From Diplonema japonicum (lineage: Eukaryota > Protista > Euglenozoa: Diplonemea): 64,000 nt of DNA. Under the pieces are notes generated by a model that did not search any database, had not been told where the DNA came from, and saw only the letters and a list, made by a program, of their open reading frames with translations. The translations under genes were made by a program, and so were the position numbers. Shown here piece by piece: positions 1 to 64,000 of this stretch. Position 1 is the first letter of the stretch. Each line of letters opens with the position of its first letter. The stretch covers positions 434,001 through 498,000 of the forward strand of contig OZ025696.1 in assembly GCA_964019335.1 (NCBI GenBank). Reading direction: 5' to 3'.

Positions 1-1135
1 CCGTACTGGCACCCGAACTCCCACCACTCACCATTCCAACCCCAAGGACCAGGAGAGGGACACTTCACAGCAGCACACCCCATGGCATAGATGTTCGAGG
101 AAGACATCTGTGTGTAGTGAGAAGTGACACCACCATTAGAACTGTCAGAGGCCCAGTTGTAGTCATCCTTCTCATCCCACCAGCTCTGCCCAAGGTACCC
201 AGGAGTGCCATCACTCATCAATGCCTCACAAGCAGTACCAGCACAGTAAGCAAGGTTCTCACCAAGGTACTCAAACCCACCGACATCCTTGCGAACAGTG
301 TTCTGGTCAGAGTGGGGCCAGTTCGAGTCACACCTCCCAATGTGTCCACGGATGGTCGCAGCAATGTTGGTGTCCCACCTGACCTTGTGCATGTCCTTGG
401 CGGGAGGGCTTGTGTTGGAACGCCATTCGTTGTGCTTGTCGAGGATGGCCTGCTCCCAAACAGACAGAGGGCAAGATGAACCACCACCACCACCGCCAGA
501 AGAAGAAGGTGCCGATGTGACAGGAGCAGGAGGTGGTGTTGGATTCGAAGGAGGGGAGTTCCCATCATTGCACAGACCAGGGTTCTTGGTGAAAACAGAA
601 GAATCAGGTTCAATGAGGCCACCAGAGCCCTGTTCGAAAGGCTTGGTACCAACCCAGTAACCCTGACCCCTCTCACCGTACTGGCACCCGAACTCCCACC
701 ACTCACCGTTCCAACCCCAAGGACCAGGAGAGGGACACTTCACAGCAGCACACCCCATGGCATAGATGTTCGAGGAAGACATCTGTGTGTAGTGGGAAGT
801 GACACCACCATTAGAACTGTCAGAGGCCCAGTTGTAGTCATCCTTCTCATCCCACCAGCTCTGCCCAAGGTACCCAGGAGTGCCATCACTCATCAATGCC
901 TCACAAGCAGTACCAGCACAGTAAGCAAGGTTCTCACCAAGGTACTCAAACCCACCGACATCCTTACGAACAGTGTTCTGGTCAGAGTGGGGCCAGTTCG
1001 AGTCACACTTCCCAATGTGTCCACGGATGGTCGCAGCAATGTTGGTGTCCCACCTGACCTTGTGCATGTCCTTGGCGGGAGGGCTTGTGTTGGAACGCCA
1101 TTCGTTGTGCTTGTCAAGGATGGCCTGCTCCCACA
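1..1135. repeat. 675-bp coding tandem repeat (225-aa CAP unit)
   Basis: ccgtactggcacccgaac occurs at 1 and 676; 1-460 is nearly identical to 676-1135. Confidence 0.95.
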
Positions 1136-1187
1136 CTGAGAGTGTGCATGTCGCAGACAGTACACTGACGTAAAACGCCAGCAACAT
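1..1187 (-). CDS. Secreted protein with tandem CAP/SCP (PR-1-like) domains; 3' end lies outside the window
   Basis: Not in the ORF track because it has no stop in the window. Manual translation from ATG at 1187 gives MLLAFYVSVLSATCTLSVWEQAILDKHNEWR...WPHS...GENLAY...SWWDEK...SHYTQM...MGCAAVKC...FGCQYG, which contains the CAP motifs. A Pro/Ser/Gly linker and a second near-identical domain follow (675-bp period). Confidence 0.9.
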   Translation of the reverse strand, partial: MLLAFYVSVLSATCTLSVWEQAILDKHNEWRSNTSPPAKDMHKVRWDTNIAATIRGHIGKCDSNWPHSDQNTVRKDVGGFEYLGENLAYCAGTACEALMSDGTPGYLGQSWWDEKDDYNWASDSSNGGVTSHYTQMSSSNIYAMGCAAVKCPSPGPWGWNGEWWEFGCQYGERGQGYWVGTKPFEQGSGGLIEPDSSVFTKNPGLCNDGNSPPSNPTPPPAPVTSAPSSSGGGGGGSSCPLSVWEQAILDKHNEWRSNTSPPAKDMHKVRWDTNIAATIRGHIGRCDSNWPHSDQNTVRKDVGGFEYLGENLAYCAGTACEALMSDGTPGYLGQSWWDEKDDYNWASDSSNGGVTSHYTQMSSSNIYAMGCAAVKCPSPGPWGWNGEWWEFGCQY

Positions 1188-1321
1188 GGTGTGTGTAGGT
1201 AACCTGATGTGAAATGTATAGAACAATTTTGATAACTTCTATAGTCAGAAAAGAAAATATACCATTCCCACTTAGTGAATTTATATCTATCTAGTCTAAA
1301 AGTACGATCTGAACGTTGCAA

Positions 1322-1735
1322 CTAAGATTTCTTAATCAACTCTAGCATGTGCTGCGCAGGTCTGCCCACTCTCGCCTCAGTTTCAGTAACGAGGATAGGC
1401 CTCTCGAGAAGTATCGGGTGCTCAACTAGCATGTCGACCCACTCCTCTTCTGTCACGTCGGACTTCTTAATCTTCATCTCTTTGAACTTAGCTTCGTTGA
1501 GCCTCACAGCTCCTTCTAGCGGTGTCACGTCAAGCTTTTGAAACAAATCCTGAACCTCACTTCTGTCGAGGCCGGCTTTCAAGTACTCTTTGACCTCTAC
1601 TTCGACATCTGCGGATTTCAGGGCTTCAAGCCCCTGACGGCTCTTGCTGCATCTAGGGTTATGGTAGTAGATAAGTTTGGAGCCGTCTCGGCTTGATGCG
1701 GATGCGACCTTTCGTTTTTTGGCGGCTGGTGGCAT
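1322..1735 (-). CDS. arsC: ArsC-family (glutaredoxin-dependent) arsenate reductase with an N-terminal NLS-like extension
   Basis: YHNPRCSKSR catalytic-Cys motif, plus AVR, HPILLERPIL and RVGRP arginine motifs; N-terminus is MPPAAKKRKV. Confidence 0.85.
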   Translation of the reverse strand: MPPAAKKRKVASASSRDGSKLIYYHNPRCSKSRQGLEALKSADVEVEVKEYLKAGLDRSEVQDLFQKLDVTPLEGAVRLNEAKFKEMKIKKSDVTEEEWVDMLVEHPILLERPILVTETEARVGRPAQHMLELIKKS

Positions 1736-2121
1736 TTTTTTTTTTTTTTAAATTCTTTTAGTCTTGGGGGAAAAAAAAAAGGTTGTAATAGGTACAATAG
1801 ACGCGTTACATGCGGTCAAACCCCGTGGAGCGAAGAAAGTGCCAGCCTCGAGGGACCCATGGGCGGCGAAGATCTTGTTCAGCTCGCAGCTTGCGGTGCA
1901 ATACCCATAGTGTAGGATGTACTTTTTATTTGGGTCTGCGTGTGACGTTGGTTTGAACAAAGGTGTGCAGCAGGCGCCCCTGCAATCAATAAGTGGTAAC
2001 AATGGATTGGGAAAAAGAGGGAAAGAACTAGGTAGACATTTGTTAATAAAATGTGAAGGGGTACGCGAGGGGGGGAAACAGATCTGGGCGAGGGGTCACT
2101 TGTTCGATCAAATAAGAGATA

Positions 2122-2462
2122 CTGTAAAACGAAAATCCTCCCTCCCCGACGAAGATCCTCCCCCCCCCCCGACGCTGTTGGTGGATTATTTTTCACCCAT
2201 GGGAGGGGGGGGTTTCTTTTTTTTTTTATTATTTTCTTTTTTTGCAAGAACGAGTCTTTTGACTAGGGCCAACAAAGGAAAACGTTGGCGACGTTAGAAA
2301 CTCCTCCAAGGTTTCTACCAGCACGTACGAAACAACGGTGTTCCTCTCTTTTTGAAGAACCGTGTTCTGTCAAACTGTGGCAACGAGAAACCCCTGGGGA
2401 GCGTAAGACCGGCTGGATTTGGGCTTTCTTTTTTCATTTCTTTCCTTGTTTTCGTTTTGCAG
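2122..2462. mobile_element. Degenerate pogo-like MITE
   Basis: Left end TA|ctgtaaaacgaaaa and right end ttttcgttttgcag (1 mismatch); same TIR as the element at 35838-37445. Confidence 0.55.
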
Positions 2463-2690
2463 CATTCTTGTTACTTTTTTATTCTTTTGCCGAGTTTTGT
2501 ATTTGAAAAAAAAAAAAAAAAAAGAATATATTCAATGTGGAGGTGCCACTTATAAAGAAATTACACTAGTCTACAACCACACTGGTGACGGCGGTTACTG
2601 GCATCAGTGCGAGAAACACAACATTAGGACACGAGAAGAAAAGAAACCGTTTTCCGAAAAAAAACTCCCCCCCCCCCTCCAAAAGTATTT

Positions 2691-4031
2691 CTACTGCTGC
2701 GACAAACGGTAAGCAATCTCGTTCTCATGATATCTCTGGTGGAGTTCCTTCTTGAATTCCCTCTCGATCTCCTCGGACTGGGTGCAAGAAGGATTGCAAA
2801 TCCTCGGTCCGGTCGGCCCCGTGTGGTACATGCAAGGGTAGTAAGTGTTCTCAGCCGCAGGGGTGGTGACAGGAGAGTTCCACCATTTGCTGGTAGCCTG
2901 CTGCATGGTGGTCCCGTTAACTGAAAACCTGGTGAAGTCAGGTGTGATGGCAGTGTCGTGCGTATGACAACTGTACAAGAAAGCACCGTTCCCAGGTCTG
3001 GACAAGGCCGACTTGGATTTGATGGTTGTAAGGAAGTCCGACATGTAGCTCATCATGGTGACTATTTGTGTTTGGTTGCAGTTTTCAGGGTTTTCCTGGC
3101 ATTTTGCGATGTATGGGAATTGGTTGCACAGGCCGTTGGTTGTTGCGGTCTGTTTCGGCCAACCTGGGACGAGCTTCGGCGTGAATATGCACTGTGTCTG
3201 CCAGGAGTCGTACGCAGAGTTCAAGATGAAGGTTGGGGCTTGGATGTAGTTGTAGATGTTCGGCGCGAAAAAGCAATCGCTGACGTTCCCACCCGCCCCC
3301 TCCATGGCGGCCACGCATGCCCCGTTCGTCGACGGTGTGGAGTTAGTCCTGGCCAGCTGGTACCGGATCTCCTGTCCGTAAACGTGCTCGTTGGCGACAT
3401 TAACGTGATCCAGGAAAAACCCGGAAATAGGAATCGATTTGAAGACCTCAAGCTCCCCGTTCGTGATGGCAAGGACCCTTTCGTGAACGTAGTCTGTGTG
3501 CATGAACGCACCGAGACCGCCCGCGGACGACCCCATGAACAGAAATCGTTTTGCCGAAGCGAGCCCGAACTGTTCTGTTAAAGTGTCGAAGACTGCGTCA
3601 AGAAGCCTTCGTCCTCTGTAGTAAATCGGGGTGGGCTTGCCCGGAACGGTGACGGGGCCCTCGATGTTGCCGGAGTACGACGTCCCGTCGCAGTAGGCTA
3701 TGTACACCCTGTTGAAGTTGCAGAACTCCGGGTTGTCCGTGCAGTTTCCAGACATGATGCCTTTTCCCACTTCAGTGGACGCCCATGACTTGTGGGAGCC
3801 CAAGCGGGTGCTTGATCTTCCCCAGCAGTCCATGTCATCGTAGCACCAGCCTCCTCCCTGGAGCCAGACTTGCCAGTCGTTTGCATTGTTTGCGTTGCCC
3901 GCCACCGAGTAGTAGAAGCCACCAGGGCCTCCATCGAGACAGACAGCTCCACTCGCAACTTTGTCCTGCATCAGGTGCAGGTGCATCGTGGTGTGTGCGA
4001 CAGCCGCTGCTGTTGCTAATATCGACAACAT
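2691..4031 (-). CDS. Secreted pectin acetylesterase/Notum-family hydrolase
   Basis: Signal peptide, CLDG, GGGWC, YCDG, GSSAGG nucleophile motif, SAYDSWQ Asp, SCHTH His. Confidence 0.9.
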   Translation of the reverse strand: MLSILATAAAVAHTTMHLHLMQDKVASGAVCLDGGPGGFYYSVAGNANNANDWQVWLQGGGWCYDDMDCWGRSSTRLGSHKSWASTEVGKGIMSGNCTDNPEFCNFNRVYIAYCDGTSYSGNIEGPVTVPGKPTPIYYRGRRLLDAVFDTLTEQFGLASAKRFLFMGSSAGGLGAFMHTDYVHERVLAITNGELEVFKSIPISGFFLDHVNVANEHVYGQEIRYQLARTNSTPSTNGACVAAMEGAGGNVSDCFFAPNIYNYIQAPTFILNSAYDSWQTQCIFTPKLVPGWPKQTATTNGLCNQFPYIAKCQENPENCNQTQIVTMMSYMSDFLTTIKSKSALSRPGNGAFLYSCHTHDTAITPDFTRFSVNGTTMQQATSKWWNSPVTTPAAENTYYPCMYHTGPTGPRICNPSCTQSEEIEREFKKELHQRYHENEIAYRLSQQ

Positions 4032-4554
4032 TTATATATTCTTTTTTTCTTTCCCCTTGTTTACCCTTTTCTTTTTTGTTTGTTTTTGGGTCGTTGCTTT
4101 CTCGGGTCCCAGAAAGAGGAAAAAGGGAAATTAAAAAAAAGGGGGAGGGGGGTGGGAAGGGGGGAGGGACATCAAGACTTTTAGGAGTGCTCACCATGAT
4201 ATAAACTTTTTTTTTTATATATATTTGGGGTGTATTTTCTTCACAGGTCGGTGCAGCTATTCACTGTCACGGGGACCTTGAGCTTTTTTGTCGAACACCT
4301 TTTTAAAAAAAGGGGGGTTCATATCATGTATCGATCCATAAGGTTACTGTCGCACCACGATCGTTAAGTGAAGAAGAGAAGAGTGGGATGAGGGGGGGAG
4401 AAGGGACGAAATACAGTTTAAAAGCCAAACAAGGTCACCGTCGACTCCACAAATCCCTCAATCGAGAGTACCCCTCCCCCAACCCCCCCAACGTTTTAAC
4501 AATACCAACCGCCTATGGAACAACAACAAAAAAAAAAAAAAAAAGAACCTCTTC

Positions 4555-5817
4555 TTATGTACAACTTGGGTTGCAATTCCTCGGTCCGGTCGGCCCCGTG
4601 TGGTACATGCAAGGGTAATAAGTGTTCTCAGCCGCAGGGGTGGTGACAGGAGAGTTCCACCATTTAACAGCGGCTTGCGCCATGGTGGTCCCGTTGACGG
4701 TGAATTTTGTATAGTCATGAGTGGGGGCCGTGTCGTGTGTGTGGCAACTATACAAGAAAGCACCGTTCCCAGGCCTTGCCAACGCAGCCTTGGCCTGAAT
4801 CGTCGTCAGGAAGTCTGTTTCGTACTGCAACATTGTGATCATCTGCTGCTGGCTGCACTTCTCGGGGTCCGTCTGGCAGGCTGCCATGGAAGAGAAATTG
4901 TTGCACATGTTGTTCACGGCGGTCTGCCCGGGCCAGTTCGGCACGAACTTCGCGGTCAGAATGCAAGATGTCTGGTAAGCATCGTACGCAGAGTTCAGCA
5001 CGAAGGTGGGCACTGCCACGTGGTCGTAAATGTTCGCCGCGAAAAAACAGTCGTCCTCATGACCTTGGTTCGCCTTGAGACACCCTGTGTTCGTTGAGCC
5101 TGTTGCGTTCGTTCTGTTGAAGATGTACCGCATCTCAGTACCGTAGACAGGCTCGCCTGCGAGGTTTACGTGGTCTAAAAAGAAACCGGAGATGTAGATT
5201 GCTTTGAAGGATAAGAGCTTCCCGGAGGTGATGGTCATGAGCTTGGCATGAACCCTCTCAGTGTTGATGAAGGCGCCGAGACCGCCCGCGGACGACCCCA
5301 TGAACAGAAACCGTTTTGCAGTTGTCAGATTGTACTGTTCCTGAAGCGTTTCGAAGACCGCGTCAAGTAATTTCTGACCTCTGTAGTAAATAGGGGTGGG
5401 CTTGCCCGGAACGGTGATGGGGCCCTCGATGTTGCCCGAGTACGACGTCCCGTCGCAGTAGGCCACGTACACCCTGTTGAAGTTGCAGAACTCCGGGTTG
5501 TCCGTGCAGTTTCCAGACATGATACCGTGTGTCTTGGCAACCTGCGGCCAGTTTGTGCTCTGGCCCAGTTTTGTGTGAGACCGTCCCCAGCAGTCCACGT
5601 CGTCCAGGCACCACCCGCCTCCTTCCAACCATAGTTGCCAGTCATCGGAGTTGGCTACGCTGTTGTACTTTGAAATGTAGAATCCTCCCGGGCTGCCGTC
5701 CAGACACCGAGCCCCGCCAGACACCTTATCGGTCATGAGATGCAGGTTTAAAGGGTTTATGCTGCTGTCTTCCGCTGCTAGACTTCCTAGTGTGCAGAAG
5801 AGCAGTGTGGTCATCAT
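4555..5817 (-). CDS. Secreted pectin acetylesterase/Notum-family hydrolase (tandem paralog)
   Basis: Same motifs: CLDGSP, EGGGWC, YCDG, GSSAGG, SAYDAYQ, SCHTH. Confidence 0.9.
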   Translation of the reverse strand: MMTTLLFCTLGSLAAEDSSINPLNLHLMTDKVSGGARCLDGSPGGFYISKYNSVANSDDWQLWLEGGGWCLDDVDCWGRSHTKLGQSTNWPQVAKTHGIMSGNCTDNPEFCNFNRVYVAYCDGTSYSGNIEGPITVPGKPTPIYYRGQKLLDAVFETLQEQYNLTTAKRFLFMGSSAGGLGAFINTERVHAKLMTITSGKLLSFKAIYISGFFLDHVNLAGEPVYGTEMRYIFNRTNATGSTNTGCLKANQGHEDDCFFAANIYDHVAVPTFVLNSAYDAYQTSCILTAKFVPNWPGQTAVNNMCNNFSSMAACQTDPEKCSQQQMITMLQYETDFLTTIQAKAALARPGNGAFLYSCHTHDTAPTHDYTKFTVNGTTMAQAAVKWWNSPVTTPAAENTYYPCMYHTGPTGPRNCNPSCT

Positions 5818-6367
5818 TTTATTTCTTTTTTTTTCCCCTTTTTTTTGTTGGTAAGTAAAGTATTATTTTTTGAAACTAAAACAAAATATAAAAAGAAAGA
5901 GCTAGTGTTGGAGATGGGAGAGAAGGTGTTCACGGGCCTCCCCGTCGTATGTTTTTTTTTTTTAATTCATTTAAGGGGGTTAAGATGTTAAGAATCCTAT
6001 CCTTTTATATGGTGATAGAGATTCAAAAAGATAGGGGGGGGGGGGGAGAAATTCATTCTAATTTTGGGAAACGAAGCTTTTTGGAGCTTCGCCCAAAAAA
6101 CAAAAAGAAGGAAAACATTTTTTTTACCAATCGAAAGAAGGGAGGAGGCACAGGATAAGTAACGAGCAAACAGTGTACTCTTACTTTGCTTAACCACACA
6201 CTGCACCGGGTGATCGCTATTCTCCAAGGTGTATGACGAAGCTGGAGGGGGAGAGAAAAAAAAGGAGAAAAAAAAAGGGTTCTCCTCTCACCCTCTTTTT
6301 TTTTTAATATCGTTCTCCCTCTAAGACAAGGAGATGTATCAAAAGGTGTTTGTTCAGCAATGGTTAA

Positions 6368-6562
6368 AACATGCAGTGAAGAGCTGCACAGGGAATAAGG
6401 CCCTGCCGGACCGAACTTTCGTGGCAGTACTAGGTATCTCTCTGGTGCTGTCCTCTTCAGACAAGGTGCACCCTTCAAGGGCTCCACTAGCCTTCTAGTA
6501 GGTCGGAGAAAACCGTTCCCGACCACTGTCTTCGCATTTGCTCTGTGGACAAGGCTATGGAA
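6368..6562 (-). mobile_element. Hammerhead-bearing dispersed repeat, internally deleted copy
   Basis: Aligns with 13244-13408 and 49795-49926. It keeps CTGAAGA-GGACA but has lost the GTC/GAAAC segment, and is absent from the equivalent site of unit B. Confidence 0.75.
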
Positions 6563-6702
6563 GATTGAAGAATTTGAAATAAAAAAAGGGGAGGGGGGGG
6601 GGCTTTAATTCAAGCCGATAGCCAGGAGGAGCAGTAATAGAATACAGCTATCTTTTTTTTTTTTTTTTTTTTTTTTTTTGCTAGGTACGTACGTTGTTCT
6701 TC

Positions 6703-7066
6703 TTTTATTTAATTCGAGCCGGGTTTTCAAGGGTGGGGAGTGAAAATAATATTTCACTTTATATCACGCTCAACTTTACTTTCACTCCCAGTTTATAGAG
6801 AAATAAGGCCCAGGAGTGACATAATGTTACATTATGACATAACAATGATGGGAAGAAAGCCTAAGGTGAAACCAGGCCCAGGAGTGAAATAACGCAACAC
6901 CACCCCACGCTCGGACATTATTTCACTCCTGGGCCTAATTTCAAGGTAAACTGGGAGTGAAAATAAAGCTGGGAGTGACATAAAGTAAAATCTTATTTTC
7001 ACTCCCACCCTTGAAAACCCGGCTCGAGTTATATAATGCTATCTTATTTTCATTTAATAAATAGTC
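6703..7066. mobile_element. Non-autonomous Crypton-like element (inverted-repeat body, rearranged palindrome arm)
   Basis: About 35-bp inverted repeats (tcgagccgggttttcaagggtggggagtgaaaataa) at 6714 and ending 7027. The right half is near-identical to the reverse complement of 35152-35280. It ends taataaatagtc and is absent from unit B. Confidence 0.75.
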
Positions 7067-7132
7067 ATTTTTTTTTTCTTTTTTTTTTTATGGGAGAAAA
7101 AAAGGTTTTTTTGCAAGTGGAAAGAAGAATCT

Positions 7133-7170
<38 letters not shown>

Positions 7171-7415
7171 AAAGTGCAGGACAAACCCCCTCATGGAGGG
7201 CCGCCCTTGGGTTGGGGGGGGCTATCTATTTATACTCCCTTTCTGGAGCATTGCTTTCGTTCCAATCGAGGCCTTGAGCGTCTTGCGGAGTCGTGTGATG
7301 CGGTCTCGCTTGTAAGCGGCTTTCAGTTCCATCAGCTTGTCGTGCGTGGAGTGGGTGGCGAAGATAGCGAAACCCATAGCCGTCTTCCCACCTATTGCGA
7401 TGAGGGACTTCACTC

Positions 7416-7478
<63 letters not shown>

Positions 7479-7586
7479 AAAGAGAGAATTGAGGACTTCC
7501 GTCACACAGTCTTCTAACCAACAAAAGGTGGTGAGTCGGGAGAGGGAATGGGAAACTAGAATACACCCTTGCAAACGAGCCATTAA

Positions 7587-8170
7587 CCCCTAAACACCCG
7601 CGCGGACGTTTTTGTCCTTATTTCAAAATTTTGCTTTTTCGCTAAGTACTTTTTTTTTTTGAACACGGGCCCTGGACTTCAAAATATGGCATTGTTGCGC
7701 GGTTTATATTGTTTTGGAACTACATTTTGCGTTAAAAGTTTTGTTTTAATTGAAACCGGCAGGGTTGGCTTAAAATGAAATCAGATGGCTTCAAATGATC
7801 ACTCACTCAGAAATACCCAAAACGAGTCGATCTGACCCTAAATCACACCTCCGAGACCATGATGAACGGAACGAAGGTAAGGAGAGCTCTGTGCTGTTCC
7901 TGGGTGCGGAAGAAGATGCAAACGTGAGGGCTGAATGCTGCCCTTTTTAGCCCAGCCATAACTCCACGGACCCTCCAAAATCGGACATAAAAAGTACAAA
8001 AGCTAAGTGTTCTCATCTGATTTTGGCACCTGGAATTGAAAGTTATAGTACCATTTACCCATTCCTTGTATCTTCCTATGGTTGCATGCTGCCCTTTTTT
8101 CGAGCATTCAAAGCAACAATGAAAATGGGGGGGGGGGGGTACCGTAGATAGGCTCCTGGCGTTTAGGGGG
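7587..8170 (+). mobile_element. piggyBac internal-deletion derivative (MITE) at TTAA
   Basis: TIRs cccctaaac...gtttagggg with TTAA on both sides (2 extra nt on the right). Empty site gccattaaag at about 18434. Segments match 47299-48997. Confidence 0.88.
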
Positions 8171-8681
8171 TTTAAAGAAAAAGAGGAAAAAAAAAAAAGA
8201 GACATCCCAAAGAGTCTTCCCTCATCTCTTCTATCCCCTCTACTTCCTTCGTGTTTCTTACAACTTTCTAGCGAACGGTTTTTTTTTATTGTGTTTAAAA
8301 TAATTACGTAAATTGAGGTCAGCAGTACTAACGACCAGCAACAATTCACAACAAAAAAAGGAGAAGAGAGAATGACAAAGGATGATTCACCAAAATGATT
8401 GGCATATTTCTGTTCTTGGAGAGGGGATAAGGCAGGCTCAACAAATAATGTCGATGGAGCCAAAACAAAAAGAAAACAACAACAAAAAAAGAGTCGGTTG
8501 ATTGTTGCTTGTGCACAGCCGGGGTTAACCTGTAGAAGGATAAGCCCAACCACTACTCTTTTTAGCACTAACAATTCACTATCAATATTTTGTTTTTCTT
8601 GTTCAAGCAACGGGGAAAAAAAGGAAGATGTGTGATGATAGGTGGAGAGGACTCCCGAGTGCAACAGACTCCCCAGCTCAC

Positions 8682-11600
8682 CTACAGGTACAGGCGCTCG
8701 CTCTGAGTGGGTGGCTCATTCGAGGCGGCCATGGCCATGAGCTCATTGAAGTCATCGAGGGTGGCTATGTTCGCCCCTTGCCGCACGATCATGATCCCCG
8801 CCACACCAGCACACAGCGCCAGCACGGAACCAGCAATGGCCACAATGTACCACGGGAACGACCCCCCATCCTCCTCAGGCTGCATGACAGGTGCCTCCTC
8901 ACCACCAAGCTCGGGAGCACTTCTCGTGCCGCTGCTTTCATTGCTGGGAGACACGGTTTCAGGCACACCACCGTCCCCTGGAGAGAACGTCCTCGGGGCT
9001 TCTGTTGTTTCCTTGCTCGGTGCCACGGTGTCTGTGGTCGTCCCGTTGCCCCCCGGTGACGCCGTCCTCGGGGGCTCAGTGGAGGTGCTTCCTGGAGAAA
9101 GCGTTTCCGGAGCCGCAGTGCTTGGTGCTTCGGTGGAAGGGGCTGCGGTGTCCCCTGGGGTCAGGGTTGCAGGGGCAGCAGTCGTTGCAGGGGATCCTGT
9201 CTTCGGTGCGGGGGTGTCTGGTGCCGCTGTCTTCCCAGGGGTGAGTGTTGCAGGAACCGAAGTGGCTGGTGCTGCAGTGTCAGGGACTGGTGTCCTTGGA
9301 GCAGGTGTTTCAGGTGCCGCTGTCTTCCCAGGGGTCAGTGTTGTTGGCGTCTGCGTTGCGGGAGCCGAAGTGGCTGGTGCTGCAGTGTCAGGGACTGGTG
9401 TCCTTGGAGCAGGAGTCACTGGTGCCGCTGTCTTCCCAGGGGTCAGTGTTGCTGGCGTCTGTGTTGCAGGAGCCGAAGTGACTGGTGGCGTGGTGTTAGG
9501 CGCTGGTGTACTGGGTGAAGCCGTGACAGGGCTAGTTGTGTCGGGAACAAGGGTTTCGGGAGCAGGGGTATCAGGTGCCGCTGTCTTTCCAGGGGTCAGT
9601 GTTGCTGGCGTCTGTGTTGCGGGAGCCGAAGTGACTGGTGGCGTGGTGTTAGGCGCTGGTGTTCTGGGTGAAGACGTGACAGGGCTAGTTGTGTCGGGAA
9701 CAAGGGTTTCAGGAGCAGGGGTATCAGGTGCCGCTGTCTTTCCAGGGGTCAGTGTTGTTGGCGTTCGTGTTGCGGGAGCACTTGTTTCAGGAGCAGAGGT
9801 ATCAGGGGTCGGTGTCTTTGGAGCAAGTGTGTCAGGGGCTGTGGTTCTGGGAGCGAGGGTATCAGGGGCTGATGTCTTTGGTGCAGGAGTGCCAGGAGAA
9901 GAGGTATCAGGGGCAGAAGTATCAGGAGCAAGAGTGTCCGGGGCGGGGGTGTCTGGAGCAGGAGTGTCCGGGGCATCGGTTTTCTCCACAGCGCAGGTTG
10001 TGAAGGAGTTGTCGATGAGGATCCACTGCCTGTAGGACTCCGGACGGTAGCAGACCTTGTACTCTGTCTCACCTTGTAGCTTCGGGAGGGTGCTGGGGCT
10101 CCACTCCGTTGCGGTCCCCACCCTCACCATGGACCCCACGGAGGCGGAGCAGCCGTCCAGCGCCACGCACTCCGTCTCAGCATTCTTGCAGTCCGTTGTG
10201 GTGCCGGCGACGATCGCCACCTTGTCGGAGGCCGACAGCTTGTCCGTCCCGGGGTAGAAGTGGAAGACGGGGGCATCCTTCCCGGGCTTCGGGCAGGCCG
10301 GAGTGAGCGAGAGCTGCGGGTCGCGGTGGCCACAAAGCAGAGCCACAGAGTCTATGTAGCAAGCCCCCGTACCAGCCGGGGAGGTGGAGAACTGGAGCTC
10401 CGCAACCGACTCGAAGCCGTTCGGGATCTTGGGGGCGACAGAGGTCTCCACCACCCCGTCCAAGGTCACCGTGATGTCCTTCGTCTCCCAGTTCAGTGCG
10501 AGCTCGACCTTGTGCCAGGTCCCCAGGTTCACCTTCCCGAAGTAGCTGGTTGGGTCCGCGTCCAGCCTCACTCCGAACGAGTCGCCGATCCCGATGTACA
10601 CGCGGATGCTCTCCGCAGTCGCCGCCTTCAGCGAGACCGCTAGCTGCACGTTCTCCTTTTCTATCTGCGCAAAGAAGGAGAGGGTGGAGGCCCGGATCCC
10701 TCCCGTTGATGAAGAGTAGAGGAAACCGTAGTCCTTGAAGGTGAAGGACCCCGCCCCTTCCTTCTTCACAGCCGTCGTGACCTCTGCGATGGAGGAGGCC
10801 ACCGTCGCCGGGTCGTCGAACGGGAGGTTCACGCTGTGGTGGCACTCCCCGGGAATCTGGAACTCGAGGTCCTTGTGCGACCACACGGGTTTCGTTCCGC
10901 TCTTGAACATCGCCCCAGTGAGGTACAGGTCCACAAGCTCAGTCGCCGAGGTGCGGAAGGTGGGCGCCGCCTTCAGAGGGCCCAGCGTCACCACCTGCCC
11001 CGCGATGGTGACGAGCGAGGTGTCGAGCATCGTCCCCCGAAGCCCGTCCCACCCCGTCGCCGACAGGTGGTCCGGTACCATCGCCTCGATCACCGCCTGC
11101 TTCGTCGCCTCCGAGTCCACCCACTCGTCGTGGTCCCCCACGAGTGTCAGCGTCATCGTCGTCCCCCCCGCCCGAAGCTGGTCCTGCGTCAGCCCCTCCA
11201 CAACGCTCCCCGTCATCAGGATGTAGTCCGTACACCACAGGTGGAACTCGTCGAACCACGCCCCTCCAGATAGGCTCACTTTGCTGATCCCGTCAGGGCA
11301 GCTGCTGCTGAACCCCGAAGTCGCCTCCTTCTTCCCGTCCACGTACAGGTCCACCTTTCCAGCCCCCGCCCAGTCGACGTGCAGGTCGAAGTGGTAGAAC
11401 TCCTTCGGCTCCGCTTTCAGGGTCGCCGTCGCCGCGGCCGTGAACCCAAGGCGCCACGCCCCGTTCGCGTACCGCACCGAGAAGCACGTCCCCGCCGAGC
11501 TGCTGAAGAACGCGGCCGGGGTCTCCGGGTCCGCGAAGCGCGCCGCGTAGAAGGTGATCCTCCGAGGCTTGCTGTGCGTCCCCAGCCCCAGCTTCCCCGC

Positions 11601-13019
11601 CCCAAAGACGGTGTCGTCGTTCTCGTCCCCCAGCTTCCACGACCCGGTCCCTTCCGCAAACTTCGCCACGTCCAAGAGCGACGACCCCGGATCGCCGGTC
11701 GACTCCCACGACCCGAGGTCGCCGTCGAAGGCGTTCACCTGGTTCGCAGGGCAGTCCGCGAACCCGGCGCACTCCAGCCCCCCATAGCCCCCGTCGCACT
11801 TGCACGGCGACTTCGCGTCGTTCGTGCACGTCCCGCGCTCCCCGCACACCTTCGCGTCGTTCGCCGGTACCCCGAAGCACACCGCCTCAGCGTTCACCAC
11901 CGTCACCCCCACCGCACACGTCGTCTCCACCCCGTCGCTCCCCTTGAAGGTCGTCGCCAGCACGAAGTCCTTCCCCACATCCGAGGTGTCCGGGGTGAAG
12001 GCCACCTGCGTGAAGCCCACCCGCCAGATATTCCCGCCATCGGCCACAGTCTTCGTGGTGCGTGCCCCGGGTGCCGTCGTCTCCCCGTACGACACCGTCA
12101 TCGTCTTCCCCTCCGCGTACAGCCCGTTGAACTCCACCAGCCACTCCTTGCTGTGCGGGATGAGGTGCTTCTTCGCCGCACCCCCCCCTCCTCGCGACGT
12201 CCGGCAGGTCGGTGCTGTGAACTCCTTCACGCACCCGTTGTACATGAAGTCGATCGTGTCGACGTCCCCCGCCGACAGCCTCACCTGCTGCCCGATGGGT
12301 GCGGGTGCCACGATCGACGGTGACGACCCCGTTGCGAAGTAGAACGCCCCGTAGTGCATGATGCTCCCGTAGTCGTAGGCCCCGATGCTGCGCCCAGCCG
12401 CCCCCGTCTTCGAGAACTGCCCCAACTCAGAGGGCTTGATCTCTGCCGTGTCCACGAACACGTAGCTGTCCCTGTCGTTCCGCGTCTGCTCGTGCATGAG
12501 CCCCAGGCTGTGCCCCAGCTCGTGGATCGTCGACCCCCCCGAGCAAGACGACGCCAGGTTGACCTGGTTCACATCGTCCACGTCCTGTGTCATCCCGAGG
12601 GGCGAGTTGCAGGCGTTCTTGTCGGAGATGAAGTACACGTACGGCTTGGCACACCCCGCCTTCGTCGCGCACCGCGTGAACCGGATGCACGTCTTCGCCT
12701 CCCAGTGCGCCACAGCGTTCAGGATCCTCCAGTCGTCCGCCGGCAACAGGAAGCTCCCCGCGGGGTTCCTCGGATTCGTCTCCGCCGTCTCGATGTAGTA
12801 CCGCACCTTCCCCTCGGGCCACAGGTTCGAGGTGGTCGCGAAGCTCGACCCCAACAGCCGCCCCTCCCGTTCTCCCGCCTGCAACGGGACCTGGATGTCC
12901 CCCTCCAACAGCGTGTAGTCGTGGTGGCTCTCCTTCGCAGCCCGTCCTTCAACGAGCAGGTCCCCTCCACCAGTAACCCCCAACAACAGCAGCAACAGGT
13001 GCCGGCAGATCCCTTTCAT
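8682..13019 (-). CDS. Type I membrane astacin (M12A) metalloprotease with EGF-like domain, beta-rich domains and Thr/Pro mucin stalk (copy A)
   Basis: Signal peptide, LEGDI pro-motif, HELGHSLGLMHEQTRNDRD, SIMHY Met-turn, EGF Cys pattern, TPAP repeats, C-terminal TM. Start set at MKGICRH (13019) by comparison with copy B. Confidence 0.93.
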   Translation of the reverse strand: MKGICRHLLLLLLGVTGGGDLLVEGRAAKESHHDYTLLEGDIQVPLQAGEREGRLLGSSFATTSNLWPEGKVRYYIETAETNPRNPAGSFLLPADDWRILNAVAHWEAKTCIRFTRCATKAGCAKPYVYFISDKNACNSPLGMTQDVDDVNQVNLASSCSGGSTIHELGHSLGLMHEQTRNDRDSYVFVDTAEIKPSELGQFSKTGAAGRSIGAYDYGSIMHYGAFYFATGSSPSIVAPAPIGQQVRLSAGDVDTIDFMYNGCVKEFTAPTCRTSRGGGGAAKKHLIPHSKEWLVEFNGLYAEGKTMTVSYGETTAPGARTTKTVADGGNIWRVGFTQVAFTPDTSDVGKDFVLATTFKGSDGVETTCAVGVTVVNAEAVCFGVPANDAKVCGERGTCTNDAKSPCKCDGGYGGLECAGFADCPANQVNAFDGDLGSWESTGDPGSSLLDVAKFAEGTGSWKLGDENDDTVFGAGKLGLGTHSKPRRITFYAARFADPETPAAFFSSSAGTCFSVRYANGAWRLGFTAAATATLKAEPKEFYHFDLHVDWAGAGKVDLYVDGKKEATSGFSSSCPDGISKVSLSGGAWFDEFHLWCTDYILMTGSVVEGLTQDQLRAGGTTMTLTLVGDHDEWVDSEATKQAVIEAMVPDHLSATGWDGLRGTMLDTSLVTIAGQVVTLGPLKAAPTFRTSATELVDLYLTGAMFKSGTKPVWSHKDLEFQIPGECHHSVNLPFDDPATVASSIAEVTTAVKKEGAGSFTFKDYGFLYSSSTGGIRASTLSFFAQIEKENVQLAVSLKAATAESIRVYIGIGDSFGVRLDADPTSYFGKVNLGTWHKVELALNWETKDITVTLDGVVETSVAPKIPNGFESVAELQFSTSPAGTGACYIDSVALLCGHRDPQLSLTPACPKPGKDAPVFHFYPGTDKLSASDKVAIVAGTTTDCKNAETECVALDGCSASVGSMVRVGTATEWSPSTLPKLQGETEYKVCYRPESYRQWILIDNSFTTCAVEKTDAPDTPAPDTPAPDTLAPDTSAPDTSSPGTPAPKTSAPDTLAPRTTAPDTLAPKTPTPDTSAPETSAPATRTPTTLTPGKTAAPDTPAPETLVPDTTSPVTSSPRTPAPNTTPPVTSAPATQTPATLTPGKTAAPDTPAPETLVPDTTSPVTASPSTPAPNTTPPVTSAPATQTPATLTPGKTAAPVTPAPRTPVPDTAAPATSAPATQTPTTLTPGKTAAPETPAPRTPVPDTAAPATSVPATLTPGKTAAPDTPAPKTGSPATTAAPATLTPGDTAAPSTEAPSTAAPETLSPGSTSTEPPRTASPGGNGTTTDTVAPSKETTEAPRTFSPGDGGVPETVSPSNESSGTRSAPELGGEEAPVMQPEEDGGSFPWYIVAIAGSVLALCAGVAGIMIVRQGANIATLDDFNELMAMAASNEPPTQSERLYL

Positions 13020-13243
13020 GGTTCTTTTTTTTTTTCTTTTTTCTTTTCTTTTTTTCTTTTTTCTTTTTTGCGGGGTGTACGGCTTTTGCTTTTTTATTAT
13101 GTCGGAAAACCTGTTTTGTATTTGTGAGTTGCGTTGAGTGCTGATGAGGATGAGGATGAGGGGGAAACCTAAATGGGGAAAAGAAATGGGAATAATAAAG
13201 CAAGTTACGAAGGAGAGAGAAAGAAAGAGAGAGAGGTGCACTG

Positions 13244-13630
13244 TACTAGGTACCTCTCAGTTTCGGACATATCTCGCGACTCCTCCAGGTGCTGTCCTCA
13301 TCAGGCGAGAGGCACCCTTCAACGGCTCCTACTAGCGTCCCAGCAGGTTGGAGAGCACTTTTCCCGACCACGGTCTTCGCGTTTGCTCTGTGGACAAGAC
13401 TATGGTAGAGCCAGGTCCTTAGTGGCACCAATGGTTCCATCAAACCTTATAAGCGATCTCGCTGAGGATAGAAGCTACGAGCTACAGGATGGGGACACAG
13501 CTACACACTACGTCTAGTTCTTGTTGTCGGGGTCGGTGGCGTGGGGTCAAGTGTCAGGGTAATAGGGGACGCCTTTCGCGCCGCCCAGTGGGGACCCCGT
13601 GGAGGTGCCAGCTTCCGTCTGCTTAGATGA
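13244..13630 (-). mobile_element. Hammerhead-bearing dispersed repeat, longest copy
   Basis: Homology to the astacin upstream region stops at about 13244; 13244-13408 aligns with two other copies. Right boundary uncertain. Confidence 0.7.
13257..13320 (-). ncRNA. Putative hammerhead ribozyme, non-circularly permuted strand order
   Basis: Minus strand reads gggtgc-c-TCTCGC-CTGATGA-GGACA-gcacct-ggagga-GTC-GCGAGA-ta-TGTCC-GAAAC-t, with all core nucleotides present. Stems covary with the copy at 49811-49874. Confidence 0.75.
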
Positions 13631-13663
13631 CATTTCTTTTTTTGTAAATGTCTCTTTTTTTTT

Positions 13664-14350
13664 TATATTTCACTCAGAAATTACTTCACGCACTGGGGGG
13701 CCCATTACTTCACGCTAAATCTCATTACTTCACGGTGAAATAATGGCCTGTTTTCCGTGAAGTAATAGGGGGTTTACGGTAAATAATATGCCTCGGTAGG
13801 CCAATTTTTGCCTCGGTTCGGTTCCCAGTGGGGCTACTTTTTCCTCTCAGTTTGCTATTTCCCCCCAGGTTCAGCTCAATTGGCCAACTTTTGCCTCGGC
13901 TCAGTTCCAAGTTGGACTACTTTTTCCTCCCAATTTGCCCACTTTTGGCTAGGCCTTGTTCCCAGTTTCTGTGGGTAACTCTTCTGTGGGTAAGGGTAAC
14001 TTAGTCAGCTTACCCAAAGCACCCCAAAAAAGATTTCAAAATACCGAAGCAGCAGAAAAAAAGGAGCCAGCGGCCGCGCTAGGTATGGGAAGGCCTGATT
14101 AGAGATGGTGACAGTGGCAATGCCAGCGACAGCGGCAGCGGCAGCTCTTAGTCAACAAAAGGAGGAAAAACAACTTGTATTGTAACCTTTGTAACCCCTC
14201 TCTTGTTGTACCCCTTGTCACCCTGTTGTGCCCCTTGTGGTGAAGTAATTTCAGAGTGTCGTGAAATAAAACCACTTACCTACCGCCAAGTAATGCTTTA
14301 CCGACCTCGAGGTAACGGTAAAGTCATTACTTGTTGGCAGTAAATAGCTA
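13664..14350 (+). mobile_element. Non-autonomous Crypton-like element
   Basis: 19-bp inverted repeats (cactc[a/t]gaaattacttcac) at 13671 and ending 14258, subterminal attacttcac repeats, then aaataaaac, a palindrome at 14281-14342 and terminal taaatagcta. Same layout as the recombinase-bearing copies. Confidence 0.65.
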
Positions 14351-14392
14351 TTTTTTTTTTTTTTTTTTCAAAATACCAATGCAGGGCCGCCA

Positions 14393-14748
14393 TCGCAAAG
14401 CTCGACCCCAGCAGCCGCCCCTCCCGTTCTCCCGCCTGCAACGGGACCTGGATGTCCCCCTCCAACAGCGTGTAGTCGTGGTGGCTCTCCTTCGCAGCCC
14501 GTCCTTCAACGAGCAGGTCCCCTCCACCAGTAACCCCCAACAACAGCAGCAACAGATGCCGCAGGGTGTTCCCTTCCTCCTTGGTCCCCTCAAGTGCGTC
14601 GCTCTGTGGCCTCAGGGCCCCCCACCACCCTGTTTCTTCGCCGCTTGTTCCCTACAGAACTCGCTTGCGGTTATCTTCCTCGCAGCAGTTGTCGCACGCG
14701 TGTTCGAGTCCCTCCGAGCTTCCGTACCCCTTGGCAGATCCCTTTCAT
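14393..14748 (-). pseudogene. Truncated 5' fragment of the astacin gene with a 172-bp insertion
   Basis: Encodes MKGIC/RHLLLLLLGVTGGG...LLGSSFA and then loses homology; insertion at 14561-14732. Confidence 0.85.
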
Positions 14749-14813
<65 letters not shown>

Positions 14814-15544
14814 GTCGGAAAGCCTGTTTTGTGAGTTGCGTGAATGAGGATGAGGGGGAAACCCCTGATGGGGAAAAGAAATGGGAATAATAAAGCAAGT
14901 TACGAAGGAGAGAGAGGTGCGCTGTTTCAACGATTTATTGCAAGTGCAAAAAAAGTTGAAAAATGGTGGCTGCTTTCTCTCATCTGATAGGTGGGACATT
15001 GCTGAAAATATAATCCTCATGGTTTGTCTGTTCTGTTTTGTTATTGATGCAAAAAAAGTACCTGTCAGATGTACCAATGTTGCCTGGTCTTCTGTCTTCT
15101 GGCTTTGACAACAAGAGTGTTGACAACAAGAGCCAGTGTGCAGAATGACACGAATAATAATATCGCCTATTTCCTCTGAAGGCCCCTTTTTATTCATGTT
15201 TTTTTTTATCATTTTGAAAAAGAGGGGGGGGGTGAGGGGGGTCAAAGGCGGTGTGAGGGAGATGACGCAGAATAAAGGTGTCTTTGAGGGGAACCTGCAG
15301 CATGCGACAGGATCGCCCAATCTTTTTTTCTTAGCCCTCTCCAGTTGAGGCTGTGGCACTGAGCTACGTGAATTCTCACAAGCCCCACGGGTCATGGAGA
15401 AGAAAGACAGAGAGGAAGAAGAGAGGAAGAATTTAAAGCAAAACAAAGAAAAAGAGGATAGAAAAGGGACTTGCCCGGAGGAGAATAAAAAGTTTTGTGA
15501 ATTATTAAAAATTATCTGGGAATAATTTTAATTTTCGACAATAA

Positions 15545-16288
15545 TAATTATTGATTTATGAAAAATAAAGTGGACTTTATTTCCCGCGGCTGATGATCTG
15601 TCCCGAGAGGGGGGGGGGGGGGGGGGGGGGGGGGTGGAAATCAGGTTCCAAGGGAAAGAGTAAAGTCCTACTTTGATTCATGAATACGTAATTTTATTTA
15701 TTTTCTGGTTCCCGATGGCACTCCCAAACCCCCCCAAAGCCAGGAAGTCCAGGATTTGACATAACATTAAGACAGGGGGTTGCTTGCACAGCTCGTCCAC
15801 GCCTTCAGCATGGCAGTCAACCTGGGCCAGTCTTGCAGTTTGGCTATAAAGGGACCAGAGGCTCGACGGATTAAGCCCTCCTTTGTACAGGGCATCGAAC
15901 TACGTTATCATGTCAGCCTCCCTGGGCTTTCTGGTGCGGATGTGGCTGAACTCGATGAACTCCCTGAGGAACCTGGGTGCACCAGCGACGCATGGCCCCT
16001 GTTCTTGAGCGATGATCTTACCGCAGATGCCATCCATGACTGAAAGGCAACCCCCGACAGCCAACACCAGGATGCAACAGCAAAATGGTGACAGGCACGT
16101 GCAGGATCCCCTGTCCACGGTGGGCACCAACCATGGCACAAATACTGTAAAGATTTGTTGATTTTCTGGCCTCTCTTCTCTGAAGCCCCATTTTTACAAA
16201 TCAGCAGAAAACATAGGGAAATATGGAAAAAACTTTATTTTCCCGGCTCTAGACAAAATCCCTTTAGAGGGAATCCAGAAAATAAATA
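15545..16288 (-). mobile_element. Crypton-like element with an N-terminal tyrosine-recombinase fragment
   Basis: Palindrome at about 15554-15685, then ttttattta, then body inverted repeats tatttattttctggttccc / gggaatccagaaaataaata. Minus strand translates PREADMIT*FDALYKGGLNPSSLWSLYS. Absent from unit B. Confidence 0.65.
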
Positions 16289-16499
16289 GGGGGGGGGGGA
16301 AGGGGAATAAAAAATAAAAAATAAAAAGAAACTGAAAGAAAAAAGATGAACCAGCCGTAGTTTGTGCCAGGTAAGACCTGGAGACGCTTGTCAACCCGAA
16401 ACACGTTGCCAACGTTCCCCTTTTGTTTAGACAAGTCAAAAGACTCGTTCTTGCAAAAAAGACTACTACAAAAAAGATGTTCCTCCTGTTAAACCAAAC

Positions 16500-17249
16500 T
16501 CAGATTCTACCACAGCCACCCTCTGCATTGCGGGGCGCATTGGGGTGTTTGAGGCCATGAGGATAAGTAGGCTGAGTGACGTTCTTAGTTTGCTCCTGCA
16601 TTTCCTCATCATCCTTGTGAAGGGGCACAGGGTCGGCCACCTCCAGACGGGTGTAGTACATGAACCCAAAGAAAACAGGAGCCAGCGAGAAGAAAACATC
16701 GAGACACACCAAGAAGATATTTGAGGTCGTGAAGCCCATCGAGGTGCGGGCGGAGGGTGCATGGTTGCAGTCGTTTGTGGACCACGCCTCGCACGTCACA
16801 TTGGCAACATCATTGTACGCATTGATCATGTCCCTGCTACACGTGCTGTTCGCAAGGCAGGGAAGCTCTGCCTCCCCACATCCTTGGAAAGAGCTCTGCC
16901 CCACCTGACAGGAAGCAGCAACCATGACAGTGGCAGCAACTGTCATCACAACCTTCCCAACTACCACCACAACACCGTACAGGACATATACAGCCAGCAT
17001 CCCACGGTTCACCTTCATTGCACCCCATAACCCAAAGGGGAAGGCCGTCCACAGGAGGATGAGCCCCGCCACAGCGGCGTTGTGCTCCGCCTTGTTGTTC
17101 TTCGTTGTGAAAAGAACGATGAGCGCAGTCACCGTGCTGAAGATGTAGGTGATGATGAAGTTCTCGATGAAGAAGTAGCGCAGCTGCTTCGCGTCGAGCA
17201 TGTCCTCCCCAACAGAGGTCTTCAACAGGTTCCAGTAGGAGGTCGACAT
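16500..17249 (-). CDS. Four-TM protein with tetraspanin-like topology (6-Cys loop between TM3 and TM4), copy A
   Basis: Three clustered hydrophobic helices, a Cys-rich loop with N-glycosylation sequons, and a fourth helix. The protein is identical to 25598-26347. Confidence 0.8.
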   Translation of the reverse strand: MSTSYWNLLKTSVGEDMLDAKQLRYFFIENFIITYIFSTVTALIVLFTTKNNKAEHNAAVAGLILLWTAFPFGLWGAMKVNRGMLAVYVLYGVVVVVGKVVMTVAATVMVAASCQVGQSSFQGCGEAELPCLANSTCSRDMINAYNDVANVTCEAWSTNDCNHAPSARTSMGFTTSNIFLVCLDVFFSLAPVFFGFMYYTRLEVADPVPLHKDDEEMQEQTKNVTQPTYPHGLKHPNAPRNAEGGCGRI

Positions 17250-18943
17250 CTTGTCGTTTTTTTTTCCTTTTTCTTTTCTTTTTTTGTGTAAACCTTTTTC
17301 AAGTAGGGGGTAAACTGGTTTTCAAAATATTTTTGTTCACCATCCCATGGTAACCACTGCCCGTTCTTGCAAGCACCCATGCTCTCCGAGATCAAGCCCA
17401 GCCAAGGTCTTCAGGAAAGGTCCCGGGCAATGTCCACCAGGCATGTGGTGGGATGTGCAAGGTTCGGAAACATTGGGGGTGTTCTCAGCCGCAGGGGTGT
17501 TAACATTATAAAAAAGGTTTTTTTTAAAAAAAAGGGGGGGGCGGGAGAAGGGGAAGAAAGAGCTAGTGTTAGATGTGGGAGTTGGGGAAAGAGAAGGTGT
17601 TCACGGACCTCCCCATCGTATGTTTTTTTTTTTTTAATGCATTTAAGGGGGGCTAAGATGTTAAGAATCCTATCCTTTTATATGGTGAAAGAGACAAAAA
17701 AAAGGGGGGGGGGGAGAAAAAGAAATTCATTCTGATTTTGGGAAACGAAGCTAGATGGAGCTTCGCCCAAAAAACAAAAAGAAGGACCGTTCATTGAAAA
17801 AAAAAAAAAAAAAAATGAAAAAAAGACTTTCTCACCAATCGAAAGAAGGGAGGAGGCACAGGATAAGTAACGAGCAAACAGTGTACTCTTACTTTGCTTA
17901 ACCACACACTGCACCGGGTGATCGCTATTCTCCAAGGTGTATGCCATGACGAAGCTGGAGGGAGAGAGAAAAAAAAGGGGGAAAAAAAAAAGGGCTCTCC
18001 ACCACCCTCTTTTTTCTTTTTTAATCGTTCTCCCTCTATGACAAGGAGATGTATCAAAAGGTGTTTGTTCAGCAAATGGTTAAGAAGAAGGAAACCCCCT
18101 CCCCCTACATTTAGGTTTAAAAGCTTTTTTAACAGTTCATTTGAAGGAGAGAGACGGGAAGCAAATAAAAAAGGGAAGGGGAGGAGGGGCTTTTATCTCC
18201 AAGACGAGCAGTAATAGAATACAGCTACCTTTCTTTCTTTTTCTTTTTGTTAAATACGTACGTAGTTCTTTTTTTTTTTTATGGAGAAAAAAAAGGTTTT
18301 TTTTTGGGGGGGGGGAGGAAAAGAAAATTGAAAAAGATCTGGAAGAAGGAAAGAATAAAAACGAAGAGAATTTCCGTCACGCCGTCGTGAGTCGGGAGAA
18401 GGGAATGGGAAACTAGAATACCCTTGCAAACGAGCCATTAAAGAATAAATCTATGAAATCAGGACAAGAGTCTTCCCCTCCTCTCTTCTATCCCCTCTAC
18501 TTCCTTCGTGTTTCTTACAACTTTCCGGCGAACGGCTTTTTTTTATTATGCTGTGATGTAAATTGAGGTCGGCAATAATAACGACCAACATTCACAAACA
18601 AAAAAGGAGAAGAGAGAATGACAAAGGATGATTCACCAAAATGATTGGCATATTTCTGTTCTTGGAGAGGGGATAAGGCAGGCTCAACAAAATAATGTCG
18701 ATGGAGCCAAAAACAAAAAAAACAAAACAAAAAAAAGAGTCGGTTGATTGTTGCTTGTGCACAGCCGGGGTTAACCTGTAGAAGGATAAGCCCAGCAATG
18801 CTACCACTACTCTTTTTGCAACAACTATCAAATATATTGTTCAAGAACTTCTTGTTCAAGCAAAACAAGAAAAAGAAAAGAAAAGGAAGATGTGTGATGA
18901 TAGGTGGAGAGGACTCTCGAGTGCAACAGACTCCACAGCTCAC

Positions 18944-21900
18944 CTACAGGTACAGGCGCTCGCTCTGAGTGGGTGGCTCATTCGAGGCCATACACTCAGT
19001 AAACTCATCGAGGGTGACCATGTTCGCCCTATGCCGCACGATCATGATCCCCGCCACACCAGCACACAGCGCCAGCACGGAACCAGCAATGGCCACAATG
19101 TACCACGGGAACGACCCCCCATCCTCCTCAGGCTGCATGACAGGTGCCTCCTCACCACCAAGCTCGGGAGCACTTCTCGTGCCGCTGCTTTCATTGCTGG
19201 GAGACACGGTTTCAGGCACACCACCGTCCCCTGGAGAGAACGTCCTCGGGGCTTCTGTTGTTTCCTTGCTCGGTGCCACGGTGTCTGTGGTCGTCCCGTT
19301 GCCCCCCGGTGACGCCGTCCTCGGGGGCTCAGTGGAGGTGCTTCCTGGAGAAAGCGTTTCCGGAGCCGCAGTGCTTGGTGCTTCGGTGGAAGGGGCTGCG
19401 GTGTCCCCTGGGGTCAGGGTTGCAGGGGCAGCAGTCGTTGCAGGGGATCCTGTCTTCGGTGCGGGGGTGTCTGGTGCCGCTGTCTTCCCAGGGGTGAGTG
19501 TTGCAGGAACCGAAGTGGCTGGTGCTGCAGTGTCAGGGACTGGTGTCCTTGGAGCAGGTGTTTCAGGTGCCGCTGTCTTCCCAGGGGTCAGTGTTGTTGG
19601 CGTCTGCGTTGCGGGAGCCGAAGTGGCTGGTGCTGCAGTGTCAGGGACTGGTGTCCTTGGAGCAGGAGTCACTGGTGCCGCTGTCTTCCCAGGGGTCAGT
19701 GTTGCTGGCGTCTGTGTTACAGGAGCCGTAGTGGCTGGTGCTGCAGTGTCAGGCGCTGGTGTTCTGGGTGAAGCCGTGACAGGGCTAGTTGTGTCGGGAA
19801 CAAGGGTTTCAGGAGCAGGGGTATCAGGTGCCGCTGTCTTTCCAGGGGTCAGTGTTGTTGGCGTTCGTGTTGCGGGAGCACTTGTTTCAGGAGCAGAGGT
19901 ATCAGGGGTCGGTGTCTTTGGAGCAAGTGTGTCAGGGGCTGCAGTTCTGGGAGCGAGGGTATCAGGGGCTGATGTCTTTGGAGCCGAAGTGACTGGCGCT
20001 GGTGTACTGGGTGAAGCCGTGACAGGGCTAGTTGTGTCGGGAACAGGGGTTTCAGGAGAAGAAGTTTCAGGGACTGACGTCTTTGGTGCAGGAGTGTCAG
20101 GAGCAGAGGTATCAGGGGAAGAAGTGTCAGGAGCAGAAGTGTCAGGGGCAGACGTCTTTGGTGCAGGAGTGATAGGAGCAGAGGTATCTGGAGAAGAAGT
20201 TTCAGGGGCCGACGTCCTTGGAGCAGGAGTGTCAGGAGAAGAGGTATCAGGGGCTGATGTCTTTGGAGCAGGAGTGTCAGGGGCTGTGGTTCTGGGAGCG
20301 AGGGTATCAGGGGCTGATGTCTTTGGTGTAGGAGTGTCAGGAGAAGAGGTATCAGGAGAAGAGGTATCTGGAGAAGAGGTATCAGGGGCAGAAGTATCAG
20401 GAGCAAGAGTGTCCGGGGCGGGGGTGTCTGGAGCAGGAGTGTCCGGGGCATCGGTTTTCTCCACAGCGCAGGTTGTGAAGGAGTTGTCGATGAGGATCCA
20501 CTGCCTGTAGGACTCCGGACGGTAGCAGACCTTGTACTCTGTCTCACCTTGTAGCTTCGGGAGGGTGCTGGGGCTCCACTCCGTTGCGGTCCCCACCCTC
20601 ACCATGGACCCCACGGAGGCGGAGCAGCCGTCCAGCGCCACGCACTCCGTCTCAGCATTCTTGCAGTCCGTTGTGGTGCCGGCGACGATCGCCACCTTGT
20701 CGGAGGCCGACAGCTTGTCCGTCCCGGGGTAGAAGTGGAAGACGGGGGCATCCTTCCCGGGCTTCGGGCAGGCCGGAGTGAGCGAGAGCTGCGGGTCGCG
20801 GTGGCCACAAAGCAGAGCCACAGAGTCTATGTAGCAAGCCCCCGTACCAGCCGGGGAGGTGGAGAACTGGAGCTCCGCAACCGACTCGAAGCCGTTCGGG
20901 ATCTTGGGGGCGACAGAGGTCTCCACCACCCCGTCCAAGGTCACCGTGATGTCCTTCGTCTCCCAGTTCAGTGCGAGCTCGACCTTGTGCCAGGTCCCCA
21001 GGTTCACCTTCCCGAAGTAGCTTGTTGGGTCTGTGTTCAGCTTCACTCCGAACGAGTCGCCGATCCCGATGTACACACGGATGCGCTCCCCAGTCGCCGC
21101 CTTCAGCGAAACCGACAGCTGCACGTTCTCCTTTTCTATCTGCGCAAAGAAGGAGAGGGTGGAGGCCCGGATCCCTCCCGTTGATGAAGAGTAGAGGAAA
21201 CCGTAGTCCTTGAAGGTGAAGGACCCCGCCCCTTCCTTCTTCACAGCCGTCGTGACCTCTGCGATGGAGGAGGCCACCGTCGCCGGGTCGTCGAACGGGA
21301 GGTTCACGCTGTGGTGGCACTCCCCGGGAATCTGGAACTCGAGGTCCTTGTGCGACCACACGGGTTTCGTTCCGCTCTTGAACATCGCCCCAGTGAGGTA
21401 CAGGTCCACAAGCTCAGTCGCCGAGGTGCGGAAGGTGGGCGCCGCCTTCAGAGGGCCCAGCGTCACCACCTGCCCCGCGATGGTGACGAGCGAGGTGTCG
21501 AGCATCGTCCCCCGAAGCCCGTCCCACCCCGTCGCCGACAGGTGGTCCGGTACCATCGCCTCGATCACCGCCTGCTTCGTCGCCTCCGAGTCCACCCACT
21601 CGTCGTGGTCCCCCACGAGTGTCAGCGTCATCGTCGTCCCCCCCGCCCGAAGCTGGTCCTGCGTCAGCCCCTCCACAACGCTCCCCGTCATCAGGATGTA
21701 GTCCGTACACCACAGGTGGAACTCGTCGAACCACGCCCCTCCAGATAGGCTCACTTTGCTGATCCCGTCAGGGCAGCTGCTGCTGAACCCCGAAGTCGCC
21801 TCCTTCTTCCCGTCCACGTACAGGTCCACCTTTCCAGCCCCCGCCCAGTCGACGTGCAGGTCGAAGTGGTAGAACTCCTTCGGCTCCGCTTTCAGGGTCG

Positions 21901-23494
21901 CCGTCGCCGCGGCCGTGAACCCAAGGCGCCACGCCCCGTTCGCGTACCGCACCGAGAAGCACGTCCCCGCCGAGCTGCTGAAGAACGCGGCCGGGGTCTC
22001 CGGGTCCGCGAAGCGCGCCGCGTAGAAGGTGATCCTCCGAGGCTTGCTGTGCGTCCCCAGCCCCAGCTTCCCCGCCCCAAAGACGGTGTCGTCGTTCTCG
22101 TCCCCCAGCTTCCACGACCCGGTCCCTTCCGCAAACTTCGCCACGTCCAAGAGCGACGACCCCGGATCGCCGGTCGACTCCCACGACCCGAGGTCGCCGT
22201 CGAAGGCGTTCACCTGGTTCGCAGGGCAGTCCGCGAACCCGGCGCACTCCAGCCCCCCATAGCCCCCGTCGCACTTGCACGGCGACTTCGCGTCGTTCGT
22301 GCACGTCCCGCGCTCCCCGCACACCTTCGCGTCGTTCGCCGGTACCCCGAAGCACACCGCCTCAGCGTTCACCACCGTCACCCCCACCGCACACGTCGTC
22401 TCCACCCCGTCGCTCCCCTTGAAGGTCGTCGCCAGCACGAAGTCCTTCCCCACATCCGAGGTGTCCGGGGTGAAGGCCACCTGCGCGAAGCCCACCCGCC
22501 AGATATTCCCGCCATCGGCCACAGTCTTCGTGGTGCGTGCCCCGGGTGCCGTCGTCTCCCCGTACGACACCGTCATCGTCTTCCCCTCCGCGTACAGCCC
22601 GTTGAACTCCACCAGCCACTCCTTGCTGTGCGGGATGAGGTGCTTCTTCGCCGCCCCTCCCCCTCCTCGCGACGTCCGGCAGGTCGGTGCTGTGAACTCC
22701 TTCACGCACCCGTTGTACATGAAGTCGATCGTGTCAACGTCCCCCGCCGACAGCCCCACCCGCTGCCCGATGGGTGCGGGTGCCACGATCGACGGTGACG
22801 ACCCCGCCGCGAAGTAGAACGCCCCGTAGTGCATGATGCTCCCGTAGTCGTAGGCCCCGATGCTGCGCCCAGCCGCCCCCGTCTTCGAGAACTGCCCCAA
22901 CCCAGAGGGCTTGATCTCTGCCGTGTCCACGAACACGTAGCTGTCCCTGTCGTTCCGCGTCTGCTCGTGCATGAGCCCCAGGCTGTGCCCCAGCTCGTGG
23001 ATCGTCGACCCCCCCGAGCAAGACGACGCCAGGTTGACCTGGTTCACATCGTCCACGTCCTGTGTCATCCCGAGGGGCGAGTTGCAGGCGTTCTTGTCGG
23101 AGATGAAGTACACGTACGGCTTGGCACACCCCGCCTTCGTCGCGCACCGCGTGAACCGGATGCACGTCTTCGCCTCCCAGTGCGCCACAGCGTTCAGGAT
23201 CCTCCAGTCGTCCGCCGGCAACAGGAAGCTCCCCGCGGGGTTCCTCGGATTCGTCTCCGCCGTCTCGATGTAGTACCGCACCTTCCCCTCGGGCCACAGG
23301 TTCGAGGTGGTCGCGAAGCTCGACCCCAACAGCCGCCCCTCCCGTTCTCCCGCCTGCAACGGGACCTGGATGTCCCCCTCCAACAGCGTGTAGTCGTGGT
23401 GGCTCTCCTTCGCAGCCCGTCCTTCAACGAGCAGGTCCCCTCCACCAGTAACCCCCAACAACAGCAGCAACAGGTGCCGGCAGATCCCTTTCAT
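18944..23494 (-). CDS. Type I membrane astacin metalloprotease (copy B)
   Basis: Near-identical to copy A; differs mainly in the stalk repeat array and cytoplasmic tail. Confidence 0.93.
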   Translation of the reverse strand: MKGICRHLLLLLLGVTGGGDLLVEGRAAKESHHDYTLLEGDIQVPLQAGEREGRLLGSSFATTSNLWPEGKVRYYIETAETNPRNPAGSFLLPADDWRILNAVAHWEAKTCIRFTRCATKAGCAKPYVYFISDKNACNSPLGMTQDVDDVNQVNLASSCSGGSTIHELGHSLGLMHEQTRNDRDSYVFVDTAEIKPSGLGQFSKTGAAGRSIGAYDYGSIMHYGAFYFAAGSSPSIVAPAPIGQRVGLSAGDVDTIDFMYNGCVKEFTAPTCRTSRGGGGAAKKHLIPHSKEWLVEFNGLYAEGKTMTVSYGETTAPGARTTKTVADGGNIWRVGFAQVAFTPDTSDVGKDFVLATTFKGSDGVETTCAVGVTVVNAEAVCFGVPANDAKVCGERGTCTNDAKSPCKCDGGYGGLECAGFADCPANQVNAFDGDLGSWESTGDPGSSLLDVAKFAEGTGSWKLGDENDDTVFGAGKLGLGTHSKPRRITFYAARFADPETPAAFFSSSAGTCFSVRYANGAWRLGFTAAATATLKAEPKEFYHFDLHVDWAGAGKVDLYVDGKKEATSGFSSSCPDGISKVSLSGGAWFDEFHLWCTDYILMTGSVVEGLTQDQLRAGGTTMTLTLVGDHDEWVDSEATKQAVIEAMVPDHLSATGWDGLRGTMLDTSLVTIAGQVVTLGPLKAAPTFRTSATELVDLYLTGAMFKSGTKPVWSHKDLEFQIPGECHHSVNLPFDDPATVASSIAEVTTAVKKEGAGSFTFKDYGFLYSSSTGGIRASTLSFFAQIEKENVQLSVSLKAATGERIRVYIGIGDSFGVKLNTDPTSYFGKVNLGTWHKVELALNWETKDITVTLDGVVETSVAPKIPNGFESVAELQFSTSPAGTGACYIDSVALLCGHRDPQLSLTPACPKPGKDAPVFHFYPGTDKLSASDKVAIVAGTTTDCKNAETECVALDGCSASVGSMVRVGTATEWSPSTLPKLQGETEYKVCYRPESYRQWILIDNSFTTCAVEKTDAPDTPAPDTPAPDTLAPDTSAPDTSSPDTSSPDTSSPDTPTPKTSAPDTLAPRTTAPDTPAPKTSAPDTSSPDTPAPRTSAPETSSPDTSAPITPAPKTSAPDTSAPDTSSPDTSAPDTPAPKTSVPETSSPETPVPDTTSPVTASPSTPAPVTSAPKTSAPDTLAPRTAAPDTLAPKTPTPDTSAPETSAPATRTPTTLTPGKTAAPDTPAPETLVPDTTSPVTASPRTPAPDTAAPATTAPVTQTPATLTPGKTAAPVTPAPRTPVPDTAAPATSAPATQTPTTLTPGKTAAPETPAPRTPVPDTAAPATSVPATLTPGKTAAPDTPAPKTGSPATTAAPATLTPGDTAAPSTEAPSTAAPETLSPGSTSTEPPRTASPGGNGTTTDTVAPSKETTEAPRTFSPGDGGVPETVSPSNESSGTRSAPELGGEEAPVMQPEEDGGSFPWYIVAIAGSVLALCAGVAGIMIVRHRANMVTLDEFTECMASNEPPTQSERLYL

Positions 23495-23693
23495 GGTTCT
23501 TTTTTTTTTTCTTTTTTCTTTTCTTTTTTTCTTTTTTCTTTTTTGCGGGGTGTACGGCTTTTGCTTTTTTATTATGTCGGAAAACCTGTTTTGTATTTGT
23601 GAGTTGCGTTGAGTGCTGATGAGGATGAGGATGAGGGGGAAACCTAAATGGGGAAAAGAAATGGGAACAATAAAAGCAAGTTACGAGGGGGGG

Positions 23694-23695
<2 letters not shown>

Positions 23696-23790
<95 letters not shown>
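23696..23790. repeat. (GA)n microsatellite
   Basis: Direct reading; much shorter at the paralogous sites (about 13213 and 14907). Confidence 0.97.
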
Positions 23791-23792
<2 letters not shown>

Positions 23793-24105
23793 CTGCTTCA
23801 ACGATATATTGCAGGTGCAAAAAGGTTGGAAATGGTGGGCTGAGTACAATGTTTTGTCTAATATTAAACTCTTTCTCTCATCTGATAGGTGGGACATTGT
23901 TGAAAATATAATCCTCATGGTTTGTTTGTTTTGTTATTGATGCAAAAAAAAGTACCTGTCAGATAATGTACCAATGTTGCCTGGTCTTCTGTCTTCTGCC
24001 TTTGACAACAAGAAGTGTTGACAACAAGAGCCAGTGTGCAGAATGACACGAATAATAATATCGCCTATTTCCTCTGAAGGCCCCTTTTTATTCATGTTTT
24101 TTTTA

Positions 24106-24928
24106 CGCTCTATATTCGCTAAGTGACCCACCAGAACCCGCATTTTGAGCTAAAAAAATTTCTAATTGCCTTTTCTAGGGCTGGAATGGATTTATTTGCG
24201 TCCGGGGCCGAATGTTCGACATATGGAATTTTTTTTGTAATAATTTTTTTTTTGGTGATTTGCCTTACTTTGTACTATACAAAATGAAGCAGCTCCGGTG
24301 GAAAAAAACACAGCACAAGTGGGGTTCGAACCCTGATGAAAAAAACCACTGCGTCGGGATTCGAACGCGACTCCTGGAACAAGGGGGCTTGACAGGTGAG
24401 CACAGTAACCACTCTACCACACAGGAATTCAAAAACTCTGACCCCCCATCTTTACTCAGGCATCCTGCATAGTGAGTGGAGTAGGTCCCTTCTTTCCACA
24501 CCAGATATCCTCTGCGATACACACTCACGATGCGCCTCAGCCCATCAACACTGTGATGAATAAACACAGAATAAGTCCCCTGTGGTGAGCCTAAAAAAAT
24601 CCGCTGGAGTGGGACTGGTCAGGAAGATGCTTCGAACCCTGTTAACCATGTTTTCAAAGGGAAAAGTGCCCAGTTGCAAAAGTTTGGCAAAAATGGCCAA
24701 AACCCAAAATGGCGACTTCCAAGGTCATTTTGGTTGGCCCCCAATATTTCTTTTTTGGAAAAATCTTTTTGGAACTTCCTTGGAACTCACCGTTCTTTCA
24801 TGTTCGACATATGGATTTTTTGGAAAAAAAAATTCAATGAACCTTTGGGCATTTTTGACATTTTTTCCCCTATAGCCCCCTATAACCCCTTTGGGACATA
24901 GGGCGGGTCACTTAGCGAATATGGAGCG
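24106..24928. mobile_element. Non-autonomous TIR element containing a tRNA-like cassette
   Basis: 24-bp TIRs cgctctatattcgctaagtgaccc / gggtcacttagcgaatatggagcg; empty site at about 15208; second copy at 26674-27282. Confidence 0.85.
24346..24425 (-). pseudogene. tRNA-Asp(GTC)-like sequence (Pol III A and B boxes followed by a T-run)
   Basis: ctgtgt/acgcag acceptor pairing, TGGTAGAGTGG A box, ctGTCaa loop, GTTCGAATCC B box, ttttttt. Anticodon and variable arms are disrupted. Confidence 0.6.
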
Positions 24929-25597
24929 ATAAATCATTTTGAAAAAAGAGGGGGGGGGGGTGGGGGGTGAGGGGGGTCAAAGGCGGTGTGAGGGAGATGA
25001 CGCAGAATAAAGGTGTCTTTGAAAGGAACCTGCAGTGTGTGACAGGATCGCCTATTTCTTAGCCCTCTCCAGATAGCACTGAGCTACGTGAATTCTCACA
25101 AGCCCCACGGGTCATGGAGAAGAAAGACAGAGAGGAAGAAGAGAGGTAGAAGAAGGGGAAATAGTTTTTAGCTGCATTAAACCGCCTGGCATACGAGCAA
25201 ACTTCAAAGCAAAAAAAAAGATGTCTTCGAAAGAAAAAAGAGGATAGAAAAGGGACTCCGGGAGGAGAAAAATAAAAATTATTTGTGAATTATTAAAATT
25301 ATCTGGAAATAAATAATTTTAATTTTCGACAATAAGGAAAATAAAAAAAGAAGAAAGAGAGAAGGAAAAAAAAAAAAAAAAAAGAAACAAGAAGAAAAAA
25401 GAGGAACTGGCCGTTGTTTGTACGTGCAGGGTAAGACCTGGAGAACTGGGAAAGGTTTGTCAACCCGAAACACGTTGCCAACGTTCCCCTTTTGTTTAGA
25501 CAAGTCAAAGACTCGTTCTTGCAAAAAGAAAAGAGGAGGACTACTCCAAAAAGATATAGAAACCTTTTGAAGAGTTCCTCCTGTTAAACCAAACAAC

Positions 25598-26347
25598 TCA
25601 GATTCTACCACAGCCACCCTCTGCATTGCGGGGCGCATTGGGGTGTTTGAGGCCATGAGGATAAGTAGGCTGAGTGACGTTCTTAGTTTGCTCCTGCATT
25701 TCCTCATCATCCTTGTGAAGGGGCACAGGGTCGGCCACCTCCAGACGGGTGTAGTACATGAACCCAAAGAAAACAGGAGCCAGCGAGAAGAAAACATCGA
25801 GACACACCAAGAAGATATTTGAGGTCGTGAAGCCCATCGAGGTGCGGGCGGAGGGTGCATGGTTGCAGTCGTTTGTGGACCACGCCTCGCACGTCACATT
25901 GGCAACATCATTGTACGCATTGATCATGTCCCTGCTACACGTGCTGTTCGCAAGGCAGGGAAGCTCTGCCTCCCCACATCCTTGGAAAGAGCTCTGCCCC
26001 ACCTGACAGGAAGCAGCAACCATGACAGTGGCAGCAACTGTCATCACAACCTTCCCAACTACCACCACAACACCGTACAGGACATATACAGCCAGCATCC
26101 CACGGTTCACCTTCATTGCACCCCATAACCCAAAGGGGAAGGCCGTCCACAGGAGGATGAGCCCCGCCACAGCGGCGTTGTGCTCCGCCTTGTTGTTCTT
26201 CGTTGTGAAAAGAACGATGAGCGCAGTCACCGTGCTGAAGATGTAGGTGATGATGAAGTTCTCGATGAAGAAGTAGCGCAGCTGCTTCGCGTCGAGCATG
26301 TCCTCCCCAACAGAGGTCTTCAACAGGTTCCAGTAGGAGGTCGACAT
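25598..26347 (-). CDS. Four-TM tetraspanin-like protein, copy B
   Basis: Translation identical to 16500-17249. Confidence 0.8.
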   Translation of the reverse strand: MSTSYWNLLKTSVGEDMLDAKQLRYFFIENFIITYIFSTVTALIVLFTTKNNKAEHNAAVAGLILLWTAFPFGLWGAMKVNRGMLAVYVLYGVVVVVGKVVMTVAATVMVAASCQVGQSSFQGCGEAELPCLANSTCSRDMINAYNDVANVTCEAWSTNDCNHAPSARTSMGFTTSNIFLVCLDVFFSLAPVFFGFMYYTRLEVADPVPLHKDDEEMQEQTKNVTQPTYPHGLKHPNAPRNAEGGCGRI

Positions 26348-26673
26348 CTTGTCGTTTTTTGGTTTTTTTTTTTTTCTCTTTTTTTTTTGTGTAAACCTTT
26401 TTTAAGTAGGGGCGCCTCACTTTTGTCGTTAAAAACTTATCGTTGTTTGGGGGAGGAGGGAGGGGAAAGGGGAATATAAAACGTTGCAGCTAGAGACATA
26501 GAGAGAAATGGGGAGGGGGGGGGGGGGGGGGGGTTACAAATTTTTGTATGTACAAAAACTTACTTTGCCCCCCTCTCCTATTTTTCATTACTTAAGTACA
26601 TAAATATAACTGTGCCCACCCACGTTTGTAAAAGATATTTAGTTTTCATGCTCGAGAAGAAGAAAAAAACCAA

Positions 26674-26853
26674 CGCTTCATATTCGCTAAGTGACCCGGC
26701 CTCCCGGGTTCATAGGGGTTTCAAGGGGGGGGGGGAAACCTCGAAAAATGGCAAAAATGCTCAAAGGTTTTCGCTGATCTTTTCTGTTCAAAAAATCCAT
26801 ATGTCGGACATGAAAGAACGGTGAGTTCCAAGGAAGTTCCAATAAAGCTTTTC

Positions 26854-26904
<51 letters not shown>

Positions 26905-27282
26905 AAGAAAAAGAAGAAGAAGAAGAAATCTTGGGGGCCAACCAAAATGACCTCAGTAGTCGCCATTTTGCACCTGGGCACTTTTCCCTTTTGAAGAACT
27001 GGTTCGAAGTCAGAAGGCGGCATCTTACCGTACTCACCCGTCAGGAGTCGCGGGTTCGAATCCCGACGCAGTAGTTTTTTCTCATCAGGTTCGAACTCCG
27101 CCTGTGTTGTGTTTTTTTACACCGGGGCTGCCTTTGCACAGTACAAAGTCAGGCTAATCACCAAAAGAAATCCATATGTCGGACGCAAATAAATCCGTTC
27201 CATCCCTAGAGAAAGCAATTGGAAATTCTTTTACCCCCCTCATAATGCGGGCTGTTATGGGTCACTTAGCGGATATGAAGCA
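26674..27282. mobile_element. Second, inverted copy of the tRNA-cassette TIR element
   Basis: TIRs cgcttcatattcgctaagtgaccc / gggtcacttagcggatatgaagca; tRNA 3' half ggagtcgcgggttcgaatcccgacgcag at about 27044-27071. Confidence 0.82.
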
Positions 27283-27290
27283 CAAATGTA

Positions 27291-27322
<32 letters not shown>

Positions 27323-27332
27323 CTCGATGATT

Positions 27333-27637
27333 TAAAGGAAGCCGGTGGGGGCACCCTGCACAAGCACCATTTACTTGATTACAGGGCGCACCTCGGCCTA
27401 GCTGTAGCTTCTTCTGCGTTCCGCGTCGTGTCCTTAATGCGTGCGGTGTGCAACTCAACCCCAGCCGGGGCGCCCCGGGTAACCAAGATTCTGAGCCCGT
27501 GTAGTTTGCTGCCTGTTCGCCACCCAGAGCATCTGCTTCTTTCACTTGGGCGCTACCGGTGATGACCGACGGGGTGGTCAACAGCGAACAACACATCTGA
27601 TGTACTTCTTTTTATTTCCATGTTATCCCCACCACCT
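27333..27637. repeat. Unclassified dispersed repeat, copy 1
   Basis: Aligns with 34811-35065 and with the window end (63951-64000). Confidence 0.8.
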
Positions 27638-27927
27638 GAGAAAAGAAAAGAAAAACCCCAAAGTGAAAGAAAAAAAAGAAGAAAAAAAAAACGCTTTCAG
27701 AAAAAAAAAAAAGAGTGTCAAAGTACTAGTTGGGATAGATAGATACACTAGCAACAGCGGGAGGGTGCGGTTAAAAAAAAAAAAAAGAAAGAAAGAAAGA
27801 AAGAAAGATCAAAGTTTTTTTTTTTTAATCTCACGAACGTGTGCAAAAAGAAAGGAAACACTTCTCAGCTTACGGTGGTTAGATGGCCGGCAAGCAGCAA
27901 TGGCTAGGGATGGCACAGACGGCCGCC

Positions 27928-30837
27928 TCACTGTGCCATGAGCTTCGGGGAGCAGGTGGCGAGCCTGTGGAGGTGGTTGTCCTTTATGAGTGAGGATGGG
28001 TGGGCATCGTGAACAACAGAGGCGGCGATCAGGGTGGACCGCTCCACCTTCTCCACGGGGTTCACACTGCGCTGGACCACTGTGTCCATGAGCGTCAGGT
28101 CGAAGCAGTGTGTTGCCGCCACCACCACGTGAAGTGACGCGTCTTCCACAGGCAGCGCCCCCGACCTTGTCAGTGCGTCCAGCAGGTCGAATGCCTTGTT
28201 ACGCTCCTTCTTCTGCCCCTCCCCGTCAAGCGCTTCCTCTTCCGCAGGGCTTAGCAGTGTCTTCTGCACCTTCCGCCACCAGTGAGGTCCTGTCTTGATG
28301 ATCGTGGGCCGCAGGCAGTTGTCCTCGTCGAACTCCTTGTACCTCCCTTCCAGCTTCTCGGGCAGCTTGCTAATGTCGTACCCGCTGTTCTCCTCTTCGA
28401 TATTCTGTTTGTTCTGTTTTATCTCTTCCTTCCCTTCTACTTCTTCTCCGCCTTCTGCATCGTGCAAATCATCCCCGCCGTCCTGTACGGGTGCAACGCG
28501 CCCATCCTCACATAGTTCATTGAGCCTGGCAAGCAGGTCGTCCTCCGTTGCTCCTCCGAAGTCATTCTTCTCCATTATGAGGTTGTCCTCGGCGTAACTT
28601 AAGGAGTCCATGCAGTCATCCATAAAATCGCCATCCATGCATTTTTTGTTGTTTCTTGAGTTTGCACCGAACGACTCCATCACGCGTCCCAAGAAGGATC
28701 CTCTACTTCGTTTCTCCTTCATTTCACTTAGCTGGTACCGTTTCCTCTGCAATTCATCGCGCCTCTCCAGCCTCCTCTCAGCGACTCTCTTCTTCTCTTC
28801 CATCTTCAGCCTCTTCATCTCAGCGACTCTCTTCTCCTCTTCGAGGATCTCGTCCTTCGCTTCCTGTATGACTGCCTGCATTGCTTCCACACGGCCCCGC
28901 ACCGCCTCCACCTTGTTGGTCGTAGGGACTCCGTCCTTGTCGAGGGGGTCTGCTTGGAAGGACAGCAGGTCGCTAGAGATGTGGTAGTCGATGAAGAGCT
29001 CTAGGAGGTCTTCCGTGAGGCGTATCTCCTTCGTCAACGCCCCCTGGGGGAGGTTCAGGACACGCTCCAGCTGCGGCTTTATCTGCATCACGCACACTCC
29101 GAAAAGCGTCGCCTCCATCTGCATCGACCTGTACGCTTTCGCAAAGCGCTGCTGCTCGGGTGACAGGGACTCGATCGCGTCCTCGAACTCCTTCGGTGTC
29201 GGGATCTGCTCCAGCTCCAGAGGAACCCGCAGCTCGTCCTTGTTCCGCACCAGAACCGCGTGCTCCGGGAGGAACAGGTCCCTGCCCCCGATCCGACCGA
29301 TCGCGAGTACGAACCCGCTGAACTGCCGCGCCCGTGCCACCAGCTCCAAAGGACCACCTGCCTCCGTCGAGAAGCGGTGCCGTACGTAGGCATGCACGAA
29401 CCGTTCCCCGCCGAACGACACCTCTGCCGCCGCGTTCAGTGCGAACCGCATTCTGTCACCGCCTTCCTTTTCAGAAGATGGGGGAAGGCGCCGCACGGTG
29501 GTCATCACGGGGAGCGCCATTCCGTCCTCTCCAGAACCCTCCACCGCCACCACCCCCTCAGGGTCGTGCCCGTCCCGCCTCACCGCGTAGCAAAACTCCC
29601 TTGGTGCCACCTCTTCCCGGAAAAGCTTCCGGTTGTGGAACCGCATGTACCGCCCGAAGTCTTCTGAAGTCACCACCCGCCCGAGCGCCGCCACCAACTG
29701 CCGCATCAACATCCCCTCTACGAAGTCCAGTCCGGTCCTTGTCCACTCAGCTACTTCCATAAGGTGTTGCAGCACTGTCACGAGAGTGCCTTCTATCCCG
29801 GTGAGAAAGCCTTTCCCGCTCTCGAGGGATTTCTGTACTCTATCAACGCTCTCCTGCAGGCTCCTCACCTCTTCTTCGAGGAACGCTTCCAGGTCGCACC
29901 GCCCGAGAACTTTCCCAGTGAGGTCGTCCGCTACTGCGGTTTTCTGGTGGGCCACTAAAGCGGGTTTCTTCTCGTTCTTTTCCTTCCTCTCTTCCAAGAG
30001 GGCATCCCCTGCCATCTGAAGAACGGGGAGAACTGGGACGAAGATGTCCTCTGGGTTCTGGAGGAAGGTGAGGTCCAGTCCGTGGTCCTGCTCCACGGGG
30101 AAGACGGTGTCTTTGAAGTAGCTCCTCACGGAAGTGCACCACTGCGACAACTTGTTGAAAAAGGCTAGGGCCCCCTCCACCTCGGCGTTCCTCCTTGGGG
30201 TGTGACAGTCCTCTGCATTCCTGTTGATGTCAAACTCCACTTCCAGGTCCCCGTTCACTTGCGTCAGAAGCCAGCTCACGTCCATGTCGAGCCCCTCCTG
30301 CACGCTCTGCGAGGGACGCGGTGACCCCTCTGATAGCGTCTTCACCTTCGTTGCCCCCTTTCTCTCCCGCAGCACCACCTTCTTCGTCCTGTCTGTCCCG
30401 TCAAAGGCCCGCAGTTCCCACCTCCCCTCCACGTCCCAGAAGTACTCCTCCACTGTCGTCACGGTCTTTGTCGTTATCTTCAACAGCCCACCTACGTCTG
30501 TCTCCGTCCCCCTGCTCCCTTCTACCTCCCTCTTTGTCTTCTTGTCGAACGTACACTTCTCTTCCCTCCACAGCGAAAGAGTCACGTGTTTCTCCTTGCT
30601 CCGTTCCTTCAACTCCCTCAGGCCCTCCCTCCCGAGACCCAGCTGCTGCAGGGAGTTCAACGCCCCACCGCACGCCCCGCGCACCATGAACTCCGCAAGG
30701 GCGTACTTGTCGCCATAAGAGTGCCCCACATCACTCCCGAGGCCCACTGTTCGGTTCTGTGCCAGCACCCGCTCCACGCTCCGCAGGCCCCTCTGCACCT
30801 TCGCCCGCACTTGCTCCTCTTCAAGGTACGAAGTCAT
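27928..30837 (-). CDS. Conserved-looking hypothetical protein with a coiled-coil and acidic insertion
   Basis: 969-aa ORF with codon style like neighbouring genes and globular blocks such as QIPTPKEFEDAIESLSPEQQRFAKAYRSMQ. No function recognised. Confidence 0.8.
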   Translation of the reverse strand: MTSYLEEEQVRAKVQRGLRSVERVLAQNRTVGLGSDVGHSYGDKYALAEFMVRGACGGALNSLQQLGLGREGLRELKERSKEKHVTLSLWREEKCTFDKKTKREVEGSRGTETDVGGLLKITTKTVTTVEEYFWDVEGRWELRAFDGTDRTKKVVLRERKGATKVKTLSEGSPRPSQSVQEGLDMDVSWLLTQVNGDLEVEFDINRNAEDCHTPRRNAEVEGALAFFNKLSQWCTSVRSYFKDTVFPVEQDHGLDLTFLQNPEDIFVPVLPVLQMAGDALLEERKEKNEKKPALVAHQKTAVADDLTGKVLGRCDLEAFLEEEVRSLQESVDRVQKSLESGKGFLTGIEGTLVTVLQHLMEVAEWTRTGLDFVEGMLMRQLVAALGRVVTSEDFGRYMRFHNRKLFREEVAPREFCYAVRRDGHDPEGVVAVEGSGEDGMALPVMTTVRRLPPSSEKEGGDRMRFALNAAAEVSFGGERFVHAYVRHRFSTEAGGPLELVARARQFSGFVLAIGRIGGRDLFLPEHAVLVRNKDELRVPLELEQIPTPKEFEDAIESLSPEQQRFAKAYRSMQMEATLFGVCVMQIKPQLERVLNLPQGALTKEIRLTEDLLELFIDYHISSDLLSFQADPLDKDGVPTTNKVEAVRGRVEAMQAVIQEAKDEILEEEKRVAEMKRLKMEEKKRVAERRLERRDELQRKRYQLSEMKEKRSRGSFLGRVMESFGANSRNNKKCMDGDFMDDCMDSLSYAEDNLIMEKNDFGGATEDDLLARLNELCEDGRVAPVQDGGDDLHDAEGGEEVEGKEEIKQNKQNIEEENSGYDISKLPEKLEGRYKEFDEDNCLRPTIIKTGPHWWRKVQKTLLSPAEEEALDGEGQKKERNKAFDLLDALTRSGALPVEDASLHVVVAATHCFDLTLMDTVVQRSVNPVEKVERSTLIAASVVHDAHPSSLIKDNHLHRLATCSPKLMAQ

Positions 30838-30948
30838 TGTATGTGCTAGTGTGCTGATAAAGTGTTTTCAATGTCATTATCATAAAGAAAAAAAGAAAGG
30901 AATATGATAACACAATAAACATGTTGCAATAATATGGGCCGATCAGGC

Positions 30949-32319
30949 TCATGCGTGAGTGATGAACATGTCCTCGTCGAAGGGCGCCCACACCTCATCG
31001 TAGCCGGCTCGGTTGAGCGCCTCCAGTTTGATCTTATAGGGGTACCCCTGGTCCCACAACGCGATAACTGTGCCAGGCGACATGGTGCCTTCGTCGGCAG
31101 CGCAAAGCACCTCGTCGCCCTCCTTGAAACGCAGGGTCTCGGGTGCAATGCACCTATTGAAGCCGTCGCGCAGCAGGTCCTCGTCGAGGTTCTTCCCGAT
31201 GAAGACGAGCTTCGTTTGGCGGGTGTCCTCAGGGGTCCAGGGTTCGAGGGGGAAGGGGCCAGAGCGGAGGTTGGGGACACCTTGGAGCACAAGCTTCGAG
31301 GGTTCGCCCTTTGCGGAGATGACACCCTTGTAGCGGTAAAGCTGGTCGCCGAAGCGGGAGAGGACAGTATCGAGAAACATCGCGAACCCAGCAGGGTTGA
31401 CATCGCCAACATTATTGAAGCAGATGGTTGTCACGCTGTTCTTGACAGCGTGGGGTGCGTGGTGGTGGTGGTCGTGGTGATGGTGGTCATGGTCGTGGTG
31501 ATGGTGGTCGTGGTCGTGGCCCGTATCTTTCAGCAACTCCTTGACCTTCTCGATGTCAAAGGCATTAACGTCAAGGACTGTGGCTGGCTCGACGACGGAA
31601 GACGAGGTCTCGATGACCTGCGCAGTACTGTTGATGGCCTGCACCATGCTGCGGACTTCGTGGATGTCTTCAGGATTGGAAAGGGCGTCCACCTTGTTGA
31701 GGATAATGCGGTCCGCGAAGCCGATCTGGTTGACGACCTCCGACCCTTCGACCTTGTCCTCTAGGTGCGCACGCACGTTTAGCGAGTCGACGACAGTAAC
31801 GACACCATCCAACACAAACTTGTCTTGCATCATGAATGTCTGCACAATCGGTGAAGGGTCGGCCAACCCGGTGGTCTCCACAATTACGGCGTCAAGATCA
31901 GGACGCTCGGCAAGCCTCCCAAGGATTTCGATAAGATCTGTGCGCACGGTGCAGCACAGGCATCCATTGTTCAGCTCAAAGATGTTCTCATCCCCCTTCT
32001 CCTTGTGCACCAGCATGTCATCAATTCCAATCTCCCCAATCTCGTTCTCAATCACAGCGAACTTCCTCCCCTTGTTGTTCCTCAGCAGATGGTTCAGCAG
32101 CGTCGTCTTCCCCGAACCCAGAAACCCCGTGATCACTGTCACAGGGATCGGCTTCACTGCCTCGAAGTCGCCCTCCGTATTCGCAGCCTCACCGGTGCAC
32201 CACCTCACGCTGCTGCTCACCCTCTCCACCCTGGGAACCACCATGGCGTTCGGGATAGCTGCTGCCCTCATGCCACCCCGTGCTCTGCACAAGACCTGCC
32301 TAGTTACCCTTCGGAGCAT
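30949..32319 (-). CDS. CobW/COG0523 (ZNG1-like) metallochaperone GTPase, probably mitochondrial
   Basis: GFLGSGKT, GCLCC, ETTG and NKVD motifs, a His-rich linker and CobW_C domain; Arg-rich acid-free N-terminus. Confidence 0.92.
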   Translation of the reverse strand: MLRRVTRQVLCRARGGMRAAAIPNAMVVPRVERVSSSVRWCTGEAANTEGDFEAVKPIPVTVITGFLGSGKTTLLNHLLRNNKGRKFAVIENEIGEIGIDDMLVHKEKGDENIFELNNGCLCCTVRTDLIEILGRLAERPDLDAVIVETTGLADPSPIVQTFMMQDKFVLDGVVTVVDSLNVRAHLEDKVEGSEVVNQIGFADRIILNKVDALSNPEDIHEVRSMVQAINSTAQVIETSSSVVEPATVLDVNAFDIEKVKELLKDTGHDHDHHHHDHDHHHHDHHHHAPHAVKNSVTTICFNNVGDVNPAGFAMFLDTVLSRFGDQLYRYKGVISAKGEPSKLVLQGVPNLRSGPFPLEPWTPEDTRQTKLVFIGKNLDEDLLRDGFNRCIAPETLRFKEGDEVLCAADEGTMSPGTVIALWDQGYPYKIKLEALNRAGYDEVWAPFDEDMFITHA

Positions 32320-32511
32320 TTTTATTTTCTATTTCGATCTTAGTTACTTCAGCACGAGCAATGTTTGTGAAAGCTGAGGGCCGTCTATATTATTTCTAAT
32401 GTTCCCTCCATAAAGTACTACTCAAGGAGGAAGAGAAAGGAGTCATCAGCAGCATGCGAGTTGGAACGTTTCTTGTTCGAAACCCTGAATATTTCGTGGG
32501 AGGGACACGGG

Positions 32512-34203
32512 TTACAATAAAGAGATGGTAACAACCTCTGACTTGTGCCTCTTTGGCCCTCGTGAAGCGACCCTGTTTACTCGCCGTTTCTCGGAGTATT
32601 CAACAGGCACATCAGCATCGATGACAATGCGTGCAGGGGCTGGGGGAGGTGAGAAGAACTGGGTAGAAGTCATGAATTCAGGAACAGGCACTGCGGGAGC
32701 TTCCTCGATGATGATGGTTTCTGGTAGGACAGAGCTGGACTCTTCCGAATCGCTGAAGAGGGGTGGGCCCTCGCTGTCGGTGTCGGGGACGAATAAGTTC
32801 TCCTTTTGCTCTTCCTCATCTGCAAGCTGCACGACTTCTTGCGCTTCCTTCACCCCCCCGCTTGTAGGCACTACTTTCGAGAAAAACGATGTAATCTTCC
32901 CTGTTGCCTCTTGCTTCCCGGTACTTTGTACCAAGCCTACCCATATTGTCACGCCTCGTACCTGGTCAGGGGTGTGATGGCTTACCTTTGAAGCAAGGTA
33001 CTGCGGGACAAGCACAGTAGTGGAGAGACCTTCAATGTCGTTGCCTTCTACCGATGCAGTCCATGGGGACACCTTGCCGTGCCCGTGGCGTTTCAGAGGC
33101 TCGGGTGCGTTGGGAGTCCGAATGAGAAGCTTGAGACCTATCCTCCTGACCACCACAGAGGGGCAGGCTTCTTTGATGTCGCGCATTGCGGCAATCACCT
33201 GTTTGGCTACATCACGCACAGTATTGACAAGGTCTCCTGCGTGCTGCGGGCGAACTGCCCAGTTGAGGTTCCGAGATAGTGTGCTGGGGACGTCGCCGAA
33301 GAAGCTTGCAACGCCGTACTGCAGGCTGTTGGTCTCCTCTCCGCTGCACGCCATGCGGAGCCGTGTCTCGAGTGCCTTGCCTAAACCAGAGCGGCCGAGC
33401 AAGGCAGGGTTCCTTGCAATATCATCGCATGTGTGCAGTCCAAGGGAGGTGAGCCTCTCGGCTGTTTTCCGACCGATCCCATTGACAGACCGTACACCAG
33501 CTTTGAGGAAGTCCGCAAGGGAGGCGCTCGTCACACGGTTGCCGCCATTTTTTTTAGAGAGGGACGTAGCATAGCGGGCGATGAGCGTTGTGGGCCCCAC
33601 GCCTATGGAGACAGGGCAGGCCGTGATGGAGGTGATGGTGCGTTGGAGGATGCTTGCTGCCCTGCACAGCGAGGCGTGACTTTGCAACGGGGGTTTGATG
33701 TAGACGTCGTCGCAGGAGAGCGGGTGGATGTCGGGAGAGAAGGCAAGGATCACACTGTACATGGAAGCGGTCAACTGTGTCATCAAGGTGAAGAGGTCTT
33801 CGGTAGTGCGGACGTAGCACAGGTCAGGGTCGGCTAGCCTCGCATCACGGACCAGCATGCCTTTTTTGATGCCCGATGCCCGTGCCTCGTAAGAGGCAGT
33901 GCAAACCTCGCTGCCGCTGTCCATTCCAGTCACGACCACAACTTTCTTCCCACGAAGTTTTGGGTCCCTCACGCGGGCCGCGTTCACAAAGAAGCAGTCA
34001 ACATCTAGATGTAGAACACTTGGCACATTCTCTCCATCAGACCCTGACCTATGCTCTTCCATCGCAAGCTGCTCCTTCATTGTCTCGAGGACCTCATTGG
34101 AGGTCTCCTGCTGGTTTAAGAGGATCTTCTTCAGCCGTGTTTTCCATGTCCCCAAGTAGCTAAGACGGCTGCTTTTGGAGTACTGCTCCGCCCGCGTGGC
34201 CAT
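32512..34203 (-). CDS. REV1: Y-family polymerase, compact REV1-like deoxycytidyl transferase
   Basis: N-digit SRLSYLGTWK, HLDVDCFFV, ASYEARASGIKKGM, SCDD, HhH GIGRKTAERL, GHG motif in the little finger. Start codon uncertain. Confidence 0.8.
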   Translation of the reverse strand: MATRAEQYSKSSRLSYLGTWKTRLKKILLNQQETSNEVLETMKEQLAMEEHRSGSDGENVPSVLHLDVDCFFVNAARVRDPKLRGKKVVVVTGMDSGSEVCTASYEARASGIKKGMLVRDARLADPDLCYVRTTEDLFTLMTQLTASMYSVILAFSPDIHPLSCDDVYIKPPLQSHASLCRAASILQRTITSITACPVSIGVGPTTLIARYATSLSKKNGGNRVTSASLADFLKAGVRSVNGIGRKTAERLTSLGLHTCDDIARNPALLGRSGLGKALETRLRMACSGEETNSLQYGVASFFGDVPSTLSRNLNWAVRPQHAGDLVNTVRDVAKQVIAAMRDIKEACPSVVVRRIGLKLLIRTPNAPEPLKRHGHGKVSPWTASVEGNDIEGLSTTVLVPQYLASKVSHHTPDQVRGVTIWVGLVQSTGKQEATGKITSFFSKVVPTSGGVKEAQEVVQLADEEEQKENLFVPDTDSEGPPLFSDSEESSSVLPETIIIEEAPAVPVPEFMTSTQFFSPPPAPARIVIDADVPVEYSEKRRVNRVASRGPKRHKSEVVTISLL

Positions 34204-34204
34204 C

Positions 34205-34552
34205 TTACTTATTTTCTGTTTCTTCCTTTTTTGTTGTTGTGTCTTTCTGCATCGCCTCGTACACCAGTACGGCACAGCCCGCGGTGCTTGCCTTCGACAA
34301 TTTTGAAATTTTCTTCGATACTTTGAGCAGACGGTGGTCCCCTACTGCTGCCTGACTAGGGCACTTGGCCTCCCCTTGATGTCTCTTTAGCTTCCCTGGC
34401 TTTGAAAAACACTTCCCACAGGTTTCACACCTGTATGTCTCTAGCATCCTCGCAGCGAGACTTTGCACAGCCGCACGTTTCCTTTTACACCCGCCCTTTT
34501 TTTTCCCCCTCTTCACCGTTCGTTCCCGGGGGGCAGTAACATCAGGCTTCAT
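34205..34552 (-). CDS. Small basic ORF with a C2H2/C2HC-type zinc finger abutting REV1
   Basis: YRCETCGKCFSKPGKLKRHQGEAKC; the stop is separated from the REV1 ATG by 1 nt. Confidence 0.45.
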   Translation of the reverse strand: MKPDVTAPRERTVKRGKKKGGCKRKRAAVQSLAARMLETYRCETCGKCFSKPGKLKRHQGEAKCPSQAAVGDHRLLKVSKKISKLSKASTAGCAVLVYEAMQKDTTTKKEETENK

Positions 34553-34810
34553 TATAGTGCGTAAGGCCTACGAAAGAAACGAGAGCATTGTGTGGATGTC
34601 CATAAAAATGTAATGAAAAAAGAAAATGGTGCGGGGTGAATAGTTATCCCTGATGGGGTGGGGTGGGGGGCAATGAACTACTGGAAAGTAGCTTTCTCAG
34701 AGCAAAAGAAAGAAATGCTTCAAAAGTCTTTCTCCTTCAGCCGAGAAAGGGGGAAAAGGGGGGGGCGGTTGATTGCAACACCACTTAGCGTTAAGTGTGC
34801 AACGAAGCAT

Positions 34811-35065
34811 GAACTGTCTACTTGATTGCAGGGGGCGCACCGTGGCCGTGTCGTGTCCTTAATGTGTACGGTGTGTAGCTCAACCCCAGCCGGGGTGTCA
34901 CGGGTAACCAAGATTCTACGCTCGTGCAGTTTGCTGCCTGTTCGTCACCCTGAGCATCTGCAACACGTTCTTCCACTCGGGCGCTACCGGTGACGACCGA
35001 CGTGGAAGTCAACAGCGAACAACACATTTGATGAACTTCATATTTCCGTGTTATCCCCACCACCT
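34811..35065. repeat. Unclassified dispersed repeat, copy 2
   Basis: Aligns with 27372-27637. Confidence 0.8.
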
Positions 35066-35108
35066 TTAAAAAAGAGAGCAGGTATAAGAGAGCAAAAATT
35101 AGTTCACA

Positions 35109-35151
<43 letters not shown>

Positions 35152-35158
<7 letters not shown>

Positions 35159-35837
35159 CTCGAGCCGGGTTTTCAAGGGGGGGGAGTGAAAATAAGATTT
35201 TACTTTATGTCACTCCCAGCTTTATTTTCACTCCCAGTTTACCTTGAAATTAGGCCCAGGAGTGAAATAATGTTCGAGCGTGAAGTAATGTAACATTATT
35301 TCACTCCTGGGCCTAATTTCACCTATTTCACCTAGGTTTAGGTCAAGTTACAGCAAGATCAACGCCATCACCCAACGAAACTTCGGTAAAAAAATGCAGA
35401 GCTTTCCCAGGGTTGCACTTCTTTTGAAGAAGGCCATGAGGTGAAAAAAAGCTTCGGTGTTTAGTCAAGAACAAATGAAAGATGGCAATGAAATTCAGCG
35501 ACCCCTAACAACATATGCAGCTTGCATGTTTGCAAGCGGGATGAGGACAAAAGAGTCGCACAAACTGAAATTTAGAGACGTTCTATCTCCCACACCCTGT
35601 AACCCAAATCCCACTTTTCACTTGTTGTAACCCTGTAACCTCCCACCCTTTCAAAACCGGCTCTTGTTAAATAAAACAACGTATTAGTGAAAATAAGAGC
35701 ATTATTCCACTTGTGGTGGCAGGTTTAACTCGTAGCTTTTTACTTCACGAGCGAAGCGAGTGAACTAAGATCCCTACTCGTTAAACCCCCTGCCACCACA
35801 CGTGAAACAATGCTATCTTATTTTCACTTAATAAATA
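35152..35837 (+). mobile_element. Crypton-like element with a central tyrosine-recombinase fragment and an intact terminal palindrome
   Basis: tatata, inverted-repeat body, taaataaaac, about 145-nt palindrome (35684-35830), taaata. 35343-35585 translates SSYSKINAITQRNFGKKMQSFPRVALLLKK...KKASVFSQEQM...FASGMRTKESHKLKFRDV (YR box I pattern). Confidence 0.8.
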
Positions 35838-37445
35838 CTGTAAAACGAATAATGTCGGACGGAAAAATTCTCGGACAGAAAAACTCCCGGACACATTTTT
35901 CCGTCCGGGAGTTTTTCTGAGAAGAAGTTTTTTTACTTAAGGGGGGGTAGCAGCTCCCACCACGTTTGCCTGGAAGGGCTTTATTCCTTGTGCAGAGCCA
36001 AAATGTCACCCTGCGTGGCAGTTTGAATTTTTCTTCCCCTTTCAATGCACCAACAAACAGCACCCACGGGATCTTTAACTTCTCATAAACCCGTACTTCT
36101 TTCGTCAAATTGACCAGTTCGACTACCCATGGCACGTTGAGCAGCTGGCTTGTGAGGGGCCCAACTTTGGTGCTGACACCCCGGCCAGCTCACCCCCGAG
36201 AGGTGGAGGAGATAAACTCCTTACACCGGGCCAGTACAAACCCCCGAAAGCAGCTTGGCGGCCTCTGCCTCGGTCAAGACGGCAGCAACAGGTTCACAGA
36301 GCCCCCGGTTTCTTCCAGACGGAAATACTGGACGTTGCTATTCCACCCTACCACACCCTGGCCGCCGCGACGCCGTGATAGCTGCGTATCGCCCAATACG
36401 GGATTTAGCATCCTTCGGGGGCTGAAAGGTTTTTGCTTGAGTCGATAGGTAAACGGGCTTGGTGAGCCTATCCCAGCACAACAAATATGCACCTATGCAG
36501 AAGGGCTGCTGTGCGCCAATCCAGCCCGAAAGACAGACCTGGTAGACTTTGGTGGGGCACTGTCCTTTTCCACTGGCTAGGCTGACAAAATTTTGCAGCA
36601 AGAAAGACAAAAGCCGCAAGCCACCTCCGGAAAGCCCGGAAACGAGAAGGACAACGAGAAGGCACGCTGTTTCACCATGGAATTCAGGTCCATAATCGAC
36701 ACCCATAAAGTAAGGCCGGAATTGGTCTGGAATACGGGGTTAAAAACCAAAACAAAAAGGGGTGCTAAGGTCGTAAAAGTCCGTGGCTTGGGGGACAAAA
36801 CGGGCTATAACCGAACAGCTGGCTGTTTCCTTGGCTGGATGGTTAAATACAAAGGCAAAGCGGAAACGCAACCGGCAGGGATTATCCGTGCCCCGGTCAA
36901 GCACCCGCCCACCGAATGGAGCCTAACGGCATCGCCCAATCATTGGGCTAATTATGATACTCGGTATCTGGGTTACGGAGCTGTTTCTTCCTTTTTGCTA
37001 TAAATCATCGATTCCCATGGTTTTGCCGAACGGGCCGATTCTGCTGCTTGTCGGCGACCACAACTCTCACACGACCTATGCCTATGGGTTCGTAGAGTGG
37101 TTCGCAGGCGCAAACGTGCACATTGCTTTTGTCCCCCTGGGCTCACCTACATGGTTCAACCGATGGATATTGGGTTGAACGCAGCTGTAAATCATCTATT
37201 AAGAAAGGTAGTAGGCCACACGAAGGCTCGACAAGTTGATTGCCTCAGGGCAGCAAGGGAGGACAAAGATGCAGAAAGGGAACCCTGGGGGTTTCTTCGC
37301 GCGGTTGCAGCCCAGGCCAGCATGTAGGTGGTAGTGGACCAGGCCCCCTGACGGCCTTACCTAAAAAAAAATTCCCGGACGGAAAAATTCCCGGACGCCA
37401 AAAAAACTCGGACATTTTTCCGTCCGGGAGTTTTTCGTTTTACAG
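35838..37445 (+). mobile_element. pogo/Tigger-like DNA transposon with a decayed DDE_1 transposase
   Basis: TA|ctgtaaaacgaa ... ttcgttttacag|TA; subterminal ccggac repeats; fragments SPNHWAN, ILLLVGDHNSH and PPGLTYMVQPMDIGLN. Confidence 0.88.
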
Positions 37446-37449
37446 TAGC

Positions 37450-37486
<37 letters not shown>

Positions 37487-37662
37487 CCCGCCTTCGAAAA
37501 AAAATGAAGCTGGCGCTTTTTGTAGACTTTAAAAAAAGAATTATAAAAAGAGATAAATAAAAAGATCATAAAAGGAGGTTCCTGTTTTGGAACGTCCCCT
37601 TTAAAAAAGAAAAAAAGAATAGAAAAAAAAAGAACACTGCCGGCTGGAAAACCAGCAGACCA

Positions 37663-40600
37663 CTATATCTCGGGAAATATGCTTTTGTCTTTAACCTTGG
37701 CATGCGCCGAACCGAGTAGCTGCTTGATCACACTACTTTGTTCGTAATCTGCTATCTCCTCGCACCTCTTGAAGTCGTAGTTGTGGAAAGCATCCTCAAA
37801 CTCAGGCGACCACGAACCGCGATAGTTCTCGTCATCAGTAAGTTGATAGGCCACAGCTTCTGCGTCGTCACTATCTTCGAGGCTGATGTGGAGGATGGGA
37901 CGGGTGGAGTAGCTGTCAGCCAGTGAAGCTCTATGCTGTTTGTCCCCTGACAACACACAAAAGACGATCCCCATCCCAAGGTCCTGTGCCTTGTACGACA
38001 GCTTGTGCGCTATGTCCACTGTCTCCCCTATCACAGAGGCGAAGCGCTGCCGGTGTGTCCCCACAAACCCACTCGAACACTGCCCTGTCCCAATCCCGAT
38101 GTGCACAGCAACTGGCAACGCAGTCATTCGCATGGACTCGTGGCAGAGTGTCGCCCACCGCACAGCATTTTGAAGGTGTGCCGGGCACGGAATTGCGGTG
38201 TTCCAGCTCACAACCACAAGTCGGTTGAACACCGATACAACACTACCAGTCGTCCGTTCCAAGTGCGTGACGAAGGAGCCCAGCAATGATGGCAAAGACT
38301 GACTGCTCACGGCCATCCCAGTGACTACGGGTGCCATTGACAAGACCGCCACTGTCGAAGAGTTAATCTGCTTGAAGTGCAAACGGCCGCTCGCGGCAAA
38401 CGACGAGCGCGATGATATACGTGAGCGCATCGAGCATACACTGGAGCGCCTAGACTTTGCTTTTCTGAAGTCTACCACCCTGTCGGGGAATCTCCGTGGA
38501 ACGAAAAGCGTGATTACTTGCTTCCCAGAAACACCACGAAGCACCACATCACTCAGCGAGTACGAAAGTGGGTGGCCAAGGTCCTCCTCAGACACCTTAA
38601 TGAAGACCTCAGCCGACACTGCAACACACCCCCCTGGACACACTGCCTCAATCCGAGCCGCCTTGTTCACACACCGACCAAAGTAGTCTGTCCGTCCAGA
38701 CATAGTGTCATTGTCCAGAGCCACCTCACCCTCGTTCACCCCGATCCGCACACGAAGGCCTTTCCACGTCCCTTCCACATACTCGCTTTCTGAGTTTTTC
38801 CCCAGTGACTCCGTCCACTTGTCACTGTCGTAGAGGTCTTCCTGAATGTCCAACCCGCACCTGCACGCCGCAAGTGACTCCTCGAAGGCCACCATGAAGC
38901 TGTCCCCGATCGTCTTCACCTCATAACCACTGTGCCGGAGGATGCACCCGCGGATCACATGGTTGTGTATGCCAAGGTTCGTGCACATGTCTTCCGCATC
39001 CAGCTCCCACAACATCGTGCTGTGCTGCACGTCTGTGAACAGGATGGCCGCTGTCCCTGTCTTCCCAGGAGGGTTGATGTTCAACAGGGGGGACACAAGG
39101 CTCTGCTCCTGTGAACTCTTGTTGTCCACCAAAGACTGTGGGAGGTATCGCCTGAACTCTGTGAGGTTGTCGATGATCTTGATGAAGGAGAGTTGGATCT
39201 CGTTCGGGTTTTCGATCTCCCTGATGTACGACACCGCCTCGAGGTTCATGTTCGCAATGGACTCCGCACACTTGATCGCCACCATCTTGTCGGTGTGCAT
39301 GAGGTTCAGTGTCTTCCTGCTCTGCGTGAGCTTCAGCACGACCCCCACGATCACAGTCATCATCACCGTCCCGAGCACCCCAGCGATGATATAGTAGGTC
39401 GTCAGGTCCTGTCCTGTCGAGACACACTCGGTGTTCCCCTCCCCGTAGTTCGTTGTCCCCGACCCGCAAGGGGTGCACCCAGCCGACCCGAGCCCAGTGC
39501 TGTAGGTCCCCTCCCCACACGGTGTGCAGTTCGCTGAACCCTTTTGCCCAGAGAAGGTACCGGGTAAGCACTGCAAACAGATCCTCGGCTCCACCACAGA
39601 CTCCGAGGCTTCAGCATACCAACCAGAGTCGCACGGCTCGCACACGATGTCGAAGGAGGGGGGGCTGTGGACAAACACCTCCCGCGAAGAGGTACCTGCC
39701 TGGCACCCCCCGTGGCTCGGAAGGAAGCCGATGTCCACCACCCCATCTATGATGTACTTCATCTTCACCTGAAGGTGGAACTCGTCCAAGCAGCCAGAGG
39801 GGTTCTGCAAGACCCCGTTGTGTACCACAGGGCTGCAGAAGGGGTCGAAGGTCCCTGCCTCGAGCTTTGTCTTCTCTGCTTGGTACACATCTTCATCCTG
39901 TCTGCTCACGAGGAAGGACAGTGGGTAGTTGCGGGAGACGCCCTTGTCATAACCGTACCAGATTGAGCGGTTTGGGTGCCCCTTGAAGGTGTCGGAGAGG
40001 GTGCGGAGCATGTACTCGGTGTAGATGGGACCCCAGTTGAAGCTTGCAGAGGTCAGCACCGACTCCCCGATGGACAGCCGTTGGTCTCCGTTTGAACCCG
40101 TCGACAGCTTCCCTTGGGCCTTCGCCGTCACAGGGGACGTCTTCGTGTTTGTGTGGTAGGCGATCACATCGCAGCCGAGCTTCGCAAGCACCTCTGTTGC
40201 ATACCCTTCCTTAGCAGGGTTGTGGAAAGTCCCGATCCACAGCACCACCACCTCCGTCGAAGCATTCCCCTTCTGTGCCCCAAGGTAGTATGCATTGATG
40301 TTCCTGTACACCTCAGGGATGGGGACAGACGCCACGTAGCCGATGCGGCCCGATGTAGACTGCCCCGCCGACACCACCCCAGACAGGTACCGTGCTTGAT
40401 ACAGCTTTCCAGAGGCCGTTGCGAAGTTGGGCTTCCCGCTGTAATAGCCTGTCAAGTGCACGAAGTCCACCTCAGGGTACTCGGACGCCGCCTCGAAGGT
40501 TTGGTCGTGGAACGTGAATGACGTTGCGAAGATCAGCTGAAACCCCCTCTTGACAAGATCTGCAATCGTGTCCTTGCACTTCCCTGCCTTCACACTCTCC

Positions 40601-40779
40601 ACCACCTCTGTCCGCACGTACACGTCGTTTCCGACAACCCTCTGCACCGCCTCCACTGCCTCGATCCTCCCCAGGTTGTGGTTGTAGGTCCACCCATAGT
40701 CATCCAGGGGGCCACTTAGGATGAACGCAGCCCGCAGGTCACCCACAACCAGGGCAGCGATCACCAGGACCCCGATCAT
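37663..40779 (-). CDS. Receptor-type adenylate cyclase: Bmp/PnrA-like ectodomain, Cys-rich repeats, TM, class III cyclase, degenerate second cyclase domain (copy 1)
   Basis: DYGWTYNHNLGR and FATSFTF Bmp-like motifs; C-x-x-G-T-F/Y-S repeats; TM; LFTDVQHST, EVKTIGDSFM and DYFGRCVNKAARIE. Confidence 0.9.
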   Translation of the reverse strand: MIGVLVIAALVVGDLRAAFILSGPLDDYGWTYNHNLGRIEAVEAVQRVVGNDVYVRTEVVESVKAGKCKDTIADLVKRGFQLIFATSFTFHDQTFEAASEYPEVDFVHLTGYYSGKPNFATASGKLYQARYLSGVVSAGQSTSGRIGYVASVPIPEVYRNINAYYLGAQKGNASTEVVVLWIGTFHNPAKEGYATEVLAKLGCDVIAYHTNTKTSPVTAKAQGKLSTGSNGDQRLSIGESVLTSASFNWGPIYTEYMLRTLSDTFKGHPNRSIWYGYDKGVSRNYPLSFLVSRQDEDVYQAEKTKLEAGTFDPFCSPVVHNGVLQNPSGCLDEFHLQVKMKYIIDGVVDIGFLPSHGGCQAGTSSREVFVHSPPSFDIVCEPCDSGWYAEASESVVEPRICLQCLPGTFSGQKGSANCTPCGEGTYSTGLGSAGCTPCGSGTTNYGEGNTECVSTGQDLTTYYIIAGVLGTVMMTVIVGVVLKLTQSRKTLNLMHTDKMVAIKCAESIANMNLEAVSYIREIENPNEIQLSFIKIIDNLTEFRRYLPQSLVDNKSSQEQSLVSPLLNINPPGKTGTAAILFTDVQHSTMLWELDAEDMCTNLGIHNHVIRGCILRHSGYEVKTIGDSFMVAFEESLAACRCGLDIQEDLYDSDKWTESLGKNSESEYVEGTWKGLRVRIGVNEGEVALDNDTMSGRTDYFGRCVNKAARIEAVCPGGCVAVSAEVFIKVSEEDLGHPLSYSLSDVVLRGVSGKQVITLFVPRRFPDRVVDFRKAKSRRSSVCSMRSRISSRSSFAASGRLHFKQINSSTVAVLSMAPVVTGMAVSSQSLPSLLGSFVTHLERTTGSVVSVFNRLVVVSWNTAIPCPAHLQNAVRWATLCHESMRMTALPVAVHIGIGTGQCSSGFVGTHRQRFASVIGETVDIAHKLSYKAQDLGMGIVFCVLSGDKQHRASLADSYSTRPILHISLEDSDDAEAVAYQLTDDENYRGSWSPEFEDAFHNYDFKRCEEIADYEQSSVIKQLLGSAHAKVKDKSIFPEI

Positions 40780-41894
40780 GTTGACATCAAGAATGGGTGG
40801 GATACTGTAGATGAGTGAGCAGGATTAAATTTCAAAAAAAGAATGAAAATAAAAAAGGAAGAAAACTTAAAATAAAGAAGAGAAGAAGAAGAAGAACACC
40901 AACGCAGAGCCAAACGTCATCCATTGTGTGGGTGTCTATTGAAAGGTTTGGCATAATAGGAAACAGATTCGTTGGCATTACATTTCTTCCTTTTCCGCCA
41001 TCTCCAACTTCTTAGTACCAACATGTGTTTTCAGTTTTTGACTTGTAAAAGTAAAAATACAACACAAGCTAGGAATGTGGCTGAGCTTGAAAATCAAAGC
41101 TCCGGCCCCTTCGTTTGTCGTATTCTTTTTCTCCCGTTGAGGGCTAACAGTTCATTATCATGTGATAAGTGGAAAAATGAAATGTTATAGCAAGGTGCTT
41201 CAAAGTAATTAGTCGAAAGGGGGAGGGAGTGAGAAAAATATTTACCAATGTGAAAGCTACTAACCGGAGTAAAAGAGAGAGAGGGAGAGAGAACGCTTTT
41301 GCCAAGTAAAGGAAAGCGTATCCTAGAGGAAGGGGAGACACCGTTTGAGCCCTCTCATACCCTTGGGGGGACGTACCTAAGTCTTGTCCACCGCTAAGAT
41401 GCGTAGGCTGTCTCCTGATGCTAAGGGGAGTGGGGGGAAAGCCATGGGAAGGACAATAGTGGACAAAGAATGGCAAACAGTTGCGATAACAGAGAAAACG
41501 GGAGAAGATTTTGAAAAATTAGGGCGGCTTCCCCTCCGATTTTCTTTGGAGCACGCTTTTTATGGAATGTAATTTTGCCTTCTCAGGTCACGTCTGGACA
41601 CCACATGGGGTCAGAGTACAGAAACCCGTCTTCGAAACGCCACTTAAATAAAAGGTCAGGAAACAAAAGTCATCACACACATAATTTACATTACATAAGA
41701 AAGAAATTCGGGTACCAGTCTTTGGCTCTAAGTTGTTTCTGGATGCGTTATTTTCTAACACATCCAGAAACAAATAACACCAGTTTTAGTTTCGACAACA
41801 ACATTGTTAAACAGAAAGGGGGGCCAAGAATTGCATCGTGAAACCCAGTACTTTAGTTTAGACAAGTCAAAAGATTCATTGCACAGAATGGTCT

Positions 41895-44800
41895 TTAACA
41901 TAAAACCCCAGATTGTGAAGCGTCCGACCTGATAAATTCTAGGTGCTTTCTCATTTCTGCTATCGCGGCCATGATGACTGTGTCCTCTTCGAGTTCAGCC
42001 ATCTTCTCACACCTCTTGAATTCGTAGTTATGGAAGGCATCTTCAAACTCAGGCGACCATGTTGTGTTGAGGTTTTTCTCATTTTCCACGATGTTATCAG
42101 TGAGTTGATAGGCCACGACAGCTTCTGCCACAGTTTTGTTAAGGTTGACGTGGAGGATGGGACGGGTGGAGTAGCTGTCAGCCAGTGAAGCTCTATGCTG
42201 TATGTCCCCTGACAACACACAAAAGACGATCCCCATCCCAAGGTCCTGTGCCTTGCACGACAGCTTGAACGCTATGTCCACTGTCTCCCCTATCACAGAG
42301 GCGAAGCGCTGCCGGTGTGTCCCCACAAACCCACTCGAACACTGCCCTGTCCCAATCCCGATGTGCACAGCAACTGGCAACGCAGTCATTCGCATGGACT
42401 CGTGGCAGAGTGTCGCCCACCGCACAGCATTTTGAAGGTGTGCCGGGCACGGAATTGCGGTGTTCCAGCTCACAACCACAAGTCGGTTGAACACCGATAC
42501 AACACTACCAGTCGTCCGTTCCAAGTGCGTGACGAAGGAGCCCATCGCCGCACAAAGTGTTGTTCTAATATCGTCCTCTTCATCAATGTAATCTACCTGA
42601 ATCGCGGCTATTGACGATGCCCTGCAGTAATTGAAGCATTGCCACCTGCCTGTCGTTGACCTAGATAAGGGCGACGACGCAGAGCTTGTCGATGTCAGCG
42701 AGCTGCGGCGATTATTTGTGGGCTTCGCTTCCTCCAGCCTCTCGGGGAATCTCTTTGGAAGGAGAAGGGTAATCACTTGACCTCCAGAAACACCACGAAA
42801 CACCACTCCTCCCATCACATGTTTCAGAGGTAGCCCGAGCTCGAAATCCGACCCTGCCACTTTCATAAAGACCTCAGCCGACACTGCAACACACCCCCCT
42901 GGACACACTGCCTCAATCCGAGCCGCCTTGTTCACACACCGACCAAAGTAGTCTGTCCGTCCAGACATAGTGTCATTGTCCAGAGCCACCTCACCCTCGT
43001 TCACCCCGATCCGCACACGAAGGCCTTTCCACGTCCCTTCCACATACTCGCTTTCTGAGTTTTTCCCCAGTGACTCCGTCCACTTGTCACTGTCGTAGAG
43101 GTCTTCCTGAATGTCCAACCCGCACCTGCACGCCGCAAGTGACTCCTCGAAGGCCACCATGAAGCTGTCCCCGATCGTCTTCACCTCGTAACCACTGTGC
43201 CGGAGGATGCACCCGCGGATCACATGGTTGTGTATGCCAAGGTTCGTGCACATGTCTTCCGCATCCAGCTCCCACAACATCGTGCTGTGCTGCACGTCTG
43301 TGAACAGGATGGCCGCTGTCCCTGTCTTCCCAGGAGGGTTGATGTTCAACAGGGGGGACACAAGGCTCTGCTCCTGTGAACTCTTGTTGTCCACCAAAGA
43401 CTGTGGGAGGTATCGCCTGAACTCTGTGAGGTTGTCGATGATCTTGATGAAGGAGAGTTGGATCTCGTTCGGGTTTTCGATCTCCCTGATGTACGACACC
43501 GCCTCGAGGTTCATGTTCGCAATGGACTCCGCACACTTGATCGCCACCATCTTGTCGGTGTGCATGAGGTTCAGTGTCTTCCTGCTCTGCGTGAGCTTCA
43601 GCACGACCCCCACGATCACAGTCATCATCACCGTCCCGAGCACCCCAGCGATGATATAGTAGGTCGTCAGGTCCTGTCCTGTCGAGACACACTCGGTGTT
43701 CCCCTCCCCGTAGTTCGTTGTCCCCGACCCGCAAGGGGTGCACCCAGCCGACCCGAGCCCAGTGCTGTAGGTCCCCTCCCCACACGGTGTGCAGTTCGCT
43801 GAACCCTTTTGCCCAGAGAAGGTACCGGGTAAGCACTGCAAACAGATCCTCGGCTCCACCACAGACTCCGAGGCTTCAGCATACCAACCAGAGTCGCACG
43901 GCTCGCACACGATGTCGAAGGAGGGGGGGCTGTGGACAAACACCTCCCGCGAAGAGGTACCTGCCTGGCACCCCCCGTGGCTCGGAAGGAAGCCGATGTC
44001 CACCACCCCATCTATGATGTACTTCATCTTCACCTGAAGGTGGAACTCGTCCAAGCAGCCAGAGGGGTTCTGCAAGACCCCGTTGTGTACCACAGGGCTG
44101 CAGAAGGGGTCGAAGGTCCCTGCCTCGAGCTTTGTCTTCTCTGCTTGGTACACATCTTCATCCTGTCTGCTCACGAGGAAGGACAGTGGGTAGTTGCGGG
44201 AGACGCCCTTGTCATAACCGTACCAGATTGAGCGGTTTGGGTGCCCCTTGAAGGTGTCGGAGAGGGTGCGGAGCATGTACTCGGTGTAGATGGGACCCCA
44301 GTTGAAGTTCGCAGAGGTGAGCACCGACTCCCCGATGGACAGCCGTTGGTCTCCGTTTGAGCCTGTCGACAGCTTCCCTTGAGCCTTCGCCGTCACAGGG
44401 GACGCCTTCGTGTCAGTGTGGTAGGCGATCACATCGCAGCCGAGCTTCGCAAGCACCTCTGTTGCATACCCTTCCTTCACAGCGTCCATGAAGGTCCCGA
44501 TCCACAGCACCACCACCTCCGTCGAAGCATTCCCCTTCTGTGCCCCAAGGTAGTATGCATTGATGTTCCTGTACACCTCAGGGATGGGGACAGACGCCAC
44601 GTAGCCGATGCGGCCCGATGTAGACTGCCCCGCCGACACCACCCCAGACAGGTACCGTGCTTGGTACAGCTTTCCAGAGGCCGTTGCGAAGTTGGGCTTC
44701 CCGCTGTAGTAGCCTGTCATGTGCACGAAGTCCACCTCAGGGTACTCGGATGCTGCCTCGAAGGTTTGGTCGTGGAACGTGAATGACGTCGCGAAGATCA

Positions 44801-45044
44801 GCTGAAACCCCCTCTTGACAAGATCTGCAATCGTGTCCTTGCACTTCCCTGCCTTCACACTCTCCACCACCTCTGTCTGGATGCGGGTGGTGTTCCCCAC
44901 TGCTTGCTGCACCGCCTCCACTGCCTCGATCCTCCCCAGGTTGTGGTTGTAGGTCCACCCATAGTCATCCAGGGGGCCACTTAGGATGAACGCAGCCCGC
45001 AGGTCACCCACAACCAGGGCAGCGATCACCAGGACCCCGATCAT
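41895..45044 (-). CDS. Bmp-domain receptor adenylate cyclase (copy 2)
   Basis: Same architecture and catalytic motifs. Confidence 0.9.
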   Translation of the reverse strand: MIGVLVIAALVVGDLRAAFILSGPLDDYGWTYNHNLGRIEAVEAVQQAVGNTTRIQTEVVESVKAGKCKDTIADLVKRGFQLIFATSFTFHDQTFEAASEYPEVDFVHMTGYYSGKPNFATASGKLYQARYLSGVVSAGQSTSGRIGYVASVPIPEVYRNINAYYLGAQKGNASTEVVVLWIGTFMDAVKEGYATEVLAKLGCDVIAYHTDTKASPVTAKAQGKLSTGSNGDQRLSIGESVLTSANFNWGPIYTEYMLRTLSDTFKGHPNRSIWYGYDKGVSRNYPLSFLVSRQDEDVYQAEKTKLEAGTFDPFCSPVVHNGVLQNPSGCLDEFHLQVKMKYIIDGVVDIGFLPSHGGCQAGTSSREVFVHSPPSFDIVCEPCDSGWYAEASESVVEPRICLQCLPGTFSGQKGSANCTPCGEGTYSTGLGSAGCTPCGSGTTNYGEGNTECVSTGQDLTTYYIIAGVLGTVMMTVIVGVVLKLTQSRKTLNLMHTDKMVAIKCAESIANMNLEAVSYIREIENPNEIQLSFIKIIDNLTEFRRYLPQSLVDNKSSQEQSLVSPLLNINPPGKTGTAAILFTDVQHSTMLWELDAEDMCTNLGIHNHVIRGCILRHSGYEVKTIGDSFMVAFEESLAACRCGLDIQEDLYDSDKWTESLGKNSESEYVEGTWKGLRVRIGVNEGEVALDNDTMSGRTDYFGRCVNKAARIEAVCPGGCVAVSAEVFMKVAGSDFELGLPLKHVMGGVVFRGVSGGQVITLLLPKRFPERLEEAKPTNNRRSSLTSTSSASSPLSRSTTGRWQCFNYCRASSIAAIQVDYIDEEDDIRTTLCAAMGSFVTHLERTTGSVVSVFNRLVVVSWNTAIPCPAHLQNAVRWATLCHESMRMTALPVAVHIGIGTGQCSSGFVGTHRQRFASVIGETVDIAFKLSCKAQDLGMGIVFCVLSGDIQHRASLADSYSTRPILHVNLNKTVAEAVVAYQLTDNIVENEKNLNTTWSPEFEDAFHNYEFKRCEKMAELEEDTVIMAAIAEMRKHLEFIRSDASQSGVLC

Positions 45045-46589
45045 GTTGACATGTGTAAGTCTTCTACCTGTAGACGTTGGCAGCAGACACAGAGGAAGGT
45101 GAAGGCTTAAAAGAGAAACGAGACTTTAGTGGCAAATAGAAGTGTTTCTTTCTTTCTCGTAGTCGTTCGATATTGGGGGGAAAGGAGGGATAAAGGCAAC
45201 TCATCTCCTGAGTAAGCCAAGTTAAGTCTTACCAAGAGGCCGCAACCACGGAATCACGAGCTCTTCTTGTCAGGAAAGGTCAAGTTCTGTACTAATGTGG
45301 TATGCCTGTTGTTTTTCCGGATACAGCTACTAAGAGAACTCCGAGGAATTCTTACAGAGTGTTGCAGAAGGTTTATTGCTACTACTATACCACAGATGAG
45401 AATCGTATTGGTGTCTTTGTTGTGCCCATTTATTACGGGTTTTTTTTGGGGGGGGGGTAGCGCCAACAAATAGTGTCATGGCAGCAATTTTTAAAAACGT
45501 ATGGTATTTTCATTCGGAAGGGAAACGGAGAAATTCTTTTTTTACACCCGTCCTTTGTGCCACTCCCCCCCCAGCTGCGCTCTTCACAGAACAGTACAGT
45601 GTCCCGTTTGGGGGAAGAAGAAAAAAAAAGGGGGGGAATGACTAAACTTAATAAATGGAACAGGTTCTATTTTGTGAGCTTTTCCAAGAACTCAACGATT
45701 CTCAAGAAGTAAAAGGGGTCATTGGTCTTTGGCTATTCTTCTTTGTGTTTTTTTCTTTTTTTTTTCTTTCAATTAAATTTTTTAGGGTGGGTTGAGAAGG
45801 AAAAAAAAAAGAAAGAGGGGGGTGTTAAGATGAACCGGTCAACCCCCCTCACCCAAGTCTGTTCGAAGGGAACACACGTTAATTTCTGTTCCTCCCCTGG
45901 CAAATAATCAGACGAAAATAAAGAAAAAAAAAAAATAGGAACTCTGGTCCAAGTGCAGTGAGTGACTAAGGAATTAAAACAAAAAAAAATTGATAAAGTT
46001 CGGTGTGCGGGTGGGTGCTCACTGTTCAGGGAGAAATTCACACTAACCGGTCACCGTTCTGCGGTTGCTGTCCGGTGCCTGCAGTGGCTGTTTGTCGTGA
46101 TGAGATGGACGGCATCTGGGCGAGAAACAGCTGCTAGGTAGGGGGCGGTTTGGCTCGAAGAAAAAAAAGAAAAAAAAAAGAAAAAAAACAGAAAAAAAAT
46201 ACCGGTCCATAATGTAACCTTGTGGTTCTGTATATATGAGCTCGTCCGAAAAAAAATGTCAACACTTTTTTGGGCACCTCCGAAAATTTCTTGTTTTGAT
46301 TATTTGAGCAAAAAAAGGGCAGCATGCAACCATAGGAAGATGACATACATGGTGTACATGGCGCCGTTCTTTCAATTGCGATGCTTGTTTTGCCATGAGG
46401 GTGGCAGGCTTCGCAACCGGCTGCCCCTGGGAAGCGAAAAACGGAGGTCAGAAAAACGACGAAAAAATGTTTAAAATGCAGTTTAAAAGCTTGAAATGCA
46501 GCACCTAGGGTGCATAAAAGTGGTGAACACACACCTTTGTGACCCCTGGGTACAACCCAGGGTCGGGTTACTGTTAAAAGTACTTAGAA

Positions 46590-49060
46590 AAATATATGGC
46601 GTTGCATAGCCCCCAAAAAACCGGTTTTTTTAGCCCTATTTTTTGCTTTTTTGGGGGGTTCCTAAGGGAATTGGCCTAAAAGGCCCATTTTCCTGAATAC
46701 CCAATTCTTAACACCTGCCTGCTCAACATCGGTATCTTTGGGGCCATACATGCATTCTCTACCCATCTGCTGAGGTTTGTCATTTTTTTTCTTCTTCAAT
46801 TAAAAATTGAGAAGTTTGCTTGAAAAGGGCCCTTAAGGGATTTAAGCCTAAAATGGGCATTGTAGCCTAAAATAATCTGGTATAAACACACTTTACCACG
46901 TTTCCGGGCCACCAAGCATCACACCTGAGGCCGGCAAATGCCGAAAATTACTGGCCATGCATACAGGCGTTCTTTTGCACAATACCTTGTTGATGAAGGA
47001 ACCTGCTGTTTTGGCTGGAAGTCACACCTGATCAAGCCCCTGCACAAAACCAGCAGTTTCTGAAGAGCGATGATCAAGTGCCGACAAATTACACAAAACC
47101 TACAGAATTCTGTCAATTTGACATCACCTTCTCAGGCAATCAGGCTTAGTTTTGACATCAGTGTGAACATTTCGCAGAAGTGAACATAAACCTCATTTAA
47201 CTATACAAAAATTAAATAAAATATCATATTAAATAAAAATCAGCCAGATTTTTACTCGGAATTTCTTTTTTCACTCGTTTTTTTTGAAATTCAACTACCC
47301 CCTAAACGCCCGCGCGGACGTTTTTGTCCTTATTTCAAAATTTGCTTTTTCGCTAAGTACTTTTTTGAACACGGCCCCTGGACTTCAAAATATGGCATTG
47401 TTGCGCGGTTTATTTTGTCTTGGAACTACATTTTGCGTTAAAAGTTTTGTTTTAATTGAAACCGGCAGGGTTGGCTTAAAATGAAATCAGATGGTCAAAA
47501 TAGCAGCGAAAACGTGAGTCTCCCCCGACTGGTCAGAAAAAGAAGAAAAAGACGATGAGGCGGTCAAAGAGGGGCCGGAAACGATGCTTGGGTGGGAGAA
47601 ATACTCCCAAAGGCCCGAAACATATCATTTCCGTAAAAAGGTGGGCTTAGGACACCTCTAGGTGAAGCGGCCAATGAGGAGGGTGTTTTTAATCTTTTTT
47701 TTTACACACGCGGTACTTGAGCTCATAGTTTCTTCCACGAACGGTCGTTTCGGTTCAAAAAAACAGCGGAATCTGAATCTTTCCATCCCAGAGTACAAAA
47801 TTTGGCTTGGGTTGGTCCTGTTAATGGGTTTACGCTCGGCACCGAACATGAAGAGCTACTGGACAACAAATTCTAATTTAACCATCCCGGCTTTTGAGAA
47901 AATGAGCAAACCAATTCGTTGACATACAGTGCTACCTCACCTTTGACAACCTGGAAAGCATTTGGAAGGCCTGAAACTGCACCTCATGTGCAGGTTTCTT
48001 GACATCATTGTCAACCGGTGTAGGACTGTGCGGACCCCTGGCAAGTGGTTGTCTGTTGACGACAGTGTTATCCCGACAACAATAAAAGTCATGGCACCAC
48101 GAAAAAGCAACTCGGTGGGCATCAAGGTAATCGCTACATGCGACTCATAAAACTGTTACCTGGCGAATTTCAACATTTTCAGCAAGAAGTCCACAACACA
48201 GGACCTAGTCATGCGTACTGTCGACTCCTAAGGGTTTGCTGTCGACCCCTGACCTGCAAGACCAGCTCCAGGGGACTGGAGTTCGGCATATGAAAACCCG
48301 GAAGTGGACCATGGCTTCCCGAGCTTCAAAGAAGAACTTGTTGGCAAGCTTCTCACCCATGCCCCAAAAACCGATAGCACACACCCCCCGACAACACCGT
48401 CACCGACCCCCAAGCGCAAACACGCTAGCAATGAGGATTCCCTCACTCAGAAATACCCAAAACGTCTCGATTTGACCCTAAATCACACCTCCGAGACCAT
48501 GATGAACGGAACGAAGGTGAGGAGGGTGCTCTATGCTGTTCCTGGGTACGGGAAGAAGGTGCAAACGTGGTGCCCCTGTTGCAAAACCCCCTTATGCAAA
48601 ACGTGTTTTTTACCCTTGCATGCTACCCCGGCTGGAAAAAAAACTCGCAAGTTGCTTTTTTCATCCCACAGCCCCAAAAAGTCTCCAGACTGACCTCAAT
48701 CCTAGAGTTCAGGGCACCAAATAGGGCTGAATGCTGCCCTATTTAGCCCAGCCATAACTCCACGGACCCCCCACGACAAGACCCCCCAAAATCGGACATA
48801 AAAAGTACACCTTCAACCCCCCTCTTACACACATAGTTAAGTGTTCTCATCTGAATCTGGCACCTGGAATTGAAAATTTTAGTACCGTTTACCCTTTCCT
48901 TGCACCTTCCTATGGTTGCATGCTGCCCTTTTTTTGAGTATTTAAAGCAACAACGAAAATGGGGGGGTACCGTAGATAGGCTCCGGGCGTTTAGGGGCTA
49001 CTCGTGAAAAAAAGAATTCCTCGTAAAAATCAGGTAATCTGATTTTTATTTAATAAATAG
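46590..49060 (+). mobile_element. Crypton-like element with a C-terminal tyrosine-recombinase fragment; palindrome split by piggyBac (left boundary uncertain)
   Basis: 46938-47063 translates MPKITGHAYRRSFAQYLVDEG...GWKS (HxxR and GW motifs). taaataaaa at 47213; palindrome arms at 47228-47278 and 49001-49054; terminal taaatagtc. Confidence 0.7.
47299..48997 (+). mobile_element. piggyBac-family transposon with a decayed transposase and a CTAC target duplication
   Basis: 13-bp TIR cccctaaacgccc; fragments FFTHAVLELIVSSTN, WLGLVLLMGLRSAPNMKSYW, PGKWLSVDDSVIP, GIKVIATCDS and Cys-rich WCPCCKTPLCKTCFLPLH. Confidence 0.9.
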
Positions 49061-49146
49061 TCATTTTTTTTTTTGCTGTAAAAGGAAAAACCACCGGAAG
49101 GAAAAATGTCCAAAAGCCCTAGCTGACCGGATGATTTTCCTTTCTG

Positions 49147-49181
<35 letters not shown>

Positions 49182-49421
49182 CCCTTTTCTGTTGCCAAGA
49201 GATCAAAAATCAAAACCGAGTAGAACAGTGCTTTTCGGGTTTTACAAGAACCAAAATCTTCAGTGACCTTTCATTGACCACTTCTTACTTTTAAGGTTAT
49301 TATGCTTTCATTTTCATTTCCCGGGAGATTAATCCCCAACTCCTGGCAGGAAGTACTAAGAACTCAAGAAACAAGTCAAGAAAAATGTCCGGAAGCGGAT
49401 GATTTTCCTTCTGGTAATGTT

Positions 49422-49461
<40 letters not shown>

Positions 49462-49547
49462 AGGGAAGGACGATCAAATGCTTAAGAAAAAAAGAGTCGG
49501 CTGATCGAACTGACCGAATTATTTTCAAAATTTTGTTGTACTTGTTC

Positions 49548-49598
<51 letters not shown>

Positions 49599-49739
49599 AA
49601 AAAAGAAGAAGAATGAATTTGATATCACTGTTTCTCATATGGTGTGATACCTAAACCAAATCAGGCAGCGATTACGGTCGAAAGGAAAGAAGGGCACCAA
49701 TTAAATGGTGCAAGAAAGAAAGAAAAAAAAACTCAAATT

Positions 49740-49926
49740 AACATGCAAACTCCTAAAGCGAAAGCCGCATGCCCTAAAAGGGAGGAGGTATGGTCAGTAC
49801 TAGGTAGCTCTCAGTTTCGATCTAATCTTGCGACTCCTCCAAGTGCTGATCTCTTCAGGCAAGTAGCACCCTTCATTGGCTCCCACTAGCATCCCAGCAG
49901 GTATGGAGAGTACTTTTCCCGACCAC
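49740..49926 (-). mobile_element. Hammerhead-bearing dispersed repeat, copy 3
   Basis: Aligns with 13244-13371; the aacatgca end motif lies at about the same offset as in the 6368 copy. Confidence 0.75.
49811..49874 (-). ncRNA. Putative non-circularly permuted hammerhead ribozyme, second intact copy
   Basis: Minus strand reads gggtgc-ta-CTTGC-CTGAAGA-GATC-a-gcactt-ggagga-GTC-GCAAG-atta-GATC-GAAAC-t. Confidence 0.75.
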
Positions 49927-50071
49927 AAAAAAAAAAAGGGAAAAAAAAAAAAAGAATGACATAACCAATAACAACCCTTTTTTTTTGCAGCATCATACCT
50001 TTTAGGTATCCCTGTTCCCGAGGGTTATCTGATGACACAAAAAAAAGTTCTGGGGAGAACCCCCAGCAGGT

Positions 50072-50245
<174 letters not shown>

Positions 50246-51158
50246 GGGAGTACAAAATAATAAAAAAAAGTTGAAAGGAAGAATAAAATAATGCTGTGAA
50301 GATGGGTTGCAAAAAGAAGGGTGAAACAAAAACAGAAGCATACAGGGGGGGGGGGGGGGGTTATCAAATGAAGGTAACAGTGGGGTAGTTTTCTTTTCCC
50401 CCTCGACGAAAAATCACAAACAGTTGTTAATTGTTGGGGAAAAAAAACCAGGGATAGGGAGGACGCCACTTTTTTTTTCTTTTTTTTTTTTCTCTTTCCT
50501 CCTAGAACCCGAAAAATTAACCATCCACGGTAACCTCGAAAAATCTTTTCTCCATCATCCATGGTAACTCCGAAAATTACTACATTTCAAATATTAGTCA
50601 AAAAAAAGAAAGAAAAAAAGGAAAAAAAACAGGGGGGGGGAAAGAGTGTCATGGTGTTTAACAGAACGGTGGAAGAAATACAATGTTACAAGGCTATCGT
50701 GTTTGGTGGTAAGTTTTTTTGAGGTTCAGTAGATGGTGGAAAATGAAATTCAGGTTTAGCTTAACGGGAAATCATTCATTTGCTTACCGTGTGTAATTTC
50801 TTTCTCATTTTTTAACCCCCCCCTCCCCCTGTTGTCATCTTCTTTTCACTCACATTTTTGCACAGGCGAAAAATTCGGCTCAACACAGGAATGTGAAACA
50901 ACTTACCGCCATATTTAACTCTCGTTATTCTAAAAATCTCTACTCAAAAAAAAAAAAAAAAAAAAAAAAAGAAGAAGAAGAAGAAATAAAATGGAAAGCA
51001 CAAGTTAAAAGTATGCCTCATAATTTGTTAATTTGAAAAATTAACTAAGAAGCATTTACAGCAAATATCCCTCAAAAAAAAAAAAAAAAAAAAAAAGACT
51101 CTATTTATCTTATCCCTTCGTGCTGAAGAATCTAGTGGTTTCTATTCCACCAACCACG

Positions 51159-54100
51159 TCAGAGCCTCAAGTGCAGCGGCGGCGGTGACAGGGCAGGGGG
51201 CATGCCTTCTCTCTTCATCGTTTCCAGGACAATCATGATGACAGCATCCGAGTGGTCCTCGTCCCTTACTATCTCCTCGCACTTCTTGTAGTCGCTGCTC
51301 TTGAAAGCCTCTTCGAACTCTTGTGACCACGAACCCTTCCAGTAGTCACCATTTTCTGCAAGCTGGTAGGCCACGGCCCCCTCTGTCCCTGAGTCAGTAA
51401 GGCGGAGGATGGGACGGGTGGAGAAACTGCTGAATAAAGCGGTCTTCTGTATGTCCCCTGACAACACACAAAAGACGACCCCCATCCCAAGGTCCTGTGC
51501 CTTGCACGACAGCTTGAACGCTATGTCCACTGTCTCCCCTATCACAGAGGCGAAGCGCTGCCGGTGTGTCCCCACAAACCCACTCGAACACCGCCCTGTC
51601 CCAATCCCGATGTGCACAGCAACTGACGATGTAACCGTCCGCATGGACTCGTGGCAGAGTGTCGCCCACCGCACAGCATTTTGAAAGTGTGCCGGGCACA
51701 AGATCCCCGTGTTCCAGCTCACAACCACAAGTCGGTTGAACACCGATACAACACTACCAGTCGTCCGTTCCAAGTGCGTGACGAAGGAGCCCAGCGTTTC
51801 GACAGGGTCGGGGGCGAAGAGAGACTTGCTCCCCATCCATAGCGCTGCTATTGTTGCTGAGTTGATCTGCTTGAAGTGCAGGCGTCCACTGATCGCGACT
51901 GATGAGCGGCGGGACCCTGCACTGGAGAGCGAGCGGGATAGCACTGTGCGGATGCACCTCAGTCTCTCGGGGAACCTTCTTGGCAAGAGAAGAGTGATCA
52001 CATGTTTTCCAGAAACACCACGTAGCTCAACCTCTCCCATCACATGTGTTAGAGGGAGTCCTAGGTCCGACCCTGCCACCTTGCCGAAGACCTCAGCCGA
52101 CACTGCAACACACCCCCCTTCACACACTGCCTCAATCCGAGCCGCCTTGTTCACACACCGACCAAAGTAGTCTGTCCGTCCAGACATAGTGTCATTGTCC
52201 AGAGCCACCTCACCCTCGTTCACCCCGATCCGCACACGAAGGCCTTTCCACGTCCCTTCCACATACTCGCTTTCTGAGTTTTTCCCCAGTGACTCCGTCC
52301 ACTTGTCACTGTCGTAGAGGTCTTCCTGAATGTCCAACCCGCACCTGCACGCCGCAAGTGACTCCTCGAAGGCCACCATGAAGCTGTCCCCGATCGTCTT
52401 CACCTCATAACCACTGTGCCGGAGGATGCACCCGCGGATCACATGGTTGTGTATGCCAAGGTTCGTGCACATGTCTTCCGCATCCAGCTCCCACAACATC
52501 GTGCTGTGCTGCACGTCTGTGAACAGGATGGCCGCTGTCCCTGTCTTCCCAGGAGGGTTGATGTTCAACAGGGGGGACACAAGGCTCTGCTCCTGTGAAC
52601 TCTTGTTGTCCACCAAAGACTGTGGGAGGTATCGCCTGAACTCTGTGAGGTTGTCGATGATCTTGATGAAGGAGAGTTGGATCTCGTTCGGGTTTTCGAT
52701 CTCCCTGATGTACGACACCGCCTCGAGGTTCATGTTCGCAATGGACTCCGCACACTTGATCGCCACCATCTTGTCGGTGTGCATGAGGTTCAGTGTCTTC
52801 CTGCTCTGCGTGAGCTTCAGCACGACCCCCACGATCACAGTCATCATCACCGTCCCGAGCACCCCAGCGATGATATAGTAGGTCGTCAGGTCCTGTCCTG
52901 TCGAGACACACTCGGTGTTCCCCTCCCCGTAGTTCGTTGTCCCCGACCCGCAAGGGGTGCACCCAGCCGACCCGAGCCCAGTGCTGTAGGTCCCCTCCCC
53001 ACACGGTGTGCAGTTCGCTGAACCCTTTTGCCCAGAGAAGGTACCGGGTAAGCACTGCAAACAGATCCTCGGCTCCACCACAGACTCCGAGGCTTCAGCA
53101 TACCAACCAGAGTCGCACGGCTCGCACACGATGTCGAAGGAGGGGGGGCTGTGGACAAACACCTCCCGCGAAGAGGTACCTGCCTGGCACCCCCCGTGGC
53201 TCGGAAGGAAGCCGATGTCCACCACCCCATCTATGATGTACTTCATCTTCACCTGAAGGTGGAACTCGTCCAAGCAGCCAGAGGGGTTCTGCAAGACCCC
53301 GTTGTGTACCACAGGGCTGCAGAAGGGGTCGAAGGTCCCTGCCTCGAGCTTTGTCTTCTCTGCTTGGTACACATCTTCATCCTGTCTGCTCACGAGGAAG
53401 GACAGTGGGTAGTTGCGGGAGACGCCCTTGTCATAACCGTACCAGATTGAGCGGTTTGGGTGCCCCTTGAAGGTGTCGGAGAGGGTGCGGAGCATGTACT
53501 CGGTGTAGATGGGACCCCAGTTGAAGTTCGCAGAGGTGAGCACCGACTCCCCGATGGACAGCCGTTGGTCTCCGTTTGAGCCTGTCGACAGCTTCCCTTG
53601 AGCCTTCGCCGTCACAGGGGACGCCTTCGTGTCAGTGTGGTAGGCGATCACATCGCAGCCGAGCTTCGCAAGCACCTCTGTTGCATACCCTTCCTTCACA
53701 GCGTCCATGAAGGTCCCGATCCACAGCACCACCACCTCCGTCGAAGCATTCCCCTTCTGTGCCCCAAGGTAGTATGCATTGATGTTCCTGTACACCTCAG
53801 GGATGGGGACAGACGCCACGTAGCCGATGCGGCCCGATGTAGACTGCCCCGCCGACACCACCCCAGACAGGTACCGTGCTTGGTACAGCTTTCCAGAGGC
53901 CGTTGCGAAGTTGGGCTTCCCGCTGTAGTAGCCTGTCATGTGCACGAAGTCCACCTCAGGGTACTCGGATGCTGCCTCGAAGGTTTGGTCGTGGAACGTG
54001 AATGACGTCGCGAAGATCAGCTGAAACCCCCTCTTGACAAGATCTGCAATCGTGTCCTTGCACTTCCCTGCCTTCACACTCTCCACCACCTCTGTCTGGA

Positions 54101-54263
54101 TGCGGGTGGTGTTCCCCACTGCTTGCTGCACCGCCTCCACTGCCTCGATCCTCCCCAGGTTGTGGTTGTAGGTCCACCCATAGTCATCCAGGGGGCCACT
54201 TAGGATGAACGCAGCCCGCAGGTCACCCACAACCAGGGCAGCGATCACCAGGACCCCGATCAT
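51159..54263 (-). CDS. Bmp-domain receptor adenylate cyclase (copy 3)
   Basis: Same architecture; N-terminal region matches copy 2. Confidence 0.9.
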   Translation of the reverse strand: MIGVLVIAALVVGDLRAAFILSGPLDDYGWTYNHNLGRIEAVEAVQQAVGNTTRIQTEVVESVKAGKCKDTIADLVKRGFQLIFATSFTFHDQTFEAASEYPEVDFVHMTGYYSGKPNFATASGKLYQARYLSGVVSAGQSTSGRIGYVASVPIPEVYRNINAYYLGAQKGNASTEVVVLWIGTFMDAVKEGYATEVLAKLGCDVIAYHTDTKASPVTAKAQGKLSTGSNGDQRLSIGESVLTSANFNWGPIYTEYMLRTLSDTFKGHPNRSIWYGYDKGVSRNYPLSFLVSRQDEDVYQAEKTKLEAGTFDPFCSPVVHNGVLQNPSGCLDEFHLQVKMKYIIDGVVDIGFLPSHGGCQAGTSSREVFVHSPPSFDIVCEPCDSGWYAEASESVVEPRICLQCLPGTFSGQKGSANCTPCGEGTYSTGLGSAGCTPCGSGTTNYGEGNTECVSTGQDLTTYYIIAGVLGTVMMTVIVGVVLKLTQSRKTLNLMHTDKMVAIKCAESIANMNLEAVSYIREIENPNEIQLSFIKIIDNLTEFRRYLPQSLVDNKSSQEQSLVSPLLNINPPGKTGTAAILFTDVQHSTMLWELDAEDMCTNLGIHNHVIRGCILRHSGYEVKTIGDSFMVAFEESLAACRCGLDIQEDLYDSDKWTESLGKNSESEYVEGTWKGLRVRIGVNEGEVALDNDTMSGRTDYFGRCVNKAARIEAVCEGGCVAVSAEVFGKVAGSDLGLPLTHVMGEVELRGVSGKHVITLLLPRRFPERLRCIRTVLSRSLSSAGSRRSSVAISGRLHFKQINSATIAALWMGSKSLFAPDPVETLGSFVTHLERTTGSVVSVFNRLVVVSWNTGILCPAHFQNAVRWATLCHESMRTVTSSVAVHIGIGTGRCSSGFVGTHRQRFASVIGETVDIAFKLSCKAQDLGMGVVFCVLSGDIQKTALFSSFSTRPILRLTDSGTEGAVAYQLAENGDYWKGSWSQEFEEAFKSSDYKKCEEIVRDEDHSDAVIMIVLETMKREGMPPALSPPPLHLRL

Positions 54264-54358
54264 GTTGACATCAAAGGTTTTCTGTTCGAGTACTCGGAAT
54301 CATAGTAAAAGAAGCAACAAAAAAATAAATACAACAAGTCAAAAAATCTATTTAGGCA

Positions 54359-55456
54359 CTAGGTACCCTCCACAGCGCTGATGATGAGCAGGATCTGATC
54401 CTTACATAGCTTCTCCCAGTCGAGGTTAATGGACTTCCAATGGGTTTTAATGGTGTGGAGGGCTGTGTGTTGGACATCGGAACGGCCTTCTTTGAAGGCG
54501 GAGGTGAAGGACTCCGCACAGGTGTCGGGGTCCCTAGCACGGGAGAGGAGAACCGTTTCGGTCAGAGAACTGAGGCGTCCTAGGTGGAGCTGGTGCGCCA
54601 CACGACCGACGGCGTAGAGGAGGTGAGGAGGAGGGGGGACAGAAGTGTAGATGTAGGTGAGCACAGCGAGCATAATTTCGCAAGACATCCGGCAAGCTTC
54701 CGAAGGAGAGGATGCGGCTTCAGGCGGAACAATGTTCTCGATGACGAGCTGTGTGAGTTTGGAACGGTTCTGTTGGCGTTCACACTGCCGAAGGGCGTCT
54801 GCGAAGTAAGAGCTTCGTGATGCTAGGATGCACTTATGCCCGAGAATGGTGCGCTGCTCACGTCCGCTTTGAACAATGACAGCAACGTCTGCGTACTCAT
54901 CAGCGTTGACGAGCTTCAGGAGGTCTACCTTGAGCTGCTCGCCAGGTCCTGCTACATGGGTGTCTTTAATGCTTACGCTTTGCACCCCAACCCGTAAAGC
55001 CTGCCGCCCCACGTGCTCCACCACTGTGAACCGTATTGCCACCGCTTTGAACGTTGGAGAGCAGGTCACAACGCATAACTGGTGGTTGTCTGTGTTGCCT
55101 TTCTGCACCTCACCCCTGTTGTAGTCGACCCACGTCATGAAGTCCGCTGTGTACTGCAGGGTGTACCTTGTGACCCACCATGGCTCCACGGGGTGCCCTT
55201 GGGTTGCGACGCCGGTCACCGTGTGGCCTTCTTCATCTCCGTTTTCCCACCTATTTTTATTCACCAGAGATATCTGTAGGTACTCCCCTTGCCCTCCCCG
55301 TGCGACCCATGCCGACAATGGGAAGTGCAGCCTACCGTATGAAGGCGATGCCACAGAGCTGCTCGCCGTGAAAGCTGATGGCGGGAGGTCGTCCATCGCT
55401 AGCTGGCGGTGCTGCAGGTTTGCGTTGTGGTGCGGTGGCGGCGGCAGCGGGTCCAT
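54359..55456 (-). CDS. F5/8 type C (discoidin) + BTB/POZ domain protein
   Basis: AFTASS...AW...EYLQI...VTGVATQG...WVTRYTLQY...ALRVGV, followed by YADVAVIV...ILGHKCILASRSSYF...VLTYIYT. Confidence 0.85.
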   Translation of the reverse strand: MDPLPPPPHHNANLQHRQLAMDDLPPSAFTASSSVASPSYGRLHFPLSAWVARGGQGEYLQISLVNKNRWENGDEEGHTVTGVATQGHPVEPWWVTRYTLQYTADFMTWVDYNRGEVQKGNTDNHQLCVVTCSPTFKAVAIRFTVVEHVGRQALRVGVQSVSIKDTHVAGPGEQLKVDLLKLVNADEYADVAVIVQSGREQRTILGHKCILASRSSYFADALRQCERQQNRSKLTQLVIENIVPPEAASSPSEACRMSCEIMLAVLTYIYTSVPPPPHLLYAVGRVAHQLHLGRLSSLTETVLLSRARDPDTCAESFTSAFKEGRSDVQHTALHTIKTHWKSINLDWEKLCKDQILLIISAVEGT

Positions 55457-55547
55457 TTCTCTTCCTCCCCCTTTTCCCCTTCCCTCCTTTCCTTATTTTT
55501 CTTATTTAGAAAGAGAGAGAAAAAAAGAACATAGAGATAAATAAATA

Positions 55548-56124
55548 CTGTAAAACAGAAAATGCCGAACGGACGAAAGCTGGACGGGAAAATGCCAGAC
55601 GGACAAACTCCGGACGCGACAGAAACCTGGACGTTTGTCCGTCCGGCATTTTTTTACATGGGAGAGGTACGGTATGTAGGATCCTAAGAGGAAAATCTTT
55701 TGTTGTGTTTTTTAGCCCAGCAAGGGGGAGAAGCTTCTGGGTGACTTGGCAATACCTCCCAAAGCTCGCACCTACTACCTTTAACACAGGGCAGTATTTG
55801 AAAGTGCGCCTACAAGCCACGTAAGCTTGGAGGCAAGAGAGTTGCGTAGTAGTTCCCTACCCCCCTTTTTTTTTCCTTTTCTTTTTGCCTTTATTATTTA
55901 ACCCTTTCCCACACAGTATCTTCATCAAAGTGTCACATCATGGTACATCCTGCATACGACAAGAAAGGCATGGTGAATTGTAAGCTAGCAGGGCCCCTCT
56001 GTTCTCCCATTGGTTTCTGACTGAAAAGCTATAAAGAGAATTTTAATGCCGATCGGGAAAATGCCGGACGGCCAAAAAACCCGGACGTTTAACCGTCCGG
56101 CATTTTTTTTTTTTTGTTTTACAG
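55548..56124. mobile_element. pogo-like MITE
   Basis: TA|ctgtaaaaca ... tgttttacag|TA with ccggacg subterminal repeats as in 35838-37445. Confidence 0.82.
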
Positions 56125-56172
56125 TAAATAAAAACACCACAACCCTCATAAAAAAAAATATAAAAAAAAGTT

Positions 56173-57351
56173 CTAACCAGTTCTCTCCCACATATCACCC
56201 TCAACTAGGATGCTCTCAGCTCCTTGAAGCACCCCTTCGGGAGCTTTTATGTACTTCTCGTAATGCTCGGAAAGCTCTGACCCCGAAAGGTCACGAAGGG
56301 AAGTGTCCGTCGCGATGACTTCACCAAAGATCTCAGGAAACCCTGGAGGGAGCACCCCACGGATGAGGCTGGTCTGTGAGGTTGGTTGCCGGGGCATGAT
56401 GAAGACTTGGTTGCTCGCAAAGAGTAAGTTATAAGGCTGCTCACGAGCGTAGAGGTACGCGATGACGCGGCTGAGTAAGTCCGATACAATATCGATGTAA
56501 AAAGAGATGTTGCGGATGGCAAAGCCGGGTACTTGGAACTTCTTTAGGGAATAGATGCGGAGGTCCGGGTGGTACTTGTGCGCGGCCAGGAGCACCTTTT
56601 CAGCTTCTTCCACCGGGAGCACACCGCCCTCCCGGGGTCCGTGGTAACTCCAGAACTGAAAATGCAAATGGTTCACGCTAGCCCCCGCTGCAAGCGAATT
56701 AAACCCGACCCTGAAGTCCCTCCCCAATGGGAGGAGCGAGGCCGCAAACCGCATCCCGACTTCAAGCGCGTCAGAGGTAAGATGCTGCGATCGATTTTCT
56801 CGCACATACGGTGCCAAAATGCCTGAATATCTGCTGAGAGGGAACTTGTTAGTCATTACGAAGTGTGCTGGATCTAGGTTTTCCACAGGTGTGCATGAGC
56901 ACCCGTGCCAAGGGACGGGGCTGAAGTAAAACAAAACCTCGTATGCAGGGATCTTGTGGAAGTTGAAGAGGGACGAGTTGAAGGGCGTCTGCATGCTCTG
57001 CTGTGTGTTCCAGATTGTAGTTCTCCGTTTCTTTCCTCTTGAAGGGTTGAAGGCGATGTCGAATGTGCCCCTTGCCACTGCCAGCTCCCCAAGGGGGTCC
57101 ACAGCCTGTTCGTCCCATAGCTTTTTTAAAGTCTTGCCTAGTGGGAGATTGCTCCCCCCACCACAGCCGAGAACCCTCTTCCCCCTGCACCCCAGAAGGC
57201 TTTCTTGCATCGCGTCGGTGTTCTTCCCCCCCGACGTTCCTATTGCTATGAAACAAGCCACCATCGTAGCAACCCACATCAGCAACCACCTCCCGGCGTT
57301 CACCCTTCCCAACACTGAAGGGTACCCCAGTGTTTGTCTCGGCCTGTGCAT
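56173..57351 (-). CDS. GDP-D-glucose/GDP-L-galactose phosphorylase family (GDPGP1/VTC2-like) with an N-terminal hydrophobic anchor
   Basis: FNPSR, PFNSSLFNFHKI, NKFPL and GFNSLAAGASVNHLHFQ (HxHxQ HIT variant); TM-like WLLMWVATMVACFIAIGT. Confidence 0.85.
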   Translation of the reverse strand: MHRPRQTLGYPSVLGRVNAGRWLLMWVATMVACFIAIGTSGGKNTDAMQESLLGCRGKRVLGCGGGSNLPLGKTLKKLWDEQAVDPLGELAVARGTFDIAFNPSRGKKRRTTIWNTQQSMQTPFNSSLFNFHKIPAYEVLFYFSPVPWHGCSCTPVENLDPAHFVMTNKFPLSRYSGILAPYVRENRSQHLTSDALEVGMRFAASLLPLGRDFRVGFNSLAAGASVNHLHFQFWSYHGPREGGVLPVEEAEKVLLAAHKYHPDLRIYSLKKFQVPGFAIRNISFYIDIVSDLLSRVIAYLYAREQPYNLLFASNQVFIMPRQPTSQTSLIRGVLPPGFPEIFGEVIATDTSLRDLSGSELSEHYEKYIKAPEGVLQGAESILVEGDMWERTG

Positions 57352-57417
57352 CTCTTTCTTTTTTATCACACTTTCCTGTTTTTCTTTCTTTTTTTTCCCC
57401 CCCCCACCCCCAAATCG

Positions 57418-57830
57418 ATGAGTTGCGCTTTACATCACATTGCGCGTGTTGTATCCAAGATGTCCACCTGCGTTCATCGTACTAGGCTAAAAGCTAAAGG
57501 TGCGCAACAGGCTAAGAGCTAAAGTTGCGCAGCATCCGCAGGTGAAGAGGTTACTCGTGGCTGCCGACAAATTCAGCCTTGAGCCCGAGGAATGGAACGC
57601 TTGCGGTAATCTAGCATCCATCGCATTGGTCACCTGGTACAGTGGTGCAACGTGTGCCAGCCCCCTGCAGCACAAGCCACACTGGCCAGCTTCGGCGCAT
57701 CTGCTGCTGGTATAGAGAGAATCATAGCCAAAGTTTGGGTATTGTTTGGATTCGAGGCACCGCGAAGATGCACGATGTCCATGCTTAAAGGAACCATTCC
57801 AGTGGGAGAGTACTTGCTTCTGCGCTTGAA
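57418..57830 (+). pseudogene. Decayed hAT transposase fragment
   Basis: SCALHHIARVV (CxxH), LEPEEWNACGNLASI, HWPASAHL and ASAAGIERII in the expected order across frameshifts; opposite strand to all genes. Confidence 0.55.
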
Positions 57831-58790
57831 GGGGTACCTGTAGGATGCACCCGATCGGGACGGCATTCGTCGTTTGGAGACAGGGCACGTGAAGGGGGGG
57901 GAATAGATGACACGAAGAAAGATACAAAAAAGAAAAAGGAAAGGGGGGAAATTTGGGATAAATAAATAAACGGAGGGGGGGGGGGGGGGGGGTGTTTTCA
58001 TACTTGAAACCGTTGTTGGGGGCCTTACAAGGGGAACGGAGGAGTTCCCCTGTGTCCCCTACTTTCTTTCCATCTGGTTTTGGAGGGCGTCTTGTTGGGG
58101 ATTCTATTTTTGTCACTAAGCAGAAACCCCCGCAGGGTAGGTGACTAGGCAACTACACAGAAGATACGGGATAGGCAGGATAGGGGTGGGGTACTAAAGG
58201 TTACGTGAAGCGAGATCTGTATCTTCAAATTGAGATAGTTTCTCGCTTTTTTTTTTTTTTTTTCTCTTCTACCTCCGATAGGTTGCAAGTATGGTTCATA
58301 AACATAATAGCTGTGGGAATAGATGCTATTTCTTTTTTCTGAAAAACTTACTAATTAAGTGGCAAACGTAAAAAAAGGGGGGGGAGAAGAAGAAAAGGCT
58401 TTTACTACCAAAAAGAAATCCCATTCTGGGAATTAAGTGAATGTTTGCCTTTTTTTTGGGGGGGGGGGTAGCGCTTTTTTTTTGGGGGGAATATTAAGTG
58501 AAATAACCCCTTATTTTTAATTTTTCCTCTTCATTCATAGTCCCTTCTCTTTCCATCTTTTTTTTTTTGAACTAAATTTGGAGATTCTCTCCCATCCTTT
58601 CCTTTATTGTTTGTTTTTTTTTCTTTTCTTTTTTTTTTTTCCTTTCTTCCTCCCCCTCGTTCTTTTCTAATGGGAAAAAACTTATACAGGGAAGTGGGTG
58701 GGGTGTTTTCATCTTTTCCGGTTCTAATCGGCTTTCTGGTTCCTTTCTTCAACGCACTGCCTGTTGACTATTCTCCGTTCCACTACCAAC

Positions 58791-60737
58791 TCACACACCA
58801 TAAGCAGAGCTCTGCCACCTGGGAGGGGGCTGATTGTAATTCAAGCTTAGCCGCGAGGCCTCAGAGGAGAGAGACTGAGACAGCTCGCTGAGCTCCTGCC
58901 TCACACGTGCCACGCTATGCGTAGTGCGCTCATAACTGTCGGCAAGACGCTCTGCTTCTTGTAGCTTCTCCTTGAAAGCATGCACCTCCCGTTGGTACTG
59001 TTTGTGTTCCCGCCGCCTCGCCCGCTCGTTGTGCTGGTAGTGCCGTGTGAACATCTTGGACAGCCGCGATATACCTGACGCTTCCTTAGCACGCACCGGT
59101 ACCACAGCCCTCCCTTCTACCGCATCAAGCATTCGTCCACACATCATTTGGATGCTGTGGATCTCTTCCTCAAGGCCTGTGTTCTTCGGCTGCTCTGTTG
59201 GTTTGAAGATCCTCCGCCTGCGGGACCCGCTCAAGGTGACGGGGACAGCGACAGGGCCTTGCATCTTGGAGTTGATCAATTCTTGGGTTTCGAGAATTTT
59301 CAACTGCGCACGCTGGTGCTCTTCGATCTCCTTGTGCACGTCTTTTATGCTCTGCAGGTGCTGGGTCAGGACCTCTTTCACGACACTGCGCTCGCTGCCC
59401 ACGGACGGCGACGCAGACCGTTGCGCTTGTGCCTTCACAGGGGGCGACCAGCCTGCATCGAGCAACTGCTTCATGTCAACACCTTGCAGCGGAGACGGTT
59501 GGTATGAAGTAGATGAGCCGGTTCTCTGAAGGAGCTCGGGGGATTGCGATGGGGCACGCAGTATGGACACAGGTGAGGGGGTGCGGGGGACTGCGAAGGT
59601 CTCTCTTTCTTGTATCGCGGTGATTTCTTCTTGCTGCCTGCGGATGGTCTCCTGCTGGTTGATGATTTCGTCCTGAAGCTCCTTCTGCTGCCGCAGCAGA
59701 TCGCAGGTGATCCTATGAGTGTCGAGGGCACGCTCTGCTGCGTCCTGGTCCTCACGAGTCACGCGGGGTGATGGTTCGGCTTCTTCCTTTTCCTCACGTG
59801 GCGGTGGTGGTGGTTTCGAACCCCTGCGCTCCTGTCGTTCTATGAACTCTGTCAGAAAGCTCAGCTCCTCTTCTTTGTTGGGGTAGAGCCTGTTCAGTGC
59901 CATGGCGATATCCCGCTCCTTTCCCTTGTTGTTGTAGAGCACTTTCGGAACAGTCTTCGCCCTATCGTCGCTCTGCCGATCGTCCATGTCGTAGTAGAAG
60001 TCTTGCAGTCTCCTAGCCAGCTCTGCACGCTCAGGGTCCAGCTTCATCATGTAATCAATGGGTGGGCTGTCGGGGCCGTACTTGTCTATGTATTTTTTGA
60101 GCCAGATGAGGTTTTTCTTCTGTCCGTCTCCGTAGCTTGTCATAAGCTTCTTGTAAAAGTCTGAGGGGCATGTTTTGTAGTGCTCCCATATGGTGGGGAC
60201 TCTTGGTAGGTTAGCGGGTGCAGTGAGTTCGTAGAACTGCGACAACCTATCGACCGCGTCGTCGTCTGTCTCTGGCAGTCCAGGGCTGATTTGTGGTTCG
60301 TTGTCCTCTTCTTCTGGTTCTTCTTCTTCTTCTTCTTCTCTTTCTTCTTCTCTCTCCTCCGGTGGGGGGGTCTGCTGTCTCTTTTTTTTCGGCGGTTCTT
60401 CCTCTTCCTCCTCCTCTTTCTCCTCTTTCTTTTTCTTTTTGGGTTTTTCCTCCTTCTCTTTTTCTTTCTCTTGTTTTTCCACGAACTCTATCCACTCGTC
60501 CAGCCACTTCAGCTCATTGACGAGATCGCCGTACTTAGTCTCCAGTGCTGTGTAGAGTGCCTGGGGGTTCCCGTTGTACTTTTTGTTTTTCAAGATGTTT
60601 GCAGCAGAGCCCACTTTGTTCTTGTGTCCCTCCCTCGCAGCAAGTTTGAAGAAGCCGTCCAGCTTCTTAGCCATCTTTTCATCTGTAAAGTCTTCCTCCG
60701 TTTTTGCCTTGTTCCGTCGTAAGCCTTTGAACACCAT
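58791..60737 (-). CDS. Hypothetical protein with three helical repeats (L..FY...V..I...Y.G...L..KYG-like), charged linkers and coiled coils
   Basis: 648-aa ORF; repeats begin KLDGFFK, RLSQFYE and RLQDFYY. Confidence 0.8.
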   Translation of the reverse strand: MVFKGLRRNKAKTEEDFTDEKMAKKLDGFFKLAAREGHKNKVGSAANILKNKKYNGNPQALYTALETKYGDLVNELKWLDEWIEFVEKQEKEKEKEEKPKKKKKEEKEEEEEEEPPKKKRQQTPPPEEREEEREEEEEEEPEEEDNEPQISPGLPETDDDAVDRLSQFYELTAPANLPRVPTIWEHYKTCPSDFYKKLMTSYGDGQKKNLIWLKKYIDKYGPDSPPIDYMMKLDPERAELARRLQDFYYDMDDRQSDDRAKTVPKVLYNNKGKERDIAMALNRLYPNKEEELSFLTEFIERQERRGSKPPPPPREEKEEAEPSPRVTREDQDAAERALDTHRITCDLLRQQKELQDEIINQQETIRRQQEEITAIQERETFAVPRTPSPVSILRAPSQSPELLQRTGSSTSYQPSPLQGVDMKQLLDAGWSPPVKAQAQRSASPSVGSERSVVKEVLTQHLQSIKDVHKEIEEHQRAQLKILETQELINSKMQGPVAVPVTLSGSRRRRIFKPTEQPKNTGLEEEIHSIQMMCGRMLDAVEGRAVVPVRAKEASGISRLSKMFTRHYQHNERARRREHKQYQREVHAFKEKLQEAERLADSYERTTHSVARVRQELSELSQSLSSEASRLSLNYNQPPPRWQSSAYGV

Positions 60738-62702
60738 GTCCTATTCACATTTTTTTCTTTTCCTCTTTCTACTGTTCTTTTTTTTTTTTTCTTTTTTTTT
60801 TCTTGAACCCTAAGTTCAGGGATATGCTCAAAACCAACCCCCTTTAATTTGAGAAAGCCCAAGGCCTATCATTTAGGGGGAAAAGTCATCAGACCTGTCC
60901 CCAAGGCTTCATGACCCCAATGTATAAGGACTGTTGGGAAGAGCAGCAAGAGGATCCCCAGTAGGAGTGAAAGGCATTTAAAACATGGGGGCGAAAACTT
61001 GGGGGGCTCAAGGCTAGCACACGTTTTTTTGCAGTTTTTAAAGCAGAAAAGAAAAAAATGACAACAGGTTTATAAATAAATAAAGAAGAAGAAAAATATA
61101 GACATTTAGGATTTGCGTGTACACACTCACCCAGCGAGTCTTGCGGCTTTAAAAAAAGAGGGTGGGAGTGGGGGTGGTTCTTCCACATGAGAGGAATTGG
61201 GACAGAAGGCACCTCACACATGGGGCATGGAAAACTCCAAATACTCATGGCCTGACCTGCTAAGGTCATTTGAAGAGGTGCACTTGTCCCATCTTCTTGT
61301 TGGTTTCATCTCCGTGTGTAAGCAGGTGCGGACACCACAGTAACCTTGGTGTGTTCGCAAGCAGCAAAAAAAGGGGGAAATAAAAAAAAATTAAAGGGGG
61401 AGAAAGAATGAGAAGAGCTAGCCTTTCCTTTTTTTTTTTTTTTTTTTTTTTTTCTTCCAATTAGTTCTTAATGTATCATTGTGTACTGCAACGTTCTTTG
61501 AAAATTTTAATTTACGAACCCTTTTTTTTTTTTTTTTTTATTCTTCTTTTCTTTTTTTTTTTTTTTTTTTTTTCGCTTCATTTTTTTTTTCGTTCTTTTT
61601 CTCAAAACTGCAAAGAGAAATACTGGTATTATCAAGGGTGGTCGCTTTTCACTGTGGGGAGTAGCCAACCTTTAGAAAAAAAAAAGAAGAAAGAAGAAGA
61701 AGGAGACAAAAAAAAAAAGAAAAAGGGGAACGAGGAGTGGAACTTTATTTTTATTTATTTTTTTTTCTTTTTATTTTTTTTTTTTTCTTTTGCTTAAATT
61801 GTGTTTTAAAATATCCTGCTTCCCTGGCCTCGGATAAAAAAAGAAAATGGGGTTGGGGAAGGGGGCGAGAGGAAAGGGTGAATAACCTTGCATTATTAAC
61901 AGCAGACAAGGAAAAGAAAACAAGTAAACAAGAGTGAAAGGGGTGGAGCGGGGAGAAAGTTAAGGGGGTGGCTGGACATGTTTGTTGTACATTCTTTCTT
62001 GCACTTCTGTGCTCCAAACAAGCAAAACAACTTTTTTTCCGTTTTCTTTTCTTTTTCTGGAGGTTTCATCACAAACTTGCATGTCCACAGCCTTAAGCGC
62101 GTTAATGCCTACAAGGATCGCTTTTTCTTTTTTTTTTTTTTTAAATTACCACTGGTTTACCAAGGGAGGGATGAGCTCTCTCCTTTCATTACTCAATCCA
62201 TACGATCCATGCAAGAAAAAAAGAAGAGGAGGAGGAAGAAGGGGGAGGGGGATTTCCCATTTATTTTCTGTTCTTTTTCTCGGGGTTAAAACACCCTTTG
62301 CTCTCAAACCGGTAGACCCCAGAAGAAGCAAGAACCCTGTGGTAACAGGAGAAAGAAAAGAAGAAAAAAAAAGAAAATAATATGTTTTCTCTGTTAGGGT
62401 CCAAAGACCTAGTTCTGTGTGTCTTCTCTCTCTTCCGGGGCTTGCGGGCTTTGAGCAGGTGTCGCTTTGTTGTAAACCTCTTAGTTATTTTCAGGTAAAA
62501 GGGTACGTGAAAAGTAAAAAAAAGAGATATAAAAAGGTATCGAAATACTTTTTTTTCCGGGCACGTAAGAGGTTTACAGCATTGCTTTTTTTTTTTTTTT
62601 TTTTTTTTTTCTTTCTTTTTTGGAAAACAAAAAGCAGGCATGTGAGTGTTGCATGCTCAGGGGGGAGGGGGTAAATTAAATACGAGAAACGAGATAAATT
62701 CA

Positions 62703-62756
62703 AGGGAGGAGGGAGGAGGGAGGAGGGAGGAGGGAGGAGGGAGGAGGGAGGAGGGA
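62703..62756. repeat. (GGGAGGA)n heptamer repeat
   Basis: Direct reading. Confidence 0.85.
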
Positions 62757-62984
62757 GAAGGAGAAGGAAAAGAAAAGGCCGATATAAATAAAAAGGAGGG
62801 ATAAAATCCTGAGAAGGGCTAGGCCGACACTACAGAGAGGTCTTGCAGCCATGGCAATTCTCATTGTAAACAAGCCCTTAGCTTCATCTTTAAAAAAAGG
62901 GGGGGGGGGCGAGGAAAAAAAGGGGGGAAGGAAAAGGAAACCCTCTTCTAACAGAGAAATACTCACTGTTACTGCCTGTCCTTC

Positions 62985-63016
<32 letters not shown>

Positions 63017-63113
63017 CCTTCTTGCAACAAGGGCCAAGGCGTAATCACGAGAACTTACTCTAGCAGAAACATGAAAAGCCCTTCTTTTTCCTTTTTTTTT
63101 TTTTTCCCTTCTT

Positions 63114-63815
63114 TTAATTGCAGCAAGTCGGTTCTGAGGTCGACTTCTTGGGAGCTTCATCATCATTGCCTGATGCCTTCTTGCTCAAAAAGAAGTGGAG
63201 GTAGGCTTGCCAAGCCAGCCAGCCCAGCCACAAGCCAAAAACAACGGCTAAGAAAAGCCCAACATTCATTGTCATTGCAATCAACATAAGGAAGTACCCA
63301 AGGGTGATACAGAACAGCATCAGGAAGGCACGGAAGGGGAAGGGCATCTCGACCTCACGAGCCACATTGTTTGTGAAGCCGCAGATGGCGCCGGCAATGA
63401 GAGTGAAGATGACGGCAAAGGCATACATCCCTTCAGAGGTGACCTTCCACTCGTCAAAGAGGATAGTCGTTCGGTGCGAGTTGTAGAAGGTCATGGGTGC
63501 CATCTCCATGAGATGTGCAGCACCTGGGGTGGGGGTGCCTCCTGCCTCCACTGAGTTCATGCAATGGCCCATTCTGACACTCCAGTCACACTTCTCGCAG
63601 TTGCTGGTCTGACCTGCACACATATCCATCTCCATCATGCACTCCCCCTTGTCCATCTTGCACCCGTCCATTGCCATGCACATTGTGTGGTTGTGTGCGC
63701 TGCAGTCGTCCTCCATCGCCATGCACCTCCCACCGTGTGACATGCATTTCATGCAGTGCATCTTGTCCTTCTCGATGCAGGACGCCAAGACCGCTATGGC
63801 GAGCAAGGTCAGCAT
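63114..63815 (-). CDS. Ctr-family copper transporter
   Basis: Met/His/Cys-rich ectodomain, MTFY...ILFDEW, MLIAM (MxxxM) in TM2, GLWLG (GxxxG) in TM3, C-terminal CCN. Confidence 0.92.
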   Translation of the reverse strand: MLTLLAIAVLASCIEKDKMHCMKCMSHGGRCMAMEDDCSAHNHTMCMAMDGCKMDKGECMMEMDMCAGQTSNCEKCDWSVRMGHCMNSVEAGGTPTPGAAHLMEMAPMTFYNSHRTTILFDEWKVTSEGMYAFAVIFTLIAGAICGFTNNVAREVEMPFPFRAFLMLFCITLGYFLMLIAMTMNVGLFLAVVFGLWLGWLAWQAYLHFFLSKKASGNDDEAPKKSTSEPTCCN

Positions 63816-63950
63816 TTTCTTTTTTTTTTTTTTTTTTTTTTTTGTGTTGGTAGTTAACAGTCTTGTTGTAGCATTCTCGATAAAAAGCAGCTGGGATTTT
63901 GTAAGAATAACTGAAGAAGTAGTAAGAAAAAAAGAAATATATATATGAGT

Positions 63951-64000
63951 TAAAGGAGGCCGGTGTTGGTGGTGCCCTGCACAAGAACTGTCTACTTGAT
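63951..64000. repeat. Unclassified dispersed repeat, copy 3 (truncated by window edge)
   Basis: aaaggaggccggtg...ccctgcacaag matches 27334-27364; gaactgtctacttgat matches 34811-34826. Confidence 0.7.

Follow-up and report, generated by a model that had tools for sequence, protein, structure and literature searches.

[quoted passage not shown] That same work, in 2023, was the first to show a functional RNA with a non-circular permutation; type SGC was found in metatranscriptomes, and two similar sequences of type CSG were found in metagenome DNA. [quoted passage not shown] In both the type-SGC and the type-CSG ribozymes, stems I and II are joined by a helix (PMC10085705). The evidence for type CSG was called weaker by its authors because the covariation events were few, or "modest" in their wording (PMC10085705). 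In our full-text literature searches, no later report of further type-CSG ribozymes was found, and no hammerheads were found to be reported in kinetoplastid, diplonemid, or other euglenozoan retroposons.

The window considered here, by which we mean the whole 64-kb stretch of Diplonema japonicum DNA that was analysed (64,000 nt), contains two copies of a motif with the C-S-G order, both on the minus strand. Copy 1 lies at 13257-13320, as obtained from the minus-strand reading and a descriptor search, and copy 2, a member of subfamily S1, lies at 49811-49874, with all positions offset by +36554. Every hammerhead core base (CUGAnGA, GAAA, and U16.1-H17) is present in both copies, and the blocks follow each other on one strand in the order C (CUGAnGA), S (the cleavage site), and G (GAAA), with zero insertions between the blocks and their adjoining stems. 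Read from 5′ to 3′, the first half of the motif consists of GGGUGC, a 2-nt spacer, CUCGC or CUUGC, CUGAnGA, GGAC or GAUC, one A, and GCACYU, and the second half consists of GGAGG, AGU, C17, GCGAG or GCAAG, a 4-nt linker, GUCC or GAUC, GAA, and A15.1-C-U. In copy 1, the 5′ strand of helix a (GGGUGC, 13317-13312) precedes the 5′ strand of stem I (CUCGC, 13309-13305), CUGAUGA (13304-13298), the 5′ strand of stem II (GGAC, 13297-13294), and the 3′ strand of helix a (GCACCU, 13292-13287). These are followed by the 3′ strand of stem III (AGU, 13281-13279), C17 (13278), the 3′ strand of stem I (GCGAG, 13277-13273), the linker AUAU, the 3′ strand of stem II (GUCC, 13268-13265), and GAA with A15.1-C-U (13264-13259), the latter being the 5′ strand of stem III. 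According to the descriptor, stems I, II, and III of copy 1 comprise 6, 5, and 3 bp, respectively. In copy 2, N7 is A, stem I is CUUGC/GCAAG, stem II is GAUC/GAUC, and the 3′ strand of helix a reads GCACUU. The active fold of copy 1 has a competitor, an alternative helix of 10 bp formed by GGUGCCUCUC and GAGAGGUACC. From hammerhead numbering and by analogy with CSG-1 and CSG-2, cleavage is predicted between C17 and G1.1, that is, between 13278 and 13277 in copy 1 and between 49832 and 49831 in copy 2.

The likeness to the published type-CSG ribozymes, whose layout was derived for CSG-1 from the oligonucleotides in the supplement of PMC10085705, extends well beyond the block order. The complete core, the order of all eight helix strands, a helix tying stems I and II at their far ends, and a linker of 4-5 nt between the 3′ strands of these stems are shared. 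In the present motif the tying helix is helix a, in which GGGUGC pairs with GCACYU over 6 bp. The spacers are of similar length, being 2, 1, 5, and 4 nt here versus 1, 0, 3, and 5 nt in the CSG ribozymes, and the stems are shorter than those of CSG-1 (5 vs 6 bp in stem I, 4 vs 5 bp in stem II, and 3 vs 5 bp in stem III). In contrast, there is no sequence similarity to CSG-1 or CSG-2 outside the core. The motif is thus best explained as a type-CSG, that is, non-circularly permuted and pseudoknotted, hammerhead ribozyme; we consider this identification likely, whereas catalysis and its site are inferred in the absence of cleavage data. The original prediction had described the two minus-strand copies with a full core and the differences listed above, which hold base for base, and had claimed a non-cyclic strand order and an extra helix, GGGUGC/GCACYU. 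Both of the latter claims hold as well: the order is C-S-G, and the extra helix corresponds to that joining stems I and II in PMC10085705. It had also stated that rearranged hammerheads have rarely been reported; the report in question is PMC10085705, whose two type-CSG examples cleave in vitro at the homologous site.

Could such a motif arise by chance? A C-S-G descriptor of our own was constructed, demanding a full core with exact CUGAnGA and GAAA, U16.1, and an H17 other than G. It also set minimum lengths of 4 bp for stems I and II, both of which had to adjoin the core directly, and of 3 bp for stem III, and it allowed no linker longer than 10 nt. On both strands of the window it matches only copies 1 and 2, and it gives no match in 200 dinucleotide-preserving shuffles of the window. 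Nor does it match anything outside the family in 337 kb of further loci. On these descriptor and shuffle results, a chance match can very probably be ruled out for the hammerhead motif.

Searches against Rfam returned nothing at the gathering score for the whole window and nothing with E values up to 10 for positions 13000-13600, so that a classical hammerhead of type I, II, or III, as modelled by a nested three-way-junction covariance model, finds no match here. This silence is expected because covariance models cannot represent the crossing strand order of a permuted motif. Comparison with Rfam had been proposed along with the original prediction, as had comparison with published rearranged motifs; the former gives no match and the latter a match to the type-CSG layout. 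A nested alternative fold was also considered and rejected, since the minimum free energy folds differ between three subfamilies and are no better than those of shuffles (z of −1.1, +1.7, and −0.1). On the opposite strand, the nested minimum free energy fold is neither conserved nor unusually stable. RNAalifold applied to the 5′ domain and the 3′ part of the surrounding element gave only small hairpins and nothing else convincing.

The motif is repeated in the genome, and its copies were used to examine covariation, with a haplotype table of 92 copies and an alignment (A2) of 81 copies, on which the pseudoknotted structure was counted. In the 81 copies, 96.6% of the cells are paired in the predicted structure, and a shift of the 3′ partners by 1-3 columns lowers this value to 8-48%. 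Double-change cells number 57, compared to 25.4 ± 3.1 in shuffles, and none of 500 shuffles reaches the observed value. Three base pairs show true double changes: columns 22-54 in stem I (C-G or U-A), and columns 33-65 (G-C or A-U) and 34-63 (A-U or U-A) in stem II. The stem I form CUCGC/GCGAG is found in subfamilies with stem II GGAC/GUCC or GGUC/GACC, and the form CUUGC/GCAAG in subfamilies with GAUC/GAUC, GGUC/GACC, or GGAC/GUCC. The stem I pair and the A-U/U-A pair at columns 34-63 of stem II occur in all four possible combinations, which requires recurrence or recombination. For stems I and II, covariation supports Watson-Crick helices.

The remaining helices provide weaker support of this kind. 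Helix a is paired in 96.7% of cells and varies only between G-C and G-U, and stem III, which has only 3 bp, is 99.5% paired with changes that are one-sided (G-U) and without double covariation. One multi-copy lineage has G at 16.3 (GGU), which pairs as G-U. Read on the opposite strand, the G-U wobbles would turn into A-C mismatches, so that only the minus strand of the window fits the structure.

It could be argued that the resemblance is a chance one within a repeat and that the covariation is a by-product of subfamily structure. In favor of this explanation, the copies are related and the cells are not independent events; the number of independent compensatory events is consequently uncertain, with a floor of three. 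Per pair, 5-7 changes were counted on a tree from the flanking columns, whose resolution is too poor for this count to be trusted. Against it stand the lack of descriptor matches in the shuffles, the occurrence of all four combinations of the two pairs, and the fact that the stem positions varying between subfamilies change together with their predicted partners, intermediates being rare. Collectively, this explanation is all but excluded.

The conservation of the core follows the pattern of a hammerhead. Hammerheads leave two core positions free, N7 and H17, and it is only at these two positions that the core varies at the level of subfamilies, with A, U, or C at N7 and C, U, or A at H17; H17 is never G in 100 listed copies. 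Every subfamily consensus keeps C3, U4, G5, A6, G8, A9, G12, A13, A14, and A15.1-U16.1, and all changes between subfamilies within the 67-nt motif are compensatory, wobble-compatible, in a linker, or at N7 or H17. Individual insertions decay in the core like neutral DNA, and only 52 of the 92 sampled family copies pass the strict descriptor, which indicates a constraint on the source elements and not visibly on each insertion. The original prediction had rested on compensatory changes between two copies, and these changes hold and recur in the 81 aligned copies and in several subfamilies, with a further stem II state, GGUC/GACC, that it had not described. One outcome that was to refute it, a larger alignment with a freely varying core and non-covarying stems, is not what is found at the level of subfamilies. 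Its interpretation is likely to be right as far as sequence analysis can test it, every such part being supported, and catalysis remains inferred.

The hammerhead motif is the central module of a SINE-like, non-autonomous retroposon family. The full element, represented by a reference copy (L060:1371-1629), is ~260 nt long, lacks an ORF, and carries the hammerhead at ~116-182. A first search of the 62.5-Mb assembly to which the window belongs gave 218 candidates, and a 32-nt degenerate pattern over the C and S blocks, with up to 3 mismatches allowed, gave 153 matches in the genome versus 0 for a reversed control. The genome holds at least 153 near-intact copies; 89 further loci were inspected, and 53 listed or unlisted copies were left out. 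An exact-pattern scan of JGI metagenome contigs for the family gave 0 matches.

Three copies of the retroposon are found on the minus strand of the window. Copy 1 (13243-13450) is a long form covering reference positions 11-193, with the 3′ tail missing or replaced, and copy 2 (49719-49924) is a short form covering positions 64-259 that is flanked on either side by T runs and has its type-A tail in full; the two share about 130-200 nt. Copy 3 (~6368-6562) is degenerate and dead, retaining the C block and a tail of type C but having lost the S and G blocks by internal deletion. Throughout the genome the copies are dispersed, with variable 5′ truncation and a constant 3′ end, and are flanked by T-rich target-site duplications of 8-19 nt, which are clear at loci L053, L017, L011, and L012. 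The 5′ truncation with intact 3′ ends, together with these duplications, implies an RNA intermediate of the same polarity as the hammerhead. What the sequences show is the motif, its covariation, the structure of the family, and its orientation.

Copy starts are concentrated at position 1 and at GGUCGGG (reference 64-66), the latter in about half of the copies. At the GGUCGGG starts, for example at window positions 49922-49924 on the minus strand, 0-2 extra bases and a T run are seen upstream. This peak might reflect a defined RNA 5′ end produced by a promoter or by processing. An HDV-like fold behind it was sought by eye without finding a P1 partner, and Rfam gave nothing here either.

Some features of familiar element types are missing from the family. 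The A-rich 3′ tail of a classical SINE is absent; T-rich sequence is found in the flanks and duplications, and the 3′ tail comes in three alternative forms. Nor does the family show the direct or tandem hammerhead repeats that delimit the unit of a retrozyme released as circular RNA, as there is one hammerhead per element and the copies are dispersed and only occasionally adjacent. The three 3′ tails follow one and the same hammerhead module (loci L002, L010, and L049; window 6368-6440): one ends in GUUAAUUUGAR, another ends in GUGACAUCAUC, and the third begins with a sequence of the CCACGAAAGUUCGGUCC type. Different partner LINEs are one possible source of this diversity. A composite variant of the element was observed around positions 1440-1630 in each of L059, L074, L081, L086, L089, and L090, in which an insertion of ~30-40 nt is seen along with a partial duplication of CUCAC-CUGAAGA immediately ahead of the C block; three of these loci have another sequence in place of the G block.

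Assembled contigs from sequencing runs show that the element is highly repeated, and each of the four runs has an A/T polymorphism at N7 (window 13300). Two runs that bear the labels of other organisms contain the element, as compared over window positions 13214-13415, at 90-99% identity almost without flanking unique DNA, which means either that the family extends beyond this assembly or that the samples were mixed.

The genomic setting relates the ribozyme strand to transcription. All long ORFs of the window are on the minus strand, and their products include pectinacetylesterase-like and astacin-like proteins, a polymerase of the Y family, and receptor adenylate cyclases encoded in an array, with retroposon copy 1 located just upstream of the astacin-like ORF. 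The neighbours of these proteins in a protein atlas give a weak hint of Euglenozoa, a lead and no more. Among the fetched loci, 71 of 75 copies are oriented like the nearest long ORF (a stop-free frame of at least 180 aa), and the copies are intergenic, at a median of ~330-340 nt from both the upstream stop and the downstream ATG. From this co-orientation and intergenic position, the ribozyme strand is deduced to be the strand transcribed through these regions. It is possible that the orientation bias stems simply from insertion into sense-strand T tracts.

Some other features of the region were observed. Two tandem, near-identical ORFs of ~1517 aa lie at 8682-13241 and 18944-23494 on the minus strand, the first with an astacin (M12A) domain, an unusual feature in a genome of the trypanosomatid type. 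An unrelated second repeat (13517-14425) lies immediately upstream of copy 1; it is shared by only a few of the fetched loci, and its contig depth in DNA-like runs exceeds that of the hammerhead element several-fold. Upstream of copy 2 (~50050-50230), there are a long (CA)n microsatellite and a run of C, and T runs of 40 or more are frequent in intergenic regions of the genome.

The likely course of events is as follows. The element is copied through a same-strand RNA and inserts in T-rich intergenic tracts, and the insertions almost always end up sense within polycistronic transcription units. In the RNA, stems I (5-6 bp) and II (4-5 bp) would lie side by side, with their far ends closed by the 4-nt linker and the 6-bp helix a, and the 3-bp stem III would complete the three-way core. 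By analogy with the known type-CSG ribozymes, Mg2+-dependent self-cleavage is predicted 3′ of C17, which would yield a 5′ fragment with a 2′,3′-cyclic phosphate and a 3′ fragment starting at G1.1. Self-cleavage after GUC had been inferred already in the original prediction, and the site is homologous to that of CSG-1 and CSG-2, but catalysis by the present sequence remains an inference. The role of such cleavage can only be guessed; our best, admittedly speculative, suggestion is a slow processing of element-containing or read-through transcripts, as in other retroelement ribozymes.

No genomic footprint of cleavage could be recognized. Most genomic copies span the predicted cleavage site, indicating that the usual template for retrotransposition is uncleaved RNA. 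An excess of 5′ ends at G1.1 is not significant, as 3-4 of ~100 copies begin there, compared to 4 at CGAAAC, ~12 nt further on. Frequent use of cleaved 3′ fragments as templates for retrotransposition would have left many copies starting at G1.1. The sequencing runs examined consist of assembled contigs of unknown kind and hence carry no information on RNA ends. The missing footprint would fit a slow or regulated ribozyme, and it would fit an inactive one just as well.

The latter possibility amounts to a rival explanation, in which the motif is a conserved pseudoknotted module of the retroposon RNA, such as a handle for the partner reverse transcriptase or a stability element, that resembles a hammerhead but is catalytically dead or negligibly active, owing to the shortness of stem III or to an unfavorable permuted fold. 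It is supported by the 3-bp stem III without double covariation, by the copies that hold both sides of the site and the lack of significant enrichment of 5′ ends there, and by the published type-CSG rates, which are already low. Against it, all 11 invariant core bases are kept in exact register to two helices proven by covariation, and the core varies only at the two positions tolerated by hammerheads, whereas a structural handle would have no reason to retain CUGAnGA, GAAA, and UH. We therefore regard a dead module as unlikely.

The short stem III also leads to a second rival, in which the motif works solely as an intermolecular ribozyme, through dimerization, in trans, or with the aid of a helper protein. 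The caveat of a 3-bp stem III, compared to 5 bp in CSG-1, was raised in the original prediction and stands. Hammerheads with a short stem III are known from retroelements (PMC4209133), and those of Penelope-like elements and newt satellites act as dimers. On the other hand, the C-S-G pseudoknot already tethers both strands of stem III, and inspection of the copies and the alignment revealed no palindromic extension that could lengthen stem III in a dimer. A strictly intermolecular ribozyme thus appears very unlikely, and a self-cleaving type-CSG hammerhead remains the preferred interpretation.

A bolder reading of the same data is possible but far from established, namely that here, for the first time, a family of non-circularly permuted ribozymes can be tied to a living organism, that it is active in vivo, and that its cleavage may have been co-opted, since the element lands in the sense orientation in intergenic tracts of polycistronic units. 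If so, cuts could be made in precursor RNAs or 3′ UTRs, and the ribozyme could control mRNA ends or decay. This would resemble the SIDER2 retroposons of Leishmania, which are reported to direct site-specific mRNA cleavage.

Under the more cautious type-CSG interpretation, the motif likely represents a new, large, and organism-anchored family of a very rare, already known hammerhead type, with its catalysis and role inferred. Type CSG was previously known from two environmental sequences only, and the present genome provides its first known host organism. A large family with subfamilies, compensatory changes, and a genomic setting would strengthen the case for type CSG as a biological ribozyme. 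It would also show that permuted ribozymes occur in nuclear retroelements, where standard covariance-model annotation misses them, and would supply an organism in which the folding, speed, and function of a knotted ribozyme could be tested.

Several known systems share some of these properties. Type SGC, represented by the HRIMA-1 motif (PMC10085705), is likewise non-circularly permuted and pseudoknotted and has a helix joining stems I and II, but its blocks are arranged in the S-G-C rotation and it comes from metatranscriptomes of presumed circular RNA replicons, not from genomic DNA. Plant retrozymes (PMC4918200) and Penelope-like elements (PMC4209133) are similar in that the hammerhead is internal to a retroelement and most copies keep the whole ribozyme; SINE-like repeats of schistosomes also carry hammerheads (reviewed in PMC6155905). 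Unlike the present motif, those retroelement hammerheads are nested, of the classical types I or III, and detected by Rfam models, and they often reside in tandem or LTR-like repeats that yield circular RNAs, whereas the present family has a permuted order, is invisible to Rfam, and consists of dispersed single copies. An HDV-like ribozyme is located at the 5′ end of the trypanosomatid L1Tc/NARTc retroposons, and its cleavage at the 5′ end of the element explains their defined 5′ terminus. The present family resembles them as a retroposon-borne ribozyme in a euglenozoan-type genome with polycistronic transcription, but the ribozyme belongs to another class and the predicted cleavage site is in the middle of the element. 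The closest relatives in architecture, CSG-1 and CSG-2, are two metagenome sequences from unknown organisms with modest covariation and no biological context, whereas the present family, although its activity is only inferred, comprises at least 153 copies in one eukaryotic nuclear genome, carried by a retroposon and placed on the transcribed strand.
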